A stretch of 64,000 nucleotides of DNA from a virus (IMGVR_UViG_3300013121_000025:32001-96000); one strand, 5' to 3'. Positions 1 through 64,000 are shown, counted from the first letter of the stretch. Notes: generated from the letters alone by a model not told the origin. Made by a program: numbers and translations.

Positions 1-169
1 CTGAAGTTTGTGTTTTTTGCTTCTTAACACGACGACGAATTTTCTTATCAACAAATTTCTCACGTTCCTGCGTAGTTGCAGGTTTTGGTGTGTTTGCAAT
101 TTGTTGTTTCATTTGAAGCAAGTCGAGGTCGACTAATTCTCCTCTCATGCTTCGTACTTTTTGACCCAT
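1..169 (-). CDS. hypothetical protein, 3'-truncated by the window edge (MGQKVRSMRGELVDLDLLQMKQQ...)
   Basis: Not in the ORF track. ATG at 169 with a GGAG RBS just after the stop of the upstream gene; frame stays open to base 1. Confidence 0.75.
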   Translation of the reverse strand, partial: MGQKVRSMRGELVDLDLLQMKQQIANTPKPATTQEREKFVDKKIRRRVKKQKTQTS

Positions 170-179
170 ATAATCTCTC

Positions 180-728
180 CTATGAAATAAAATCTTCTAT
201 ATTTAATTGGTATTTGATACTATCAACATCATGCACTTCTAATAGATATAGTATATAAGAGGACACACTGCTTCCTCTTCCAACACCCCAAACGATATTT
301 TGTTGTTTAAATGTATTTATGACGTATAAAATTACTTTTAGAACGTCAAACATGTTATTTTTACGGTATAATGATAATTCCAACTTCGTACGTTCGATGC
401 GTTGTTTCATTTCTTCGTCAGTATAGTTCCCACGTTTGAGTTCCTCCTCAAGTGCTTTATATACTACTGCTTGTACATGCATATTAGTATACTCTGAAGG
501 AAGCGTCCACATAGGATTGATGGGGTCACACTCGTGTTTAGTACCAATTTGCTGTGTAACTGGAACCATTTTATTATATTGTTGTATATCTTTGTCCACG
601 TTATCAACGCAAATATTCTTTACATCAATATCATATTGAAGTAAAAAATCTGTAAGTTGGTTCGACTTGATACTTATCTTTCCGTCGTACCACAAAGTGT
701 AGGTGTTTAGTTGTGTGTTGTTGGTCAT
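180..728 (-). CDS. DNA polymerase III alpha (DnaE)-like fragment
   Basis: WGVGRGSSVSSYILYLLEVHDVDSIKYQL matches the DnaE GxGRGSxxGSLxxYxLxITxxDPxxxxL motif; the protein ends before the PDID catalytic motif. Confidence 0.8.
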   Translation of the reverse strand: MTNNTQLNTYTLWYDGKISIKSNQLTDFLLQYDIDVKNICVDNVDKDIQQYNKMVPVTQQIGTKHECDPINPMWTLPSEYTNMHVQAVVYKALEEELKRGNYTDEEMKQRIERTKLELSLYRKNNMFDVLKVILYVINTFKQQNIVWGVGRGSSVSSYILYLLEVHDVDSIKYQLNIEDFIS

Positions 729-1063
729 TTGAAGGGAGTTTTATACACTGGACCTACGTCTTTAGGAATTGCTACTTTTGCAAACGCTTCACTATCTAAA
801 ACAGGCTGATTCTCATTTATAGGAGGTGCAGCTCTGGACACTTGTGGTATTGGGCGTTGTTCTTCATGGTAGTATGCTGGACGATATTCTTGTTCAGGAG
901 GTATTGATTGTTTTTGGACTTTCTCTGTCACCAACATCAACTTTTCCTTGATCCGTTTCCACTGTACAGGTGAGGGAGTCCATCCTTCATCTTGCATTTC
1001 TTCAACGCCTTGTAGCCACATTTTAAATTCTGAAAATGTTAATTTTGTTTCATTATTGCTCAT
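725..1063 (-). CDS. hypothetical protein
   Basis: 112-aa ORF with AAGG RBS; 4-nt overlap with the next gene. Confidence 0.75.
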   Translation of the reverse strand: MSNNETKLTFSEFKMWLQGVEEMQDEGWTPSPVQWKRIKEKLMLVTEKVQKQSIPPEQEYRPAYYHEEQRPIPQVSRAAPPINENQPVLDSEAFAKVAIPKDVGPVYKTPFK

Positions 1064-1078
1064 ATAATATACCTTGTA

Positions 1079-1570
1079 TTAAAATAAATCCCCAATTAAA
1101 CGGTCTTTTAGATATTTATGACTGTCTGAAGGGGCGATATTAATCCATTCATTGGGCCCAATAGGGTGACACAACATGTGATGTTTTTTAAGTAGAGGTC
1201 CCACATTAATATGATCAGGACTATAATCTTGTACAGTAACAACGCAAGGACGAGATTTATTGCCCGACGGTCCTGATACTACTGCTGTAAATTCTCTTCC
1301 TGCTAATTTCTTGACTTGTATTGCATCTAATTCTGTTGTTTCTTCGTCCATTACAAGTATGTTCCAACTCGATGGTACGAAAAACGAAAACCCTTCAATT
1401 GAAATTTTAAGAGATGGACAGTGTATTTCTTCGAAAAATTGTAATTCTGTTAGCGTAAAATCCATCTCTCCTTCAAAATCTAAATCAAGCACCCAAAAAT
1501 AATTACTTAATACTGGCCCATTGATATTATCGATAATAATTGGATCATTATTCTCATCAAATATTAACAT
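1079..1570 (-). CDS. hypothetical protein (beta-rich), coupled to uvsW
   Basis: 163-aa ORF overlapping the uvsW stop. Confidence 0.75.
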   Translation of the reverse strand: MLIFDENNDPIIIDNINGPVLSNYFWVLDLDFEGEMDFTLTELQFFEEIHCPSLKISIEGFSFFVPSSWNILVMDEETTELDAIQVKKLAGREFTAVVSGPSGNKSRPCVVTVQDYSPDHINVGPLLKKHHMLCHPIGPNEWINIAPSDSHKYLKDRLIGDLF

Positions 1571-3077
1571 AATTGTTTACATCCTTCTTATTATATTGTT
1601 TAACTGTTTTTGTATAAGGATATTGTGCATCCTTATAATATTTTATTCTTTCTGCGACGTGCTTCTTACTGTATTTCAAATCAGAACAAATATCATATAT
1701 GTCGACGTGATCTTTGTCAGGTGCTACGCGCAATCCTCTTCCGATTGACTGAATGACACGAGTAAAAGATTTGCCTATATCTACTAAGAATAGATTGTAG
1801 ATACGTTTGATGTTGATACCAGTACTGGCGATATTGACTGTAGCAATAACAACTAAATTGTTTTCTGTTTTAAATAAACTATATATTTTCTTTCGTACTT
1901 TAACTTTATCGTTCCCATACACGAACATAGCGTTTGGAATTAATTCTGCTAGTTTTTTTCCATATGTTACACCATCAACGAGAACAAACGTATTACCTTG
2001 CTGTCGTACTGTTTCGATACGGTTAGCCACCCATTCCATACGATCTTTATTTTTGGATAAGAAATCTTTTTCAGCAGAATATTCTGGAAAGTATGTGTCT
2101 TTAAATTGAATATAAGTAGGTTTTTTAAGAAAAATGTTATTTGCAATAAACTCATTATACTTATCAACCATATCTTCTTCAAGTTGTTCAATATGAATAT
2201 CAAGCTTCGCAAGAATACCTTTATCAATTAATTCTTTTGCAGTAACAGTTTCTTTAACGTTACCCACAGCTAATGTCACAGCGAATGCGTCAGATTTGCC
2301 TTTTGGTAAAGTTCCTGTTACACCAAATCGATGAGCAATGTTGCCACCATGATCGAGCAACATTTCACGTAATATTTCACCAGTGAGACCGTGCGCTTCA
2401 TCGACAATTACACCTCTGAAACCATTGAGAATCGATTTGTTATTTTTTAATGCTTGCCACGTAGACACGACTGTTGCGTGGTCGACATCTTTTCTTGTAC
2501 CGCTATATTCACCAACGTCCACTCCTAACCAAGCAAATTCATCATACGTTTGTTGAATTAAGTCTTGGCTTGGAACAATTACCATCATTCGAACGTCTAG
2601 TTTATTATATAATAAACACATTGCACCACAAATTAAAGTTTTTCCAGCACCAGTAGCTGCGATTGCTAATCCGTGCCCTTCTTTTACAAGAGCATTAACA
2701 ACTCTCACTTGGTGGTCATACAAATCAACACGTTCGCCTGAATCGGGCCACGTTAAATGTTGGAAAAAGGTCTCGTCGATGAGGGGAGGGGAAACAACTT
2801 GACTAGTGCGTAAGTCATTTAATGTAATATTATAATCAAGAGCAACAAGTTTTTTCATTATACCATCTAAAAGATGGTAATATGTTTTTCCGTCTGCTTG
2901 AAAATATCGAATCTTACCGTCCCAAGCACCGAACTTGTACTTTGGATTAAAGAAATAATTTTCTGCAAATATAGCGTATGCGTCCTGAAACATTTTACTA
3001 TGTTCAGTTGACAACCCTGTTATTTTTACATTTACTTCATCAAGAAGGTGAATAATTACTTGTTTCTTTTGACTCAT
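1557..3077 (-). CDS. uvsW: UvsW-like SF2 DNA helicase
   Basis: Walker A ATGAGKT, DEAH, TGT motif III, QSIGRGLR motif VI; WDGKIR N-terminal motif; adjacent to uvsY. Confidence 0.93.
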   Translation of the reverse strand: MSQKKQVIIHLLDEVNVKITGLSTEHSKMFQDAYAIFAENYFFNPKYKFGAWDGKIRYFQADGKTYYHLLDGIMKKLVALDYNITLNDLRTSQVVSPPLIDETFFQHLTWPDSGERVDLYDHQVRVVNALVKEGHGLAIAATGAGKTLICGAMCLLYNKLDVRMMVIVPSQDLIQQTYDEFAWLGVDVGEYSGTRKDVDHATVVSTWQALKNNKSILNGFRGVIVDEAHGLTGEILREMLLDHGGNIAHRFGVTGTLPKGKSDAFAVTLAVGNVKETVTAKELIDKGILAKLDIHIEQLEEDMVDKYNEFIANNIFLKKPTYIQFKDTYFPEYSAEKDFLSKNKDRMEWVANRIETVRQQGNTFVLVDGVTYGKKLAELIPNAMFVYGNDKVKVRKKIYSLFKTENNLVVIATVNIASTGINIKRIYNLFLVDIGKSFTRVIQSIGRGLRVAPDKDHVDIYDICSDLKYSKKHVAERIKYYKDAQYPYTKTVKQYNKKDVNNYVNI

Positions 3078-3532
3078 AATACTATATTTTCAAGAGAAGC
3101 CACACGTAAATTAGTAATATTGCGCAGAACGTAACCCCTAGAAGTAAATGCATCAACCACAGCAGAATACTTTTTATACAGTTCTTCGACTTGGAGATAA
3201 AGTTGATTTTCGACGAGGTATTTTGGGTCATTGTTAATATATTGATCTTTATCTTTTTGGGACAAATCACGACTGTAGTTTTCTGTATACTTGCGCCAAA
3301 GTTCCCCACGGACACGTTCTACTTCACGTTCCATATATTTAAGCAAAATATATAGTTCTGATTTGCGTTCATCGTAAAAAATTTGTAAGGAAGCATGCTC
3401 TCTATTTGCACGTTCTAACGTTTTGCCTTCTAAATTAATTTCTTCTGCAACTTTGCCAAGATCATCTGTGTACTTAGAAATTAGTTTCGGAAGATTTTCT
3501 CTCTTCTCACCTAAATCAATTAAAATACTCAA
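3074..3532 (-). CDS. uvsY: UvsY-like recombination mediator
   Basis: 152-aa helical protein ending SRGYVLRNITNLRVA; located upstream of uvsW as in T4-like phages. Confidence 0.75.
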   Translation of the reverse strand: MSILIDLGEKRENLPKLISKYTDDLGKVAEEINLEGKTLERANREHASLQIFYDERKSELYILLKYMEREVERVRGELWRKYTENYSRDLSQKDKDQYINNDPKYLVENQLYLQVEELYKKYSAVVDAFTSRGYVLRNITNLRVASLENIVL

Positions 3533-3906
3533 TGTAGTACCCTCTTTTTTTCTTGTTCTTCAGGTTCATTAAATGATACCTCAGATTCTTCTAAAAGAAA
3601 ACGCTGGACCTCAGATTTAGTTTTTTCGACATCATTTGCCACTACAATATCTTTGGAAATATTAATAAACATTTCTCCTTGTTCTGGTTGAGATTTAATG
3701 CTAAATCTAATAACATAACTATCATCTTCTTCAACTTTAATTATGTCATATAGTGCTATGTCAAGGGCATCTACTTGAAAAGCGGCACAAATGCCCAATA
3801 CGACATTATACATTTTTGAAAAGATAAAGATATTGTAATGTTTTATGATTGATGATTTCTCGTCCAACAATTCATCAATTGTCTTCGTGCTTATTTGTTG
3901 TTCCAT
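3529..3906 (-). CDS. hypothetical protein
   Basis: 125-aa ORF overlapping both neighbours. Confidence 0.7.
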   Translation of the reverse strand: MEQQISTKTIDELLDEKSSIIKHYNIFIFSKMYNVVLGICAAFQVDALDIALYDIIKVEEDDSYVIRFSIKSQPEQGEMFINISKDIVVANDVEKTKSEVQRFLLEESEVSFNEPEEQEKKRVLH

Positions 3907-6161
3907 ATTAAATCTTGCACCTCCATCGTTACTTTAGCTGCTAAATGAAAATCAGGACTATGACGCAATATTGTGCAATTATCATATGCTTCTCTTGCAC
4001 TCTTTTCTAATTCATCAGCATATTTAATAATTTCATCATATGTAAATTTACCATTTCTTATGTCTAATAATTCTTGAGCATCAGGACGTTTAACAAAAAC
4101 TTCTCCTGTCGTCAATGTTTCATTAGCCATCTTCATAAGTCTAATCAAATGACTTGCGTGTTTTGTATTTCCATGCAATCCTATATGCCCATTTCGTCTT
4201 GTAACTAATGTGTAATTAGGAACCATGAAACAAACAATTCGTTTATTTATAACCGGAATCTTTTTAACAGAAGAACTTCTAACGTGTCGACGTGTCTGAA
4301 TTGGTCTCATATTAATATGAATTTGATACATGTTATTATCTGAACTAAATTTTGTCATCAAAGGATAAGGACCATATAACGATGTTTCAAATCCACATAA
4401 AAATGCTAATCTTTGTACATCGTCGGCCAGCATTTTATTAATAGTATAGTACACATATGTATGTGTTTGATGGTCTTTTTTAGTACCATCACCTTGAATT
4501 AATGCAATTAATAAAGTAGTCATTTCGCGTTTGGTTAAAAAGAAGCACCATTCTGGCAATCGTTTATTCTTACTCAAATGTCCACAATCATTATATATAA
4601 ATTGTGACAATGTTCTTTTAAATACCCATCTTGTTTCGGGATGTTTTGCTATTCCGTTTGGATCATAAGTATATTCATTACATTGTATTTCTTTATTTAA
4701 AATTTGTTTATTAAGTGAACGAGATAGTTTTGATTGAGGTTTTGACTGACTAATCATCATGTGTTTAACCTTTCCATCAGGGTAAAAGTTCATTGTTCCA
4801 TCACTAACATACCAACCTATTAATTTAAGATAACTAAGTAAATCGATTTCTTCTAAAAGTTGTATATTAAATCCTTTCGGTAAAAGCTGTCTGTTTTTCT
4901 TAGGTTGAATTACATTTAGAGTATCAAACGTTTCTGATAACTCCGCAGCTCTCTCAAAACCCCATTTTCCTTCCTGTTTAGTAGCACGTGAATATGGTTT
5001 AACATACATATTATGATTCGATGTGACGAATGTGTCTACATGATAACCTGTTAAATGGTACATGTTTCCTGTGAATGTACTATCTATTCGTTCTGTGGGG
5101 AATTGATAAATTATATGATGGTTTTCATTAAATGTTGCTAATGTATCAGTGACTAACACATCGTCAAATTTTTTCCAACCATTATTTGTTAAAAATTCTG
5201 TATCATCAGAATAACAGTCATACCCATATTTTGCTTCTAAATCATGTCTTTTTTCGTTTCTGTTATTTCTCCACTTCCAATAATTATTATACTTCTCCAA
5301 GGCAGTTTTATATTCTGCTGAATTAAATTTAATCAAATATAAAGGTGACCCCAACCCTTCACCTTCGTTCTTTTCATACTTGGTATTTAAATTGTACATA
5401 TAATCAAAGGTTTGGTATCCTTCCACTCTATAAACACCATAGATGTCTCCACTATACGGAATCAATCGATAACCATCTTTGTAATCTTCTAAATCAAATG
5501 TAAACATCTTTTCAGTTGTAAAATTAAACAATAAAGATACAAAGTCGATCTGACGAGGACGTTTGTTCGATATTAAGGATAAGTTAATATCTTTAAAGAA
5601 TGCATCTTGATTTTTGGTCGTTATTCCTGTTTTCGGACGTTCTTTCCTGAGAATACCAGATGTGAATTCTTCATCGAAATTAGTTAACATCCATTCAGCT
5701 GTACATTTATTGGTTAAGTACAACTCACGTAAACGATCGATACCGTGTTGTTGCTGGGTTAACCATTTGTTATGGCCCATTATTCTTTTTAATTGAGAAT
5801 GAGCATAGCCTGTAGTAGTGAAGAAAATCTTTTTGGACAAAAAAGAATCTCTATGGCTACGTAGTAACTCATAGGCTGGTGTAGTAGACAAAATATCATC
5901 GGGATGAGTCCAAAGTAATTCAATAACGTTCGGATTGCAACCAAGAGTTAATTTCATATAATGGTTTAATTCGAAATATTTGGTATCTTCTGCGGATTCA
6001 TCTGACACTTCTCTCACAGGAAAAAATGGTGTTCGAATTTGCTCGGGACGAGCAACGAATATACCTCTAACATCTTCGTCAGATGTAGGAGTATTCGTTC
6101 CGTATGCATGGCTACCTGCTTTAGCTACCACTATGATATTTTCTAAATCTTGATTGTTCAT
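3891..6161 (-). CDS. RlaP/NrdC.11-like nucleotidyltransferase (Pol beta superfamily) containing an intein
   Basis: GSHAYGTNTPTSDEDVRG catalytic motif, NPNVIELLW, and C-terminal GYD|TKHASHLIRL split by an intein. Confidence 0.85.
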   Translation of the reverse strand: MNNQDLENIIVVAKAGSHAYGTNTPTSDEDVRGIFVARPEQIRTPFFPVREVSDESAEDTKYFELNHYMKLTLGCNPNVIELLWTHPDDILSTTPAYELLRSHRDSFLSKKIFFTTTGYAHSQLKRIMGHNKWLTQQQHGIDRLRELYLTNKCTAEWMLTNFDEEFTSGILRKERPKTGITTKNQDAFFKDINLSLISNKRPRQIDFVSLLFNFTTEKMFTFDLEDYKDGYRLIPYSGDIYGVYRVEGYQTFDYMYNLNTKYEKNEGEGLGSPLYLIKFNSAEYKTALEKYNNYWKWRNNRNEKRHDLEAKYGYDCYSDDTEFLTNNGWKKFDDVLVTDTLATFNENHHIIYQFPTERIDSTFTGNMYHLTGYHVDTFVTSNHNMYVKPYSRATKQEGKWGFERAAELSETFDTLNVIQPKKNRQLLPKGFNIQLLEEIDLLSYLKLIGWYVSDGTMNFYPDGKVKHMMISQSKPQSKLSRSLNKQILNKEIQCNEYTYDPNGIAKHPETRWVFKRTLSQFIYNDCGHLSKNKRLPEWCFFLTKREMTTLLIALIQGDGTKKDHQTHTYVYYTINKMLADDVQRLAFLCGFETSLYGPYPLMTKFSSDNNMYQIHINMRPIQTRRHVRSSSVKKIPVINKRIVCFMVPNYTLVTRRNGHIGLHGNTKHASHLIRLMKMANETLTTGEVFVKRPDAQELLDIRNGKFTYDEIIKYADELEKSAREAYDNCTILRHSPDFHLAAKVTMEVQDLIWNNK
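4167..5216 (-). mobile_element. intein (350 aa) with LAGLIDADG homing endonuclease
   Basis: Starts CYSDDTEFLTNNGWKKF; block B VTSNHNM; LAGLIDADG-like LIGWYVSDG and LIALIQGDG; ends LHGN followed by +1 Thr. Confidence 0.92.
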
Positions 6162-6180
6162 ATTAACTCCAGATATAAGG

Positions 6181-6202
6181 AAGGGGTCTTTCGACCCCTT
6201 TT
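6181..6202. terminator. intrinsic terminator-like hairpin
   Basis: AAGGGGTC-TTTC-GACCCCTT (GAAA loop on the minus strand) between groES and the nucleotidyltransferase. Confidence 0.7.
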
Positions 6203-6208
6203 GATTTA

Positions 6209-6502
6209 TTACTGTACAATTCCCAGTATATGCTGAACCTTAAGTAGAATTCGTTTAGGATTATTACTATCATACGCGAAACCTGACTTGGAAGGGAACA
6301 GTACAACATCATTTACCTTTACCGGTAGTTCAGTCATATGTTCATCGTTGTCTCTGCGATAATAACCATCGCTTACTGCAATTACTTTTCCTTTTTGCAC
6401 AGGATGAGTTTTTTGTAATAGTTGGATCTTTCGATCAGATGTATCATCGACATCCATTTCTTCGACAATAAATTGATCATGTAGTGGCTTCAATTGTATC
6501 AT
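6209..6502 (-). CDS. groES: GroES/Cpn10-like co-chaperonin
   Basis: LKPLHD start, GKVIAVSDG, VKVNDVVLF, ILGIV end; 97 aa. Confidence 0.85.
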   Translation of the reverse strand: MIQLKPLHDQFIVEEMDVDDTSDRKIQLLQKTHPVQKGKVIAVSDGYYRRDNDEHMTELPVKVNDVVLFPSKSGFAYDSNNPKRILLKVQHILGIVQ

Positions 6503-7586
6503 TTTTGCTCTCCGTTAATAATTCTGCAGCTTTCTCTGCACGTTGTTGTTTCATAGATGGTTTATTTTCCATTACTTCATCTGCATCTGAAATAACATTA
6601 ATGTAAGAATCTTCTTTGGAATCAATTGATTTCATAATTTTCTCTGCATGTTCTGCTATATCTTTTGAATACCAAGTATCATCTTCACCTGCAAGAGCAT
6701 ATCTTGATCCGCGTTTTTCGACAACCCCAAGAGCCACTGCTGTTTCGATCAAACCTGAATAAGGATCAATTCCTGTTTCATAAGGTACTTGAATTTCTAC
6801 TGTTTGGAAAGGTTTAGAGAAACGAGACTTGTAAGAATTACAACGCATTTCAATTCCTTCAAACTCTCCTGCCTTATCGCCTTTTAATCTTAATTTTGTT
6901 ACCAATAAGATTTGTGATAAGCTAAATTTCATACCATCGTTTACAATCCACACACCTTCACCGTTTTTGATATCTTGGTTACGATATACGTGTCCTGTAA
7001 CAGCCATTGTAACATTAAGTGTTTTAATGTCTTGTACAAACGACTTTAACATTGCTTTTAATTGTTTTGCTTGTTGCCCTTGGTCTCCTTTAATATCTCC
7101 GCTTTCATAATTTCCTAATTCTGTCTCAGTCATTAACATGTTGAGGGAATCGATTATGATTAATACTTTTGGAGCATTAACATCGGTACCATATTCAGCT
7201 TTATAGCCTTTCAAGAATGAGCTAACAATTTGTGAAACTTGTGGAATTGTTGTAACAGATTTGTACAAGTAATTTTGTTCTGTATTAACACCAATTTTTT
7301 GCATATATTCATCGTCAAGAGCATTTTCAGAATCGATTACAAGTACGAAACCACCGTCTTTTTGTGTTTCTCTTGCTAAATTTCCACAAATAAAACTTTT
7401 TCCTGAGCCCGATGGACCAACAATTCCAGTGATACGTCCTTGAGGGACACCACGAAATAATCCACCACCCATGATTTTATTAAGGACATAATTTCCGAAT
7501 GAATGCCAATAACGAGGTGGTAATGAGGATCCACCAACTCCTTCGATTTTTGCGACTTGTTTTTCAAAGTCCTTTAAGAATTTCAT
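6477..7586 (-). CDS. uvsX: UvsX/RecA-like recombinase
   Basis: Walker A GPSGSGKS, IDSENA, Walker B IIIDSL, KSRFSKPF. Start moved to the ATG at 7586, which has a GAAGGAG RBS. Confidence 0.92.
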   Translation of the reverse strand: MKFLKDFEKQVAKIEGVGGSSLPPRYWHSFGNYVLNKIMGGGLFRGVPQGRITGIVGPSGSGKSFICGNLARETQKDGGFVLVIDSENALDDEYMQKIGVNTEQNYLYKSVTTIPQVSQIVSSFLKGYKAEYGTDVNAPKVLIIIDSLNMLMTETELGNYESGDIKGDQGQQAKQLKAMLKSFVQDIKTLNVTMAVTGHVYRNQDIKNGEGVWIVNDGMKFSLSQILLVTKLRLKGDKAGEFEGIEMRCNSYKSRFSKPFQTVEIQVPYETGIDPYSGLIETAVALGVVEKRGSRYALAGEDDTWYSKDIAEHAEKIMKSIDSKEDSYINVISDADEVMENKPSMKQQRAEKAAELLTESKNDTIEATT

Positions 7587-7599
7587 AACACACTCCTTC

Positions 7600-7628
7600 A
7601 AAAGGGAGGGCTAGCATTGCTAGCCCTC
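7600..7628 (-). terminator. intrinsic terminator after the SSB gene
   Basis: 10-bp stem GAGGGCTAGC/GCTAGCCCTC followed by CCUUUU on the minus strand. Confidence 0.7.
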
Positions 7629-7639
7629 TAACTTTCGAG

Positions 7640-8500
7640 TTAAACGCTACGTCTTGCGGCCATATCAGCCTTAACACGTGCGAGGATTGCTTCGCCGTCT
7701 TCGTCATCATCAGAAGCGGTGACATTTGAGGTTACGGATGCTTTTGCCATTACTGGTTCATCGCCATCGTCAGCAGCAGAGTTCGTATTACCTTCGCCAT
7801 CTTCATATGCTTCGCCGTTCATCTCAGCTTCTAACATTGCTGTGACTTTTACGAGGCCAGGATTCTTTGGAAGAATGGTTGTTAAATCAAACAACTCAAG
7901 ATTTGCAATAGTGTCATCATCTAACGCACGTTCACGTCTTGCAAATTTGCTCAACGAGTAGTTTGCATGCTCACCTTGCTTATCTTTGATGATTAAGAAA
8001 TCTGTACCATGCTTATAGTCGTATGGTACTTCATCTAATTCACCAGCTTTGAAAGATGCTTTAATGATTTTGTAAATTTGAGGTCCGAAAGCAAACAAGC
8101 GGATTTTTCCGACTGGGCTTTCTTCACCTTCTGCCACAGGCAATGGGCTCTCTACTACAATTCCTTGTGCAATATATTGCACAGAACGGTAATATTTTTT
8201 ACCATTAACTTCATCATTTACTTTGTAATAGTCACGAGATACTTTACAAATTGGGCACTTTTCACCATACATATCAAGGCATGGAATTTTGCGTTCTTGA
8301 CCATTGATTGTTAACTTATGAGTTTTCTTCTCGATAAGGAAACCATGTGGATTTGCTTCGTTCTTATCTGGCACGAAACGTACGACTGTTTGTTCATCGT
8401 TTTTCATATTCCAGAATGGGAAGTAGTTGTTTGGAAGTTTGACGAACTTCTCCGTTTTGTCGAATGCATTACGAAGTTGTTCCATTGTAAGATTAGTCAT
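7640..8500 (-). CDS. gp32-like single-stranded DNA-binding protein
   Basis: VRFVPD, Zn ligands H...C...CPIC, GTDFLIIK, acidic C-terminal tail; upstream of uvsX. Confidence 0.9.
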   Translation of the reverse strand: MTNLTMEQLRNAFDKTEKFVKLPNNYFPFWNMKNDEQTVVRFVPDKNEANPHGFLIEKKTHKLTINGQERKIPCLDMYGEKCPICKVSRDYYKVNDEVNGKKYYRSVQYIAQGIVVESPLPVAEGEESPVGKIRLFAFGPQIYKIIKASFKAGELDEVPYDYKHGTDFLIIKDKQGEHANYSLSKFARRERALDDDTIANLELFDLTTILPKNPGLVKVTAMLEAEMNGEAYEDGEGNTNSAADDGDEPVMAKASVTSNVTASDDDEDGEAILARVKADMAARRSV

Positions 8501-8604
8501 ATTCAGTTCTCCTTTCAGTTTATCAGTTCAGTTAATATACTCAGTTCTTACTCTAAGTGATTAGTGTCTTTCGACTTCTTGTGATGGATTCTAATCAAAC
8601 CCAT
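8501..8604 (-). promoter_or_regulatory. putative autogenous translational operator of the SSB gene (H-type pseudoknot plus 5 AACUGA repeats)
   Basis: S1 AUGGGUU(8604-8598)/AAUCCAU(8590-8584); loop UGAUUAG(8597-8591) pairs with CUAAUCA(8564-8558); AACTGA at plus-strand 8503, 8515, 8523, 8528 and 8541 flanking the RBS. Confidence 0.7.
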
Positions 8605-8605
8605 A

Positions 8606-9328
8606 TTAGTATTTAGTCTTCTTCCTCTTAAAGTTACCTTTCGGCATTTCACTGCCTATAAGTACTTGATTATATTGATCTTTATCAATTTGTGTATATT
8701 TAATCATATCATTTGATGGATCAAGATAACTGTGGTCGACTAATATATTCAATTCTTTGTCTGTAAGTTTTTCAAAAACATCGACGTACTTTATATCAAT
8801 AATCGTTCCTTTAAAACTACTGGTGTCGGAAAATTTTAATATTTTTTCTCTTTCTTCTTTTAACATAGTTTTAATCTTCTCAACCCCACTGGATTCCTTA
8901 ATATAAAAGACCACTTCAGGTAAATGCTTATTTGCGAAGATAGAAAATATATAAGCATTGTAATCCATTACTCTTGCAAAACGCTCATCACTATGCATCT
9001 TGTCAAATTTACCAACTAGATTACTATGATCAAGTCTATGGCCAGCACCTAATGCTCCTTTGAATCTAATGCTCTTAGAGTTCATGTAAACAGGAACAGA
9101 TAAATTAGTACTTTTTATTTCAATTGATTTACGATCAATACATTCAGCATCAACACCATGCAACCCAGGAACAGAAACGATTGTAGGTTCTATTGTTTGT
9201 TGTAGTACGAACACAGCTGAAGTTTCACGATATGCTAGGTTGTGAAATAAAGACCCATATTGATTATTATATCGTCTTTCGAGTTCGACGATGTGCCCCA
9301 TCAATTGTATTTGTTCGTATGAAATCAA
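8606..9328 (-). CDS. hypothetical protein with PD-(D/E)XK nuclease-like motif
   Basis: GVDAECIDRKSIEIKST has D-x8-E-x-K spacing; TTG start. Confidence 0.55.
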   Translation of the reverse strand: MISYEQIQLMGHIVELERRYNNQYGSLFHNLAYRETSAVFVLQQTIEPTIVSVPGLHGVDAECIDRKSIEIKSTNLSVPVYMNSKSIRFKGALGAGHRLDHSNLVGKFDKMHSDERFARVMDYNAYIFSIFANKHLPEVVFYIKESSGVEKIKTMLKEEREKILKFSDTSSFKGTIIDIKYVDVFEKLTDKELNILVDHSYLDPSNDMIKYTQIDKDQYNQVLIGSEMPKGNFKRKKTKY

Positions 9329-9333
9329 ATTAA

Positions 9334-9380
9334 AAACCGCTCTATTTTTATTATTTATTAAATCAAAAATAGAGCGGTTT
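9334..9380 (-). promoter_or_regulatory. 16-bp perfect inverted repeat (terminator or RBS-sequestering hairpin) with a TAAATA late promoter in the loop
   Basis: AAACCGCTCTATTTTT (9334-9349) and AAAAATAGAGCGGTTT (9365-9380); ATAAATA on the minus strand at 9352-9358. Confidence 0.65.
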
Positions 9381-9393
9381 AGGACTTTTAGAA

Positions 9394-9531
9394 TTATGGC
9401 AACCGAGATGCTGCTTCTTCTGGTGTTATATTAGTATTAAATAATAATTGTGTAAAAAACTCTGACGGAATTATTTTATTCTGCATAATGCATGCTTGTT
9501 CAAATTGTTCTTTCCATTGTTCAAATGTCAT
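9394..9531 (-). CDS. small hypothetical protein (45 aa, MTFEQWKEQFEQACIMQNKIIP...)
   Basis: Below the ORF-track cutoff; ATG with a GAGG RBS; fills the gap after the fibre gene. Confidence 0.6.
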   Translation of the reverse strand: MTFEQWKEQFEQACIMQNKIIPSEFFTQLLFNTNITPEEAASRLP

Positions 9532-9544
9532 ATAATTTCCTCAA

Positions 9545-12500
9545 TTAACTGTAGAAGTTAGGTGCTTTATTTTTGGTGGCAACGTTAGTGCTTTGATAAT
9601 GAATATCAACGAAATGTAAGAACGGATCAGCTGCTGTTACTGTTGCTGTCATGTCATTTGATACTAAGTGTGCACGACATAATATAATACCATCTACTTC
9701 TATATCAGTAGTGTTTAATTGTGTACCTGACCCTCCTACCACACTTAATTGAGTCTCGGCCATCATGTGTTGATATTGCGTGGTTGAAGCATTTTGTGTT
9801 ACTGTGCGTGTAACTGTTGCAGGGAATGCTGCTTGATCAAATCCTTTTGCATAAGTTGCTTCGAACCCCCACGTTACACTTCCTCCTGTAATGTCTGTAT
9901 CATTATGTGACCAATGAGCATGAATATAAACATCAGTCCCAGGAACATAATCGTGGGGAAGATGGAATGACACGTACACTTCGTCAGCAGCACCAAATTG
10001 ATATTGTTTAATTGCCCCTCGGTAAGTAGCAAGAGTAGGAGCATTACTTCCCCCCTCTTCACGTATAATCATTCCTGTTATATCTGCCCATCCAAATGTC
10101 GGAGCAGCAGGGTCTACTTTAATACCCGTGTTAACAGCCTTAGACACAACAAAGTTATCTTCAGCAGTAATTGTTCCAGCATCGAAATCACCATTAGAAT
10201 CTCTAAACACTAATGTGTTTGCAGTGTTTGCAGTATCGTTAGGATAAGTTATATCAACAGCCCATCCCGTAGTATTGTTAATAAATGTTGCTTCTATCAC
10301 AGCATAATCACTATTAACAACAATGTCTGCATTTGTTCCATTTAATGGCACTCCACCATGTCCTAGAGTGAATGCATTTGTCGAGAAAGTACCAGCTTTA
10401 TCAACAAATTTCAATTTCATAGGAGCATTATAAATTGAATATTGGGAATATGGTGTTGGAGAGTTGCCAGGATATGGTATGTTGCTCCCTAAAGAATAAG
10501 AATACACTGCTGAAGTAGTATCTATATCAAAAAGCAAATTACCAAACAAATCACGATTTAGTAAAATTGGACTTGCCGCAGAGCGAGTTCCCGCATGTAC
10601 AAGTTGCGTATATTTTAATACACCACTACTATTTTGACCATTTACATAACTATCGGTTTGTGTTTCGAATCCTTGGAAAGAAGTAGACTGTTCAATAATA
10701 TTAAGTGTTAATTTATTAAACAAATAATATTCACCGACACCAAGCTCTGAAGTTAACCCATTACCGATGATTGTTATTTCAGAAGAACCAGCTGCTAATC
10801 CTCCAATTGGAGCATAAATTCTATTTGTTTGTGTATTGTTAGATATTAATAAATTTTTATCAAAAGTTAAAATTAATTCTGGTTCAACATAAACAATACG
10901 ATTTTCAACACCTGTTCCTGACGTAGAAGCTTTTAATGTTACATTACTACCGATTTTCCAATGTACTGCAGTAACATCCGTGAAATCAAACACTCTACCA
11001 GAATATGATCCATGAACTGTACCACTACTTGTAATAATAACGTTTTCTAAGAAACACGGACCATCAAATACTACTGCATTGGATGATTGACCACTCGTTG
11101 CGTATTGAAAATCAAGAGTTGATTGAGTAGCACGATTACCTATAATTGATATGTTTTTCTCATTGACTAGATAAAGACCTGTCGTAGATGCTGTGGTAAT
11201 AGGAACAGTTACTGATGCCGATTGAACACGAATTGTGCCTGGAACTTTTGTTGTACCAAGATAATTGCTTAAAGCTGTATATGCTGCATGGAACGTAGTA
11301 AATGTTACAATATTATCAGCTGAACTGTCTACAATCATTACTTCTGTAATCATTGTTTTATCATTAACTTCGTCAATCGCTGCTTGAACATCTGTGGCTG
11401 TTAACCCTGATGAACCATTACTGTACGAAATTGCTGAAGCGTCATGCGCATCTGTAGTATCAGACAAGTGATTATCAAGATTTGCATCGATTTCATCAAT
11501 AGCCGCTTGTGCGTCTGTAGCAGTTAACCCTGATGTGCCGTTGCTATATACAACTTCACTAGCATTGATAGTGTCATTTTCTAAAGTCGACATGCGGGAG
11601 TCAAGTTCGTCGATTGCTCCTTGAACAGTTGTGGAAACGATAGAGGAATCAGGTGAAGCATAAGTAGGGTCATAGGAAATACTTGTTGCTGTTGAGAATC
11701 CAAGTTTTCTAAACGATTCTAATCCTGGTGTTATATTGTCAATTACTATGATATCATCAGTAGTTACATTAATACCATATGCTAATCCACTACCTACAAT
11801 ACGATATAAATCGTTTACTTGTGCATCAACCGGGAATGTTGAAGTAGGAGCAGTAACGTTTGTAGCAGGTAATGTATAATATCCATCAAAAGTAGCCTGT
11901 GCATTAGGGGAATATGTGGTATCATAAGAACTTCCGCCTGGCACTGTTACAGCATTTAAAGTTGCTGTCGAATCGAAAATGCCTGTCATATTTCCAGCAA
12001 CGTGTATGTTACCAGGATTTAATGCTGATATTGAGATAAGAGCGTAAAAGGGTTTTACTGATCTGCCGTTAAGAAAACCCGTGCCAATATTGTTTGTGTT
12101 ACTTTCGGTGATGCTTGTGTTTTCGGCTGACATTTGTACAAATGTACTGTTATTATCTGTACTACGAAAACCAACCGTTCCTGTTTGTTTACTTCCTGAC
12201 ACATCGATAAGATTAAACAATCCTGTTACTAATGAACTTGTTGTCCCTCCTAACGCTGTTCCTGTATCTGTCACGATTGCAGGAGTACTAGCAGCACTAT
12301 TATATATAGCATCATATGTTACAAATTGTTGTGCCCACAATATAGCTGTAATGAATTTAAAAGAGGTTGGTAAGGTTCCTGGAGAATTTAAAAATATTGA
12401 TTGGAATGCTGGAATCACTTCATTTGCTGCCACTTCAGAGTTAATAAAACCCGCAAGAGCCACTACATATGGATTGTGACCAGCCCCGAGGTTTAATGAC

Positions 12501-13048
12501 ATCATTCTATTAAATGTAGTGTCATATGTATCCGTTTCGTTAAAGATTACAACAGCACCAGCAAAAGGATCAGAGGAAGCAGAAATGTCTTCAGCAGTCA
12601 ACGTTCCAGTGTCAGCATCAAAACTTAGTACATTATACGAATCGGCAAATCCTTGTAGAGTCCAATCTCCTTTGATGCGACCCACGTTGTGTAGAGCCAA
12701 TTCGTCGATTGCGTCTTGTACGTTTGTTGCAGAAAGACCAGAATCAGGCGAAGGTAATGTTGGATCATACGAAACGTCGGAAGCACTATTAATAACAGGA
12801 CGTAATGCTAATTCATCGATCGCATCTTGTACGTTTGTAGCTACAACACCTGTGTCTGGTAAAGTATTTGGATCGAATGATACATCGGTAGCAGCATTAA
12901 CAACAGGACGTAATGCTAATTCATCAATTGCATCTTGTACGTTTGTAGATTCGATTCCGGAATCAGGACTTGTAGTTGGATCGAATGGAACTGAGCTTGC
13001 AGGAGCAGTTGATCCACGTAAGATTACATCTTCAATATTAATAGTCAC
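9545..13048 (-). CDS. large fibre/virion structural protein with VQDAIDEL repeats
   Basis: 1167 aa, T/S/G-rich; six (T/A)xxQxAIDE repeats and a beta-helix-like middle; GTG start with AGGAG RBS. Confidence 0.7.
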   Translation of the reverse strand: MTINIEDVILRGSTAPASSVPFDPTTSPDSGIESTNVQDAIDELALRPVVNAATDVSFDPNTLPDTGVVATNVQDAIDELALRPVINSASDVSYDPTLPSPDSGLSATNVQDAIDELALHNVGRIKGDWTLQGFADSYNVLSFDADTGTLTAEDISASSDPFAGAVVIFNETDTYDTTFNRMMSLNLGAGHNPYVVALAGFINSEVAANEVIPAFQSIFLNSPGTLPTSFKFITAILWAQQFVTYDAIYNSAASTPAIVTDTGTALGGTTSSLVTGLFNLIDVSGSKQTGTVGFRSTDNNSTFVQMSAENTSITESNTNNIGTGFLNGRSVKPFYALISISALNPGNIHVAGNMTGIFDSTATLNAVTVPGGSSYDTTYSPNAQATFDGYYTLPATNVTAPTSTFPVDAQVNDLYRIVGSGLAYGINVTTDDIIVIDNITPGLESFRKLGFSTATSISYDPTYASPDSSIVSTTVQGAIDELDSRMSTLENDTINASEVVYSNGTSGLTATDAQAAIDEIDANLDNHLSDTTDAHDASAISYSNGSSGLTATDVQAAIDEVNDKTMITEVMIVDSSADNIVTFTTFHAAYTALSNYLGTTKVPGTIRVQSASVTVPITTASTTGLYLVNEKNISIIGNRATQSTLDFQYATSGQSSNAVVFDGPCFLENVIITSSGTVHGSYSGRVFDFTDVTAVHWKIGSNVTLKASTSGTGVENRIVYVEPELILTFDKNLLISNNTQTNRIYAPIGGLAAGSSEITIIGNGLTSELGVGEYYLFNKLTLNIIEQSTSFQGFETQTDSYVNGQNSSGVLKYTQLVHAGTRSAASPILLNRDLFGNLLFDIDTTSAVYSYSLGSNIPYPGNSPTPYSQYSIYNAPMKLKFVDKAGTFSTNAFTLGHGGVPLNGTNADIVVNSDYAVIEATFINNTTGWAVDITYPNDTANTANTLVFRDSNGDFDAGTITAEDNFVVSKAVNTGIKVDPAAPTFGWADITGMIIREEGGSNAPTLATYRGAIKQYQFGAADEVYVSFHLPHDYVPGTDVYIHAHWSHNDTDITGGSVTWGFEATYAKGFDQAAFPATVTRTVTQNASTTQYQHMMAETQLSVVGGSGTQLNTTDIEVDGIILCRAHLVSNDMTATVTAADPFLHFVDIHYQSTNVATKNKAPNFYS
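12690..12990 (-). repeat. three tandem ~36-aa repeats (DVSFDPxxxPDSGxxxTNVQDAIDELAL)
   Basis: Seen in the protein; near-identical DNA copies ACAGGACGTAATGCTAATTCATC at about 12794 and 12903. Confidence 0.85.
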
Positions 13049-13073
13049 AATATATTACTCCTTTTGTTTATAG

Positions 13074-13361
13074 TTAAGCATCTACTGCTGTACTAAATTC
13101 TGGTAATAGTTTAAGTGCATTATATACAAATGTATGAATATTAACATCTGTATTAGTATCATAATCTATTACATACGATTTATTACTAACTGGTGATTTA
13201 CCATCCAAAAAAGCTTGTTGAGATGCATACACATATAATGTAACATTTACTTTAAATGCATTAGATTTGACTACGCTTGCTACGTGACCAATTCTAATGT
13301 AAGTATCGTATGGTGTGTTAATACCTACGCTGTCTAACGTATTTGATTGAATAAATGCCAT
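13074..13361 (-). CDS. small fibre-associated protein (possible tail fibre assembly chaperone)
   Basis: 95 aa, lies between two fibre genes; ends YNALKLLPEFSTAVDA. Confidence 0.5.
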   Translation of the reverse strand: MAFIQSNTLDSVGINTPYDTYIRIGHVASVVKSNAFKVNVTLYVYASQQAFLDGKSPVSNKSYVIDYDTNTDVNIHTFVYNALKLLPEFSTAVDA

Positions 13362-13392
13362 AATTGAACTCCTTTGTGTTGTATTTTAAAAA

Positions 13393-16296
13393 TTAATTTG
13401 TTGTTGTAAAGTATATAGTTGCTTGCCAATCAATCGTCTCACCAGATTCACCTGTTGCACGTACACGCATTGTTGATCCTGAAATATCAAGATCAAGAGC
13501 CCATACTCCTGCACCAGTATCATAGTAGGTAGGTGAACCTGCAGGACTTGCTACACCTACAGTATAACCAACTAATGTATATGTTCCGCCAACATTTTTA
13601 ACCAACCCTTCGATAGGCCACATTGCTGTATCTCCAACAGTATTTGATCCTGCAGTACGATAAGCACTTACAACGCCTTTGAACCCACAAGCTGAATCTG
13701 ATGGTATTGTAATGCTGCCTATTGTAGTTATTGTTGCATCAGTTGTTGTTCCCCCCACCATAACATCCATTGAGCGACCATTCGATGTATCGTGGACATG
13801 TTGTCGTTCATTACTATTGAATGTATTTGCGTTTAAACCTAAAGCAAAAGAATTTGACTGATCAGCAGTAGCGCTAGGTCCAAGTGCAATGCTGTTTGTT
13901 CCTGTAGCGCTGGAAGAGGTGCCTATCGATATGGCCGACGAACCGGTAGCACTAGCAGAAACTCCTATCGATACCGCTGAAGGACCATCTGTTATTGCTC
14001 CATAACCAATAGCAATATCGGAATCATTCGAAGTTTGTGCTATTCTACCAATGGCTATACTATTAGAGGAAACAGTACTAGCATCATATCCAATGGCTAA
14101 CGAAATCGACCCTTCAGTATACACACTATATCCAATTGCAATGTTATAACCGTTGCTTGCATTTGCTTGATATCCTAGACCTATTGCATATGCAGATGCA
14201 CTAGTGTTTGTTCCGATGGCGATTGCTTCTGTTAATGCTGTAGGTGAGTTACCTATAGATATACCGTTTGTATAATTTGATGTAGCATCATATCCAATTG
14301 CTACTATTCCACCATTGTCAGCTAGTGAGGAATAACCGATGGCAACACCACTTGTTGTTCCAGCATTTGCTAGTTTACCGACAGCGACCCCGTTTGCTCC
14401 ACCAGCGGCTGCATAACTACCAATCGAAACGGAGTTTCCGCCTGATGAGGAGGTAATAAATCCTATCGAGATTGATTCTCCGGCAGCACTGCATCCGGCT
14501 CCTATTGCTATTCCATTTACTTGTGAAACAGCACTTGCTCTACCAATGACAATAGCATCTGAAGCTGACGCTGTACTATTATATCCAAGGACAGTACTAT
14601 AAATACCTGAACTTGTAGTATCTTTTCCAATTGCAATTGCTTGTACAGCTGTTGCAGCAGCAGAATATCCTATAGCAATTGCGCTGTCAGCAGTTGCAGT
14701 TGTGCTTCTTCCGAACGAAATTGTATTTGTAGAAGACGCGATTGAAGCATAGCCGATTGCAATACCACAGTTGGAACTTGCAGAGGTTGTTGCAGCTTGT
14801 CCTATTGAAATTGCATAAGAAGAACTACTTACTGCGTTTCTACCTATTGTTACAGATTCTTCAGCGTAGTTATTTGCAGCAGCTCCATGTCCTATTACTA
14901 CAGCTCTGTTACAATTATCTCCATACGAACTTGATCCGCCAATAGCAATTGCTCCATTAGCTCCGTAGCCCGAAGCACTAGTACCTATTACGATTGCACC
15001 CCCGTATCCAACATTACCATCAATTGTTGCTCCATCGCCTATTGCCATACAGAAACCGATGCCAGGAGTATTTGTGACAGAAGCTCCATTGCCGATTGCT
15101 AAATTTCGTGTTTGAGTAGCAATTGCTGAAGGACCAATGGCAACACTATTAGAAGAATCTGTCGATGCTCCATGTCCAATGGAAAGACTCGATGCTCCTG
15201 CTGCTGTAGAATTTATTCCTATTGCAGTAGCATTAACAGCAGAAGCAGTACTATTATTACCAATAGCAACTGCTGAAATTGCAGATGCATCACTTGAAGA
15301 ACCCACTGCTATTGCATAATTGGCTGAAGAAGTTGAAGAATTGCCCATTGCGAGAGCTTCTGTTCCTGTAGCACTTGCTGCCGTAGATGGTGGTGTATCT
15401 GCTGGCGTGGGGGCGTACCATAAACTTCCGTCTAGTGCAGGAGCTAATTCATCAATTGCTGCTTTCACATCAGTTGCTGTTAATCCCGATACACCATTAT
15501 CATAAGATATTGCAGATGAGTCATGAGCATCAGAAGTGTCAGTTAAGTGATTAAGTAAATCAATTCCCACTTCATCAATTGCTGCTTGAACTGTTACAGC
15601 TGCAATTCCTGAATCAGGGGAAGTGTTCGGATCAAAAGATATATCAGCAGCTGTAAACGACATTGCATCAATAGTAGCATCAATTTCATCAATAGCGTCT
15701 TGAACTGTTGTCGCAGTTAATCCTGATGTTGTATTGTCGTATGAAATAGTTGATGAATCTAAATTAGCAATTGTTGTTTCTACATCATCGATTCTTCCGT
15801 CTAATTCATCGATGGCGTCTTGTGCGTTTGTAGCTGATAGTCCTGATGGTGGTGAAGCATAATTAGGATCATAAACTACATCAACAGCATCCATAGTTAA
15901 CGGCATTTGAACATCAGGAAACACGTTTACGTTTGATCCAATATCAACAGGAGCCCATCCTACAACAGAATCTACCCACACCATATCGAAATTTAAATCA
16001 TCAGTAGTGATTTCAAGGTCATCTAATTGACTCGAAATAAAGTTACCATCCCCTTGTACAATTAACGAATTTGTTGAGTATGTAGATGCTTTAGCGATAA
16101 ATCTACAAAGAGTATCCGCATCAGGATTAGAAGGTAATTTAATATAAACAGGACCATCTGTTGTGTCAACTAATGCTCCCATGTTTCCACCTAATTCGTA
16201 AGGGGCGTCTATTGGACCATCATTAGCAGTTACTACTACATAATCGATAATCTCGCTTCCACCACCACCGCGTCTTATTTCTGATAGTTTTGCCAT
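13393..16296 (-). CDS. fibre/adhesin protein with YadA-head-like (AIAIG) beta-roll repeats
   Basis: Roughly 35 ~14-aa repeats of type A-x-x-x-x-(A/S)IAIG, four VQDAIDE-type repeats, and a C-terminal domain shared with 20028 and 24221. Confidence 0.8.
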   Translation of the reverse strand: MAKLSEIRRGGGGSEIIDYVVVTANDGPIDAPYELGGNMGALVDTTDGPVYIKLPSNPDADTLCRFIAKASTYSTNSLIVQGDGNFISSQLDDLEITTDDLNFDMVWVDSVVGWAPVDIGSNVNVFPDVQMPLTMDAVDVVYDPNYASPPSGLSATNAQDAIDELDGRIDDVETTIANLDSSTISYDNTTSGLTATTVQDAIDEIDATIDAMSFTAADISFDPNTSPDSGIAAVTVQAAIDEVGIDLLNHLTDTSDAHDSSAISYDNGVSGLTATDVKAAIDELAPALDGSLWYAPTPADTPPSTAASATGTEALAMGNSSTSSANYAIAVGSSSDASAISAVAIGNNSTASAVNATAIGINSTAAGASSLSIGHGASTDSSNSVAIGPSAIATQTRNLAIGNGASVTNTPGIGFCMAIGDGATIDGNVGYGGAIVIGTSASGYGANGAIAIGGSSSYGDNCNRAVVIGHGAAANNYAEESVTIGRNAVSSSSYAISIGQAATTSASSNCGIAIGYASIASSTNTISFGRSTTATADSAIAIGYSAAATAVQAIAIGKDTTSSGIYSTVLGYNSTASASDAIVIGRASAVSQVNGIAIGAGCSAAGESISIGFITSSSGGNSVSIGSYAAAGGANGVAVGKLANAGTTSGVAIGYSSLADNGGIVAIGYDATSNYTNGISIGNSPTALTEAIAIGTNTSASAYAIGLGYQANASNGYNIAIGYSVYTEGSISLAIGYDASTVSSNSIAIGRIAQTSNDSDIAIGYGAITDGPSAVSIGVSASATGSSAISIGTSSSATGTNSIALGPSATADQSNSFALGLNANTFNSNERQHVHDTSNGRSMDVMVGGTTTDATITTIGSITIPSDSACGFKGVVSAYRTAGSNTVGDTAMWPIEGLVKNVGGTYTLVGYTVGVASPAGSPTYYDTGAGVWALDLDISGSTMRVRATGESGETIDWQATIYFTTTN

Positions 16297-16306
16297 GTTT
16301 ACTCTC

Positions 16307-18163
16307 TTATATCACTACGTTATTATTTACTGAATCGTATGCAAAGGTTAATTCAGGCGACGGTTGATCGACCTCGAATTGTATAGGATATGCATCGTTC
16401 ATGATCGTATAAGTTGCTGACGGATGTGGAGTTAATAAGAATCTTGTTGTAGGACTAAATCCATATCCAGGTTTTGCAGCATCCTTCACTCGAAGTATAA
16501 AATTTGATTCTAACGTCTCAGGCATTATTCCTTCTACATCGCCACCCGAAGTATCGATAATGTAGTTAACACCAACTTCAATATTAAAAGGAGAATCAGC
16601 AATAGTTTTGACCTGCCATTCTGCGTCTAAGATAGCATTTTCAACATAATCAATTACATCTTGTGCAACATTATCAACATAACTTTTTGGAACTGCTTGG
16701 TTATCATACGTAACTGTTTCTGTGACGAATACTAAACTTGTGAATGTATTGTCACCATTAAATGTATTATCCCCTTCGATGATGTTATTATCAGCGAGCG
16801 TAACGAACAAAGAGGATGCATTTGTGATAGAATCTTCAACAAATTGTTTTGTTGCTGCTCCTAAAGGATCGGTTGGATCAGCATTCAAGATTAAATCACC
16901 TGTTAACGTTCCACCACTTAAGTCTAATTTATTATCACGTAGATAATCCAAATCATCCTGAACGTTACCGTTACTAGTTGAAGTAACAGTTGTTGCAGCT
17001 TGTGTATGTGATAAAGGAGTACGTGCGTCTGTTAAACGTGGATCAGTGTCTGAAATAACAATTGGAGACGTAGGAGTTGTTGGGACTGCTGATAAACGCA
17101 CTGTTCCTAATGTTAAGGTTGTAGCAGGATCTGCACCTGGACCCGGAGGACCTTGTTCCCCTGTTAATCCAGCCGCTTCGAATGATTGTTGAAATAATAC
17201 GCTCGTTGTACTTAATACTTTTGCAACTGCTGGTTTACGTTCTGTCGCCAATAATGGTTGTGTAACGAAGGGATCTTCGTAAACTAATGTACCAGCTTCT
17301 GCACCAATACCTACGAATAATCTCGCACCAGCATCTACTACACTTTGCCAATCCCAATCAGTATTCGTAATTAAGCCTCGTGTAACAATTGATGCAACTT
17401 CTCCTGTTGATAATGCGACAGGACAAATAGCAATTACTGTATCATTAACATCATTATAATCAGCAAGAGAAATTACAGGATAGTTACTTGTACCATATCC
17501 ATCGATTTTTACAACACTAAATGCAGGAATGTTTTCATTTGCTTTAACTAAAGTTAAATCTGATTCCATACGAACTGTATTTGCAAGTCCGCCATATGTT
17601 TGAAAATCTGATTCAGTTGTTAAAAATTCACCTGTGGATGTTCGAATTGCAGTACCTGTACCATCATATAAAATACGACCGGCAGGATTGGATCCTGTTA
17701 CATTTATATGCGAAACAAGTGGATTTTTATAAGGATATGTTACAGTTGATGAACCACCAACATATGTTCCTACAAATACTCTTACAACTGTAATCCATTT
17801 TCTGGTTAAAGATATATAACGTTTGAATAAATTATTTGTTGTATCAAACCAATGTTGATCGTTCGAAGGATTAGTAGGAGCCGTTGGACCATATACCATG
17901 TCATACATAGTATATCCAAATGTTCGTTCACCTGTAATGATATCTAAATCAATGTACAAATATGCAGTTTCACTTGCAGGAACGGCAGAAACGTTCCATG
18001 CTTGTAAAACGTTAGTATTTTCTGTGTGATAATAATTAGAGTTTTTGTATGCCAATGATAATTCGATTGGAAGAGTGGAAACAATCACATTGACATAGTT
18101 TGTGCTATATGTCAATGATCCCACTGGCATTCTAATTATTCCTTGACGGAAGTTAAATTGCAT
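16307..18163 (-). CDS. virion structural/fibre protein
   Basis: 618 aa; short collagen-like GEQGPPGPG, GGTLTGDLIL...AATKQFV fibre motif, DPRLTDARTP. Confidence 0.65.
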   Translation of the reverse strand: MQFNFRQGIIRMPVGSLTYSTNYVNVIVSTLPIELSLAYKNSNYYHTENTNVLQAWNVSAVPASETAYLYIDLDIITGERTFGYTMYDMVYGPTAPTNPSNDQHWFDTTNNLFKRYISLTRKWITVVRVFVGTYVGGSSTVTYPYKNPLVSHINVTGSNPAGRILYDGTGTAIRTSTGEFLTTESDFQTYGGLANTVRMESDLTLVKANENIPAFSVVKIDGYGTSNYPVISLADYNDVNDTVIAICPVALSTGEVASIVTRGLITNTDWDWQSVVDAGARLFVGIGAEAGTLVYEDPFVTQPLLATERKPAVAKVLSTTSVLFQQSFEAAGLTGEQGPPGPGADPATTLTLGTVRLSAVPTTPTSPIVISDTDPRLTDARTPLSHTQAATTVTSTSNGNVQDDLDYLRDNKLDLSGGTLTGDLILNADPTDPLGAATKQFVEDSITNASSLFVTLADNNIIEGDNTFNGDNTFTSLVFVTETVTYDNQAVPKSYVDNVAQDVIDYVENAILDAEWQVKTIADSPFNIEVGVNYIIDTSGGDVEGIMPETLESNFILRVKDAAKPGYGFSPTTRFLLTPHPSATYTIMNDAYPIQFEVDQPSPELTFAYDSVNNNVVI

Positions 18164-18188
18164 ATTTAATACCTACACTTCTTTCCAT

Positions 18189-18195
18189 TATTTAT
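18189..18195 (-). promoter_or_regulatory. T4-like late promoter (ATAAATA)
   Basis: TAAATA core about 25 nt upstream of the start at 18163; the same motif precedes most late genes. Confidence 0.55.
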
Positions 18196-18219
18196 GAAAA
18201 AGGGCAGTGTAATATGGTA

Positions 18220-18558
18220 TTATGGATTGTCCCTTTGATTCACTGCTTGCATGTATAAAGAGTGTAATAAAATATACACTTCGATATGAGAAGCATATTG
18301 ACGATTGCCGTCAGCATCGAATAATGGATCACCGGTAAAAGGGTTAACTAAAGGAATTTGAGTCGAAGGATTAAAAACAATCTCTGCAAAAGCAGGATCG
18401 GCAGGAATGGTGATTACTTGACCGTCCGCAAGAGCAATTGCGCGTTGTTCATGAAATACAATTGTTGGTGTTCCTCCGTACGGATTATCGATTTGTACTC
18501 GATGAGATCTTGTCCATTCTGTTCCTGCAATATTCGACTGTTTATAATTAGCTGCCAT
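18220..18558 (-). CDS. hypothetical fibre-associated protein
   Basis: 112-aa ORF with GAGG RBS directly after the fibre gene. Confidence 0.6.
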   Translation of the reverse strand: MAANYKQSNIAGTEWTRSHRVQIDNPYGGTPTIVFHEQRAIALADGQVITIPADPAFAEIVFNPSTQIPLVNPFTGDPLFDADGNRQYASHIEVYILLHSLYMQAVNQRDNP

Positions 18559-18570
18559 AAAATCCTCTTA

Positions 18571-20028
18571 TTAATATCTATTACCAAATTCTGTTGTTAT
18601 AAGTTCAAATGAATCTATTTGAACGGAGTGTTGTTTGTTCGCGTTTGTTGTATTACTTACATGTAATCCAATGTTACATGCAGCAGTCGGAACACTATTA
18701 ATGGCAGTATACGACACGCCGTTGACAACAGGAGTCCACGATGTTCCGTTATTAAACGCTTCGAGAAAGTACCAAGTGTCTATAGCTGTTGCAATGGTCG
18801 TTGTAGCAGTTGAATCTACCCCACCCGTTCTTGTGTAAAAACGTAATGTAGTATCAACAGACAAATCTATAACAAAACGAACGCCATCTGTTCCAAGTGT
18901 GGTTGATGATATATCTGTTCCGATTCCAGCTATCACCCTCATGTTCGAAAATGTGGCGGTTGAAGGTACTCGAATCAACCAAGCCATATAATGAACCTGA
19001 CTTGCTAAGGTTATTAGAGTCGTAGCAGTCGCACCCATATGTAAACGAGCGGTCGCTCCGTTTGTTCCTTGAGGCGGTTGTAATTGAAAAATGCCAGGAT
19101 GATCTGATATGCCAGTAATAATAGCGTTAACGTTTGTGCCTGATCCTGTTACTGACCATCCTAACTCACCATATAATGCGGTACCAGAAGCAGCACTCGA
19201 TCCTACCATGAAATCATCATACCAACATCTACGTTTACGATTTACAGCCGTGCGGGCAAATAACGTCGGTTGAGCAGTTGTGCCGTACGGACTTGCATAA
19301 CCTTCTAATACTTCGTCAGATGTGTTAAATCTTAGTTGGCCATCTGTAGGCGAACCAGGACGTTGAGCTGTGGTTCCAGAAACAATTACTACACCCTCAG
19401 TTCCTGGCAATACTGCGTTTGATGCTATTTCGATTGTTGGATTTCCTCCTGTACCATCTCCATTTGTTAAAGTGATTTGGTTGGAAGTACCTGTAATTGT
19501 TACCGCGGACGTTGTATTAAGAGCTGTACGAACAAGTATGCCATTTGATCCAGGATCGTTGATTCCACCACCAGTTGCATTAATGGTTACATCTCCTGTT
19601 CCACCTGAGATGGAGATGTTAGTACCTGCTACAATCGAGGTAACACCAGTATTGGCAATTGAAATAGAATTTGCACCATGAGTTACAGAGATAGCTGTGC
19701 CCGCACTTACAGTTTTATATTCGAGAGCAGAAGCACCATTGTTCACGCCCAAAATTTGATTAGATGTACCAATAGATGTCAATCCTGTACCACCTTGACT
19801 TGTTGATGCAGCACCTCCAGGGGTTGCAATTACTAAATTTCCCCACGAAGCAGATTGAAACCCTTCGATAACTCCTGTTTCTGTGTTAAATCTAATTAGT
19901 CCGTTTGTACCTGATGGGCGTTCTGAAGTTGTTCCAGAAGATACAATTAAACCACCAGTGCCACCTATTCTAATAACACTATCGTTACCATCCGGTGAAA
20001 TTGTGTCTGTATCATGATCAATAATCAT
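18571..20028 (-). CDS. virion fibre-like structural protein
   Basis: Two GTTxxRP...RFNT repeats, G/T-rich shaft, lectin-like C-terminus; TAATG coupling with the upstream gene. Confidence 0.65.
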   Translation of the reverse strand: MIIDHDTDTISPDGNDSVIRIGGTGGLIVSSGTTSERPSGTNGLIRFNTETGVIEGFQSASWGNLVIATPGGAASTSQGGTGLTSIGTSNQILGVNNGASALEYKTVSAGTAISVTHGANSISIANTGVTSIVAGTNISISGGTGDVTINATGGGINDPGSNGILVRTALNTTSAVTITGTSNQITLTNGDGTGGNPTIEIASNAVLPGTEGVVIVSGTTAQRPGSPTDGQLRFNTSDEVLEGYASPYGTTAQPTLFARTAVNRKRRCWYDDFMVGSSAASGTALYGELGWSVTGSGTNVNAIITGISDHPGIFQLQPPQGTNGATARLHMGATATTLITLASQVHYMAWLIRVPSTATFSNMRVIAGIGTDISSTTLGTDGVRFVIDLSVDTTLRFYTRTGGVDSTATTTIATAIDTWYFLEAFNNGTSWTPVVNGVSYTAINSVPTAACNIGLHVSNTTNANKQHSVQIDSFELITTEFGNRY

Positions 20029-23000
20029 TAATTAGTAACCTCTGTTGTTGTCACTGTTGCAACCCATCTGATCGTTTTTGCATTTTGACCTGTTACTGCT
20101 ATTCTTATAGATCCGTTTGTAGTATCAGCTGTAACAGCTACGTCCCAGGCAGCGTCCGTTTCACCAAGAATTGTCTTAGCAGGTGTTCCTACAAGAACAG
20201 TAGATGCTGCTGTTCCATCACGTTTGATTACACCCTCGAGTTTATATCCTGCGCCGCCGCCTGTTGCGTCAGTACGTCTTGCGGTAATAAGAGCTGAGAA
20301 CGTAAAGCATGAATTATTTGGTAATACTAATCTTTGCGAAGATCCAGCACCATCTAGGAATAATTCTGTTGAAGTATTATTAGTTGTTGTAGCTCGTAGT
20401 ATATACACACCACGTTGAGCATCACCAGCTGTCGCAAAACTTCCATTTGCGTAAGCTTTTTGACCCCAAATTCTTGCAGAAGATCCGTCACCAACACCAA
20501 CCCCATTTATCGATGACGCAGCAGATCCGCTACCGATAGCAACTGCATTTGTGCCTGTCGCAGAAGGAGTGGTTGGTGAAGATGCGTTTTCTTTATAAAG
20601 ATTGATTGGTAAATCACTAAAAGTTGCAATGGACAGTGTGCCTGTACCAGTAGTTGATTTTACAATACCAGTTGATAGTGCAGAGGTGCCAGCAGAATAA
20701 TCTGTTCCAGCAGTTGCAGCACTAATTGTTGAACCATTGCCTTTCAATATACCAGTTACGGACGTTGAGTCGTTTCCTGTATTTGTTCCAGTAATAGCAT
20801 CTAGTTTTGTTTTATCTGCAGCAGACATAAACCCTGCTACAGACACAGTAGCAGCGGAATGTAATGATCCACCTCCTCTATTTCCATGCGCGTGAACGTG
20901 ATCAGCTCGTGGAATTTTAGTGTTATTAATACCAGCACTTGAAGTGGTATCTGCTAACTCCGTAATATCTGCAGCGTCCGCAGGTGTTAATGGATCACTA
21001 CCATTAAAAGCGTGTCGACTAACGTGTGCTGATACATCAACACCATCAACAGTTCCTACGTTTGTTATATTATATCCACCAGCATTCAAATTGCCGGTCA
21101 TAGCACGCGCTCCGCTTGCTAATAGATATTGTGTATGATCGTCGTTGAGAAGTCCTTGCAAATCACCATGATTAGAAGAGCCAGCTGTTCCTGATGCTTT
21201 AAAACCAATTCTCGGACGTGCATCTTCAATATCGACAATATTGTTATTTCCTTCTTGAACATAAATTACAGCAATTAAGGTAATTCCTTCGTCGAAATAC
21301 GATGGAGGAGAAGGCAAATTAGAAGTTATACAGTCTTGTAAAGATGCATGTTCTGATTGACCTAATACAAGTAAATATTTTTCATTGACCCCATCCCCCA
21401 CAGTATATAAAGTATGTTTTGTAAAATAGCCCGTTGATAACGCAGTTAATATATTTCCGTTATTCCATTGTGTATTATTAACAAAAGTGGTAACAGTAGT
21501 TTCCCAACTTGCTGAACCATTATGATTATATTGCATAAAGGATATGGCAGTGCCACCAGTAGGGGTAAACGGAATTTCAGAGAAATAATATGAACCAGTA
21601 GTTATATCAAGCTGAAGTGTTGGTGAACCTATGTTCTCTGTTACAATGGATCCTGATACATATACTGGGCCTAAAGCTTCTCTATTAAATAAAGATAATT
21701 TATTTGGGGTATGTAAGGCATCGACGCCCGTGGCATCAATAATTTCAACATCGCTATTAGTTATAATACGACCAAGATATACAGTTGTTGTTGTATTTGG
21801 TAATGCTCCCGCATATTGAGCAGTGTTGGACGTTTCGTCGATGTATATATAACTTACAGAATCAGTTGGTAATAGTAAAGATTGAGCGTCCCAATTAACA
21901 CGTTTGATAGACAACCCATCAACAGTTTCGATATAACCAAATCCAGCTGTAATGTCAATACTTAATGGAGCCCCAGCGGTTATAACACCACCTGAATAGA
22001 TACCAGCAGTTAATGATTTTTGGATAGCTGTTGAAACATTTGTCACTTCACCATTTGAATAGTGTAGTTGTAAATTATTTGAAAGATGAAGTTCTCCATC
22101 ATTTGAATCTAAAAAGTTCCATCCGAAGAAGGCACTATCACTTAAAATCTTAGTATAATCCGACATTGTACCAACAAAAGAACCTGTACCTGATGGATGT
22201 TCAATCCATATATTATAGAGTTCATTATTATTAGTCACAGATAATAAATTTATTTGAGCTGGTAATCCTACATTTCCGATATGAACACCATAAGAGAAAT
22301 TTATTATATGTCCACTATTTAAATTTACTATTGCTTGATCTTCAGCATATACTCCAACCCCAAACATTGAACCTTCAAGACCGAAAGTATTGATATCAAT
22401 TTTTGTGTTTAATCCTGAAGCATATATTCCTGACGAGGGCAATGCTGGTGAACTAATTGATACAGGATAAACATAAAAATTCTCTAAACTAGCATAAGCA
22501 TCATATCCATTTGTTGCATTTGCATATACAGCATAAGAAAAATCACCATCAAAATCTAAATATTCACCATCAAAATATGTATTTTGAGTAGCACTTGTTA
22601 GTAATATTCCTATATCACAATTTGAAAAAGAAACTTTATGAGCTTGTGAAAAATCTCCTGAATCTAATATTGCTATACCAGCATATCCAGGACCCGCATC
22701 TTCGATAGTAAAGAAAGATAGTTCGTTCCATGGACCAAGTTTAAATACATGATGACTCGAAGAATCAGGTCTAATAACAGCACCTTGAATATTTAATCCT
22801 GCTACTGACACATAAGGTTTTGCTGATAGATCTAACTCAGGTTCAATATATAACCCTGGACCAAGATAAATTAAATAACGATTCATTTCACTACTGCTTA
22901 CGATTGCACTTATAGCATCAGCAATGCTTGTAAAATCTCCACCACGTTTTGCTACTGTAATAACTTTTAAATCTTGTCCTGATACGAAGAAAGGGGAAGA

Positions 23001-24221
23001 ATCATTAATTGATATCTTATTATATACCAGATTTGCGACAATATATCCTTGTGTTCCGGGATCATCAATATCAATGTCTTTTGCAAAAGAATCTTCGATA
23101 ATGGTACCAGTTGCGTAAACTTTTGTTGGTAAGTTATTACCGCTTTGATGGGTGTAGATAGCTTTATTCCATCCTGTTATATAAGAAGAATTAATAACAA
23201 TTTGAGCACCATCAGTAACGTCAACAGCACTACCAAAAACTAAAGAAGGATTTTCAGCAATGTTTAAAGATTGATTCGTATAAATTACAGAACCTGATAC
23301 GAACAATTGTGTACCAATGCCTGATGCACGTATAAAATTCGTTGGTAAATTACCTGTTAAATTTTGTTGTGCCATGCCTTGAACAGCAATATAAGATGCT
23401 GTAAACCCCAATGGTGTGTAAGCATTTGTTACTTGATCAGGAAAATTTGGCCACGGAGAATCGACTACAAATGCTTCTGTGAATTCTCCGTTTACAGTTC
23501 CCCCCATCGTACAATCACGACAAATCATGATTGCTAATCCGTAAGAAGTTACTTTAACTTGAGTTTCATTATTTCCAAAAGCTACTCGTTGAATGTGAAA
23601 CACTTGGCCAAAAGCATTACTATCAAGAGTAAAACCAGTGTAATAAATTGCACTACCTCCAACTCCTGTAGCTCCTTTCAATGTAACATTGTTGATACCT
23701 GCAGCAGGTGATCCTGTTACTAATGGCGATGTTGTCGTTGATGCTACAATTTCTGTTGAAGCGTTGCCACAACCTTCGACTGAAACGAATGATGGAATGG
23801 TGAATGGATCTTCAACGAAAGTGCCAGGACCTACACGTACGATGTATAAATTATTATGCGCAGCATCGACAATACTATCAAGAGCTGCTTTAATAGAAGT
23901 AAAATCATGTCCATCAGCTTGTTTACTTACAGTAATTACGTTTGCATCTTTGAAAGTTAATAAATTTGATTCATCGATAGATTTTAACCAACTAATTCCA
24001 TTATGTACTTCAATATTGCCCGTGTCAGTATTATAACGCATACGAGCGACATCAGGAGGTGAATTATCTAACGGACGTTCGGCAGTTGTACCAAACGGAA
24101 TATATAAAGCACCTGTTCCTTGAATTTTAAACGATTGTGTTTCACCACCCAAAGGAGGAGCTTCACTTGTATCGATTGTTAATAGGCCTTTAATCGACCC
24201 TTCGTCATGATCAAATAACAT
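20028..24221 (-). CDS. large virion fibre/spike protein with pectin-lyase-like beta-helix domains
   Basis: Two VITV(S/A)K...DFTSIxxAxxxI...xxGPGxxxE pectinesterase-type starts; GTTAERP N-terminus; EVTN C-terminal domain. Confidence 0.7.
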   Translation of the reverse strand: MLFDHDEGSIKGLLTIDTSEAPPLGGETQSFKIQGTGALYIPFGTTAERPLDNSPPDVARMRYNTDTGNIEVHNGISWLKSIDESNLLTFKDANVITVSKQADGHDFTSIKAALDSIVDAAHNNLYIVRVGPGTFVEDPFTIPSFVSVEGCGNASTEIVASTTTSPLVTGSPAAGINNVTLKGATGVGGSAIYYTGFTLDSNAFGQVFHIQRVAFGNNETQVKVTSYGLAIMICRDCTMGGTVNGEFTEAFVVDSPWPNFPDQVTNAYTPLGFTASYIAVQGMAQQNLTGNLPTNFIRASGIGTQLFVSGSVIYTNQSLNIAENPSLVFGSAVDVTDGAQIVINSSYITGWNKAIYTHQSGNNLPTKVYATGTIIEDSFAKDIDIDDPGTQGYIVANLVYNKISINDSSPFFVSGQDLKVITVAKRGGDFTSIADAISAIVSSSEMNRYLIYLGPGLYIEPELDLSAKPYVSVAGLNIQGAVIRPDSSSHHVFKLGPWNELSFFTIEDAGPGYAGIAILDSGDFSQAHKVSFSNCDIGILLTSATQNTYFDGEYLDFDGDFSYAVYANATNGYDAYASLENFYVYPVSISSPALPSSGIYASGLNTKIDINTFGLEGSMFGVGVYAEDQAIVNLNSGHIINFSYGVHIGNVGLPAQINLLSVTNNNELYNIWIEHPSGTGSFVGTMSDYTKILSDSAFFGWNFLDSNDGELHLSNNLQLHYSNGEVTNVSTAIQKSLTAGIYSGGVITAGAPLSIDITAGFGYIETVDGLSIKRVNWDAQSLLLPTDSVSYIYIDETSNTAQYAGALPNTTTTVYLGRIITNSDVEIIDATGVDALHTPNKLSLFNREALGPVYVSGSIVTENIGSPTLQLDITTGSYYFSEIPFTPTGGTAISFMQYNHNGSASWETTVTTFVNNTQWNNGNILTALSTGYFTKHTLYTVGDGVNEKYLLVLGQSEHASLQDCITSNLPSPPSYFDEGITLIAVIYVQEGNNNIVDIEDARPRIGFKASGTAGSSNHGDLQGLLNDDHTQYLLASGARAMTGNLNAGGYNITNVGTVDGVDVSAHVSRHAFNGSDPLTPADAADITELADTTSSAGINNTKIPRADHVHAHGNRGGGSLHSAATVSVAGFMSAADKTKLDAITGTNTGNDSTSVTGILKGNGSTISAATAGTDYSAGTSALSTGIVKSTTGTGTLSIATFSDLPINLYKENASSPTTPSATGTNAVAIGSGSAASSINGVGVGDGSSARIWGQKAYANGSFATAGDAQRGVYILRATTTNNTSTELFLDGAGSSQRLVLPNNSCFTFSALITARRTDATGGGAGYKLEGVIKRDGTAASTVLVGTPAKTILGETDAAWDVAVTADTTNGSIRIAVTGQNAKTIRWVATVTTTEVTN

Positions 24222-25012
24222 TAATTAGTTACCTCTATTGTTTCTATATGAGCAGCCCATCTGATCGTTTTTCCGTTTTGCCCTTTTGTTTGTACTACTA
24301 ACGCACCATGTGTCGTGTCAGCTACGATATTTATGTCCCAAGGTCCGTTGCTTTCAGCAATAATATTTTTAACAATATTACCTTGGAGAGATGTTGTTGC
24401 TGCTCCTGCTGCTCTGTAAATAACTCCTTCAGCAGTATAACCAGCATGACCATCAGAAGCGTCGGTTCTATGACCTACTACGTATACTTTAAACATCCAT
24501 GTACTATCGTCAGGTAAAATAATTCGTTGTGTTTCATTTTCCCCATCAGCAAATAATTCGGTAAACGAATTATTTGTTGTTATATTACGAACAACATAAT
24601 TTCCACGCTGACAATCACCATTGTTGCCAAACATTCCTGACGAATGTGCCATACCGCCGTAAGCCCTGGTAATAGATTGAAACCCAAGTGCGATAGAATA
24701 ATCTTTTGGTGCTGATGTTGAATCACCAATTGCAATGCTATTAACACCAGTGGCTGACGGTGCACCAAATGTTAAGGCATTTTGAGCATATAAAGAAGGC
24801 GTGTCAATAGTATCAGCTTTTGCAGACCATTTATTAGTCCCTGATCCTGCAGACGTTTTAGTGTATAGTTCGCCCGTCGTTTTATCAGTATATACAGAAC
24901 CAACACCTGCTGTGTTAGTATCTGATGACAATCCTGGAGCCCCAGTACCACAAATCAAACGAATTTCGTCGTTGATTTCTAGTCCTCTGACAATTCTAAA
25001 AAAATCACTCAT
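24221..25012 (-). CDS. virion structural protein, paralogous to the C-terminus of 20028..24221
   Basis: Ends GQNGKTIRWAAHIETIEVTN, compared with GQNAKTIRWVATVTTTEVTN. Confidence 0.7.
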   Translation of the reverse strand: MSDFFRIVRGLEINDEIRLICGTGAPGLSSDTNTAGVGSVYTDKTTGELYTKTSAGSGTNKWSAKADTIDTPSLYAQNALTFGAPSATGVNSIAIGDSTSAPKDYSIALGFQSITRAYGGMAHSSGMFGNNGDCQRGNYVVRNITTNNSFTELFADGENETQRIILPDDSTWMFKVYVVGHRTDASDGHAGYTAEGVIYRAAGAATTSLQGNIVKNIIAESNGPWDINIVADTTHGALVVQTKGQNGKTIRWAAHIETIEVTN

Positions 25013-25040
25013 TTATCTTTAGATGCTCCAATTCATTTAG

Positions 25041-25048
25041 TATTTATA
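25041..25048 (-). promoter_or_regulatory. T4-like late promoter TATAAATA
   Basis: Exact T4 late consensus about 29 nt upstream of the start at 25012. Confidence 0.6.
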
Positions 25049-26129
25049 GCAATATCGGCATTCTAATCAAGTTAAAATGCACTTCGTCAGATGTGTTATT
25101 TGTTACAACACACACATATTTTCCATCAAATATGCTAACAGTAGTTGAGAGATTAAAAAATGATCCAACTATCGAAAATACTGTACCAGAGGCAGTAGTT
25201 GTGTTTTCTAATACAGCATTTACTTCATATGCCATAGAAGCGTTAGTTGTTGTATTAATAGCATTAACGATCCATTTCATACTTCTAACATCAAGTGTGC
25301 TTAATTTACCATCGATTATTTTTGTTTTTCCTGGTAATATAGTATTGTCGGAAGGGGTCCAAATAAAATCTTCGAGTGGACAATTATCATATACATCAGA
25401 GTTTTGAACAGGTACGCGTGATACATCGACTCGAACAGTATTTCCTGAATTATTAACTAGATTTAAAATTACATAATCACTATCAGTTGTAACAGTAACA
25501 TCAAAATTGGATATAAAAGTTTGTGAATATCCAAATACACTATATGTTACTGTTCCGGCATTATTTAAACAACATACTTGAACACCATCTCCATTACTAT
25601 TAGTATCGTATACAGCCACATTCCATCGTACAGCATTTACATTATTAATATCTACAACATCAATTGCTTCTGTAATTGAATCTGGTACCAAAGTACTAAC
25701 ACTTGACACTTTTACTTTCGCTAATGTTGGAATAGTGATGCAATCAGTTGGAACAGTTAAACGAGTAGCATATACAAACAAAGAAGACGATTCATTATTA
25801 GTGATGTCCACATATACTGTACCTGAAATAAGATCAACAGTAAGGTCGTAATTAATAGCATCACCCATAATATTATATTGATTATTGTATGGAGTAACAG
25901 AATTATGAGTGACTAACATTTCGAATACTTGCATTTTTGAATCATCTGGCAAATTAAGCAATACTAGGTACTTTGCAGCACTTACTTCAGCGCATAAGAA
26001 ATCATCAAGATGTTCAGTATTTGTACTAAACACTAGTTCTTTAAGTGATACAGCAGGAATGTGGCGTGTTAGAGTAGTAGCATTTGCTGATGAAGGAGCA
26101 GAAGCAGGTTTTGCTATGATTATACTCAT
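25044..26129 (-). CDS. probable virion structural protein (three tandem beta-rich domains)
   Basis: 361 aa with three internal repeats (AAKYLV / AVRWNV / SMKWIV ... V(D/N)xxNN). Confidence 0.6.
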   Translation of the reverse strand: MSIIIAKPASAPSSANATTLTRHIPAVSLKELVFSTNTEHLDDFLCAEVSAAKYLVLLNLPDDSKMQVFEMLVTHNSVTPYNNQYNIMGDAINYDLTVDLISGTVYVDITNNESSSLFVYATRLTVPTDCITIPTLAKVKVSSVSTLVPDSITEAIDVVDINNVNAVRWNVAVYDTNSNGDGVQVCCLNNAGTVTYSVFGYSQTFISNFDVTVTTDSDYVILNLVNNSGNTVRVDVSRVPVQNSDVYDNCPLEDFIWTPSDNTILPGKTKIIDGKLSTLDVRSMKWIVNAINTTTNASMAYEVNAVLENTTTASGTVFSIVGSFFNLSTTVSIFDGKYVCVVTNNTSDEVHFNLIRMPILL

Positions 26130-26150
26130 ATGATATTCTCTAACTATGTT

Positions 26151-26166
26151 TATTTACTAATAAATA
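26151..26166. promoter_or_regulatory. back-to-back late promoters (TAAATA on both strands)
   Basis: TATTTA at 26151-26156 (minus) and TAAATA at 26161-26166 (plus), between divergent genes. Confidence 0.55.
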
Positions 26167-26192
26167 TTTGGCAGGATGATGATATTATATTT

Positions 26193-26771
26193 ATGAAAAT
26201 TGTTACAGTACCTTTTTTTCAGAACGGAATACCAGCAATTGGCTTAACCCCTACCATAAGCATTTATGAATTGAGTGGTACTTTTCCCTATGCAAATACC
26301 TTGATAGTGTCAAATGATTCTTGTGATGAAATAGGATTAGGATGGTATAGATATAATTTTTCCACATACGATCCTACTAAGAATTATGTGTTTACAATTG
26401 ATGGAGGTAATACATTATCAACAGGGGATCGTTATAAGTGTGGTGGAAATGAGAGTTATGTTGAAGATATATCGTCTGAAGTTTGGAACGAAACGTTGAT
26501 TGATCATATCGATTCAGGATCGACAGGTGAGGTATTGGCACAAACAAAAGCAAACACAGCAACGTTAGTAGTCAATGAAGTAACAATTTTCACATTACTA
26601 GATACATTATTAAAATATCAACGAAATCGTACAAAAATTGATCTTCCAAACAATCAATTAATCATTTATGATGATGATTGTGTTACTCCTTTGACCACCT
26701 TTAACCTCAAAGACTTTAATGGTATGCCGAGTGTGGCCGAGGTTTGTGAAAGAATTCCAACGACTTGTTAA
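26193..26771 (+). CDS. hypothetical protein (probably virion-associated)
   Basis: ORF 26130..26771; the start is more likely the ATG at 26193, downstream of the late promoter. Confidence 0.65.
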   Translation: MKIVTVPFFQNGIPAIGLTPTISIYELSGTFPYANTLIVSNDSCDEIGLGWYRYNFSTYDPTKNYVFTIDGGNTLSTGDRYKCGGNESYVEDISSEVWNETLIDHIDSGSTGEVLAQTKANTATLVVNEVTIFTLLDTLLKYQRNRTKIDLPNNQLIIYDDDCVTPLTTFNLKDFNGMPSVAEVCERIPTTC

Positions 26772-26773
26772 TT

Positions 26774-27247
26774 ATGTCAATTTTTAAGCATACATATAGT
26801 GGTTTAATAACAGGAGGTTTAGGGAATTCTGCTTGCTGTGGTTTAATAACTATGCAGTTTCATGTGTTTAAGTGTAAGATTGAAGTTATTGTTCCGTCAG
26901 GTGGTGGAGGAGGATCTTATCCATTAGCACCAGGACAAATACAAAATTTCTTTAAACCTGTAAATCCTGGCAAATTTCATATACCACGTGATACTTTGCA
27001 ACAAACAATTATTGTTAAAATAACAATGAACGGAAAAGTAACCACAAAAGAATATAAAACATACCCTGTAGTTGCGAAAATAATTGCAAAAATCATAAAT
27101 ATTAAAGACGTCACACGTGATGCTGTTAAAATTCGTGTGGATTACATAAAGAACAAATTCGATAATGTTATTGCTATTATTAAACGCATTAACAATAAAA
27201 AAGAATACATTACTCCTGATATCACCAATGTGAAGAATAAAGAATGA
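26774..27247 (+). CDS. hypothetical protein
   Basis: ATG just after the upstream stop; LITGGLG N-terminus, Gly linker; ATGA overlap with the next gene. Confidence 0.6.
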   Translation: MSIFKHTYSGLITGGLGNSACCGLITMQFHVFKCKIEVIVPSGGGGGSYPLAPGQIQNFFKPVNPGKFHIPRDTLQQTIIVKITMNGKVTTKEYKTYPVVAKIIAKIINIKDVTRDAVKIRVDYIKNKFDNVIAIIKRINNKKEYITPDITNVKNKE

Positions 27248-28011
27248 CAATAACCGTAAATTCAAATGCTCCAACAGAAATATTGTTTGACCTCGAATTG
27301 GACGGGGTGTCAACTCTCACTCTATTAGAATGTAGATTTTGTATCCTAAGTGATGTGTCTATGTTTTTTTCATGTACTCGTGTAGGTGAAAAACAATATA
27401 GTGTTACTTTACCGATATTAACTATGCTCGAGAAAAATAAAACATACAAGTATGCAATTGAAGTAATTGCTGATAATTATTATTTTAAAGCATTAGAAGA
27501 TTCATTTACTGTTAAAGAAATTGTTACTAAGGCGACTGCTACTGTAACGAGTCCTGTGCCGTCTGCACCACCGTCTCCGAAAGAACCAGAGCCTACTTCT
27601 GCCACTACTCAGGAGCCAGAAAAGAAGGTCACAGAGCCTATCCCAATGGTGTTTAAACCAGGAAAACGCTCTTTTGAAATGGAACCAGTATCTGTTGACC
27701 AGCCATTAATTAAATCTGTATTATCAGATAAAAAAGATGAACAACCTTCATCTGAACCTGTAAAGCCACAGCTGCCTAAGAAGATTGAAAAGAAAGAACC
27801 AGAGAAAAAAGACACAGAAAAGAAAGAACATACAGAAACTGATAAGAAAGTGTTAGATGTTATCGATCAGCATAAGAAAGAAGAACGTAAAAAGGTTCAA
27901 GAATCAGTTTCCAAAGAAGTATTAGGCTTTTTAGAAAAGCATGAAAAATCTAAAAAGATAGAACAATTATTGCAAGAACATACCAAGAGTAAAAAACATG
28001 AATCTACTTGA
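27244..28011 (+). CDS. hypothetical protein with P/E/K-rich low-complexity C-terminus
   Basis: 255-aa ORF overlapping both neighbours. Confidence 0.7.
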   Translation: MTITVNSNAPTEILFDLELDGVSTLTLLECRFCILSDVSMFFSCTRVGEKQYSVTLPILTMLEKNKTYKYAIEVIADNYYFKALEDSFTVKEIVTKATATVTSPVPSAPPSPKEPEPTSATTQEPEKKVTEPIPMVFKPGKRSFEMEPVSVDQPLIKSVLSDKKDEQPSSEPVKPQLPKKIEKKEPEKKDTEKKEHTETDKKVLDVIDQHKKEERKKVQESVSKEVLGFLEKHEKSKKIEQLLQEHTKSKKHEST

Positions 28012-28513
28012 AATGACCATTCCAGAATTAATTAATTCGACAGAAAATACATTCCCTGATACTGACAAACGTCAGAATGCGACTGCTGAAGTCAGAGTCG
28101 AAAACGTATCATTTGTTCCCACTTCTGGTGGTTTGATGATTAAATCTGAAGTTGTAAACACAAATAAAGGAAGTAGATATCACACAAGTGTGATGATCGA
28201 AAATGTTGAATTTCAGGAAACGTCGTCAAACGAAACTGTAACAATAAAAGGATCAGATGGAGCAGATCATTTTATTGTTCCGATTGATATTAACACCACA
28301 GACGTAAAAGTAAACTGTACGTGTTTAGATTTTGGATTTAGATTTGCTATTTGGAATTATAATAAAGATTCATTACTTGGACAAAAACCTGAACCTTATA
28401 AGAAAAAGCCTGACAGTAATCGTCCACCAGCTAATCCAAAACAAAGTCCAGGGGTTTGCAAACATCTTTTCAAAACATTCGACGAATTAAAAACACATAG
28501 TATTTTTAAGTAA
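27998..28513 (+). CDS. SWIM-type zinc-finger protein
   Basis: VNCTCLDF...GVCKHL fits CxC...CxH. Confidence 0.7.
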   Translation: MNLLEMTIPELINSTENTFPDTDKRQNATAEVRVENVSFVPTSGGLMIKSEVVNTNKGSRYHTSVMIENVEFQETSSNETVTIKGSDGADHFIVPIDINTTDVKVNCTCLDFGFRFAIWNYNKDSLLGQKPEPYKKKPDSNRPPANPKQSPGVCKHLFKTFDELKTHSIFK

Positions 28514-29612
28514 CAACTGTTATTTCGTGACCTTCACCATAACCCGGTAAAGACATATTGTAATATTGCTGTTCAATAATTCCAGGATGTAAATATTTGT
28601 CTCGACGTGTTAACTGACGGGAATTTATTTCATCCTTACTTACCACAAAAATAACATACTCAATTATCCATCCATGTTGTTTCGCAGTCATAACAAATTG
28701 CTGTCTTGATTTTTTAGACATATTAGTATTATCTAAAAAGATTGTATCAATACTATTATTATGTATCATTTCCATAAATCTAGCAAATGCTCTATTTTGA
28801 AATTTAGAATCTTTAGTTGACAATTGAAAACAGTATTCATATTGCTCTTTAGGATTCATAATAATATGTGGATCAGTATAGTACTCCAACCGTAAATCGT
28901 CCCAAGAAAAAGTAGCTGACGTTGCCGTTTTGTGGTTTTCAACATATGTTGATTTACCACTTCCTGATGGGCCAATTAAAACTACTAAACTTTTATTTTC
29001 AAGCATCTCATCGTTGTCAATAGCTTGAGGGAATGCAGTAATCCAATCTTCCACTTTCTGTAATTTTTGAAAATGATCGTCAGATATTCTTCCACGAGCA
29101 TCTGCTCTTAACATATCAAAGAAATTCTCTCTCAAATACAATTCTTTGAGAGTCAATGCAATATTATTGACTTTGTTTTTATCCTTCAATGAATATGGTA
29201 AATGATTTTCGATTAACCATGCAACAGGATAGAATAAGTGTTGAATAGGGTTTGGACACAATGAATCAAATTCATTGGTAAACTTTGTTAAGTAATCACG
29301 CCACATATTAGCACTGATTTTTTCATGTCCACCAAAACGATAGTATACTGATCCGTCTGGACGAGTAACTTCTTCTTTCGATTTTGGCTTACCTACATCA
29401 TGAAATGCCAAAGCAAGACCAACAATGACATCGTTTAATGACCATTCATTATAATTTTTGATTTTAAAGTATTCATCCACTACCATGTCTGTATGTATTG
29501 CTACATTAGCTTCTCTATGATAGGGTGAGTTTTCTTTAACATCCCTCATATTATTATACAATTCAGAAGGTTTAAAGTTATTTAAATACCAATTAGTAAA
29601 AATTTGTTTCAT
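28506..29612 (-). CDS. HD-domain phosphohydrolase fused to an AAA_33/PNK-like P-loop kinase
   Basis: YHRE..VAIHT, AFHDVGKP, GHEKISA, ADARGR (HD domain); LIGPSGSGKST and LDNTN...R (kinase). Confidence 0.85.
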   Translation of the reverse strand: MKQIFTNWYLNNFKPSELYNNMRDVKENSPYHREANVAIHTDMVVDEYFKIKNYNEWSLNDVIVGLALAFHDVGKPKSKEEVTRPDGSVYYRFGGHEKISANMWRDYLTKFTNEFDSLCPNPIQHLFYPVAWLIENHLPYSLKDKNKVNNIALTLKELYLRENFFDMLRADARGRISDDHFQKLQKVEDWITAFPQAIDNDEMLENKSLVVLIGPSGSGKSTYVENHKTATSATFSWDDLRLEYYTDPHIIMNPKEQYEYCFQLSTKDSKFQNRAFARFMEMIHNNSIDTIFLDNTNMSKKSRQQFVMTAKQHGWIIEYVIFVVSKDEINSRQLTRRDKYLHPGIIEQQYYNMSLPGYGEGHEITVVT

Positions 29613-29632
29613 AATTCCACCTAATAATTTTA

Positions 29633-29640
29633 TATAAATA
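29633..29640 (+). promoter_or_regulatory. late promoter TATAAATA for the EndoVII-like gene
   Basis: Exact consensus about 30 nt upstream of the ATG at 29670. Confidence 0.55.
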
Positions 29641-29669
29641 ATTTTATATCATATAATATAAAAAGTCAA
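29641..29669 (-). promoter_or_regulatory. sigma70-like promoter for the HD-kinase gene
   Basis: TTGACT-17 nt-TAAAAT on the minus strand. Confidence 0.65.
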
Positions 29670-30206
29670 ATGGAACAAATAATAACCAAACGAGACGCTA
29701 AAGAACGAGGATTAAAATTATTTTTTACTGGTGTTCCATGTAAAAAATATGGTCACATAAGTACTAGACGAGTTAGAGATGGTGTTTGCACAGATTGTGA
29801 TAAATTATACCAATCATCTCCATCTCGTCGTGATTATCACAGAAAAATATCATCGACGCCAAAATATATAGAACAGAGAAAACGATACAGGAATTCAATT
29901 AATCACACTATAGATTTTAAGAAACGAACAAGAGCAGTTCACCTTAAAAATAAATATAATTTATTAATCGAAGATGTAGTTGCGTTAGAAGAACAACAAA
30001 ATAATAAGTGTCTAATTTGTGATACTCCTTTTCCGTTTGACGAAAAATTACAAAAATTTACACATCATGTTGATCATTCACACACAACCGGAAAAGTTAG
30101 AGGATTATTATGTTCATGTTGTAATACATTATTAGGAATGGCTAAAGACAATATTACAATACTTCAAAATGCAATTAAATATTTGCAACACCACGATGTG
30201 GAATAA
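29670..30206 (+). CDS. endonuclease VII-like (His-Me finger) nuclease, probably a free-standing homing endonuclease
   Basis: CLIC...HVDHSHTTGKVRGLLCSCCNTLLG; N-terminal TGVPCKKYGH...CTDC zinc module. Confidence 0.85.
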   Translation: MEQIITKRDAKERGLKLFFTGVPCKKYGHISTRRVRDGVCTDCDKLYQSSPSRRDYHRKISSTPKYIEQRKRYRNSINHTIDFKKRTRAVHLKNKYNLLIEDVVALEEQQNNKCLICDTPFPFDEKLQKFTHHVDHSHTTGKVRGLLCSCCNTLLGMAKDNITILQNAIKYLQHHDVE

Positions 30207-30207
30207 T

Positions 30208-31791
30208 TTATCCCATCATCATCGGTAATGGTTCATCATATCCACCATCGTCATCATCAGATTCTTCACCTGGAATTCTATATGTTTGTTTATCTACATC
30301 ATATGTGTATAACTTTTCAAATGCTCCTGTTTCATATGATGAGATTTCTTCTAAAATTCTAACCACAATTAAACATGCGCTGATACAATCATCTGTTGAT
30401 CCTAATTGTGCTTGATATGATCCGCGTTTTTTAACGAAGTTTTTAACTTCTGTGAATAGTATTTTTGAAAATAATGTGATTCTTCCACGCTCTAACATTT
30501 CTTTAAAGTTAATACAAGAACGAATCTTGGTACGAACGTTTGTATTCATTCCCATTTTGTTTCCGTTACTTTCTGATACAAGTTCAGCATAACTTGGTGG
30601 ATTCTCATCGTTCATATACAATGAAATTAATCCTTCACCTACACCATTATTTTCAATACTGAAATATGTAGTACATCCACGTTGTTCAAATACATTTATT
30701 AACCATTTTAGTTTTGTATATAACGTACTTGATGACATTGTGTTTGTTCGAATTTCGGCTACTTGTTCCATCGAAGGAAAGTGGAAACATTCAATTACAC
30801 TATAATCACTACCTGATCCAGTCGAAGGATCGACACCGACTAGATAAGTCTCGCCTGCTTTTGGATCTCTCCAAAACGTGAATCCGTTAATTACCTTTGA
30901 TGGAGTTCCTTTTACTTTATTTTCAATTGCTTGTGTAATTGTAGTATCAATTAATAAAGCATCAGAAGATAAGAATTCACAAAGAAATTCTTGCCTCCAA
31001 CGTAATTCCCCTATAATAGCAATTTGTTGTTGCTTGAATTTATCATCTCGGCCTGGTGGTTCGTTCCATTCTACTTTTTGAGATGCGAACGCAATTTGTT
31101 GTTCTGCTTCACCTACAATGTTTCCTGCTTCTGCGGATCTCCAAATTTGGGCAAATAAATTACTATCACCGTTAGGGGTTGAAGTTACGATGCAACTACC
31201 ACCTGTCGATAATGTAGGAGAAATAGAAGTCCAAAACGCGTCTTGCACATTTGGCGGAACAAAGGCAAACTCGTCTAAGAACAATAGAGAAATTGCCATA
31301 CCGCGACCAGAATCTTCTGATGTAGCTGTCGAGATGATACGTGATCCATTATCAAAACCAATAGCATGTTTATTCCATCCATCTTCTGTCACCCCTGGTT
31401 TTAGCCACGATGGTAATTCTTCATAAGCATATTGAATACGATAAATCATCTCCATCGCACCAGCGTTTTTGTTAGATGCGATTAGAATAGTTTTATCATC
31501 ATGAAACATTGCATACCATAACAAATATATTGCTGATGTTGCACTTTTTCCTGTTTGTCTCGCTGATAATACTACACTAAATCTATTCTCTTGGTATAGT
31601 TTTATCATTTTTTCTTGATATGGATATAATACAAATGGAATTGAACCCTTTACAGGATGACGTACTTTAATATATTTTTTACAAAAATATACAACGTCTT
31701 CTGCACAACGTTTTAGTTCTTCAATTTGTTCTAATGTATACGACGTGCGTTGATTAGCAGCTTTTATACGTTCATTCTTTTTTCTTGCCAT
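30208..31791 (-). CDS. terL: terminase large subunit (gp17-like)
   Basis: LYPYQ, SARQTGKS Walker A, LFLDEFAF Walker B, TSTPNG, GVDPSTG nuclease motif, DDCISA. Confidence 0.95.
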   Translation of the reverse strand: MARKKNERIKAANQRTSYTLEQIEELKRCAEDVVYFCKKYIKVRHPVKGSIPFVLYPYQEKMIKLYQENRFSVVLSARQTGKSATSAIYLLWYAMFHDDKTILIASNKNAGAMEMIYRIQYAYEELPSWLKPGVTEDGWNKHAIGFDNGSRIISTATSEDSGRGMAISLLFLDEFAFVPPNVQDAFWTSISPTLSTGGSCIVTSTPNGDSNLFAQIWRSAEAGNIVGEAEQQIAFASQKVEWNEPPGRDDKFKQQQIAIIGELRWRQEFLCEFLSSDALLIDTTITQAIENKVKGTPSKVINGFTFWRDPKAGETYLVGVDPSTGSGSDYSVIECFHFPSMEQVAEIRTNTMSSSTLYTKLKWLINVFEQRGCTTYFSIENNGVGEGLISLYMNDENPPSYAELVSESNGNKMGMNTNVRTKIRSCINFKEMLERGRITLFSKILFTEVKNFVKKRGSYQAQLGSTDDCISACLIVVRILEEISSYETGAFEKLYTYDVDKQTYRIPGEESDDDDGGYDEPLPMMMG

Positions 31792-31794
31792 TGT

Positions 31795-32544
31795 TTAATC
31801 CCATCTCGCCTCGAACTCACGTTCATATGTTCTATATGATAGCATAGTTTGAAAACGTTTATAATCATGTGTTACGAAATTGTTAATAGAGGATGGTAAA
31901 TAAAATTTAACTACATTTGGTTGTTGATACCATACTTCTTTTAGAAAATCACGTATTAAGATTTCTTTAGGTTCGTGTGTTGTAAAAAAATTAACCCCTG
32001 TTACCATTAATGTTTTACCAGTTGGTTTGAGAATCCGAAGAAATTCTGAGAATAAAGACAATTCACGAACTGTACTTACTTCATCACATAATATATAATC
32101 AACAACGTCATTAGGCAAAGTGCTAGACATTAGTTGGACATCAGAATAATGAGTTACTTTAATTACTGAACCGTTAGTGAGGATAATATTAGTATTTGTG
32201 ATTGAAGCATTTAACCCTTTTTGTAAACAAATACTCTTTAACACACCAAATGCGTTTTTGGCCATAGGAGCATTCATTGTAACGAATAAAATTGTATTTT
32301 TTTCTTTTAAAGCAGTGGTTAAGGCAGTAGCAAGAAGACAAGTAGTTCCTCCCACTTGTCTTCCTTTTAATACTAAAGTATGATCATTATGCAACGCACT
32401 TGAGATTATATGATTTTGATATTCTGCTAGAGTAATACCAAGCATATCCTCAATTTCTTTGAACGAAGGGGTAACTGCTGTATCTTTATTATATATTTGT
32501 GATAATGTGGATGTTAATTTATTTTTATAGATATGATCTATCAT
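31795..32544 (-). CDS. terminase ATPase-domain paralogue with degenerate Walker A and no nuclease domain
   Basis: LAEYQ, KGRQVGGTT, YILCDEV, ends YEREFEARWD (compare RQEFLCEF in TerL). Confidence 0.7.
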   Translation of the reverse strand: MIDHIYKNKLTSTLSQIYNKDTAVTPSFKEIEDMLGITLAEYQNHIISSALHNDHTLVLKGRQVGGTTCLLATALTTALKEKNTILFVTMNAPMAKNAFGVLKSICLQKGLNASITNTNIILTNGSVIKVTHYSDVQLMSSTLPNDVVDYILCDEVSTVRELSLFSEFLRILKPTGKTLMVTGVNFFTTHEPKEILIRDFLKEVWYQQPNVVKFYLPSSINNFVTHDYKRFQTMLSYRTYEREFEARWD

Positions 32545-32595
32545 ATACTTACCTCTGTGGTAAATATATTTATTTTGGTATTTTTCGAAGATCCC

Positions 32596-33060
32596 TTACT
32601 CTGTGTCGTCTTGTGGCGGACTTTCTAATACTCTACCTGTTTTAAGAGACTTGAGTAGTTCATTTCTGTCAAAGATAAGGTTATTTTGAGTATAATTATT
32701 TTTACTTGTTACTTTTTCAAGTTTGTCTTTATTTGCCTTCATGACAGCTTTTTTATCAGCAGCGGCTAATGCAGCATTTAAAAATTGAACAGCCACTTCA
32801 CGGGATTTGTTTTTATATTTTGGCTCAATATCATCTAATTGTTCAATAGTTTCATGAAATGTTTCCATAGCAGCATCGTAAACTTCTTCAAATTGTTGCT
32901 CAATCTCTTTATCCTTATCATCATATGTAGGATGTTCAACTACAGCAATTTCAGTATTACGTTGTGTTGTTTCGACAATAGTAGTGCTGGGCTCGATTCC
33001 AAATAATTCTTCCATTGGATGATCAGTCATTTCTTCAACTTTAATATATTTGTCACTCAT
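32596..33060 (-). CDS. putative terminase small subunit
   Basis: 154-aa helical protein upstream of terL; C-terminal NNYTQNNLIFDRNELLK resembles gp16-type termini. Confidence 0.5.
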   Translation of the reverse strand: MSDKYIKVEEMTDHPMEELFGIEPSTTIVETTQRNTEIAVVEHPTYDDKDKEIEQQFEEVYDAAMETFHETIEQLDDIEPKYKNKSREVAVQFLNAALAAADKKAVMKANKDKLEKVTSKNNYTQNNLIFDRNELLKSLKTGRVLESPPQDDTE

Positions 33061-33062
33061 AA

Positions 33063-33506
33063 CTACCTCATAAACAATTGTTGTTCTGTAACAATTCTAA
33101 ATTGAATATTGCGTTGGTTGCACCATGCTCTCGCAGCTTCCCATTTTGCTTGATTAATAGCATACACAATATTTTCATATAATCTTGTTTTCTGTTTTCG
33201 TGCTTTCGAGAGAACTGTTTGTGATGAAGGTTTAATTTCCAACATTTCACTTATTACCTCATTATCCTTATTAATATATTGTACATATAAGTCTGGATAA
33301 TATTTGTGAAGTTTATTATCTGTTGGTTTTAAGTATGGTATACCAACAGGCTCACTAGACCACTTAAGAACCTTAATATTATTGTCTAAAAAATTAAAAC
33401 AATGTAGTTCCCACGATGATCTATATATTATCTTACTTAAATCCCCAATATATTTGTCAGGATTTTTAGGTTGATAGTATCCTTTTCGAAAGTTTGTCGT
33501 CTTCAT
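33063..33506 (-). CDS. head completion nuclease (T4 gp4-like, TnsA-like)
   Basis: PKNPDKYIGD...YRSSWE...WSSE...YYPD...EIKP...NQAKWEAA. Confidence 0.92.
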   Translation of the reverse strand: MKTTNFRKGYYQPKNPDKYIGDLSKIIYRSSWELHCFNFLDNNIKVLKWSSEPVGIPYLKPTDNKLHKYYPDLYVQYINKDNEVISEMLEIKPSSQTVLSKARKQKTRLYENIVYAINQAKWEAARAWCNQRNIQFRIVTEQQLFMR

Positions 33507-34879
33507 TCTCTATTTAGAGTGCTATTTGTAGGAGTTGACATTAACGCTGGTGACGCTGGAACTCTTTTCAAGTTGGTTTTATCACCAGCTTGTGTCAATA
33601 CATAATTAACTTCTTTTGCTATATCTTCGTGTTTAGTAGATATTAAAGGAATAATATTAATATTATCATAAGCCCATGTTACAGTAATTGCACTAGCATC
33701 ATTCGTAGCATTGTTTAATTGATCTAATTGCATATCAATAATTTTTGGATTAATTAAACGATACACGTCACAAAATGCACCGCCATGAGTAAAATGATAA
33801 ATGGTAATTTGACTTAAAATAGATTGTGTTACTGTACTATCGTCCATAATAGATAAGGAAGCAGCGTTATTATGAACTGGTAATTCTGGTGCTGTTTTTT
33901 TCCCATTGTGTTGATTACTTCTATCAAAACTATTAATTAATCCATTTATATCTTTCCCATCATATATTCCTTGTGAGGTTGTATCCTTTGAAATGTTAGT
34001 AATAGGAATCATAATTTGCATATATGTATTGATAAATGCTAATACAGATGATAATTGATCATCATAAAACGACATTGATATTGGTTTAAAGGATGTTTTC
34101 TTAATCAATTTTGAACGATAATTGTAATAATTCACATCTTCAGTATCATATTCTACTTGAGGGCGATCACAAGATTTAACCATAAATGCTGCTGGAAGGT
34201 CCCCAATTTGTTGATATGTTGGATTGTAATCAAACTTAACAGCATACTTCCAAGGAAACTTCGGACCACCAAAAATATCAACATAATCTTGAGCATAGTT
34301 TGGATGTGATTGTACTTCTATTACTGTTTCTGGTTTTTTCTTAAAAAATGGATCAAGCAATCTTGCCCCTAATTTAAATAAATTCGCAAAGTCTCTTGTA
34401 TACTGTGGAATTGTTTCTAAATTGAATTCACCATTTTTTAATTTATCAACAATGTCGTCACCAGCTGCAACAGCAGAGTTAACAGTACTTGGATTGATTT
34501 TATTAATAGCACCAAATACATCATTTCCTGTTAATGTCGGATTGCCTTGTTCGTCTGATCCACCAACTCTCGCAACAAAATCAACGACCCCTTTACCGCC
34601 ACTATTAATCAAATTTGTAAGTCCGGGACCACCAGCAATTGCTGTTTGATGGATTGCCGTTAATCCTTTTGTTGCTTTTCCTAATGCTTGAATATTTGAT
34701 AGTTTTCCAATTGCACCAAGAAATGTTGCGGAACCTTGGGATCCTTGTCCTTGTTTAACATCTGTTATTTTAAATTTAACAGAATTAGAAACAACGTTGG
34801 TTCCATCGGAATCAATACTTGGAGTAGGAGGATCAATTATCCCCTTAATGATTTTTTTTCCTTCACTAAAAACTGACAT
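33503..34879 (-). CDS. tube-fold baseplate/tail tube initiator (gp48/gp54-like)
   Basis: PKFPWKYAVKF, VKSCDRP, NYYNYR, PISMSFYDD, ITVTWAYD in the C-terminal half; located next to the tube gene. Confidence 0.65.
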   Translation of the reverse strand: MSVFSEGKKIIKGIIDPPTPSIDSDGTNVVSNSVKFKITDVKQGQGSQGSATFLGAIGKLSNIQALGKATKGLTAIHQTAIAGGPGLTNLINSGGKGVVDFVARVGGSDEQGNPTLTGNDVFGAINKINPSTVNSAVAAGDDIVDKLKNGEFNLETIPQYTRDFANLFKLGARLLDPFFKKKPETVIEVQSHPNYAQDYVDIFGGPKFPWKYAVKFDYNPTYQQIGDLPAAFMVKSCDRPQVEYDTEDVNYYNYRSKLIKKTSFKPISMSFYDDQLSSVLAFINTYMQIMIPITNISKDTTSQGIYDGKDINGLINSFDRSNQHNGKKTAPELPVHNNAASLSIMDDSTVTQSILSQITIYHFTHGGAFCDVYRLINPKIIDMQLDQLNNATNDASAITVTWAYDNINIIPLISTKHEDIAKEVNYVLTQAGDKTNLKRVPASPALMSTPTNSTLNRE

Positions 34880-34910
34880 ATATCAATACTCGTATGTTAA
34901 TGTATTTATA

Positions 34911-34940
34911 AAAAAGGAAAGGGGCGCCGAAGCGCCCCTT
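34911..34940 (-). terminator. intrinsic terminator after the tail tube gene
   Basis: AAGGGGCGC-UUCG-GCGCCCCUU followed by UCCUUUUU; a TATAAATA late promoter follows immediately at 34903-34910. Confidence 0.85.
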
Positions 34941-34958
34941 GTTTGTTTCTTAAAGTGA

Positions 34959-35549
34959 TTATGCACCACCAATTGCAATACCTTGATTATGACCATCGAC
35001 ACCAACATAAGTGTTATGAACTTGATATGCATGGTCAATGGAAACAGATAATGTAATCTTAACTGCTTCATTTGCTGAGTAATCGAAGGTGTCATAGTTT
35101 GCAGTTTGTACCCAGCAACCTTGAACGTTCCATGTTTCAAGAACAGCTTCATTACCATCGAGGGCTTCAATCTTTGTAGCAAACTTATAAACAGATGCTT
35201 CTGGTGCAGAGGCTAACCATGGACCTAATACACCTGTTAAGTATTGCTGTTTCTGTAATTGTTCTTGAATAACCTTAGATGCACTTCCTGTTACATCATC
35301 TTCAATAACAATTTCTAATGGTTCCCATGTGTGTTTTGAAGCAACAAATACTTTTGAATTGTAACGGTTAACTTCGACCTTTTCCCAAGAAACGTTAGGA
35401 CGTGAACATGTAACTACCTGCATCGAAACAGGAATCGAAGACGATCCACCACCGAAACCTGTAAAGGTTACACGGAAGCGATTCTTTAATTTTGGTTGTA
35501 AAATACCAGTACCAACGCCTGGAATACCGATGTCCATTATAGTGGCCAT
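34959..35549 (-). CDS. tail tube protein (gp19-like)
   Basis: QPKLKNRFRVTF, SRPNV, WEPLEIVIEDD, ETWNVQGCW; downstream of the sheath gene. Confidence 0.88.
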   Translation of the reverse strand: MATIMDIGIPGVGTGILQPKLKNRFRVTFTGFGGGSSSIPVSMQVVTCSRPNVSWEKVEVNRYNSKVFVASKHTWEPLEIVIEDDVTGSASKVIQEQLQKQQYLTGVLGPWLASAPEASVYKFATKIEALDGNEAVLETWNVQGCWVQTANYDTFDYSANEAVKITLSVSIDHAYQVHNTYVGVDGHNQGIAIGGA

Positions 35550-35631
35550 TTTTTATCTCCTAAAAAGTGAAATATATAATTTCTGTTGTATGTACTATTT
35601 ATAATAATTGCCCGATTTCTTAAACAATATC

Positions 35632-35657
35632 AAAAAGGCCCCTTTCGGGGCCTTTTT
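35632..35657. terminator. bidirectional intrinsic terminator after the sheath gene
   Basis: AAAAAGGCCCC-TTTC-GGGGCCTTTTT; late promoter TATAAATA at 35596-35603 for the tube gene. Confidence 0.85.
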
Positions 35658-35659
35658 AA

Positions 35660-38158
35660 TTAGATATCAGCACCAGTTGTTAATACTTGAATTGGTACGT
35701 AAATGAATTCTGCTGCCTTAGTTGGCTTAATACCAACATATACATATAACTCATTACGATCAATTCTATCTGATGTATTAAGTGATTCATCGGATACAAC
35801 TATGAAGTCATATAAACCTTGCTTCACAACAATATCATTCAACAATCCAGTAAACATTGCAACAATGTTATCACGTGTTAATTGTGTGTTTGGCTGGAAC
35901 ACGAACGGCATTGACGCTTTACGTAATGCACGCTTAAGGTATCCAACTAATCTCGCAACGTTAACACGGTCTGTCGCTTGAGCAGCATTACCAGCAGTCT
36001 TTTGACCCCATACAATGATTCCACGTTGTGGGAATGCAACGATTGGGTTAAGGTTCTTGTAGTAATCATACATGTTATCACGTTGACCTTGGTTAAGTGC
36101 CAACTCAACGAATGTTGTCGCAGTTCCAAGTGTTCCACGAACATATCCTACACGATCAATACCAGTTACTAAACCACGTGTTGTTCCAGCAGGTGCCCAC
36201 CACAAGTCAGAGATACTATCACTGAATGCATATGTACGAAGAGCAATTGCAGAAGACGGAACTAATACTTCAGAACCATCTAAGTTTGTTCCCATACCGT
36301 GTGGGTAGTAGTAAGCCAAGTTGAACGATGTTACACGATTTGTAGTAGACATCCACTCAACAACAGCATCTGCGTTCTTATTCATTGGAACGTCACCAAT
36401 CACGAACACTTCATCTTTCAATTCTTGTGCAAGAGACACTAAGTTTGAAGTACATTCGTAGAAACCTGGGCAAAGAACAAGGTTGTATTCATATGTTTCA
36501 GAACGAATGTCTTCGTTATTAACAATTACACTCTTAAGTGCTTTTACGATTGTTGCTCTACGTTGAGCATCAGTAGCACCCAAAGAAGTAGCATTGATGT
36601 ATTCCATTGTCATTTGATAATCTTCAGATACTGCAATGAAGAAATCACGTGCTTCACCAGCATCCCAACGCAATTCTTCTTCGTGGAAAAATTCAAGTAC
36701 GCATGATGTATCAATTACACCAGGACTTGCGTCGTTAGCAACATCAGAACCTGATTCAAGAGTAATAACATCCCCAGCAACGCTTGCTACAGTGTATGCA
36801 TTTGACAATAAAATTCTATTGTTATCAACATTTTCTGCTAAAGTAACACGAATCTTATCACCTGCAACAACATCTGTACCAAAATCATAACCAGTTACTG
36901 TGATTGTGTCTTGAGCTGGGCTTGCGCCGTTATTGTCGAAGATAACTTCATAACTTTGATATGTAGCTGGGAAAATTTGCATTACCGCAGAAATATCAGG
37001 ATTGGTTGCATTCATTGTACCACCAGAGGATGTTGCAAACACGTCTTCTGGAGAACCACCAGCTGATTCAAGAATCAATGTATCATTCTCGATGTATGTA
37101 GAAGTTAAGAATGTACCACCACTATATACTTTGTAGTATGGTTTATCAGGGTTGTTATCATTATCAGAATCTTCTGCATTTGAGATTACAATCTTCATAG
37201 AGCTTGTAACGTCAGAGAAGTTTCCGCCATCTTTACGAACGATGAAATCATAACCAGCAGGAACACCATTTACAGTTGTGTTGTAATCGTTATGTACTAA
37301 TTTGATCTGATTAACTGTTTCGATTGCTTCTGCAACGTTAGAAATTGTTAATACTTTGTTCCATAAGGTCGATGTAACACCAGCGTTTACTGGATATGTA
37401 GGATCAACAGCACTGCCTTCGACACCAAGGTAATAATCACCATTAGCAACAGGAGTTGAAGTGATGGTATCGTACATGGTTAATGGTAAGGAAGTTTGAT
37501 CTTCATAGAAAGTTGGACGTGTATAACGGAAGGTGTCATTATCAAAATATACATTCAATCCGTCTACATCAATGCCCATATTTTCTTCAAGAACTTCGCT
37601 AATAATTGCCAACAATTCGTCAGAATTAACTGCTGATTTATATGCGATATCAAGCGGATCAAGAATTCCGTTATCGGCATTTAAATTATCAAGATAAGAT
37701 TGAACACGGCTTTCAATAATGTATGCTAAGCCTAAAGGAAGTGGATCAAGAACATTTGTGACGTTGTGAGTCATTTTTCTTAACCACAATTCGTCAAGAG
37801 TTTCACGATCGTCATTTAAGTTAACTGGCGCACGAACAGTATATGCTTTTGCACCCGCTCCTAAGAAATGGTTAAGTGTGAACAAACCATATTCGTTTCT
37901 TGCGTCACCGTGCATCGGATTACCATCAGCGTCAGTTTTAAATACTGGAGTACCATACAAACGTACGCTTTGTGTTAAAGAAGTGATTGTGCGAACAACA
38001 CCTGATTCATATGTTCCTAATGCTGGATCGCCAGATGAATTAAGTTTTTCGCTTGCTGTTGCCATAACAATTAATGGAGTAGTAACTCCGCCTGCTGGAA
38101 CAAATTGACTAGATTCAGTAACGGTAACTGAAACTCCAGGGGATATAAGTGATGCCAT
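35660..38158 (-). CDS. tail sheath protein (gp18-like) with a large central insertion
   Basis: LISPGVSV start; WWAPAGTTRG, NPIVAFP, WGQKT, RVNVARL, KPTKAAEFIY. Confidence 0.95.
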   Translation of the reverse strand: MASLISPGVSVTVTESSQFVPAGGVTTPLIVMATASEKLNSSGDPALGTYESGVVRTITSLTQSVRLYGTPVFKTDADGNPMHGDARNEYGLFTLNHFLGAGAKAYTVRAPVNLNDDRETLDELWLRKMTHNVTNVLDPLPLGLAYIIESRVQSYLDNLNADNGILDPLDIAYKSAVNSDELLAIISEVLEENMGIDVDGLNVYFDNDTFRYTRPTFYEDQTSLPLTMYDTITSTPVANGDYYLGVEGSAVDPTYPVNAGVTSTLWNKVLTISNVAEAIETVNQIKLVHNDYNTTVNGVPAGYDFIVRKDGGNFSDVTSSMKIVISNAEDSDNDNNPDKPYYKVYSGGTFLTSTYIENDTLILESAGGSPEDVFATSSGGTMNATNPDISAVMQIFPATYQSYEVIFDNNGASPAQDTITVTGYDFGTDVVAGDKIRVTLAENVDNNRILLSNAYTVASVAGDVITLESGSDVANDASPGVIDTSCVLEFFHEEELRWDAGEARDFFIAVSEDYQMTMEYINATSLGATDAQRRATIVKALKSVIVNNEDIRSETYEYNLVLCPGFYECTSNLVSLAQELKDEVFVIGDVPMNKNADAVVEWMSTTNRVTSFNLAYYYPHGMGTNLDGSEVLVPSSAIALRTYAFSDSISDLWWAPAGTTRGLVTGIDRVGYVRGTLGTATTFVELALNQGQRDNMYDYYKNLNPIVAFPQRGIIVWGQKTAGNAAQATDRVNVARLVGYLKRALRKASMPFVFQPNTQLTRDNIVAMFTGLLNDIVVKQGLYDFIVVSDESLNTSDRIDRNELYVYVGIKPTKAAEFIYVPIQVLTTGADI

Positions 38159-38235
38159 GATTTTTAACTCCTAAATAAGTATGTGATAGTATTTATTATT
38201 AGGAACCATATATAATTAATTTTTGTAGAGAACAC

Positions 38236-40056
38236 ATGAACAAAGATCATTTTTTAACTCACTTACGAGCTATTAAAATTCTAAAAGAAAACAATACTCT
38301 ATCAGTGCATTGGAAAACGTTTAGAGAGAAATTTCCTAATGAATGTATAACATTAATGGAATTAACTTCATTCTTACCAAGTGATTTTCCTATAAATCTA
38401 CGTTGGTTAATACTAATAAATGACATCAATGAAGTAGGTAAGTGTAAAGTATGTGGAGAGCTAACAACTTTTGATGCTTTTAATAAACGATTTAATTTAT
38501 TTTGTCGTAATAAAAACGGAAAATCATGTGCAATGCAAGATAGAGACATAAGAGATAAAAAAGATGATACAACTTTAACACGATATGGTGTGAAAAATAT
38601 TGCCAATATTCAAGCTACTACTAATAAACGAAAACAAACTATGTTGTCTCGTTATGGAGTAGACAGTGCATGTAAGATGGAAGGTAATAAAAGTCTAATT
38701 AAATACACCGACCAACTAAAAGAAAAACAAAGGGAGGGATGTTTTGAAAAATATGGTGTTTATAATTTTAACGAGTTAAAAGTGCCTAATCATATCCGTG
38801 AGTTGTGTAGTAATTATAATTGGATGTATAATCAATACATAACATTGCAAAAAGATAAAACAGATATTTGTTCTGAATTTGGAATTTCAAGTTATACATT
38901 AAGAAAATATTTAAACCAACATAATTTAACAGAAGAATTCAAAACACAACAATTAAACAAACAATTATCAGAATATTTAACCCAATTTACTGATACTAAA
39001 CATTTGCGAGATAAGAATTGGTTAACTGCTCTTTTTACTAATTATTATATCAGTCGTCAACAACTAGCGGACCATTTTAATGTATCAAGATCATATATTG
39101 ATAAATTGTGCAACGATTTTAATATATTAGATGTATCAAAATCGAACCACGAGAGTTCTTTTGAAACAAGTTTTTGTTCTTTTTTAACAAATCATAATAT
39201 TGAATTCGAAAAAAATAATAAAACGATAATTGCTCCTTATGAACTTGATTGTTACATACCAACCTTACGTTTAGCGATTGAATTATGTGGAATAAGATGG
39301 CATTCAGAGTTAAAAGGTAAAGATAAACACTACCATAAAAGAAAATGGCAAATGTGTCAAGATAATGGAATACAACTTATTCAAATTTGGGACAACGAGT
39401 GGAAGAATAGTGCAGATATAGTAAAATCTAAAATTCTTAATGCTTGTAAGAAAGCTTCTTCGATTTATGCAAGAAAAACTAAACTAATACAATTAACAAC
39501 CGAACAAGAACGAACATTTTTTAGTAAATCACATTTACAAGGACACCTCAATAGTACTATATGTTATGGATTAGAATTCAATAATACTATAGTTGCTGCA
39601 ATGTCTTTTATTAAATCGCGTTATAATAAACAATTTCAATGGGAACTTTTACGTTTTGCAAATTTGCCATCAACGCACGTGGTAGGAGGGGCAAGTAAAA
39701 TATTAAAATATTTCGAGCATGCTCACCATCCTAGTTCATTGATTAGTTATTGTGATATGAGATGGGGAACAGGTAACATGTATTTAAAAACAGGGTTCAC
39801 ATTGTCTCATATCAGCAATCCGAGTTATTATTATTTCAATATTAATGCTCCATTAAAACTATATCATCGATCAGCATATCAAAAACATAAATTAAAAGAA
39901 AAATTATTATCTTTTGATCCAATGAAAACAGAGTGGGATAACATGAAAGATAATAATTTTGATAGAATTTGGGATTGTGGGAACAAAGTGTTTATAAAAC
40001 ATTATGTGGAATTAGATACGTCTTCAACTAATATATTAGCTGTGCCAGAGGAATAA
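38236..40056 (+). CDS. Hef-like free-standing homing endonuclease (Vsr-like nuclease with RYGV repeats)
   Basis: CKVC zinc motif, RYGV/KYGV repeats, ELDCYIPTLRLAIELCGIRWHS nuclease, IYARK...WELLRFA...IWDCG C-terminal domain; antisense to the structural operon. Confidence 0.8.
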   Translation: MNKDHFLTHLRAIKILKENNTLSVHWKTFREKFPNECITLMELTSFLPSDFPINLRWLILINDINEVGKCKVCGELTTFDAFNKRFNLFCRNKNGKSCAMQDRDIRDKKDDTTLTRYGVKNIANIQATTNKRKQTMLSRYGVDSACKMEGNKSLIKYTDQLKEKQREGCFEKYGVYNFNELKVPNHIRELCSNYNWMYNQYITLQKDKTDICSEFGISSYTLRKYLNQHNLTEEFKTQQLNKQLSEYLTQFTDTKHLRDKNWLTALFTNYYISRQQLADHFNVSRSYIDKLCNDFNILDVSKSNHESSFETSFCSFLTNHNIEFEKNNKTIIAPYELDCYIPTLRLAIELCGIRWHSELKGKDKHYHKRKWQMCQDNGIQLIQIWDNEWKNSADIVKSKILNACKKASSIYARKTKLIQLTTEQERTFFSKSHLQGHLNSTICYGLEFNNTIVAAMSFIKSRYNKQFQWELLRFANLPSTHVVGGASKILKYFEHAHHPSSLISYCDMRWGTGNMYLKTGFTLSHISNPSYYYFNINAPLKLYHRSAYQKHKLKEKLLSFDPMKTEWDNMKDNNFDRIWDCGNKVFIKHYVELDTSSTNILAVPEE

Positions 40057-40778
40057 TTAGTGGATTCAAACCCATCTAATGTAGTGGTTATATAGTTCTC
40101 AAACGCATCGTTAGTACTCAAAATACTTAATTTTGTGAATACTTTATTAACGAAAGTTTTCTTTTGTTCAGCAGGAACGCCTAACCATATAGGCAAATTA
40201 AATTTCAACTCTGTGGTAATTAAACGTGGATTTTCATTAGCAGGATATTCTTCACGTAAATCTATTCCTGTCAATTCAACCATAGTAATTTTAGTCATAT
40301 CAAACAATGCATCTGATTTTTGAATTTGTACAATAGGATCAAAATAAACTAATATTTGCTCAAGGATTTGTCGTTGTTGATTAGAATTGGAAGTAATGAT
40401 GGATAACTCCATTTCCATATCATAAGGAACAGGCATCACTTGTTTAACCATTTTAATATCTGTAGGGAATACACCACCCAACGGAAGATATGTAAATTCT
40501 CTCGTTGTTCCTGTTCCTTTCATTCTTTCCTTTGATATGTTTAATCCTGTCATATAAGCACTCATCATAGGAATCTTAATAAGTGCGTTTTGAGTATTAT
40601 TGGCAATTATTGATGCTGTTACACGATCTTTGCTGCCATATACAATAGGAACTGGTAAATCATGAACGTTACCGTCACGACGAACGCCAGTTTTTACAAT
40701 CAATCCTTCAAAAATGGCCATAAATTGTATTTGAAATTTAGCAATTTGTTCTTCGAAAAAATACCCTTCGTATGCCAT
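40002..40778 (-). CDS. tail terminator/sheath stabiliser (gp15-like)
   Basis: YFFEEQI, VPIVYG, PVPYDMEMELSI, QILEQILVYFDP. Confidence 0.85.
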   Translation of the reverse strand: MAYEGYFFEEQIAKFQIQFMAIFEGLIVKTGVRRDGNVHDLPVPIVYGSKDRVTASIIANNTQNALIKIPMMSAYMTGLNISKERMKGTGTTREFTYLPLGGVFPTDIKMVKQVMPVPYDMEMELSIITSNSNQQRQILEQILVYFDPIVQIQKSDALFDMTKITMVELTGIDLREEYPANENPRLITTELKFNLPIWLGVPAEQKKTFVNKVFTKLSILSTNDAFENYITTTLDGFESTNYSSGTANILVEDVSNST

Positions 40779-42331
40779 TATGATTTACCTACTTTATCGT
40801 TTGCAATTGATCCGCTGCTTATTGTTTGATTTTGTAATGTTGGTTTTGTCTTATTAAATTCAAAACGACGATCAGCTTCACAAAAAATCCATTTATTCTT
40901 AATTGCACTAAATCTAAACAATCTTGGCGGAATGTTATTATTTACACTCGAATATGTTAAGCGGTGATACGCCTTATCTGAAGGGCGCGTTGGAAAAGTA
41001 TCTCCTTCGGTATATGGTTCAGCATTAGGTGGTAAGCCGTCTTCAATATATACACCTTTCTTTGGAAGATTTGTTTTTGCACTTATACTCTTACTTGGAG
41101 GAGCGTTTTCATCTTTAGGAATTTCAGCAACAAAGAACGAATCCGCACCACGTTCAGGTGTGTTTTCTTTAGCTTGTTGGAAAATTCTATCACTAATTTC
41201 ATCAACATTCTGGTATTGTTCATCCCCATTTTGAGCGAATCCAATAGCATCTTTGTCTTTTCTAAATCCATTAACTAAATCCATTGTTTCTTGTGATGCA
41301 AATATAGGATGTGCTACAATTTTCTGTAATGTTGGCCTCCACCCAGGTGTATAACCTTCGGTTGCCCACGATACATCTGTAACTTCAAGATATTTTTTTA
41401 CTGGTTGTAAAGTAGTAGTATATTGTGTCTCGTTCGGAACTTCTAGTATATCTCCAATCACTATCGGACGACCAAGAATTCTAATCGTGTCAACAAACGC
41501 AGTAATGAAAGTGAATGGGAAATTTGTTGTTGAAATTCCCATTTTTGATAACTCAGAACGAACATCGACTAATTCATAATACATCTTAACTTGTAGTGCT
41601 TCAGTATTATAATCACGATCTCTACTTTCTATAAATCCATACTGATCTTGTAAACCACCAAATTGTGTTTGTTCATTATTAGCAAATGCTAATTTCATAA
41701 CATGCCAACTATCTGTTGCACCGCCGTTAAACGCAGTTGGACGAATTCTCCAATATCTGGATTTAACTGATGGTTTAACATTATATGTATGACTTTGATC
41801 GTCGTCTGTTAATGTTAAAATTGAAACGCCAAACCAATCCCTACCATTCTGTGAACGCTCAAGTCGAACTTTTGTTGCTCTATTTTGTGAAAGAGCAGCT
41901 TGTTGAATTGTTACTTCAGTAACCATATAAGTGTTCTCTGTCTCGACACCATATATTGTACGTCCTGCAGCAATTAAAGGACCATAATCATAACCAATAA
42001 AAGAATTTGTTAATACGGCATTTCCTTTTTGTGTTGATTTCCAACCAGTGCAAGGGGTTACAGTAAAGACGTCTGATGATGGTAAAGAAGATACTTCACC
42101 AGATGAAATCGAATTACCGTATCCATTTCCAATTGTAGTTCTATTTTGTTCATGTATTCCGAGTAATTTAAAAACATTAATGTTCGAAGCACCCATTTTA
42201 AGATGCTCCGTAACATATAATTCTTGTAAATTAGAATCAGTGCTCTCGGATAATGAGAACAATGGATTACACATTAATCCCCAAGGATCATTATTAAGAC
42301 GTTCTTGGATTGTTGGATTTTCACAAGTCAT
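40778..42331 (-). CDS. neck/head-closure protein (gp14-like) with inserted discoidin-like domain
   Basis: ESRDRDY, LSKMGI, LGRPIVIGDILEVP; insertion containing SRYWRIRP; located between gp13 and gp15. Confidence 0.7.
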   Translation of the reverse strand: MTCENPTIQERLNNDPWGLMCNPLFSLSESTDSNLQELYVTEHLKMGASNINVFKLLGIHEQNRTTIGNGYGNSISSGEVSSLPSSDVFTVTPCTGWKSTQKGNAVLTNSFIGYDYGPLIAAGRTIYGVETENTYMVTEVTIQQAALSQNRATKVRLERSQNGRDWFGVSILTLTDDDQSHTYNVKPSVKSRYWRIRPTAFNGGATDSWHVMKLAFANNEQTQFGGLQDQYGFIESRDRDYNTEALQVKMYYELVDVRSELSKMGISTTNFPFTFITAFVDTIRILGRPIVIGDILEVPNETQYTTTLQPVKKYLEVTDVSWATEGYTPGWRPTLQKIVAHPIFASQETMDLVNGFRKDKDAIGFAQNGDEQYQNVDEISDRIFQQAKENTPERGADSFFVAEIPKDENAPPSKSISAKTNLPKKGVYIEDGLPPNAEPYTEGDTFPTRPSDKAYHRLTYSSVNNNIPPRLFRFSAIKNKWIFCEADRRFEFNKTKPTLQNQTISSGSIANDKVGKS

Positions 42332-42334
42332 GTT

Positions 42335-45277
42335 TTAACCTATAATAATATCAGCACCAATGCCGATGTTTTCAATTTCACTTGCAATATATTCATCGAT
42401 ATCTGTGTAACATTGATCAATTAATTCTTGACCAGCTGTTCTCATATCTGTTGCATTTAATGTTACACCACCACCAGCACCTGGTAGAGTAGAGAATTTA
42501 CCTCTTATTTCCGCCAACATTAACATCGCAAATCCTGTTGCAAATTTTTCTAACCATACTTTACATATTCTGTCTTTCATTAATTCTTGTTCTGTACGTT
42601 CAACAATAACGTCTAACAAAATACGTTCATTAGAACCAAATGTTTGATGGAAATATAACTTTCTATTATCTTCATCAAATGTAAACATTAAGTTTGCAGC
42701 AAACATCATGTTCATTAATTCGATATAGTCACTCATAATATGATAACTTACTAAATCGAAACTTCCCATTTGATATAAATGTTGCAACATTGCTTGACCG
42801 TATGCACCTTGTCCTGTTGCATTACCTAAGAACGAAGATTGAATGCGATATGCAGCCATAACACGTGAAATCTTATGGAATCCTACTGTTTTATCTGATA
42901 ATTCATAAATCTGACGACCAGGAACAATATTCATAAAGAAGAATCCACGTTTGTATGCACTTGAGCTTCTTGCTCTAAATTCTTCTAATGCTTTTCTTAT
43001 ACAATGATCTAATTGTTCTGCAGTCAATTCAACATTGATTGATGGACTTCCTAAACGTTGTAATACATAGGTCATCAATTGTTTGCGTTCGTCTGATGAA
43101 CCATCTGATCCAACACCTTCGATCGCATAACCTTGAACATCAGGAATCTCATCTCTTCCTGGTTCCATTAATTTAATAAAAGTTGGAATAGAAATAGATG
43201 TAAATAGTGTTCCATCTGTTATTCTTACATATGCCTGACTTCCTAATTCACCTGTAATGAATACCATATTACCTTGGTCGTTTAATACTACATAAGCATC
43301 AGGGGTTCCTTCTACCCATGCACCATCTGTCCATGTATAAAGTAATGTATCTAAAGTATTGTAATATGTGTAACCTTCAACTGGAGTATATGGAGTAGTC
43401 TGATAAGTACTGCTTATCCAAGTACTACCGTTCCAATAAAATAATCCTGGTAAATCAGAGTCGAACCAATATGTTCCAGAAGCGATTGCATTTCTGTCAA
43501 TATCACTTATAAATGGTGTAAATGTTACCCATGCGCTTCCGTTCCAATATTTCCAAACTTCATCTGATGCATTATACCATACGTCATTTGTGTTAGGTAA
43601 ATTTGGTGCATGACTGTATTCCATTACTTCAGTTTCAATCCAATCAATACCATCCCATACATAATATAATTCTGTATCAGTATTAAACCAAGCAGTGCCA
43701 GCATCTAATGTAGGAACTGCTGCAGGATCATTTGTTGATTGAATAAAGTTAGTAACATTTACCCAACCATTAGGACTTGCAAATGTCCAAACATATAATT
43801 CATCTGTATTAGAATTCCACCATAATTGGCAAGAATCTCTGTCTGTTGGATCTGCATGATATATTGTAACAGACGTAATGATCCAAGTTGTACCGTTCCA
43901 AATACGTAAGACATCAGATGAATCTAACCACATATCATCGACAGCAGGATCTGTTGGAGCGGTTCCTATCGTAAGAGGACTTAATGATTCACTCCAAACA
44001 TTATCGACGGTATAAACATACATTGTTTCTGTTTCATAATTAAACCATAAACTACCTGTTGTAATAGCATTAGGATCATTAGAATCGTAAATTACTTCAA
44101 CAGCAACCCATTGATTACAATCTTCTTTCCATTGATAAAGAATTTTTGTAGTTGTATTGTACCAATATGTACCAATATCAGGATATGATGCTGTAGATGG
44201 ATCTTCATTTGTGGAATACATCAAAATATCACACCAAACGACCCCATTCCATTTATGTAACGTTGTACCATCAAACCAATATGATGATTGCTTTAACGCA
44301 CTTGTAGGATCGATATCAGATGTTACATAACTAGTGGTGTTCCATGCTGATCCCGTCCATTGTTTAAGTATAGAGGTTGAATTTTTAAACCAATATTCTC
44401 CAGTAGCAATAACTATCGGATCGTCATCTAATGTAACTGTTGGAGCAGCAGTATGTTCTTCACCATCCCAAACATAAACTGTATCATTACTTGTATTATA
44501 ATACAAAGCACCGGCATTTGGCAGTCCTGCACTTTGAGGATAGTTTGACATCAAACGTAATTCGAGATTAATAGCATCGACTAAATCGCCAAATGTTTGC
44601 GCGTCTGCGCCATCAATAGTGATAACAGTTCCTGTTGTATCTTTAGGATCAAGGAAGATGTTAAACGTGTACGAAGTAGTTGAAGATAATCCTGTTGAAT
44701 CACCTGCATTAGCACCTGTAGAGATATTCGAAATTCCCCACAAGTTAATATCGAAAAGACTTGAATTATCAACAGCACCAAGTAATACTAATTGGTAAGA
44801 TGGTAATTGTTCACGTTTGTTAGGACTATCGACACCTGTTGGAAGGGAATATGCGTGGGTTCCTTCTCTATGATATCTTAATTGTTTATCAACAGCATAA
44901 CCTGAAATATAAACAGGAGTGTTAGCAGGTAAGTTAGTAATGTCAAAGAATGTAGTATCTTTATCATCATAAAATGCTCCAATTACCAATGCTGTTCCGA
45001 TTGTATCCCCTGCATGAAGGTTTTGTGAAGCAGTTGGATCAGCAGTATAAACTATTTTATTCGTTGGTGTTGTTGATAAGGAAGCTGCAACAGTATCGTA
45101 AGTTATTACAATACCGTTATATGCTTGATTATCTTCGTTACAGCCAAACGCTGGAGATGGAATATTCCACGACACTCTTCCTGTCGTAGGACCAGTTTTT
45201 GTGAAAGTTAACGTAATTTGTAAACCTTCAAGTCTAATTTGGTTTGGTGCATCAGCTGGTGGTTGGAGACGTGACAT
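42335..45277 (-). CDS. neck adaptor (gp13-like) with a ~730-aa N-terminal extension of Trp-rich repeats
   Basis: C-terminal YVLQRLGSPSINVELTAEQL...RGKFSTLPGAGGGVTLN; repeated GxxWxNxxxxxLxxWxGxxW units. Confidence 0.85.
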   Translation of the reverse strand: MSRLQPPADAPNQIRLEGLQITLTFTKTGPTTGRVSWNIPSPAFGCNEDNQAYNGIVITYDTVAASLSTTPTNKIVYTADPTASQNLHAGDTIGTALVIGAFYDDKDTTFFDITNLPANTPVYISGYAVDKQLRYHREGTHAYSLPTGVDSPNKREQLPSYQLVLLGAVDNSSLFDINLWGISNISTGANAGDSTGLSSTTSYTFNIFLDPKDTTGTVITIDGADAQTFGDLVDAINLELRLMSNYPQSAGLPNAGALYYNTSNDTVYVWDGEEHTAAPTVTLDDDPIVIATGEYWFKNSTSILKQWTGSAWNTTSYVTSDIDPTSALKQSSYWFDGTTLHKWNGVVWCDILMYSTNEDPSTASYPDIGTYWYNTTTKILYQWKEDCNQWVAVEVIYDSNDPNAITTGSLWFNYETETMYVYTVDNVWSESLSPLTIGTAPTDPAVDDMWLDSSDVLRIWNGTTWIITSVTIYHADPTDRDSCQLWWNSNTDELYVWTFASPNGWVNVTNFIQSTNDPAAVPTLDAGTAWFNTDTELYYVWDGIDWIETEVMEYSHAPNLPNTNDVWYNASDEVWKYWNGSAWVTFTPFISDIDRNAIASGTYWFDSDLPGLFYWNGSTWISSTYQTTPYTPVEGYTYYNTLDTLLYTWTDGAWVEGTPDAYVVLNDQGNMVFITGELGSQAYVRITDGTLFTSISIPTFIKLMEPGRDEIPDVQGYAIEGVGSDGSSDERKQLMTYVLQRLGSPSINVELTAEQLDHCIRKALEEFRARSSSAYKRGFFFMNIVPGRQIYELSDKTVGFHKISRVMAAYRIQSSFLGNATGQGAYGQAMLQHLYQMGSFDLVSYHIMSDYIELMNMMFAANLMFTFDEDNRKLYFHQTFGSNERILLDVIVERTEQELMKDRICKVWLEKFATGFAMLMLAEIRGKFSTLPGAGGGVTLNATDMRTAGQELIDQCYTDIDEYIASEIENIGIGADIIIG

Positions 45278-45307
45278 TGAAATACCCAGGTTTTGTTAGG
45301 TATTTAT

Positions 45308-45760
45308 TCAATTTGCCAATTCACTTAGTACATCTACGAGGTGTAATTGTATTCTTTTGAATTGGTACATGCTTATATTTTGATGGTCTAATAATAATAA
45401 ATCCAAATAGGAAGCAATATCTGTTAACCCGACACGTGGTAATATTTGTTTGTCCTCAATTCTTTTTAAGAAATCAATAAGGGGATCAATATATTCTTGT
45501 TTGAGTACACTTCGTTTAGTGTCATATGAGAAATAGTAACTTTCGACAAATTCGTACAAAGATTTTTTTGCATCTTCAAATTGATCATATGGAATTGGAG
45601 TGCCATTTAAAGTTGTTTTAAGATGGGTAGTTGTTGGTTGCATAAGGAAAAACATCTTCGCTGCAACTGTAGTATCGTATAAATCTTCTAATGTGGGATT
45701 ACCAGGTTGGAAACTTTTATTTGCTAAATCTGTTAATAGTACACTCAATCTTTTAGTCAT
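45308..45760 (-). CDS. hypothetical protein
   Basis: 150-aa ORF with an RBS. Confidence 0.65.
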   Translation of the reverse strand: MTKRLSVLLTDLANKSFQPGNPTLEDLYDTTVAAKMFFLMQPTTTHLKTTLNGTPIPYDQFEDAKKSLYEFVESYYFSYDTKRSVLKQEYIDPLIDFLKRIEDKQILPRVGLTDIASYLDLLLLDHQNISMYQFKRIQLHLVDVLSELAN

Positions 45761-46139
45761 TTTCTTCCTCTTTTTCTTCTTTTTCTTTAAAATTCATTTT
45801 TGAAAGCCACGAGTCAATATTAGTATTATTATCTAGCCAATTTAATATCTTTTCGTTTTTCCATGATAATGTATATTTTGTATTTGGGTCAACGGAATCA
45901 ACATCTAAAAAGGATATAGAATGTATTAATGGTGTTTGATAAGTTGGCCATGAACATTCAACCATTACTGTGCACTTAGGCTTGAGAGAGATTTCTTTTC
46001 TTGTTTGGTCTTGTTCAATAACCGGTAATTTACAGTACTTTTTCATAATATATCTTGTAGTAGTAATCGGCGTTCGTGAAAGGGATTCAACGAGAATTTC
46101 TTTCGATATTAAGTATTCTTTAAACGAATTAGGCTTCAT
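45753..46139 (-). CDS. hypothetical protein with capsid-targeting-like N-terminus (MKPNSFKEYL)
   Basis: 128 aa; late promoter TATAAATA at 46167-46174. Confidence 0.65.
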   Translation of the reverse strand: MKPNSFKEYLISKEILVESLSRTPITTTRYIMKKYCKLPVIEQDQTRKEISLKPKCTVMVECSWPTYQTPLIHSISFLDVDSVDPNTKYTLSWKNEKILNWLDNNTNIDSWLSKMNFKEKEEKEEEND

Positions 46140-46195
46140 TAAAATATTTTACAATCCAATTTCAAATATTTATAAGAAAGGTTTTGATGGAAAAT

Positions 46196-46223
46196 AAAAA
46201 ACCCGGCCACGGCCGGGTTTTTT
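46196..46223. terminator. intrinsic terminator after the major capsid gene
   Basis: AAAAAACCCGGCC-AC-GGCCGGGTTTTTT. Confidence 0.85.
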
Positions 46224-46244
46224 ACTATAACATTTCTTCGTGTA

Positions 46245-47663
46245 TTAAGCGAAGGACATATCTGTGATGTTCAACTTAGCGTAGTAGTCCGCTGAGTTGC
46301 CAAGAGATGTCTGGCTGTTGGTGAAGATTGCCTTACCGTAACGTGTCATTAAACTTACAACTGGTTGGAATGTAAGTGGGTTAACAACAACACCAGAAGA
46401 CATTAATGGGATATATGGGCAGTAGAAGTAACCTGCGTCTGTCTCACCATTTCCACCTTTATAACCTACTAACACTGTATCATTACCTGAACCATAAGAA
46501 ACTGGTGAGGATGGATATACAGAGTCAACATCTGTAGATACTACGTTGTTCCAAAGGTAGCTGTACACTTTAATTGTACCGTTTAAAGTACCAACTAATT
46601 GTGTATTGTTTGGACCTTTGAAAGAGCCTTGTGTTGCTGGAGCAAACACAGATTTAGCAGCTGTTTGAAGAGCAGTAACAACCATTGGGCTAACTACGAT
46701 GTAGTTACCTGGTCCTTTACGTGTCTTGCGAGCGATTTCGTTAGCAAGGTAGTTGATCATTACTGATAAACCAGCTAAACGGTCGCCAACATAAGCTGGC
46801 TTGTAGTTACCGATTGCACCAACGGAACCGTCGTATGCACCAACTGTACCTGCAAGAGCAAGTAAGTCGCCGATAACTTCTGCGTCGATGTCCTGAACGA
46901 TCTGTGCAGACAATGCAGTTGTCATTTCGTTCTCGAGGTCGAGACCGTGACCAGCATTAAGATCCTGCATAGCTTCGATTGTCCATCCAGCTTGCAATTT
47001 ACGTGAACCAGCTTCAACAGCCTGGCTGATTACTTCAAGTGACATTTTACGTCCACCTGAACCTTCAATTTGACCACCGTGACCACCGCGATGTAAACCA
47101 ACGCCGCTTGTAATGGTTGCGAATGCAGAATCTGCAGTTTCGTCTAACCAGTAGTTACCATCAGCACCTGTACCAGTGATGTCACCTGGTGTACCTGGAC
47201 CGATGCCAGAAGCACCAGCAGATTCACCTACGCCAACTGTGCCTGCTTTACCAGAGTAGAAGCCATAGATTGGGTTAGAACCAGCTACAGAGTTGTAGTG
47301 ATCGTTACCAAACGCTTCTGAACCAGCAGCGATAGACTTAGCATTACCGAACTGATCGGTACCTGCAACAGCTTCAGCGTATTTATAACGTAATGAATAT
47401 ACAAGGCCAACTGGACCTGTCATTGGCTGTACGCCAACAAGTTCGGTTGCAATTGTGCCAGGGATGATACGACGAATCATTGGAATCATGATCTTGCGGA
47501 AACCAGCAATATCAGCACCACGTGTCGCGCCATCAGCAGCATTTTCTCTAAGGATTAAATCTTTTTGGTTCTCGAGAAGAGGGGCTACAATTTTCTTCTT
47601 TTGAGAATCCAATCCTTCGAGGAGAGTATTTTTAACTTCAGCCCAATTTTGTAAAATGTCCAT
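46245..47663 (-). CDS. major capsid protein (gp23-like)
   Basis: LLENQ, VGVQPMTGPVGLVYSLRY, SRKLQAGWTIEAMQDL, DAGYFYCPYIPL, FQPVVSLMTRYG. Confidence 0.97.
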   Translation of the reverse strand: MDILQNWAEVKNTLLEGLDSQKKKIVAPLLENQKDLILRENAADGATRGADIAGFRKIMIPMIRRIIPGTIATELVGVQPMTGPVGLVYSLRYKYAEAVAGTDQFGNAKSIAAGSEAFGNDHYNSVAGSNPIYGFYSGKAGTVGVGESAGASGIGPGTPGDITGTGADGNYWLDETADSAFATITSGVGLHRGGHGGQIEGSGGRKMSLEVISQAVEAGSRKLQAGWTIEAMQDLNAGHGLDLENEMTTALSAQIVQDIDAEVIGDLLALAGTVGAYDGSVGAIGNYKPAYVGDRLAGLSVMINYLANEIARKTRKGPGNYIVVSPMVVTALQTAAKSVFAPATQGSFKGPNNTQLVGTLNGTIKVYSYLWNNVVSTDVDSVYPSSPVSYGSGNDTVLVGYKGGNGETDAGYFYCPYIPLMSSGVVVNPLTFQPVVSLMTRYGKAIFTNSQTSLGNSADYYAKLNITDMSFA

Positions 47664-47693
47664 GTTTTTTCTCCTAAATTATGACATTAAAAA

Positions 47694-48617
47694 TTATTCA
47701 TCGATACCTGATAAACGACGAAGCTTTGCTTTCATTTCTGCAATTGCTGGGTCTTCAACAGACTCATTAACTACAGTTTTTACTTCATCATCACCAGACT
47801 TAACGATTGTCTTTTTATCGTTCTTGGATACGTCATCGGAAGATCCTTCAGCGAGTACTTTATTTTCCTTCTCTTTTGAATCGTCTGACTCTCTAACCAC
47901 ACGGCCGATGAATTGTTTAAATCCTTCGTCGAGTTGGTTAGTTGGAAGTTTTGCGAGAATAGTCTCCATCACTTCACGTTTTTTACCGCTAAGAGGAGCC
48001 AAGAGTTCCTTCAACTTAGCGTTACGAACTTGCTCGTCGATCTGAGCCTTAGACTCTTTCAACTGGCGGTTAGCCTTTTGGAGCTGTTCGCGTGTTTCTT
48101 TTAATTCTACTTCAACCTTTGAACCGTCAACGAAATTCTTACGATATTCATTTACGAATGCTTCAAATACATTACGTCCGAATTCGGATTCCTTAACACG
48201 ATTCATGTCTTCTTTCAATTCTTCCATTTCAGCAGCTAAACGAAGTTCTAAGAATGCATCAATTTTCTCAACTAATGTGTTGATATCAGATTGTAATTGA
48301 ACTTTCATTTTTGCCTTTTCTTCAACAATCTTTTCAGCATATTCTGCTTCAAGGTCACGGAAACGAGAAATGTCTTCTCTTAAATCTTCAAATTCCTTTA
48401 CACAAAACTCACTTACTTTTGAATCGATTGCTTCAATCAACGCATCACGCTCTACTGCCCACTGTTCCTTAAGTTCTGCACGAACTACGGTTTCGGTCTC
48501 AGCACGAGCAACTGCTTTTGCTTCATTTAATTCTGCGGTAATTGCTTCTTGCAACTGAACTTTTACATCTTCTGTAAGAATGTCAGCGCTAAGCAATTTT
48601 GCTAATAGTTCATTCAT
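47694..48617 (-). CDS. prohead core scaffold protein (gp22-like)
   Basis: E/K-rich coiled coil between the protease and capsid genes; ends LRRLSGI. Confidence 0.85.
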   Translation of the reverse strand: MNELLAKLLSADILTEDVKVQLQEAITAELNEAKAVARAETETVVRAELKEQWAVERDALIEAIDSKVSEFCVKEFEDLREDISRFRDLEAEYAEKIVEEKAKMKVQLQSDINTLVEKIDAFLELRLAAEMEELKEDMNRVKESEFGRNVFEAFVNEYRKNFVDGSKVEVELKETREQLQKANRQLKESKAQIDEQVRNAKLKELLAPLSGKKREVMETILAKLPTNQLDEGFKQFIGRVVRESDDSKEKENKVLAEGSSDDVSKNDKKTIVKSGDDEVKTVVNESVEDPAIAEMKAKLRRLSGIDE

Positions 48618-48702
48618 TGTGTTTCTCCTATAGACAATGGGTTATGTCAATATTATTTAGTATATAACTTCTTAATATTTAAGAGATTTTTTATGTGATG
48701 TT

Positions 48703-48738
48703 AAAACTCCACTAAAATCAATCATTTAGTGGAGTTTT
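48703..48738. terminator. 14-bp inverted repeat (terminator-like)
   Basis: AAAACTCCACTAAA-ATCAATCA-TTTAGTGGAGTTTT. Confidence 0.6.
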
Positions 48739-48754
48739 TGATTTTTGATATTTT

Positions 48755-49390
48755 TTAATTTTTCTTGTGAAGACAAGAGGTTATGAATTTTTTAATCTCT
48801 TGCTCAAAGTATTTCTGTGCTGCTTTATCGTCTTTTAATTGTTCTGCTAATGTAATTGCTTTATATCCATGAGCATCATTCATCAAAGATTCATAAATGG
48901 TTGATGGAGTAGCTAATTGAGCACTTGGTGTAGCAACTAAGTCTACTGTAATGAAAGTAAACCCTTCAACAATACCTTGCTCGTTGACACCACCAGCTCC
49001 TCTACTTGAAACACCCATACGAACGCCGCTCTCAATTAATTTGCGAGCAATGTTACCCATCGGAGTGTCAATAATTTTTGCTTTACCAATGGCATTATTT
49101 CCTTCCATACGTAATTCAGTAATTACGTGCGAAATGCGATCAAGGTTAATGGTTAATGTTTGTGGATGATCTAACTCACCAAAAATTCCATTCTGTTCCT
49201 TAATCATTTGATTTGCTGTTTCTACAGCACGAAGCATTTCAGTAAGTGGATATACACGTCCGTTACGATTTTTTGCTTCTGCTTGCATAAAGATACCTGA
49301 TAAGAAACAATTCTTACCATCAACAGCTGCTTCTTGAATAAGATTGCACGCTGTTGGATTTAATGACTCAATGAGAAGTTGTGACTTCAT
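48755..49390 (-). CDS. prohead core protein protease (gp21-like)
   Basis: NRNGRVYP, GELDHP, RISH, GVSSRGAG, VDLVATPS. Confidence 0.95.
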   Translation of the reverse strand: MKSQLLIESLNPTACNLIQEAAVDGKNCFLSGIFMQAEAKNRNGRVYPLTEMLRAVETANQMIKEQNGIFGELDHPQTLTINLDRISHVITELRMEGNNAIGKAKIIDTPMGNIARKLIESGVRMGVSSRGAGGVNEQGIVEGFTFITVDLVATPSAQLATPSTIYESLMNDAHGYKAITLAEQLKDDKAAQKYFEQEIKKFITSCLHKKN

Positions 49391-49393
49391 AAA

Positions 49394-49555
49394 TTACCCC
49401 TGTGTAGGTTTTTCGACCTCAGTATTATTTGTTGGGGAACTGATTATCTCTTTCGATTTATCAGTCATGTAAGTACGAAACATCGCTCGTGCTTCTTCGT
49501 CCTTTTTATTGATAATCGAATCAATAACGTCCAACAATATTTCTTTCTTGTCCAT
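49394..49555 (-). CDS. small prohead core protein (gp67-like), 53 aa
   Basis: Not in the ORF track. MDKKEILLDVIDSIINKKDEEARAMF...; AGGAG RBS; sits between portal and protease as T4 gene 67 does. Confidence 0.7.
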   Translation of the reverse strand: MDKKEILLDVIDSIINKKDEEARAMFRTYMTDKSKEIISSPTNNTEVEKPTQG

Positions 49556-49588
49556 AATGTATTTACTCCTAATGGTTATTTTTATGTA

Positions 49589-51325
49589 TTATTTAGGTGG
49601 TTCTTCAGCTGGAGGTGCTTCTTCTGCTGGCGCTTCTAAGTCTTCTAACCCTTCTTCACCACCTAAATCACCACCCAGATCTTCTAAATCACCACCGCCT
49701 AAAGTCTCATCGCCTGCAGCCATATCAGCACTTAAATCAGGGCCTCCACCAAGGCCACCGCCACCTAATCCGCCGCCACCACCTAATCCACCAAGACCGC
49801 CACCGCCTTCTACAGGTTCTTCAGCTGGTCCATATATCTTCTTGTAGTATTGTGGATCGTTAGCTTTTACTCCACGTTCTTGTGCTAACAAGCGTTCGTT
49901 ACGTAACATCTCATCTTCTTCCATCTGAGCAAATCTCATTAACAAGTAACGTTTTGAGAAGAAACCTTCCATACTTGCTGCAGAAGACAATACAGAAAGA
50001 ATTTGATTATCTGCTTCTTGTTGTTTGTATAATCCGAAGTTAGTTGGTTCTGGTAATGTTAATTCCCATGCTGTTGGATCGAACTTGATACCTAACGTAC
50101 GTAAGAAATTTTTAAATTCAATGTCCATTGCTTTTGATATAGGACGCTGTAATCTCATACAATATGTCGCAAAACGTAATTCTTCAATTGTTGCTTGTCC
50201 TACACGACCATCGTTGAAAATAGGATTTGAGTCTTTTCCAACACTCATATATGATGTAGGAATACGTAATCCACGAAATACTCTATCTTGGAAATACTCG
50301 ATATCTTCTAAGTTAGACAATCCTTGACCACCAGGCAATACTTCTACTTTACTACCTTTACCATCAGAACGCTGTGAGAAGAAGAAATCTTCGTTTGTGC
50401 TGTGTGGATTATATACGCTTTCGATTGCAGCAGTTCCGTCTTTCCCTTGTGTAGGAATTTTCTTTTGACGAATTTCGTTCTTAACTTGCTCAAGATATTG
50501 TTTTGTACGATGTGGAGGCATCTTACCCACATCAATGTAGAATACACGACGTTCAGGTGCACGAACGATACGATAAATGATAATCGCTTGTTCTAATAAT
50601 TCTTTTTGTTTGTATGCTCTATATACAGGCTTTAATACTGACTCACCGAACGGAGCAACATCTGACATGGAATCACAAAGAGAAATATGAATAATTTCTG
50701 CTGTGCTTCTTGTTTCTGTCGAGTATTCATGACCAGATAATGTATAACCACCAGTTGTATTATTAGCTCTCTTGGTATCATCTCTTACTAACCATCCAGC
50801 AATATCAGTGATATCATCTTCATTAACGATAGCACCTGTTACTAATTTTGGTGGTATATGAATCCATTCTTTTGTGTCACCACGTTTTTTGTCAAAATAG
50901 CAATCACCATATTTGATTAATGTGCGAGCTAAGTTGAATAATCTGGAATCTAAATCTTGAATTTCTACCCAATAACGTAGGGCAGCAGCAATTGTTTCAT
51001 GTTGAGAAAAACGAATATTTGTTTCTACATCTTTAAATTTTATCTTGAATGGTAATCCAGACTTCTGATCACGCTGTGTCATTTCTTCTGCAATTGTGTC
51101 TAATGCACGAGCAACATCGACATCATCATCCATCATATCATATTCACGATATTTGGTAATTCTTGTGGATGATCCTTGAACTAAACGTTGATACCATGAG
51201 TGAGAAGAAAATAACGCACCACCACTTACGTCTTGACTATCGACAATAGCCTTAGTGTCAGGAGTAGGATTGATGATTTTGTAAAAACGTTCAAGTTTAT
51301 TTGTGGCCATATAAGGATATCTCAT
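49589..51325 (-). CDS. portal protein (gp20-like) with Gly/acidic C-terminal tail
   Basis: IIYRIVRAPERRVFYIDVGKMP, EDFFF, VEVLPGG, GLRIPTSY; alternative start at 51310. Confidence 0.95.
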   Translation of the reverse strand: MRYPYMATNKLERFYKIINPTPDTKAIVDSQDVSGGALFSSHSWYQRLVQGSSTRITKYREYDMMDDDVDVARALDTIAEEMTQRDQKSGLPFKIKFKDVETNIRFSQHETIAAALRYWVEIQDLDSRLFNLARTLIKYGDCYFDKKRGDTKEWIHIPPKLVTGAIVNEDDITDIAGWLVRDDTKRANNTTGGYTLSGHEYSTETRSTAEIIHISLCDSMSDVAPFGESVLKPVYRAYKQKELLEQAIIIYRIVRAPERRVFYIDVGKMPPHRTKQYLEQVKNEIRQKKIPTQGKDGTAAIESVYNPHSTNEDFFFSQRSDGKGSKVEVLPGGQGLSNLEDIEYFQDRVFRGLRIPTSYMSVGKDSNPIFNDGRVGQATIEELRFATYCMRLQRPISKAMDIEFKNFLRTLGIKFDPTAWELTLPEPTNFGLYKQQEADNQILSVLSSAASMEGFFSKRYLLMRFAQMEEDEMLRNERLLAQERGVKANDPQYYKKIYGPAEEPVEGGGGLGGLGGGGGLGGGGLGGGPDLSADMAAGDETLGGGDLEDLGGDLGGEEGLEDLEAPAEEAPPAEEPPK

Positions 51326-51354
51326 TTATAGATGATAATATCCTTATTTAGTCT

Positions 51355-53706
51355 TTATGAAAGGTAGGTTCTCACTGTATCGTCTTTAGGACGATTTCTG
51401 CGTAATTTACTTGCAACATCCTTATTTGTTTCGGCCATTGCGACAGTATATTCGTTATTAGCAGTAATTAATGCAACAAGTTTTTTCGTTTCGTTAAGTA
51501 ATTCTTCAAGATTTGTTAATTGATCACTGCCCTTAAATGTTACTTCCGAAGGACCTTTGTCTTTTTCACTTTCCTTTTCTTTTTCAACTTGCTTCATTGC
51601 TTCGCGTTGAATCTTAATTTCTTCAATTTGCTTCGAAGGAGAGGTAGGAGCTAAGCCTCGTTTAGCAAGAGCTTCATCAGCTTGTCGCTTGAGCATTGCA
51701 CGATATTGTTCAGCTTCTTTATTTAACTGTTTTTGTTTTTCTTCTTCTGCCTTTGCTGCATCAGTACCTGGTTTCCCTAATAATCCTGTTGCTCCTTCGT
51801 ATATTTTACCACCAAGCCAATAACTACCAGCAGCAACAGCAGCGACTTTTGCAACAGGATTTAAGATACCTATCAATCTTGAAAAGAATCCACCCGATCC
51901 AGAGAACATTGATCCGAGGTTTTTAAACCATCCAGCCATGTTTGAGAATCCGTTAACAATGGCTGTTCTTAATGCAGTAAACCATCCACCTACTTTTTGA
52001 CTAATTCTTGCCCAAAGACCTGGACCAGTAGAACCTGCAGCAGATCCTGAAGATCCAAACAATCCTTTCACTTTACCAAATAACTTGACTGAGAGTAATG
52101 CTGCTGCTAATGCACCTAACACTTTAACTAAGCCCAATCCTGTAAATGACATAAATGAGTTTTTGATTTCTAGTAACACGCTTAATATGTTACCCATTAT
52201 TACCTGACTATTCTCTAATACTTTTGTATTAACACCCATCTTTTCAACTAATACGTTATTAGCCACTTGTATTTGATTGATAAGTCCGTCAGATTTATCA
52301 TTCATTGTATCGATTGCTAATTCGAATTGTGGACCCATTCCTCTCATAGTTTCGAAACGCTTACTAGCTTCACCCATAAGATCACTCATTTGTTTTGTCT
52401 CTTTTTCGTTCTTTCCAACTTTACGCATTAGTGCACCTAATTCTGCACCTTTAGAAGACATTCCAACAATGCCCATCATGGCTTGCATTTTAAGAGATTT
52501 TTTCAAACGTTCTTTATATGTTTCTCCACTTATTTGTTTAATGAATCCTGTAACAGCTTGCGCTTGTTCTTTTGTCATCTTTTTAGTAGTCATTAAATAT
52601 GCTTCATTTGCCAAAGTATTAGCAACATATTGTTGACGTTGTATTGGATTTAAACGTAACATTAAACTTCTATGTTCAGAATCATTAGCTATCTGCTCTG
52701 CCATTTGTGCAAATTCTTCAGCAGTAACCCCTAATTGCGTTCTTAATAAATTTAACGTTCTTGTTAGTCCTCCGTTTACCAATTTATTAGCAGCGGTTAC
52801 GCTCGATCCAGTACTAGCAATTGCTCTTGTTAACGCAGCTTGAGCCTTTTTTGCGGCAATAGGATCAACTTCAATTCCTGCTTTTGCCCATTCACGTGCA
52901 CCTTCATTCAACATAGTCACAAATTCATCCATGCCACCTCGTAACCCATGAGCGGTTGTCATATATTCTTTTTGTAACGCAACAGTATCTTCAAACGACA
53001 TACCCAATCTTACAGATTGAATATACAAATCAAAGAATCCCATATTATGTCTATTTGCTAAAATCAATTCATCAGAAGACTTTTTAACAGCACTTATGAA
53101 ATACTCCCACGTGGCCATAGATTGAATTGTTTTCTTAGCAAAATCACCTATTGCGTTCTTTGCATCGTGGCCTCTTCTACGAAGATGTTCGAACATAGTA
53201 TTAGTACGCATGAACTGGTTATCTAATTCTTTTAATTTTAAAATGATAGCATCACGTTCTTCTAACGATGCTTGTTTTAATTTTTCTTGCAGTTCTTGAC
53301 GGACACGATTGTATTCACGTTCAGTTTGAATGTTACTATAACGATAATCAATTTCTTTTTTATATGCTTCTACTAATTGCTTACTTGTCATGTTAGCTTT
53401 ACGACGATCGATCATATCACGATAACGATCAGCAACTTCTTGTCTATGTTGTTCTTGCTTCTTTTTATTACTAAGTGTTTCTAATCTTGATCTTACAGAC
53501 AATAAAGAGTTTAATTCCTTTTCACGAGATTGTCTATGTGCATCGATTTTTTGTTTAAATTTAGCAGCTTCGACCTGATTCTTGGCAACTTTAAGATAAG
53601 CTACCATGGAATCTTCCATAACTTTAGACACGTCTTCGATAACGTGTGTGTTTAATTTAATTTCTTGTGCAAGTTTTGCGACGGTAAGGTTATCAAGATT
53701 GGCCAT
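51355..53706 (-). CDS. putative tape measure protein
   Basis: 783 aa, almost all helical and A/K/Q/M-rich, with a hydrophobic G-rich segment; downstream of the gp26/51-like chaperone pair. Confidence 0.55.
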   Translation of the reverse strand: MANLDNLTVAKLAQEIKLNTHVIEDVSKVMEDSMVAYLKVAKNQVEAAKFKQKIDAHRQSREKELNSLLSVRSRLETLSNKKKQEQHRQEVADRYRDMIDRRKANMTSKQLVEAYKKEIDYRYSNIQTEREYNRVRQELQEKLKQASLEERDAIILKLKELDNQFMRTNTMFEHLRRRGHDAKNAIGDFAKKTIQSMATWEYFISAVKKSSDELILANRHNMGFFDLYIQSVRLGMSFEDTVALQKEYMTTAHGLRGGMDEFVTMLNEGAREWAKAGIEVDPIAAKKAQAALTRAIASTGSSVTAANKLVNGGLTRTLNLLRTQLGVTAEEFAQMAEQIANDSEHRSLMLRLNPIQRQQYVANTLANEAYLMTTKKMTKEQAQAVTGFIKQISGETYKERLKKSLKMQAMMGIVGMSSKGAELGALMRKVGKNEKETKQMSDLMGEASKRFETMRGMGPQFELAIDTMNDKSDGLINQIQVANNVLVEKMGVNTKVLENSQVIMGNILSVLLEIKNSFMSFTGLGLVKVLGALAAALLSVKLFGKVKGLFGSSGSAAGSTGPGLWARISQKVGGWFTALRTAIVNGFSNMAGWFKNLGSMFSGSGGFFSRLIGILNPVAKVAAVAAGSYWLGGKIYEGATGLLGKPGTDAAKAEEEKQKQLNKEAEQYRAMLKRQADEALAKRGLAPTSPSKQIEEIKIQREAMKQVEKEKESEKDKGPSEVTFKGSDQLTNLEELLNETKKLVALITANNEYTVAMAETNKDVASKLRRNRPKDDTVRTYLS

Positions 53707-53709
53707 ACA

Positions 53710-53892
53710 TTATCCTACAATTTTCTTCACTCTACGAGCAGGAATACGTTTCTTATTGTCAATTTCATATACAATAAGATCTGATACTCGCTCAACATTA
53801 GTAATCATTCCTTCTGATATAGTACCACTGCAACCACAAACGCTGCTATCATAAATGATTCTAGTACCTACTGATAAAGGATGATTAATCAT
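53710..53892 (-). CDS. small SH3/KOW-like hypothetical protein (60 aa)
   Basis: ATG at 53892 overlapping the upstream stop (ATGATTAA); the longer start in the ORF track overlaps the protease gene. Confidence 0.55.
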   Translation of the reverse strand: MINHPLSVGTRIIYDSSVCGCSGTISEGMITNVERVSDLIVYEIDNKKRIPARRVKKIVG

Positions 53893-54706
53893 TGAAGTAT
53901 TTCTCCACAATTTCCTTAATCCACTCAAGTTCGACTTCATCAGATTCTTGTAAAGGATCAACAAGAAATTTACCCTTCTCAAAGAAACTGTGACCAAGTA
54001 ATATCTTATGTGGCATATCGCCTCTATCATTTAAATTAAATTCAACATCCTGGAATTCACCTTGTTCACATTTAACGTTGAGTTTAATAACAGGACGTTT
54101 ATCAACACCATTGTCAGCTGTTTGAATGTCTGATGTGGACGTTTGGTTCATAGTAATACGTTTACCATCAAAAACAAATGATACAGATTCCCCTGATGCT
54201 TTTATTTGTTCAGCGTGTAAACAACTCTGACCGGCCCCTGTATCTACCTTAGCTTCATATGTATTGTTTCCTAGTTGTGGAAACTGAATGTCAAGTGTTT
54301 TCCCGATAACATGTTGTTCAGATTCTTGAATTCTGATTAAATTGCTTACTCTATTACGAGCAATACTTACGCATTTTGCTGGAATTAATGATAAACCATT
54401 AGTTTTCCATCCGAAAACTAATAAGGTGTTCGGGGTTTCAAATGAATCTTCGATATTATTATTCGAAGAACGGTGAAGATCCTTAACGCTTCCTACCTTA
54501 AGATCGTATGCAACCCACGTAATTTGTTTCTTTTCTTCAAGTTGTTTAAAGTTTAACAAATTGAAAGAGCTGCCCTGCTCTCCTGAATTGAAATACTTGT
54601 AGATAAATTGCTCATTAATAGCAATTTCATCAGGCATTGCATCAAATTCTTGGTTTACAAAGGCTGTATTCAATGCTGAAATGCTTGGATATTGAAGAAT
54701 TTTCAT
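53885..54706 (-). CDS. retropepsin-like aspartic peptidase (RimK-associated 'ATP-dependent zinc protease' family)
   Basis: AKVDTGAGQSCLHA, RPVIK, FNLNDRGDMPHKILLG; ATG at 54706 with AGGA RBS. Confidence 0.8.
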   Translation of the reverse strand: MKILQYPSISALNTAFVNQEFDAMPDEIAINEQFIYKYFNSGEQGSSFNLLNFKQLEEKKQITWVAYDLKVGSVKDLHRSSNNNIEDSFETPNTLLVFGWKTNGLSLIPAKCVSIARNRVSNLIRIQESEQHVIGKTLDIQFPQLGNNTYEAKVDTGAGQSCLHAEQIKASGESVSFVFDGKRITMNQTSTSDIQTADNGVDKRPVIKLNVKCEQGEFQDVEFNLNDRGDMPHKILLGHSFFEKGKFLVDPLQESDEVELEWIKEIVEKYFND

Positions 54707-54740
54707 TGTGTTTCCTATCAATCATACATTATTTATGGTA

Positions 54741-54977
54741 TTAGTATATTGGAACCATAGCATCTTTCTGACTCTTAATACGCTCATTAATGAAATCGAA
54801 CATCTTCATTCTTTCTAATGGAGCCAAGTCAAATGTTGCATCATATTGTACAGCACCTCTCATGTAATAGGACAACTCGATTAATTGTTCTATTAGATTG
54901 TTTGCTGATTTTTGTAAATCCTGAAACAACTGCTTAATGTCAGCTGGTGTACCGTGTCTCAGGATTAGATAAAAAAA
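54741..54977 (-). CDS. gp51-like baseplate/tail assembly chaperone C-terminal module, probably reached by -1 frameshift
   Basis: LSYYMRGAVQYD...LAPLER motif. The frame is open back to the T7 slippery run with no ATG in its first 49 codons; the only alternative is a TTG at 54929. Confidence 0.6.
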   Translation of the reverse strand, partial: FFYLILRHGTPADIKQLFQDLQKSANNLIEQLIELSYYMRGAVQYDATFDLAPLERMKMFDFINERIKSQKDAMVPIY

Positions 54978-55804
54978 GTTAATGGGTTAGCATTTACATT
55001 AAGCTCAATCTCAGTATCACAATCTTTACATTTTGTTTTATGAGTATGTGTCAAACCCCAGTTACTAATTTCTTCTATCCTTTTACTAATTTCTTCTATC
55101 CACATTACAGGAATAGCGCTTAACCATTCTGCTATTGATCCTATATCAGTAATACCATCAACATCGCTGATTGAGAAAATAAACACAGCAAATAAGTTTC
55201 TACGACGTTCGTCTTCTGTTGTTTCTTTATCCATATGTTGAATAATGTCAATAGCGTGTTTAGCTTTCAATGGACGAAGATTCACTTTATATGATGAATC
55301 CCCTTCACCAACCACTACACTATACTTACTAGCAAGAGTAGTAGGATCAATTTTCTTACATGCTGCAAGAATAGGAGTTAATGACACATCATACTTGTGT
55401 TCTTTAGCGTTTTCACAATCGTGTGTATTATAGATAGTATATGTATCACCGTAAGAAATTTTTGTAAGAGCCAACATGATATAATCTAAATCACGTGAGA
55501 ATAAATCTAAAGGCTTCTCAACACCTGGTACACATCGTCTGATAACACGTTCAATTGCTCTACCATCTAACAACAAATCTGGAGATTTTAAATCCAATTC
55601 GTCATTAGCAGTAAATGTGTACATTTCCAATTCGCCGTTTTTAACGGTTGATGATAATTCACCATTTTTATATAAAAGTCCACAGGAAGGGATACGATGA
55701 ACTTCGGGCGGAATTCGTTTAAGTTTGTTAAGTAGGATGTTTGCTTGAGGAGTTACTGATGGTGTTTCTAATTGTTCTACAAGTTTTTGTGTTTCGTCTG
55801 TCAT
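54965..55804 (-). CDS. baseplate hub assembly/tail assembly chaperone (gp26-like)
   Basis: IPSCGLLY, TANDEL..KSPDLLLDG, DLDYIMLAL..ISYG, CKDC, ends NPLTFFI. Confidence 0.75.
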   Translation of the reverse strand: MTDETQKLVEQLETPSVTPQANILLNKLKRIPPEVHRIPSCGLLYKNGELSSTVKNGELEMYTFTANDELDLKSPDLLLDGRAIERVIRRCVPGVEKPLDLFSRDLDYIMLALTKISYGDTYTIYNTHDCENAKEHKYDVSLTPILAACKKIDPTTLASKYSVVVGEGDSSYKVNLRPLKAKHAIDIIQHMDKETTEDERRRNLFAVFIFSISDVDGITDIGSIAEWLSAIPVMWIEEISKRIEEISNWGLTHTHKTKCKDCDTEIELNVNANPLTFFI

Positions 55805-55857
55805 ATAATATACCTATATTTGTAAGTATATTTATATCACAGATTACTTAAGAAATT

Positions 55858-56583
55858 TCACGCTAAATACCACATAGAAAGAATATGTGCAATATCTTTT
55901 GCAGGAATCTCACCTGTTCTTAACAGATTGGCACGTTTAGCCAACATTTGTCTACGATATTTTACACCAATGTTGTTTTCGAGAGGACGTCTAAAAAACG
56001 ATGATGCGAATTGTTGTATTTTTGAGACATCAGAGCTTGTATAATTAATCGTTTCACGTGGAATATATAAAAAATTATCAGAACCAAATACCTTAGCGAT
56101 TTCAGCCAACCTCGTTGGCATATCCTCATATACTGATGAAATGAATTGTGGATCTAATGAACGTGGTTCTATTTCTGTACGTTTTTTAGCCAACTGTTGG
56201 GAGGTTTCTTCATCCACGTGGGTGTAAACTAATGCTACATCATAACCAAGGGATTGTAATAAAGTCACACGACGTTCGAAGTTATTTTTTGCGTCAGCAG
56301 TTGTTTCGAATATAATTGGATTACCATTTATAACATGGCTGAATAAAAATCGCTCAACTTCGTTTTTGATATTATTAAAAATATGTTGTTCGTGTTTATT
56401 AACATCACCTTCTAATCCCAATCTACGTGTTTCAGAATGTCTCATGTTATCAGTGTTTAAATAACCATGATTTGCAGGAACTGCTATCATATCATATAAC
56501 GAAGATTTACCACTCGCTGGAGGACCAGCTAAAATCAAGGCTTTAAAAGAGACAGGTGGAAAGGCTATTTCATTAAGTAACAT
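55858..56583 (-). CDS. zeta-toxin-like P-loop kinase
   Basis: LILAGPPASGKS, LNTDN, IIFETT, LGYDVALVY, KRTEIEPRSL. Confidence 0.7.
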   Translation of the reverse strand: MLLNEIAFPPVSFKALILAGPPASGKSSLYDMIAVPANHGYLNTDNMRHSETRRLGLEGDVNKHEQHIFNNIKNEVERFLFSHVINGNPIIFETTADAKNNFERRVTLLQSLGYDVALVYTHVDEETSQQLAKKRTEIEPRSLDPQFISSVYEDMPTRLAEIAKVFGSDNFLYIPRETINYTSSDVSKIQQFASSFFRRPLENNIGVKYRRQMLAKRANLLRTGEIPAKDIAHILSMWYLA

Positions 56584-56585
56584 AG

Positions 56586-57287
56586 TTAGAATTTCATAAT
56601 ATCGTATTTATTAGAGTTTAAAAGATAATAATGTGAACAGTCAATAAACATAAACTCTGTCGGACGACTAGAGGTTTTAAACGTGCTTACATCTGCTTTT
56701 GTTAAGTTTTTAATATAGTTCATAGTTTCATCGAATTGATTTTTAATAATACGTTTACGATGAATGGAATCAATCGGTGTTCCTCGTTTACTATTCAACT
56801 CAAATGAATATTCTGATTCTTTCTCAAATTGCTTGAATACTTGCTCTTCATCATAACCTTGTGCTATATAATGTGCAATAGTAGGTTGTACAACAATAGA
56901 ATCCATGACTTCTGGAGAATATATTACTTTACTGTTATTAGTGGGAATAAAATAATAAACCATTCCATATACAGTCGCACCTTCGACATCATCTAAAGCA
57001 AAAGCTGCTCTATCACGAACGTTTTTGTGTCCTGTTTTAAATTGAATAATTTCATTTAATGTTTGATGTTTAAACTCAGAAGAATTACGTGGCTTTCGTT
57101 TAGTATTGACAGGCATTTTAAGAACATCATATCTTTTTTGTATGCCTCTATATAATGGTTGTATATCTTTATTCTTCACTCTCTCAAGATATATGGAGCA
57201 TTCTTTCTTGATTTCATCAAAATCTGTAAATTCAACAGTTTTTTCACGAACAGAAGAATGGTTGGCTATTAAGTCTAATAATTTCAT
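56586..57287 (-). CDS. hypothetical protein with possible ADP-ribosyltransferase-like fold
   Basis: PLYRGI, A..YG.VY..IP and a distal TEFMF glutamate; late promoter at 57309-57315. Confidence 0.4.
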   Translation of the reverse strand: MKLLDLIANHSSVREKTVEFTDFDEIKKECSIYLERVKNKDIQPLYRGIQKRYDVLKMPVNTKRKPRNSSEFKHQTLNEIIQFKTGHKNVRDRAAFALDDVEGATVYGMVYYFIPTNNSKVIYSPEVMDSIVVQPTIAHYIAQGYDEEQVFKQFEKESEYSFELNSKRGTPIDSIHRKRIIKNQFDETMNYIKNLTKADVSTFKTSSRPTEFMFIDCSHYYLLNSNKYDIMKF

Positions 57288-57314
57288 GATAATTACACAT
57301 TTATAGTGTATTTA

Positions 57315-59927
57315 TTACCTAATAACAGAATATGCCTTGTGCCACCATGAAGGTATTTGACTATGCATTCTTGTATATAAGTAATTCCAAGATTCATCAA
57401 GAATATATGTGGTACCATAATCTTCTTTTGATCGAACAATACGTCCACATGCTTGTAATACTTGTATAATCGCTTGTTCTTGGTACCATTCATTTGATTC
57501 TTCCATTCTTGCTTTTACCCACTGGTCGCCAAGATAAGGATAAGGTGTTTTTACAATAATACCAAATCTTGCTAAATCATCTTTTAAATCTAATCCTTCA
57601 GTAATACTTGGAGAGATTAAAATTGCTGGGTTCGGAGTTTCAATAAATGCTTGAATGACAGAGTTTCTATCATCACCCGAATCAGGGTTATGATGAAAGA
57701 TTTGTTGATCCACCTTAAGATTTTCAACTAACCATTCTGCTATACTGAAATTAGCTGTATGAATAATTCCTTTATCTTTTTGATGTAAATTGCAAATTGT
57801 CTTTACGCCTTTTAGCATGTGCTCACGAGATTTAGTATTTTGAGGCTTATCCCAATCAACATTCATCTTCATGTGTGGAATGAATCTCACCTTTCTGTTT
57901 TCAGGTGGGAATTCAGAAACAAGTGAAATATAAGCTGCTTCTTCTTTTGGAATGCCTAATTTCTTACAATAACCCTCAAAACTTGGAATTGTAGCAGACA
58001 TAAAAAGAAACTTATCCGCATATGGACCAAGATACTTACTAAAGATTTGATCAGCGTGTAGACGTTTGAATTTGATATTCATCTTATCATGTACTAATAC
58101 CCAATCCTTATCCAAATCATGTTTAGATACAGATTCAAGAGATGTTACAGATGTTAAATGTTCACATAATTCTGTGTATTCTTTAATTAGATCAATCTCA
58201 TCAGGGGCTAAATGTTTTTGTTCAAGCAATGGAGTTACAGTTTGTTCCATTGTATTGACGGTTTGATCTAATGCAGGTAGATATGTATCTCTCACCCATT
58301 GATATGCTTTATTTTTGTCAGAAAAGTAAGTCCATTTTAGATGAACTTGTTCCATTCTAGATTTGGTAATATGGATTGCATTATATTCACATAGAATATT
58401 TTCTAAAGAATGTGCTTCATCACATATCATTAATTGTCTTCGTTCGAAGTCACCAACAACGGAGAATTGCAAGAGTGCTAATTCGTAATTAAGAACCATA
58501 TTGGAAGAAGTTGCAGCTTTTGATTTTGCATTTTTATGGTTACAATCATTGCATTTTGGTTTAATTAATCCGCCAATTGCACAATTAGTTCTTTTTGATT
58601 TGCATTCATAATTTGACTTGCCATATAAACCAATCAAGTTGGTCAAAGGATTATTATTGAAATCATTTTCATATTGCTTTTGTAATATGCGTTGTGGTGT
58701 CAATATGAATGAATTACCGAATCCGTTTGCTAAGAAGCGGGAAAATGTTATACCTATATCACTTTTCCCACTATTGTGAGTAACAGTGAAATCGTCCAAC
58801 ATATATAAATGATCTTTATCTAACAAAAAACCGTAAAAATTGTCGTTGTTAACATACTCTACAGAAAATCCTGTCACATGTGGTCGCTTCTGTTGCTGTC
58901 GAATAGAAGCTTGTTTTCTTTTTATTTTAGTTGGTATTAAATGGGTGTGCCCTGAAATACATACATCATAATATATATTTCCTTTGACCATTCTATCATA
59001 AATGGTTACAGTAAAACCTACACTGTGTGCAATAAAGGAGACATCATCACGTAATTTAGATGACTTAGTGGTATATACAAAGCAGTTTGATGAATTGTGT
59101 CCATCTGTATCGATTAAACCAGCTAAAATATTCAAGCGAGAGTCGATCGATGATATTTTGTATACATGTGGAATAAATTTATTTTCAGATGTTAAACCAT
59201 ACAACTGTAGATTTTTAAGTTTGTTGATTAAATGATTAATTCTTGGTATGGAATTGATACGCTCTGATACAAAGCGGTATGTATGGGCCTTTGATTGTGT
59301 TTTATATTTTTTAATAGTACAATCAAAATGCTCTGCTATATTGTTTAGATAAGATTCGATTTCTGGATCCATAGAAGTAACATCAATGCTGTGTGTTATT
59401 GATCCATCACCCAATAACACACCTAATAAGTACGGATCTATTGGTAATTCCAATCCTTCGGTTGTAAATGAAATTGATTGTGGTTTGTATAATTTCACAT
59501 TTCGTTTAAAGTCATTGCTTTGATTTAGATAATCATGCACAGATATATTGATAATATTTTTTCCGTCAAAACCATATCTTCTAGCTGGCGTGGTAATCAC
59601 TGATAAAATATGATCTTCATTTACATAGAATGATTTTCCTTTGATTGGTTTGATTCTGTATATTTTGCCATATCCATTGAATAATTTAAGAACACGACGT
59701 GGTGACGAATCAGGTCCCATTAATATGTCATTTGGTTGCACATCTTCAACGTTGCGTAATGTTCCATCGAACATTACGACTTTGGTCCCTTTTGTATGGC
59801 AACCAACAGGTGCATTCAATATGAAATATTTCTTATCTCTATTTGCTTCAAGCCATTCCAGTGCTTGTATTTGCGGATCTCTTGGTTGTTTTGATTTATC
59901 TGGCCAATAACTAAGTATATTTGACAT
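57315..59927 (-). CDS. DinG/XPD-family Fe-S helicase containing an intein
   Basis: Q motif RDPQ, Walker A APVG|SGKS split by an intein, 4-Cys cluster, DEAH, MSAT, EGLDL, QACGRIVRS. Confidence 0.92.
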   Translation of the reverse strand: MSNILSYWPDKSKQPRDPQIQALEWLEANRDKKYFILNAPVGCHTKGTKVVMFDGTLRNVEDVQPNDILMGPDSSPRRVLKLFNGYGKIYRIKPIKGKSFYVNEDHILSVITTPARRYGFDGKNIINISVHDYLNQSNDFKRNVKLYKPQSISFTTEGLELPIDPYLLGVLLGDGSITHSIDVTSMDPEIESYLNNIAEHFDCTIKKYKTQSKAHTYRFVSERINSIPRINHLINKLKNLQLYGLTSENKFIPHVYKISSIDSRLNILAGLIDTDGHNSSNCFVYTTKSSKLRDDVSFIAHSVGFTVTIYDRMVKGNIYYDVCISGHTHLIPTKIKRKQASIRQQQKRPHVTGFSVEYVNNDNFYGFLLDKDHLYMLDDFTVTHNSGKSDIGITFSRFLANGFGNSFILTPQRILQKQYENDFNNNPLTNLIGLYGKSNYECKSKRTNCAIGGLIKPKCNDCNHKNAKSKAATSSNMVLNYELALLQFSVVGDFERRQLMICDEAHSLENILCEYNAIHITKSRMEQVHLKWTYFSDKNKAYQWVRDTYLPALDQTVNTMEQTVTPLLEQKHLAPDEIDLIKEYTELCEHLTSVTSLESVSKHDLDKDWVLVHDKMNIKFKRLHADQIFSKYLGPYADKFLFMSATIPSFEGYCKKLGIPKEEAAYISLVSEFPPENRKVRFIPHMKMNVDWDKPQNTKSREHMLKGVKTICNLHQKDKGIIHTANFSIAEWLVENLKVDQQIFHHNPDSGDDRNSVIQAFIETPNPAILISPSITEGLDLKDDLARFGIIVKTPYPYLGDQWVKARMEESNEWYQEQAIIQVLQACGRIVRSKEDYGTTYILDESWNYLYTRMHSQIPSWWHKAYSVIR
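58773..59801 (-). mobile_element. class 1 intein (343 aa) with LAGLIDADG endonuclease, inserted in Walker A
   Basis: CHTKGT start, VNEDHIL, LLGVLLGDG, LAGLIDTDG, FTVTHN followed by +1 Ser. Confidence 0.95.
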
Positions 59928-59956
59928 GTATATTTCTCAAAAATGATTATTCGGTG

Positions 59957-59985
59957 ATTTTACGCGATTTATCGCGTAATGTCAA
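59957..59985 (-). promoter_or_regulatory. near-consensus sigma70 promoter of the helicase gene with a palindromic spacer
   Basis: TTGACA-17-TAAAAT; the spacer overlaps TTACGCGAT-NN-ATCGCGTAA (59960-59979). Confidence 0.8.
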
Positions 59986-60024
59986 CCGAATCGAGTTCCT
60001 GTTGGAACTCGCGTGATTTGTGTT

Positions 60025-60413
60025 CAAAAAATGAATAATTAATATATTCATTCACTTCGTTCATTCATATATTAATTATTAGCGCTTTTAAATCCATTGA
60101 AATCCTAGAATTTGATCCCCCGTTTAGAGTAGAGTACACACACTACTCAGGGGTATGAAACGGTAACACGCCCCAGTCACTCATTATGACCATAGAGATT
60201 AGAATTAAAATTCATTTTTGAATATATCAATGGATAATGGTCTCATAAAGATAGCACCACCCGTTCACAAGGAAGATCATCTAATCCTCTTCCAAGGCAT
60301 GACGACGATATTGTGAAATCCATCACTTAATACGCAAACAACGTACCACCGCCCAACGATTCGTATCAATTATTACAGATTAGATGTGTAATAATCGAAT
60401 TGTAAAATTCATG
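60025..60413 (-). ncRNA. candidate ~390-nt structured non-coding RNA of unknown family
   Basis: No ORF of 60 aa or more; upstream sigma70 promoter; many helices, including a G.U-rich one that forms only on the minus strand; crossing (pseudoknot) pairings; terminal 14-bp hairpin followed by a U tract. Confidence 0.6.
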
Positions 60414-60419
60414 AAAATA

Positions 60420-60448
60420 AAAATACTTCGGTTTAAAACGAAAGTCAA
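60420..60448 (-). promoter_or_regulatory. sigma70-like promoter driving the non-coding region
   Basis: TTGACT-17-TATTTT directly after the resolvase stop codon. Confidence 0.6.
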
Positions 60449-60452
60449 CGAA

Positions 60453-61052
60453 TTATTTTTTACCTTTTTTAGTAAGCATTTTATTTTTTATTGTGTCTAC
60501 TTTTGATGAAATGGTTAACCATTCTTGAATGCTATCATAAGAACGTTCATTTCTGGCTTGAATAACTTTCGCTAATTTAAAGAAAACAGAAGCATCCACT
60601 ATCATAAATTCTTCATGATAGCGTAAGAAATTATTCATTTCAGCGTTTGTAATATCCATAAAATGATAAGGCAACACACAATATGTACCTTTTCTTGATG
60701 TTCTGAAAAATAATAATGGAGTTCGTTTGGAATTAATAGCATCAAATAATGCTTCACCAATCCATCCATCAAGATCAGTATCATAATCGTTTATTAATTT
60801 TCCGAGATTTGGTTTGTCACCATAATTCTTACATTCAATACTAAATCTGAACCACGATGGACAGATAATATCCGAACCGAGGGCCTTTTTTGTAGAATCT
60901 TCTAAGTTTTGATTTTTTTCGTAATTTGACAAACCCATAATAGCACCAGAACTTGGTGTACGAGCGAATTCTTCTGTTTCGAATGCTTGATTGAGCAAAT
61001 CTCTCATCTCACGTTCGAGACGATTTCCCTTTGCTTTACTTTTACTAGTCAT
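60453..61052 (-). CDS. Holliday junction resolvase-like PD-(D/E)XK nuclease (Hjc type)
   Basis: SKAKGNRLERE, RTPSSGA, GSDII, FSIECK. Confidence 0.8.
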   Translation of the reverse strand: MTSKSKAKGNRLEREMRDLLNQAFETEEFARTPSSGAIMGLSNYEKNQNLEDSTKKALGSDIICPSWFRFSIECKNYGDKPNLGKLINDYDTDLDGWIGEALFDAINSKRTPLLFFRTSRKGTYCVLPYHFMDITNAEMNNFLRYHEEFMIVDASVFFKLAKVIQARNERSYDSIQEWLTISSKVDTIKNKMLTKKGKK

Positions 61053-61303
61053 ATAATACCCATCGCACGTTTATATGCTTCATCAGGATCGACAGTTGTG
61101 CCTGATGAATTAACGATTTGTTTCATAACATCAAATAATTGATCTATTTCAACATCAGTAATAAACAAATCTATTTGCACTTGTGACGACAAATTTCGTA
61201 TATTAACTTCGTTATCAATATAATGCTTAATTTCGTCGATGGTAAGAGCACATTCATTCAATAAGAATTCCCTTAACTCATCATCAGTTACATTTGTGCT
61301 CAT
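61049..61303 (-). CDS. hypothetical protein
   Basis: 84 aa; AAGGA RBS; ATGA overlap with the next gene. Confidence 0.65.
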   Translation of the reverse strand: MSTNVTDDELREFLLNECALTIDEIKHYIDNEVNIRNLSSQVQIDLFITDVEIDQLFDVMKQIVNSSGTTVDPDEAYKRAMGII

Positions 61304-61327
61304 ATTATATCCTTATTTTGAAAATAT

Positions 61328-64000
61328 TTATGTTTCTTTAATTTGCGAGAAACCATTACTCATTTGTACAGTGAGAATATTCTCGAAGATATTCTCCACT
61401 TCGTCTCTATGTGAGATAATATATACAGATAAGTTTTCTTGTTTTGCTTTGCGTTTGATTAATTTCGCAGCAGCTTGAATGCCTAATGCATCTAAGCCCA
61501 CATCCAACACTTCATCAAACATACAAATATTGATAGGATCATGTAATTTCTGTAACAAATCTCTAAATGCTAATGATAATGATAAGTTAACACGAGCTCT
61601 TTGTCCATTAGATAAATTACCAAAGTCGATCTCACGACCATAACTAGATATACGAGCTGTGAGTTCTGAGGTAAATTCAACTTTATGTGGCAATCCTAAT
61701 TCGTTAAGGTATTCTTTAAGTTGTTTATTAAGATATGGTAAATTCTTTTCGAGCAATACCTTTCTCACGAAAGAATCTTTTTTGGTTAAAATCTTTTGTA
61801 AGAATTTTTGATGTTCGAGTAATTTTGTCAATTCATTAATCTCATCATAATTAATAGATGGCAATGCAATACTTTCTAATTCTTTTAAAGGTTCGATGAA
61901 AGGATTTACAGCTGTTTCAAGATCTGCGAGTTTCTGTTTAGCAGAATTAACCTCTTGTTGTTTAGCTGATAAGTCTTTCATATTATCGAAATGTGCAAGC
62001 TTATATAATGCTTCTAATTCTTTTACTATTTTAGTAGATTGTTTTTCCATTATATCTACAGCAATTGAATACTCTTTAATTTTAGGAGTATTTGTTTCAA
62101 TTGCTGCTAATAATTCATTTAATTTTGTCTTCGTATCAGCATAATGTTGATGACAATATGGACACTCATGATTATTAAGTTGTTTAATTTCATTCTTCCA
62201 TTTTGTTTCGTTTGTGAGCAAAGTATTTAAATCCTTTGCGATAACATTCTTTTCTGATTTTAATTTAGTGAGTTGGTTTGTCTTTTCACTAATGGAGTTA
62301 ATGATTTCTAATTCAGCTTCGAAGTCAAAATCTTTGAATTTCTCTAAAGTATTTTGAATTGAAACGCGTTGGTTATTATTCGTATCTTGCCAAGTCTTAA
62401 TTCTATTCTTAGCAGATATTAATTGTTGTTCATGACGTTGATGTTCACCTTTAACAGCTTCTATTTTAAATTCAGCTTGTTTAATAGCTACTTGTGTATC
62501 TTTAATTTTTTCCTTAAGAACATCAGCCTTAACAGACAATTCTGTTAACCCATTTAAATGTTCCATAATTGCAGTTTGTTCAGCAGACGTTAATTCTAAA
62601 AATGGAACACGTGTAGCAGAGAATACAACAATATGAACAAACATATCATACGGAATTCCTATAATTTGTTCGATATAAGCATTAGTATTAGCTATACTAT
62701 CTCTTGTAACATCTTTATCGTTAATCCAAAGTTTAACATAGTTACCATCTTTCGCTTTTCGAGCACGTTCTATTTTAATAACATCTTCGCCTTTCTCAAA
62801 TGTTGTAGTAACAACCATGTTCTTTTTATTGATATTATTAATTAGGTTATCTTTTGAGATGTTAGATAATGCTTTATCATATGCAGCAAAAGTAAGAGCA
62901 TTAAGCAACGTTGTGTTATGAGTTACAATAAAATCATTTGTAATATATAATTTATCAGGATGATCAACTGAAATACACTGTGCTTCTTTTTTTCCTACAT
63001 ATTCAACATTAGAAATGCGTAATCCACTATTTCCGTATTGAGATATCTCATTAAGTAAACTTTTCTTTCGAGAGCATTTAACTAGATTTGTTTGATTTTT
63101 ATATCTTATAGTAATATCGTATGCTAACTTACCTGGAATTTTAATTCTGTCTTTATTATAATAAAAAGGACGTCTAATACGTACAGACGCAATACCACCT
63201 AATGATCTAACAAGATATTGTACTTGTTCAGATAATTGTTTACTAGTCGTACAAAATGAAAGTCCGTGTGTTTTTGAGACGAAACCATCAGTATCAATAA
63301 GTCCTGCAAGTAATTCTTCTTTTTGTTTAACACTAGTATTCATCATGTATATTTCAGGAATAAATTTCTCATGGGAATATACGTCTTTTAATCCTAATTC
63401 TGTTATAATTCGTGTTAAGTGTTTAAAAGACCCTTTAATTCTCCAATTTAATCCATCTTCACCACTTAACGTGGCTTGTAATGTGGTTAATTTATTATTA
63501 ATTGCATTTATTACATCATGATCTTTGTTTGTAAATGTTATACCTTTATCAGTAAAGCCACCATCTCCTAATAAACATCCTAGTAGATAAGGATCTAAGG
63601 GTAAATCAACATCAGGAACATCAGGATGTGTTACCAACGGAACGAAAATATTATACCAAGCTTTCTTTTTTTCTTTTGCTTTCGATAAAAGAGGAATAAG
63701 ATCTTTTGTGGATAATAGTTTCGATTGTCTCGATTTTCCATCTTTAACCCACATATGACTTTCTACTTTCCATAAATGCTCGGAACAAGCCTCTACATAT
63801 CTTCCATCTTGAAATGTTACTTTATAAATGTCGACTGCTCCTTGAGGATACACACCTACAACGCTACATATTTCACCTGAAGGCGTAGTTACTTTATCAT
63901 TAACTTTTATTTCTCCCATGGTTGTCCAACCTGAAGGAGTTTTAATTTTACTATCGAGAGTTAATGCTTTTCCCAATCCATTGCTCGTTACTCCAAATAC
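61328..64000 (-). CDS. gp46/SbcC/Rad50-like recombination ATPase containing an intein; 5' end lies outside the window
   Basis: Walker A SNGLGK|TT split by an intein, CPYC zinc hook, LSNGQ signature, MFDEVLD Walker B, IISH; frame open to base 64000. Confidence 0.93.
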   Translation of the reverse strand, partial: VFGVTSNGLGKALTLDSKIKTPSGWTTMGEIKVNDKVTTPSGEICSVVGVYPQGAVDIYKVTFQDGRYVEACSEHLWKVESHMWVKDGKSRQSKLLSTKDLIPLLSKAKEKKKAWYNIFVPLVTHPDVPDVDLPLDPYLLGCLLGDGGFTDKGITFTNKDHDVINAINNKLTTLQATLSGEDGLNWRIKGSFKHLTRIITELGLKDVYSHEKFIPEIYMMNTSVKQKEELLAGLIDTDGFVSKTHGLSFCTTSKQLSEQVQYLVRSLGGIASVRIRRPFYYNKDRIKIPGKLAYDITIRYKNQTNLVKCSRKKSLLNEISQYGNSGLRISNVEYVGKKEAQCISVDHPDKLYITNDFIVTHNTTLLNALTFAAYDKALSNISKDNLINNINKKNMVVTTTFEKGEDVIKIERARKAKDGNYVKLWINDKDVTRDSIANTNAYIEQIIGIPYDMFVHIVVFSATRVPFLELTSAEQTAIMEHLNGLTELSVKADVLKEKIKDTQVAIKQAEFKIEAVKGEHQRHEQQLISAKNRIKTWQDTNNNQRVSIQNTLEKFKDFDFEAELEIINSISEKTNQLTKLKSEKNVIAKDLNTLLTNETKWKNEIKQLNNHECPYCHQHYADTKTKLNELLAAIETNTPKIKEYSIAVDIMEKQSTKIVKELEALYKLAHFDNMKDLSAKQQEVNSAKQKLADLETAVNPFIEPLKELESIALPSINYDEINELTKLLEHQKFLQKILTKKDSFVRKVLLEKNLPYLNKQLKEYLNELGLPHKVEFTSELTARISSYGREIDFGNLSNGQRARVNLSLSLAFRDLLQKLHDPINICMFDEVLDVGLDALGIQAAAKLIKRKAKQENLSVYIISHRDEVENIFENILTVQMSNGFSQIKET
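62915..63967 (-). mobile_element. class 3 intein (351 aa, Ala1, WCT triplet) with LAGLIDADG endonuclease
   Basis: Starts ALTLDSKIKTPSGWTTMG; block B CSEHLW (W), block F AQCISVD (C), block G IVTHN (T); +1 Thr. Confidence 0.9.

What the first reader, a model, noticed from the sequence alone, without database searches (positions are those of the whole stretch)
59928..60452. Stand-alone ~390-nt structured, apparently multi-pseudoknotted ncRNA (or RNA-primed origin) between the resolvase and DinG helicase
This is the largest non-coding gap in the window, and it looks like a complete transcription unit. Seen in the sequence: promoter TTGACT-17-TATTTT (60448-60420), and a terminal 14-bp hairpin (60080-60067/60047-60034) followed by CAUUUUUU. 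Helices on the minus strand: CGAUUAUUACA/UGUAAUAAUUG; GGCGGUGGUA(60353-44)/UAUCGUCGUC(60310-01), which has four G.U pairs and so forms only as minus-strand RNA; GGAAGA/UCUUCC; UUCACAA(60317-11)/UUGUGAA(60270-64), crossing the G.U-rich helix; GACCAU(60242-37)/AUGGUC(60193-88), crossed by AUCCAUUGA(60235-27)/UCAAUGGAU(60100-092); and GGGG/CCCC (60174-71/60153-50), whose loop CCGUUU pairs with AAACGG (60125-20) around a GAGUAG/CUACUC hairpin. AUCCAUUG can also pair with the upstream UGAUGGAU, so a conformational switch is possible. I recognise no tRNA, tmRNA, RNase P, SRP or 6S hallmarks. Inference: either a new large phage ncRNA or ribozyme-like RNA (GAGACCA/UAUGGUC loosely recalls the group I P7 helix, though no gene is interrupted), or a primer RNA for an R-loop origin, given a G5 tract followed by an AT-rich palindrome among replication genes.
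Basis: partly seen in the sequence, partly recalled or inferred. Interest (0 to 1): 0.88.

Follow-up and report, generated by a model that had tools for sequence, protein, structure and literature searches.

The report
New folded RNA gene, jumbo phage
The largest gene-free gap of this uncultured T4-like jumbo phage holds a real, intricately folded RNA of about 370 bases that related phages keep at the same spot and that matches no catalogued RNA family; its job is still unknown.

Summary
Window 59928-60452 is the largest ORF-free gap (525 nt), non-coding under every code tried. The same gap lies between the PDDEXK nuclease and DinG-like helicase genes in at least 12 further lineages of uncultured relatives. 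There the DNA is better conserved than the flanking proteins (41-73% identity).

Two covariance models recover it once per locus. Eleven helices are 90-94% paired, against 34-50% in slid controls, and 52 of 64 pairs show compensatory double changes. G.U pairs outnumber A.C cells 112 to 15, so the folded molecule is minus-strand RNA. Three are window-only coincidences. Only one pseudoknot has support. Six helices are new.

The 3' hairpin is conserved and has a tandem G.A core, so it is more than a terminator. No match was found in Rfam 15, ARAGORN, IMG/VR or GTDB genomes.

My best reading is a stand-alone structured RNA of a new family. A primer RNA for an origin and a helicase leader remain possible. 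Expression could not be tested. Earlier notes of this scan describe what may be the same RNA in other genomes; I could not verify that link.

The parts
60420..60448 (-). Promoter-like site for the RNA: -35-like hexamer at 60448-60443, 17-nt spacer, -10-like hexamer at 60425-60420
   Evidence: 9 of 12 matches; such sites are not enriched over shuffles. In relatives a -10-like A/T hexamer lies mostly 9-11 nt before the conserved 5' ACAA. Use as a promoter is inferred.
60028..60403 (-). The structured RNA. Conservation starts at 60403 (ACAAUU) and the last conserved element ends at 60034, followed by a U run
   Evidence: Alignments A1, A2 and A5. The CM matches cover 60403-60251 and 60246-60106. 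Dot-bracket map.
60366..60398 (-). H1: 12-bp hairpin (60398-87 with 60377-66) with a partly conserved loop
   Evidence: 11 of 12 pairs have changes on both sides; 91% of cells paired.
60304..60353 (-). Three-way junction: H2 (60353-48 with 60309-04) encloses H3 (60347-41 with 60335-29) and H4 (60326-23 with 60316-13). It is rich in invariant G.U pairs
   Evidence: H2 91.7%, H3 97.6% and H4 94.7% paired, with compensatory changes in 4/6, 4/7 and 3/4 pairs.
60271..60293 (-). H5 hairpin (60293-88 with 60276-71)
   Evidence: 7 of 7 modelled pairs have changes on both sides.
60232..60262 (-). Px: 8-bp helix (60262-55 with 60239-32). It closes a 15-nt loop here and a variable inserted hairpin of up to about 90 nt in relatives. 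The invariant block 60270-60263 precedes it
   Evidence: 8 of 8 pairs in the window, L007, L016/L024 and L039. Position 7 is U-A, A-U or C-G; position 4 is U-A or C-G. The insertion is visible.
60202..60230 (-). Two small hairpins: H6a (60230-27 with 60221-18) and H6b (60213-10 with 60205-02)
   Evidence: 5 of 5 and 4 of 4 pairs have changes on both sides; 87% and 83% paired.
60175..60191 (-). H6 hairpin (60191-86 with 60180-75), preceded by the conserved UAUG
60115..60174 (-). Pseudoknot module: H7 (60174-67 with 60157-50), whose loop 60163-58 pairs with 60125-20; H9 (60148-43 with 60132-27) lies between; the conserved G run 60121-17 follows
   Evidence: H7 90.7% and H9 91.7% paired, with 4/7 and 6/6 pairs compensatory. 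The pseudoknot is 92% paired but invariant. Lineage-specific versions exist in L039, L014 and L038. Duplex energies beat the shuffled-loop mean in all 12 lineages, p 0.01-0.30.
60034..60080 (-). H10: 14-bp A-U stem around a conserved core of two tandem G.A steps and a C-GAA-G triloop (60066-60048), then a U run (60031-26)
   Evidence: The same hairpin, with other stems and the same GAAC..GUGA-type core, occurs in 12 lineages and twice in L037. The scan did not call it a terminator, because the stem has no G-C pair.
59957..59985 (-). Separate promoter-like site for the helicase gene (11 of 12 matches), with a 9+9 inverted repeat (59979-59960) between its hexamers
   Evidence: and the sequence. 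A similar TTGACA-17-GATAAT is visible in the aligned sequences of L003 and L008. It argues that the RNA is a transcription unit of its own.
60453..61052 (-). Upstream gene: PDDEXK_15 nuclease, annotated as a Holliday-junction resolvase in PHROGs
   Evidence: Pfam E = 2.3e-22; phrog_244.
57315..59927 (-). Downstream gene: DinG/XPD-type helicase (Helicase_C_2), with an intein in its P-loop

Best explanation
The gap is the gene for a previously uncatalogued structured RNA of about 370 nt, read from the minus strand, in the same direction as its neighbours.

Shown:
- The fold is kept across at least 13 lineages of uncultured T4-like jumbo phages.
- It consists of a 5' hairpin, a G.U-rich three-way junction, a hairpin, an 8-bp helix that tolerates a variable insertion, three small hairpins, an H-type pseudoknot with an inserted hairpin, and a 3' hairpin with a tandem G.A core.
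- The strands that join these helices are invariant.

Inferred:
- It is transcribed from its own sigma-70-like promoter and ends at or after the 3' hairpin. The helicase gene has a promoter of its own.
- It acts as a free RNA, either as the scaffold or subunit of a ribonucleoprotein of the replication-recombination module or as a ribozyme. It is not an mRNA leader.

My odds: real conserved structured RNA 0.95; new family 0.85; stand-alone trans-acting RNA about 0.55.
For: Largest ORF-free gap of the window, non-coding in all codes tried.

The same 440-815-nt gap lies between the PDDEXK and helicase genes on every syntenic contig that reaches the helicase gene.

The DNA has long invariant blocks although the flanking protein is only 41-73% identical.

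CMs for the two halves hit exactly once per locus, in synteny, with E from 1e-42 to 0.17, and once in the phage's own 153-kb contig (tested with the 3'-half model and by DNA identity).

Covariation: 93.5% and 90.3% of cells are paired, against 34-50% when partners are slid. 29 of 36 and 23 of 28 pairs have double changes. 0 of 500 shuffles reach the observed score. Px covaries.

Strand: there are 112 G.U cells and 15 A.C cells; 92.1% of cells are paired on the sense strand and 78.5% on the other.

Separate promoter-like sites lie before the RNA and before the helicase gene.

No Rfam 15 family matches at E up to 10 in the window or in seven relatives. No tRNA or tmRNA was found.
Against: The alignments used for the counts were fitted to the model's structure, which inflates pairing somewhat.

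Folding energy is only about 2 sd below shuffles, and equally so on the other strand.

The fixed position beside replication genes fits a cis role equally well. So does the conserved ORF-free region in front of the orthologous helicase in XacN1-type phages.

Nothing identifies a partner protein or a chemistry.
Confidence: 0.55

Rival explanations
1. Primer RNA of a replication origin. The promoter fires a structured transcript whose G run and the A/T-rich DNA behind it form a persistent R-loop, as with ColE1 RNA II or T4 oriF (own knowledge). H10 folds in the displaced DNA strand and helps to keep the loop open or to load a helicase.
For: The element lies in the replication-recombination module, directly before a DinG-type helicase gene. 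It has a conserved G run (60121-17) followed by A/T-rich sequence. The H10 core is a C-GNA-G triloop with tandem G.A steps in most lineages; from my own knowledge this motif is unusually stable in single-stranded DNA. Orthologous helicase genes of the cultured jumbo phages XacN1, Xoo-sp13 and RAS14 are also preceded by a 680-820-nt conserved ORF-free region, although their upstream neighbours differ.
Against: Invariant joining strands, a pseudoknot and many conserved G.U pairs go well beyond what known R-loop origins need. The cumulative GC-skew minimum is at contig position 96 kb. The RNA is at 92.0-92.4 kb, and the minimum lies near the switch of gene orientation at about 97.9 kb. No iterons or direct repeats were seen in the sequence. 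In XacN1-type phages the G run is buried in a 13-bp intramolecular helix.
Confidence: 0.2
2. Long cis-regulatory leader of the helicase gene. The fold binds a protein or a ligand and decides whether transcription passes H10 into the helicase gene.
For: The RNA always lies directly upstream of the helicase gene and in the same orientation. H10 plus a U run looks like a terminator in the window. The stretch after the G run holds mutually exclusive complementary segments in several relatives (sequences).
Against: A strong promoter-like site lies between the RNA and the helicase start in the window, L003 and L008. The U run after H10 is missing in L014 and L023. In L037 about 330 nt, including a second H10 copy, separate the RNA from the gene. 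A 370-nt leader with 11 helices would be unusually large. No riboswitch model matches.
Confidence: 0.12
3. Remnant or free-standing relative of a self-splicing intron or other mobile ribozyme, as in the reader's group I hint.
For: The size and the pseudoknot fit. The phage is rich in homing elements, with inteins in both large neighbouring genes. The UAAACGGGG block recalls J3/4-P4 of the T4 td intron; this is from memory only.
Against: No group I or group II model matches at E up to 10 in eight sequences. The proposed P7 does not covary. No gene is interrupted. The element is present on every syntenic contig of the clade examined rather than sporadically.
Confidence: 0.05

Closest known systems
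GOLLD and ROOL RNAs (large ornate RNAs of phages and prophages; in Rfam; cryo-EM in PMC12286853)
   Same: Phage-borne, several hundred nucleotides long, with many helices and pseudoknotting. They have invariant joining strands, appear to be stand-alone genes, and their function is unknown.
   Different: No covariance-model match. This RNA is about half their size or less. It is not beside tRNA genes; there are none in the 153-kb contig. It occurs in lytic-type T4-like jumbo phages, at one fixed place in the replication-recombination module.
Primer transcripts of R-loop origins: ColE1 RNA II and T4 oriF/oriG (own knowledge)
   Same: A promoter-driven non-coding transcript among replication genes, with a G run, A/T-rich DNA and a hairpin downstream. 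It neighbours a helicase of a family reported to unwind R-loops.
   Different: No origin has been mapped. The GC-skew turn lies about 4 kb away and has another explanation. No antisense regulator was seen. The conservation has the pattern of a tertiary fold.
Group I introns of T4-type phages (td, nrdB, nrdD)
   Same: Size class, phage host, a pseudoknotted core, and a short motif resemblance.
   Different: No model match, no P7 covariation, no exons, and it is not sporadic.
Bacterial RNase P RNA
   Same: A 350-400-nt pseudoknotted RNA. The invariant GUGAAYGGGYG block followed by a helix recalls J11/12-P12; this is from memory only.
   Different: No RNase P model matches. No P4-type long-range helix was found in a search for covarying stacks. 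There are no tRNA genes for it to serve in the contig.
Conserved ORF-free region upstream of the helicase gene of Xanthomonas phages XacN1 and Xoo-sp13 and Stenotrophomonas phages RAS14 and CM1
   Same: It lies directly before the orthologous helicase gene (40-43% identity). It is 680-820 nt long and ORF-free, with long invariant blocks and a G run near its 3' end. Promoter-like sites lie on both sides in RAS14.
   Different: No detectable homology: R1 and R2 find nothing and nhmmer finds nothing in either direction. It is larger, the upstream neighbours differ, and its G run pairs with a C run 380 nt upstream.

Membership tests
Any Rfam 15 family | Covariance-model match at the gathering score, or at least a consistent weak match in several homologues | tested here: not met
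   Zero matches at gathering over the 64-kb window. Only chance-level hits at E 2.4-9.8 in 59700-60700. Nothing within the RNA in seven relatives.
Group I intron | Conserved P7 pairing and core | tested here: not met
   GACCAU/AUGGUC is 73.6% paired with no compensatory change and 6-7 of 12 sequences unpaired at two positions. Both strands belong to other, covarying helices.
Group I intron | Interrupts a gene whose exons join into one reading frame or RNA | tested here: not met
   The PDDEXK gene ends at 60453 and the helicase gene starts at 59927 with its own start codon and N-terminus. The small ORF found upstream in relatives is absent from the window.
tRNA / tmRNA | ARAGORN detection | tested here: not met
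   No gene in the window or in the whole 153-kb contig.
RNase P RNA | Model match and a P4 long-range helix | tested here: not met
   No RNase P model at E up to 10. A search for covarying stacks found no further long-range helix beyond Px.
GOLLD / ROOL | Model match | tested here: not met
Intrinsic terminator (for H10) | G+C-rich stem followed by a U run, conserved in relatives | tested here: inconclusive
   The window stem has 14 A-U pairs and no G-C pair, so the scan did not call it. A U run follows in the window. U-rich tails follow in L003, L004 and L008, but none in L014 or L023.
Sigma-70-type promoter (for 60448-60420) | Two hexamers at 16-18 nt spacing, more than chance, and a mapped start | tested here: inconclusive
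   9 of 12 matches. The region holds 10 such sites against 8.5 +/- 3 in shuffles. A -10-like element is at a similar distance in most relatives. No transcript start data.
RNA-primed (R-loop) replication origin | Replication starts here; strand-composition skew turns here | tested here: not met
   The cumulative GC-skew minimum is at contig position 96 kb and the RNA is at 92.0-92.4 kb. The minimum lies near the gene-orientation switch at about 97.9 kb. Skew is a weak marker in phages, so this lowers the claim but does not exclude it.
RNA-primed (R-loop) replication origin | Persistent RNA-DNA hybrid and an RNA-to-DNA transition point | not testable with these tools
   This needs DRIP, marker-frequency or primer-mapping data.

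The most novel reading that the evidence does not exclude
The RNA is a catalytic or architectural RNA that works with the neighbouring DinG-type helicase or the resolvase in starting or resolving phage DNA replication. One possibility is a structured primer or R-loop organiser whose 3' hairpin is read as single-stranded DNA. Another is a new ribozyme class. The unrelated-looking RNA before the same helicase gene in XacN1-type phages would then be its functional counterpart. That would make an RNA partner a general feature of this helicase in jumbo phages.
Probability: 0.2. Interest if true: 0.9.

Novelty: categorically new. Interest (0 to 1): 0.75.

Why it matters
Natural RNAs of more than 300 nt with a conserved, pseudoknotted, many-helix fold are few. 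Nearly all that have been solved are ribozymes, ribonucleoprotein scaffolds or self-assembling cages. A new family of this kind, kept at one place beside the recombination nuclease and helicase genes of a whole clade of jumbo phages, points to an RNA-based step in phage DNA metabolism that is not in the textbooks. It is small enough for chemical probing and cryo-EM. The finding that cultured Xanthomonas and Stenotrophomonas jumbo phages carry a conserved non-coding region at the equivalent place gives a laboratory system for testing whether such RNAs are made and what they do.

Tried and rejected
Coding readings: no frame opens under table 11, table 4 or TAG=Q.

Known RNA families: Rfam at gathering and at E up to 10, in the window and in seven relatives; ARAGORN.

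Thermodynamic stability as a criterion: z about -2 on both strands, not informative.

Search for more copies:
- phage GenBank records by blastn;
- IMG/VR by four DNA patterns and two protein scans, with the hits screened by CM: nothing;
- GTDB genomes by a 17-base gapped pattern: five chance hits, none confirmed;
- distant PDDEXK loci, Atu_ph07 and CP81: no gap and no CM hit;
- E. coli genomes, to look for antisense matches to rRNA or tRNA: nothing.

Homology to the XacN1-type region: CM and nhmmer both negative.

Further long-range helices: a covarying-stack search over the joined alignments gave only the helices already defined.

The small ORF upstream in relatives as an RNA partner: no Pfam or PHROG family, and absent from this phage.

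GC skew as an origin marker: explained by gene orientation.

Literature: the IMG/VR structured-RNA catalogue (PMC10690425) describes motifs of about 67 nt on average and needs three IMG/VR copies, so it cannot hold this RNA. The XacN1 paper (PMC5852040) mentions no such region. A genome-language-model preprint (10.64898/2026.09.22.753630) does not mention a helicase in its main text.

Resemblances to RNase P J11/12, the td intron J3/4-P4 and the 11-nt tetraloop receptor are from memory only and found no support.

Full report
**Where we are.** The window is part of a 153.6-kb IMG/VR contig, estimated to be 44% complete, so the phage is of jumbo size. The neighbours of the finding, all on the minus strand, are:
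- an SbcC/gp46-like protein that carries an intein (61328-63976);
- an 84-aa ORF;
- a PDDEXK_15 nuclease annotated as a Holliday-junction resolvase (60453-61052);
- a DinG/XPD-type helicase with an intein in its P-loop (57315-59927).

The closest cultured relatives of the helicase are the jumbo phages XacN1, Xoo-sp13, CM1 and RAS14, at 40-43% identity.

**The gap.** 59928-60452 is the largest ORF-free stretch of the window: 525 nt, against at most 319 nt elsewhere. No reading frame opens under table 11, table 4 or TAG=Q. Rfam 15 finds nothing at gathering in the 64 kb and only chance-level hits at E 2.4-9.8 around the gap. ARAGORN finds nothing. The minimum free energy is only about 2 sd below shuffled controls, and equally so on both strands. 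Stability by itself therefore says little.

**Relatives.** The PDDEXK protein has 39 homologues at 41-73% identity in metagenome assemblies. I fetched twelve of them with their contigs. Every contig that reaches far enough shows the order nuclease, often a small ORF of 84-136 aa, an ORF-free gap of 440-815 nt, then the helicase. The gaps align, and they are better conserved than the proteins. Five close lineages share long invariant blocks, and more distant ones keep a recognisable core. A variable insertion of up to about 90 nt sits at one point, as in variable arms of structured RNAs.

**Structure.** I built two covariance models from the five close sequences: R1 for the 5' half (36 pairs) and R2 for the 3' half (28 pairs). 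Over 24 sources (204 kb), each model hits once in each of 12 sources (11 of 12 in common), always in the syntenic gap and always on the gene strand, with E from 1e-42 to 0.17. R2 and a DNA-identity search each find one copy in the phage's own contig.

On the resulting 12-sequence alignments:
- 93.5% and 90.3% of cells form standard pairs, against 34-50% when the 3' partners are slid by 1-3 columns;
- 29 of 36 and 23 of 28 pairs show changes on both sides;
- none of 500 shuffles reaches the observed covariation score.

These alignments were fitted to the model, which favours pairing, but the margins are large.

An eighth-order helix, Px (60262-55 with 60239-32), spans the variable insertion. 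It is fully paired in four divergent lineages, with U-A, A-U and C-G at one position.

The loop of H7 (60163-58) can pair with 60125-20. In the close clade this pairing is invariant (92% paired, no covariation). L039 offers a different complementary pair of segments at the same place, and L014 and L038 carry an extra C opposite an extra G. Loop-to-tail duplexes are more stable than the shuffled-loop mean in all twelve lineages, with p 0.01-0.30 each. I regard this one pseudoknot as probable.

**Strand and molecule.** In the modelled helices there are 112 G.U cells and 15 A.C cells. 92.1% of cells pair on the sense strand and 78.5% would pair on the opposite strand. Several G.U pairs are invariant. 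This is the signature of selection on minus-strand RNA, not on duplex DNA.

- Kept: the first hairpin, GGAAGA/UCUUCC, GGGG/CCCC, GAGUAG/CUACUC, the loop-to-AAACGG pairing and the terminal hairpin.
- Kept with a shift: the G.U-rich helix.
- Dropped: UUCACAA/UUGUGAA, GACCAU/AUGGUC and AUCCAUUGA/UCAAUGGAU (no partner in relatives).
- New: H3, H4, Px, H6a, H6b and H6.

The RNA is a row of helices with one pseudoknot, joined by invariant single strands such as 60270-60263 and 60126-60115. A search for further covarying long-range stacks found none. With 10-12 sequences that search is weak.

**The 3' hairpin.** H10 (60080-60034) is not just a terminator. Twelve lineages have a hairpin at the equivalent place with unrelated stems, which covary, and the same core. 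The core is one or two tandem G.A steps, each followed by two Watson-Crick pairs, capped in most lineages by a C-GNA-G triloop. L037 has two copies. A U run follows in the window and partly in close relatives, but not in L014 or L023. From my own knowledge such triloops are especially stable in single-stranded DNA, so I cannot say whether H10 is read as RNA or as the displaced DNA strand.

**Transcription unit.** A sigma-70-like site precedes the RNA (60448-60420), and a better one (59985-59957, 11 of 12 matches) lies between the RNA and the helicase start. Similar sites are visible in the aligned L003 and L008 sequences. In relatives a -10-like element lies mostly 9-11 nt before the conserved 5' ACAA. 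These are consensus matches only.

**Distribution.** I found no copy in phage GenBank records, in IMG/VR, in GTDB genomes, or in distant PDDEXK loci, Atu_ph07 and CP81. The family seems confined to one uncultured clade.

However, XacN1, Xoo-sp13 and RAS14 each have a 680-820-nt ORF-free region directly before the orthologous helicase gene. It has long invariant blocks and a 13-bp long-range helix between a C run and a G run. RAS14 has promoter-like sites on both sides. It matches no Rfam family. It shows no detectable homology to the RNA studied here. More distant helicase relatives have no gap.

**Function.** Nothing computed here shows what the RNA does. I commit to a stand-alone, trans-acting structured RNA, either a ribonucleoprotein scaffold or a ribozyme, at about 0.55. 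My reasons are that the invariant joining strands, the pseudoknot and the conserved G.U pairs are typical of a tertiary fold, and that the unit has its own promoter-like site and a separate one follows it.

A primer RNA for an R-loop origin gets about 0.2. It fits the module, the G run, the A/T-rich tail, H10 and the helicase link. Against it, the GC-skew minimum is about 4 kb away and lies near the gene-orientation switch, and known R-loop origins need no such fold.

A helicase leader gets about 0.12, and an intron-like relic about 0.05.

**Earlier notes of this scan.** Two notes are readings of this same stretch. Two others (e1-5764946, e1-5348862) describe a large pseudoknotted RNA behind the resolvase gene of other uncultured T4-like jumbo phages. 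This may be the same family, but I could not link them by sequence. I count them as leads only.

Noticed in passing
L054:2960-3480 (XacN1), L056:1940-2500 (Xoo-sp13), L055:2900-3480 (RAS14): Cultured jumbo phages have a 680-820-nt ORF-free, strongly conserved region directly upstream of the orthologous helicase gene. It has a 13-nt C-run segment complementary to a G-run segment about 380 nt downstream. It has no Rfam match and is not annotated. It is probably another large structured RNA, in phages that can be grown.
   Followed up: partly
window 57315-59927 (-), roughly 58775-59801: The helicase carries an intein (Hint plus LAGLIDADG domains) inserted after NAPVG in its P-loop. L018 and L037 have one at the same gene, while most relatives do not.
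   Followed up: partly
window 61328-63976 (-): The SbcC/gp46-like protein also carries a LAGLIDADG intein in its N-terminal part (Pfam matches at residues 210-301).
   Followed up: no
window 59960-59979 and 59992-60011: A 9+9 inverted repeat lies between the -35 and -10 hexamers of the helicase promoter-like site and looks like an operator. An 8-bp G+C-rich hairpin lies just upstream of it.
   Followed up: no
L003:5248-5658, L004:5599-5946, L007:2711-2965, L008:1085-1414 and others: Most relatives have a small ORF (84-136 aa, no Pfam or PHROG family) between the nuclease gene and the RNA. This phage, L016 and L039 lack it, so the RNA does not depend on it.
   Followed up: partly
L037:4516-4670: One relative has two tandem copies of the H10-type hairpin about 100 nt apart, and about 330 nt between the RNA and the helicase gene.
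   Followed up: no
L014:6305-6365: In L014 the conserved AAACGG block can also pair with either of two downstream ACCGUUUA copies, in competition with the pseudoknot. This could be a lineage-specific switch.
   Followed up: no
L023:1720-2100: A G+C-richer relative keeps the Px-flanking blocks and an H10 with the identical core. Neither CM detects it, and it carries the complement of the G-run block. It is a divergent form worth aligning by hand.
   Followed up: no
whole contig (G000, 153.6 kb): There are no tRNA genes in 153 kb of a jumbo-phage contig. Gene orientation switches at about 97.9 kb, near the cumulative GC-skew minimum at 96 kb.
   Followed up: partly
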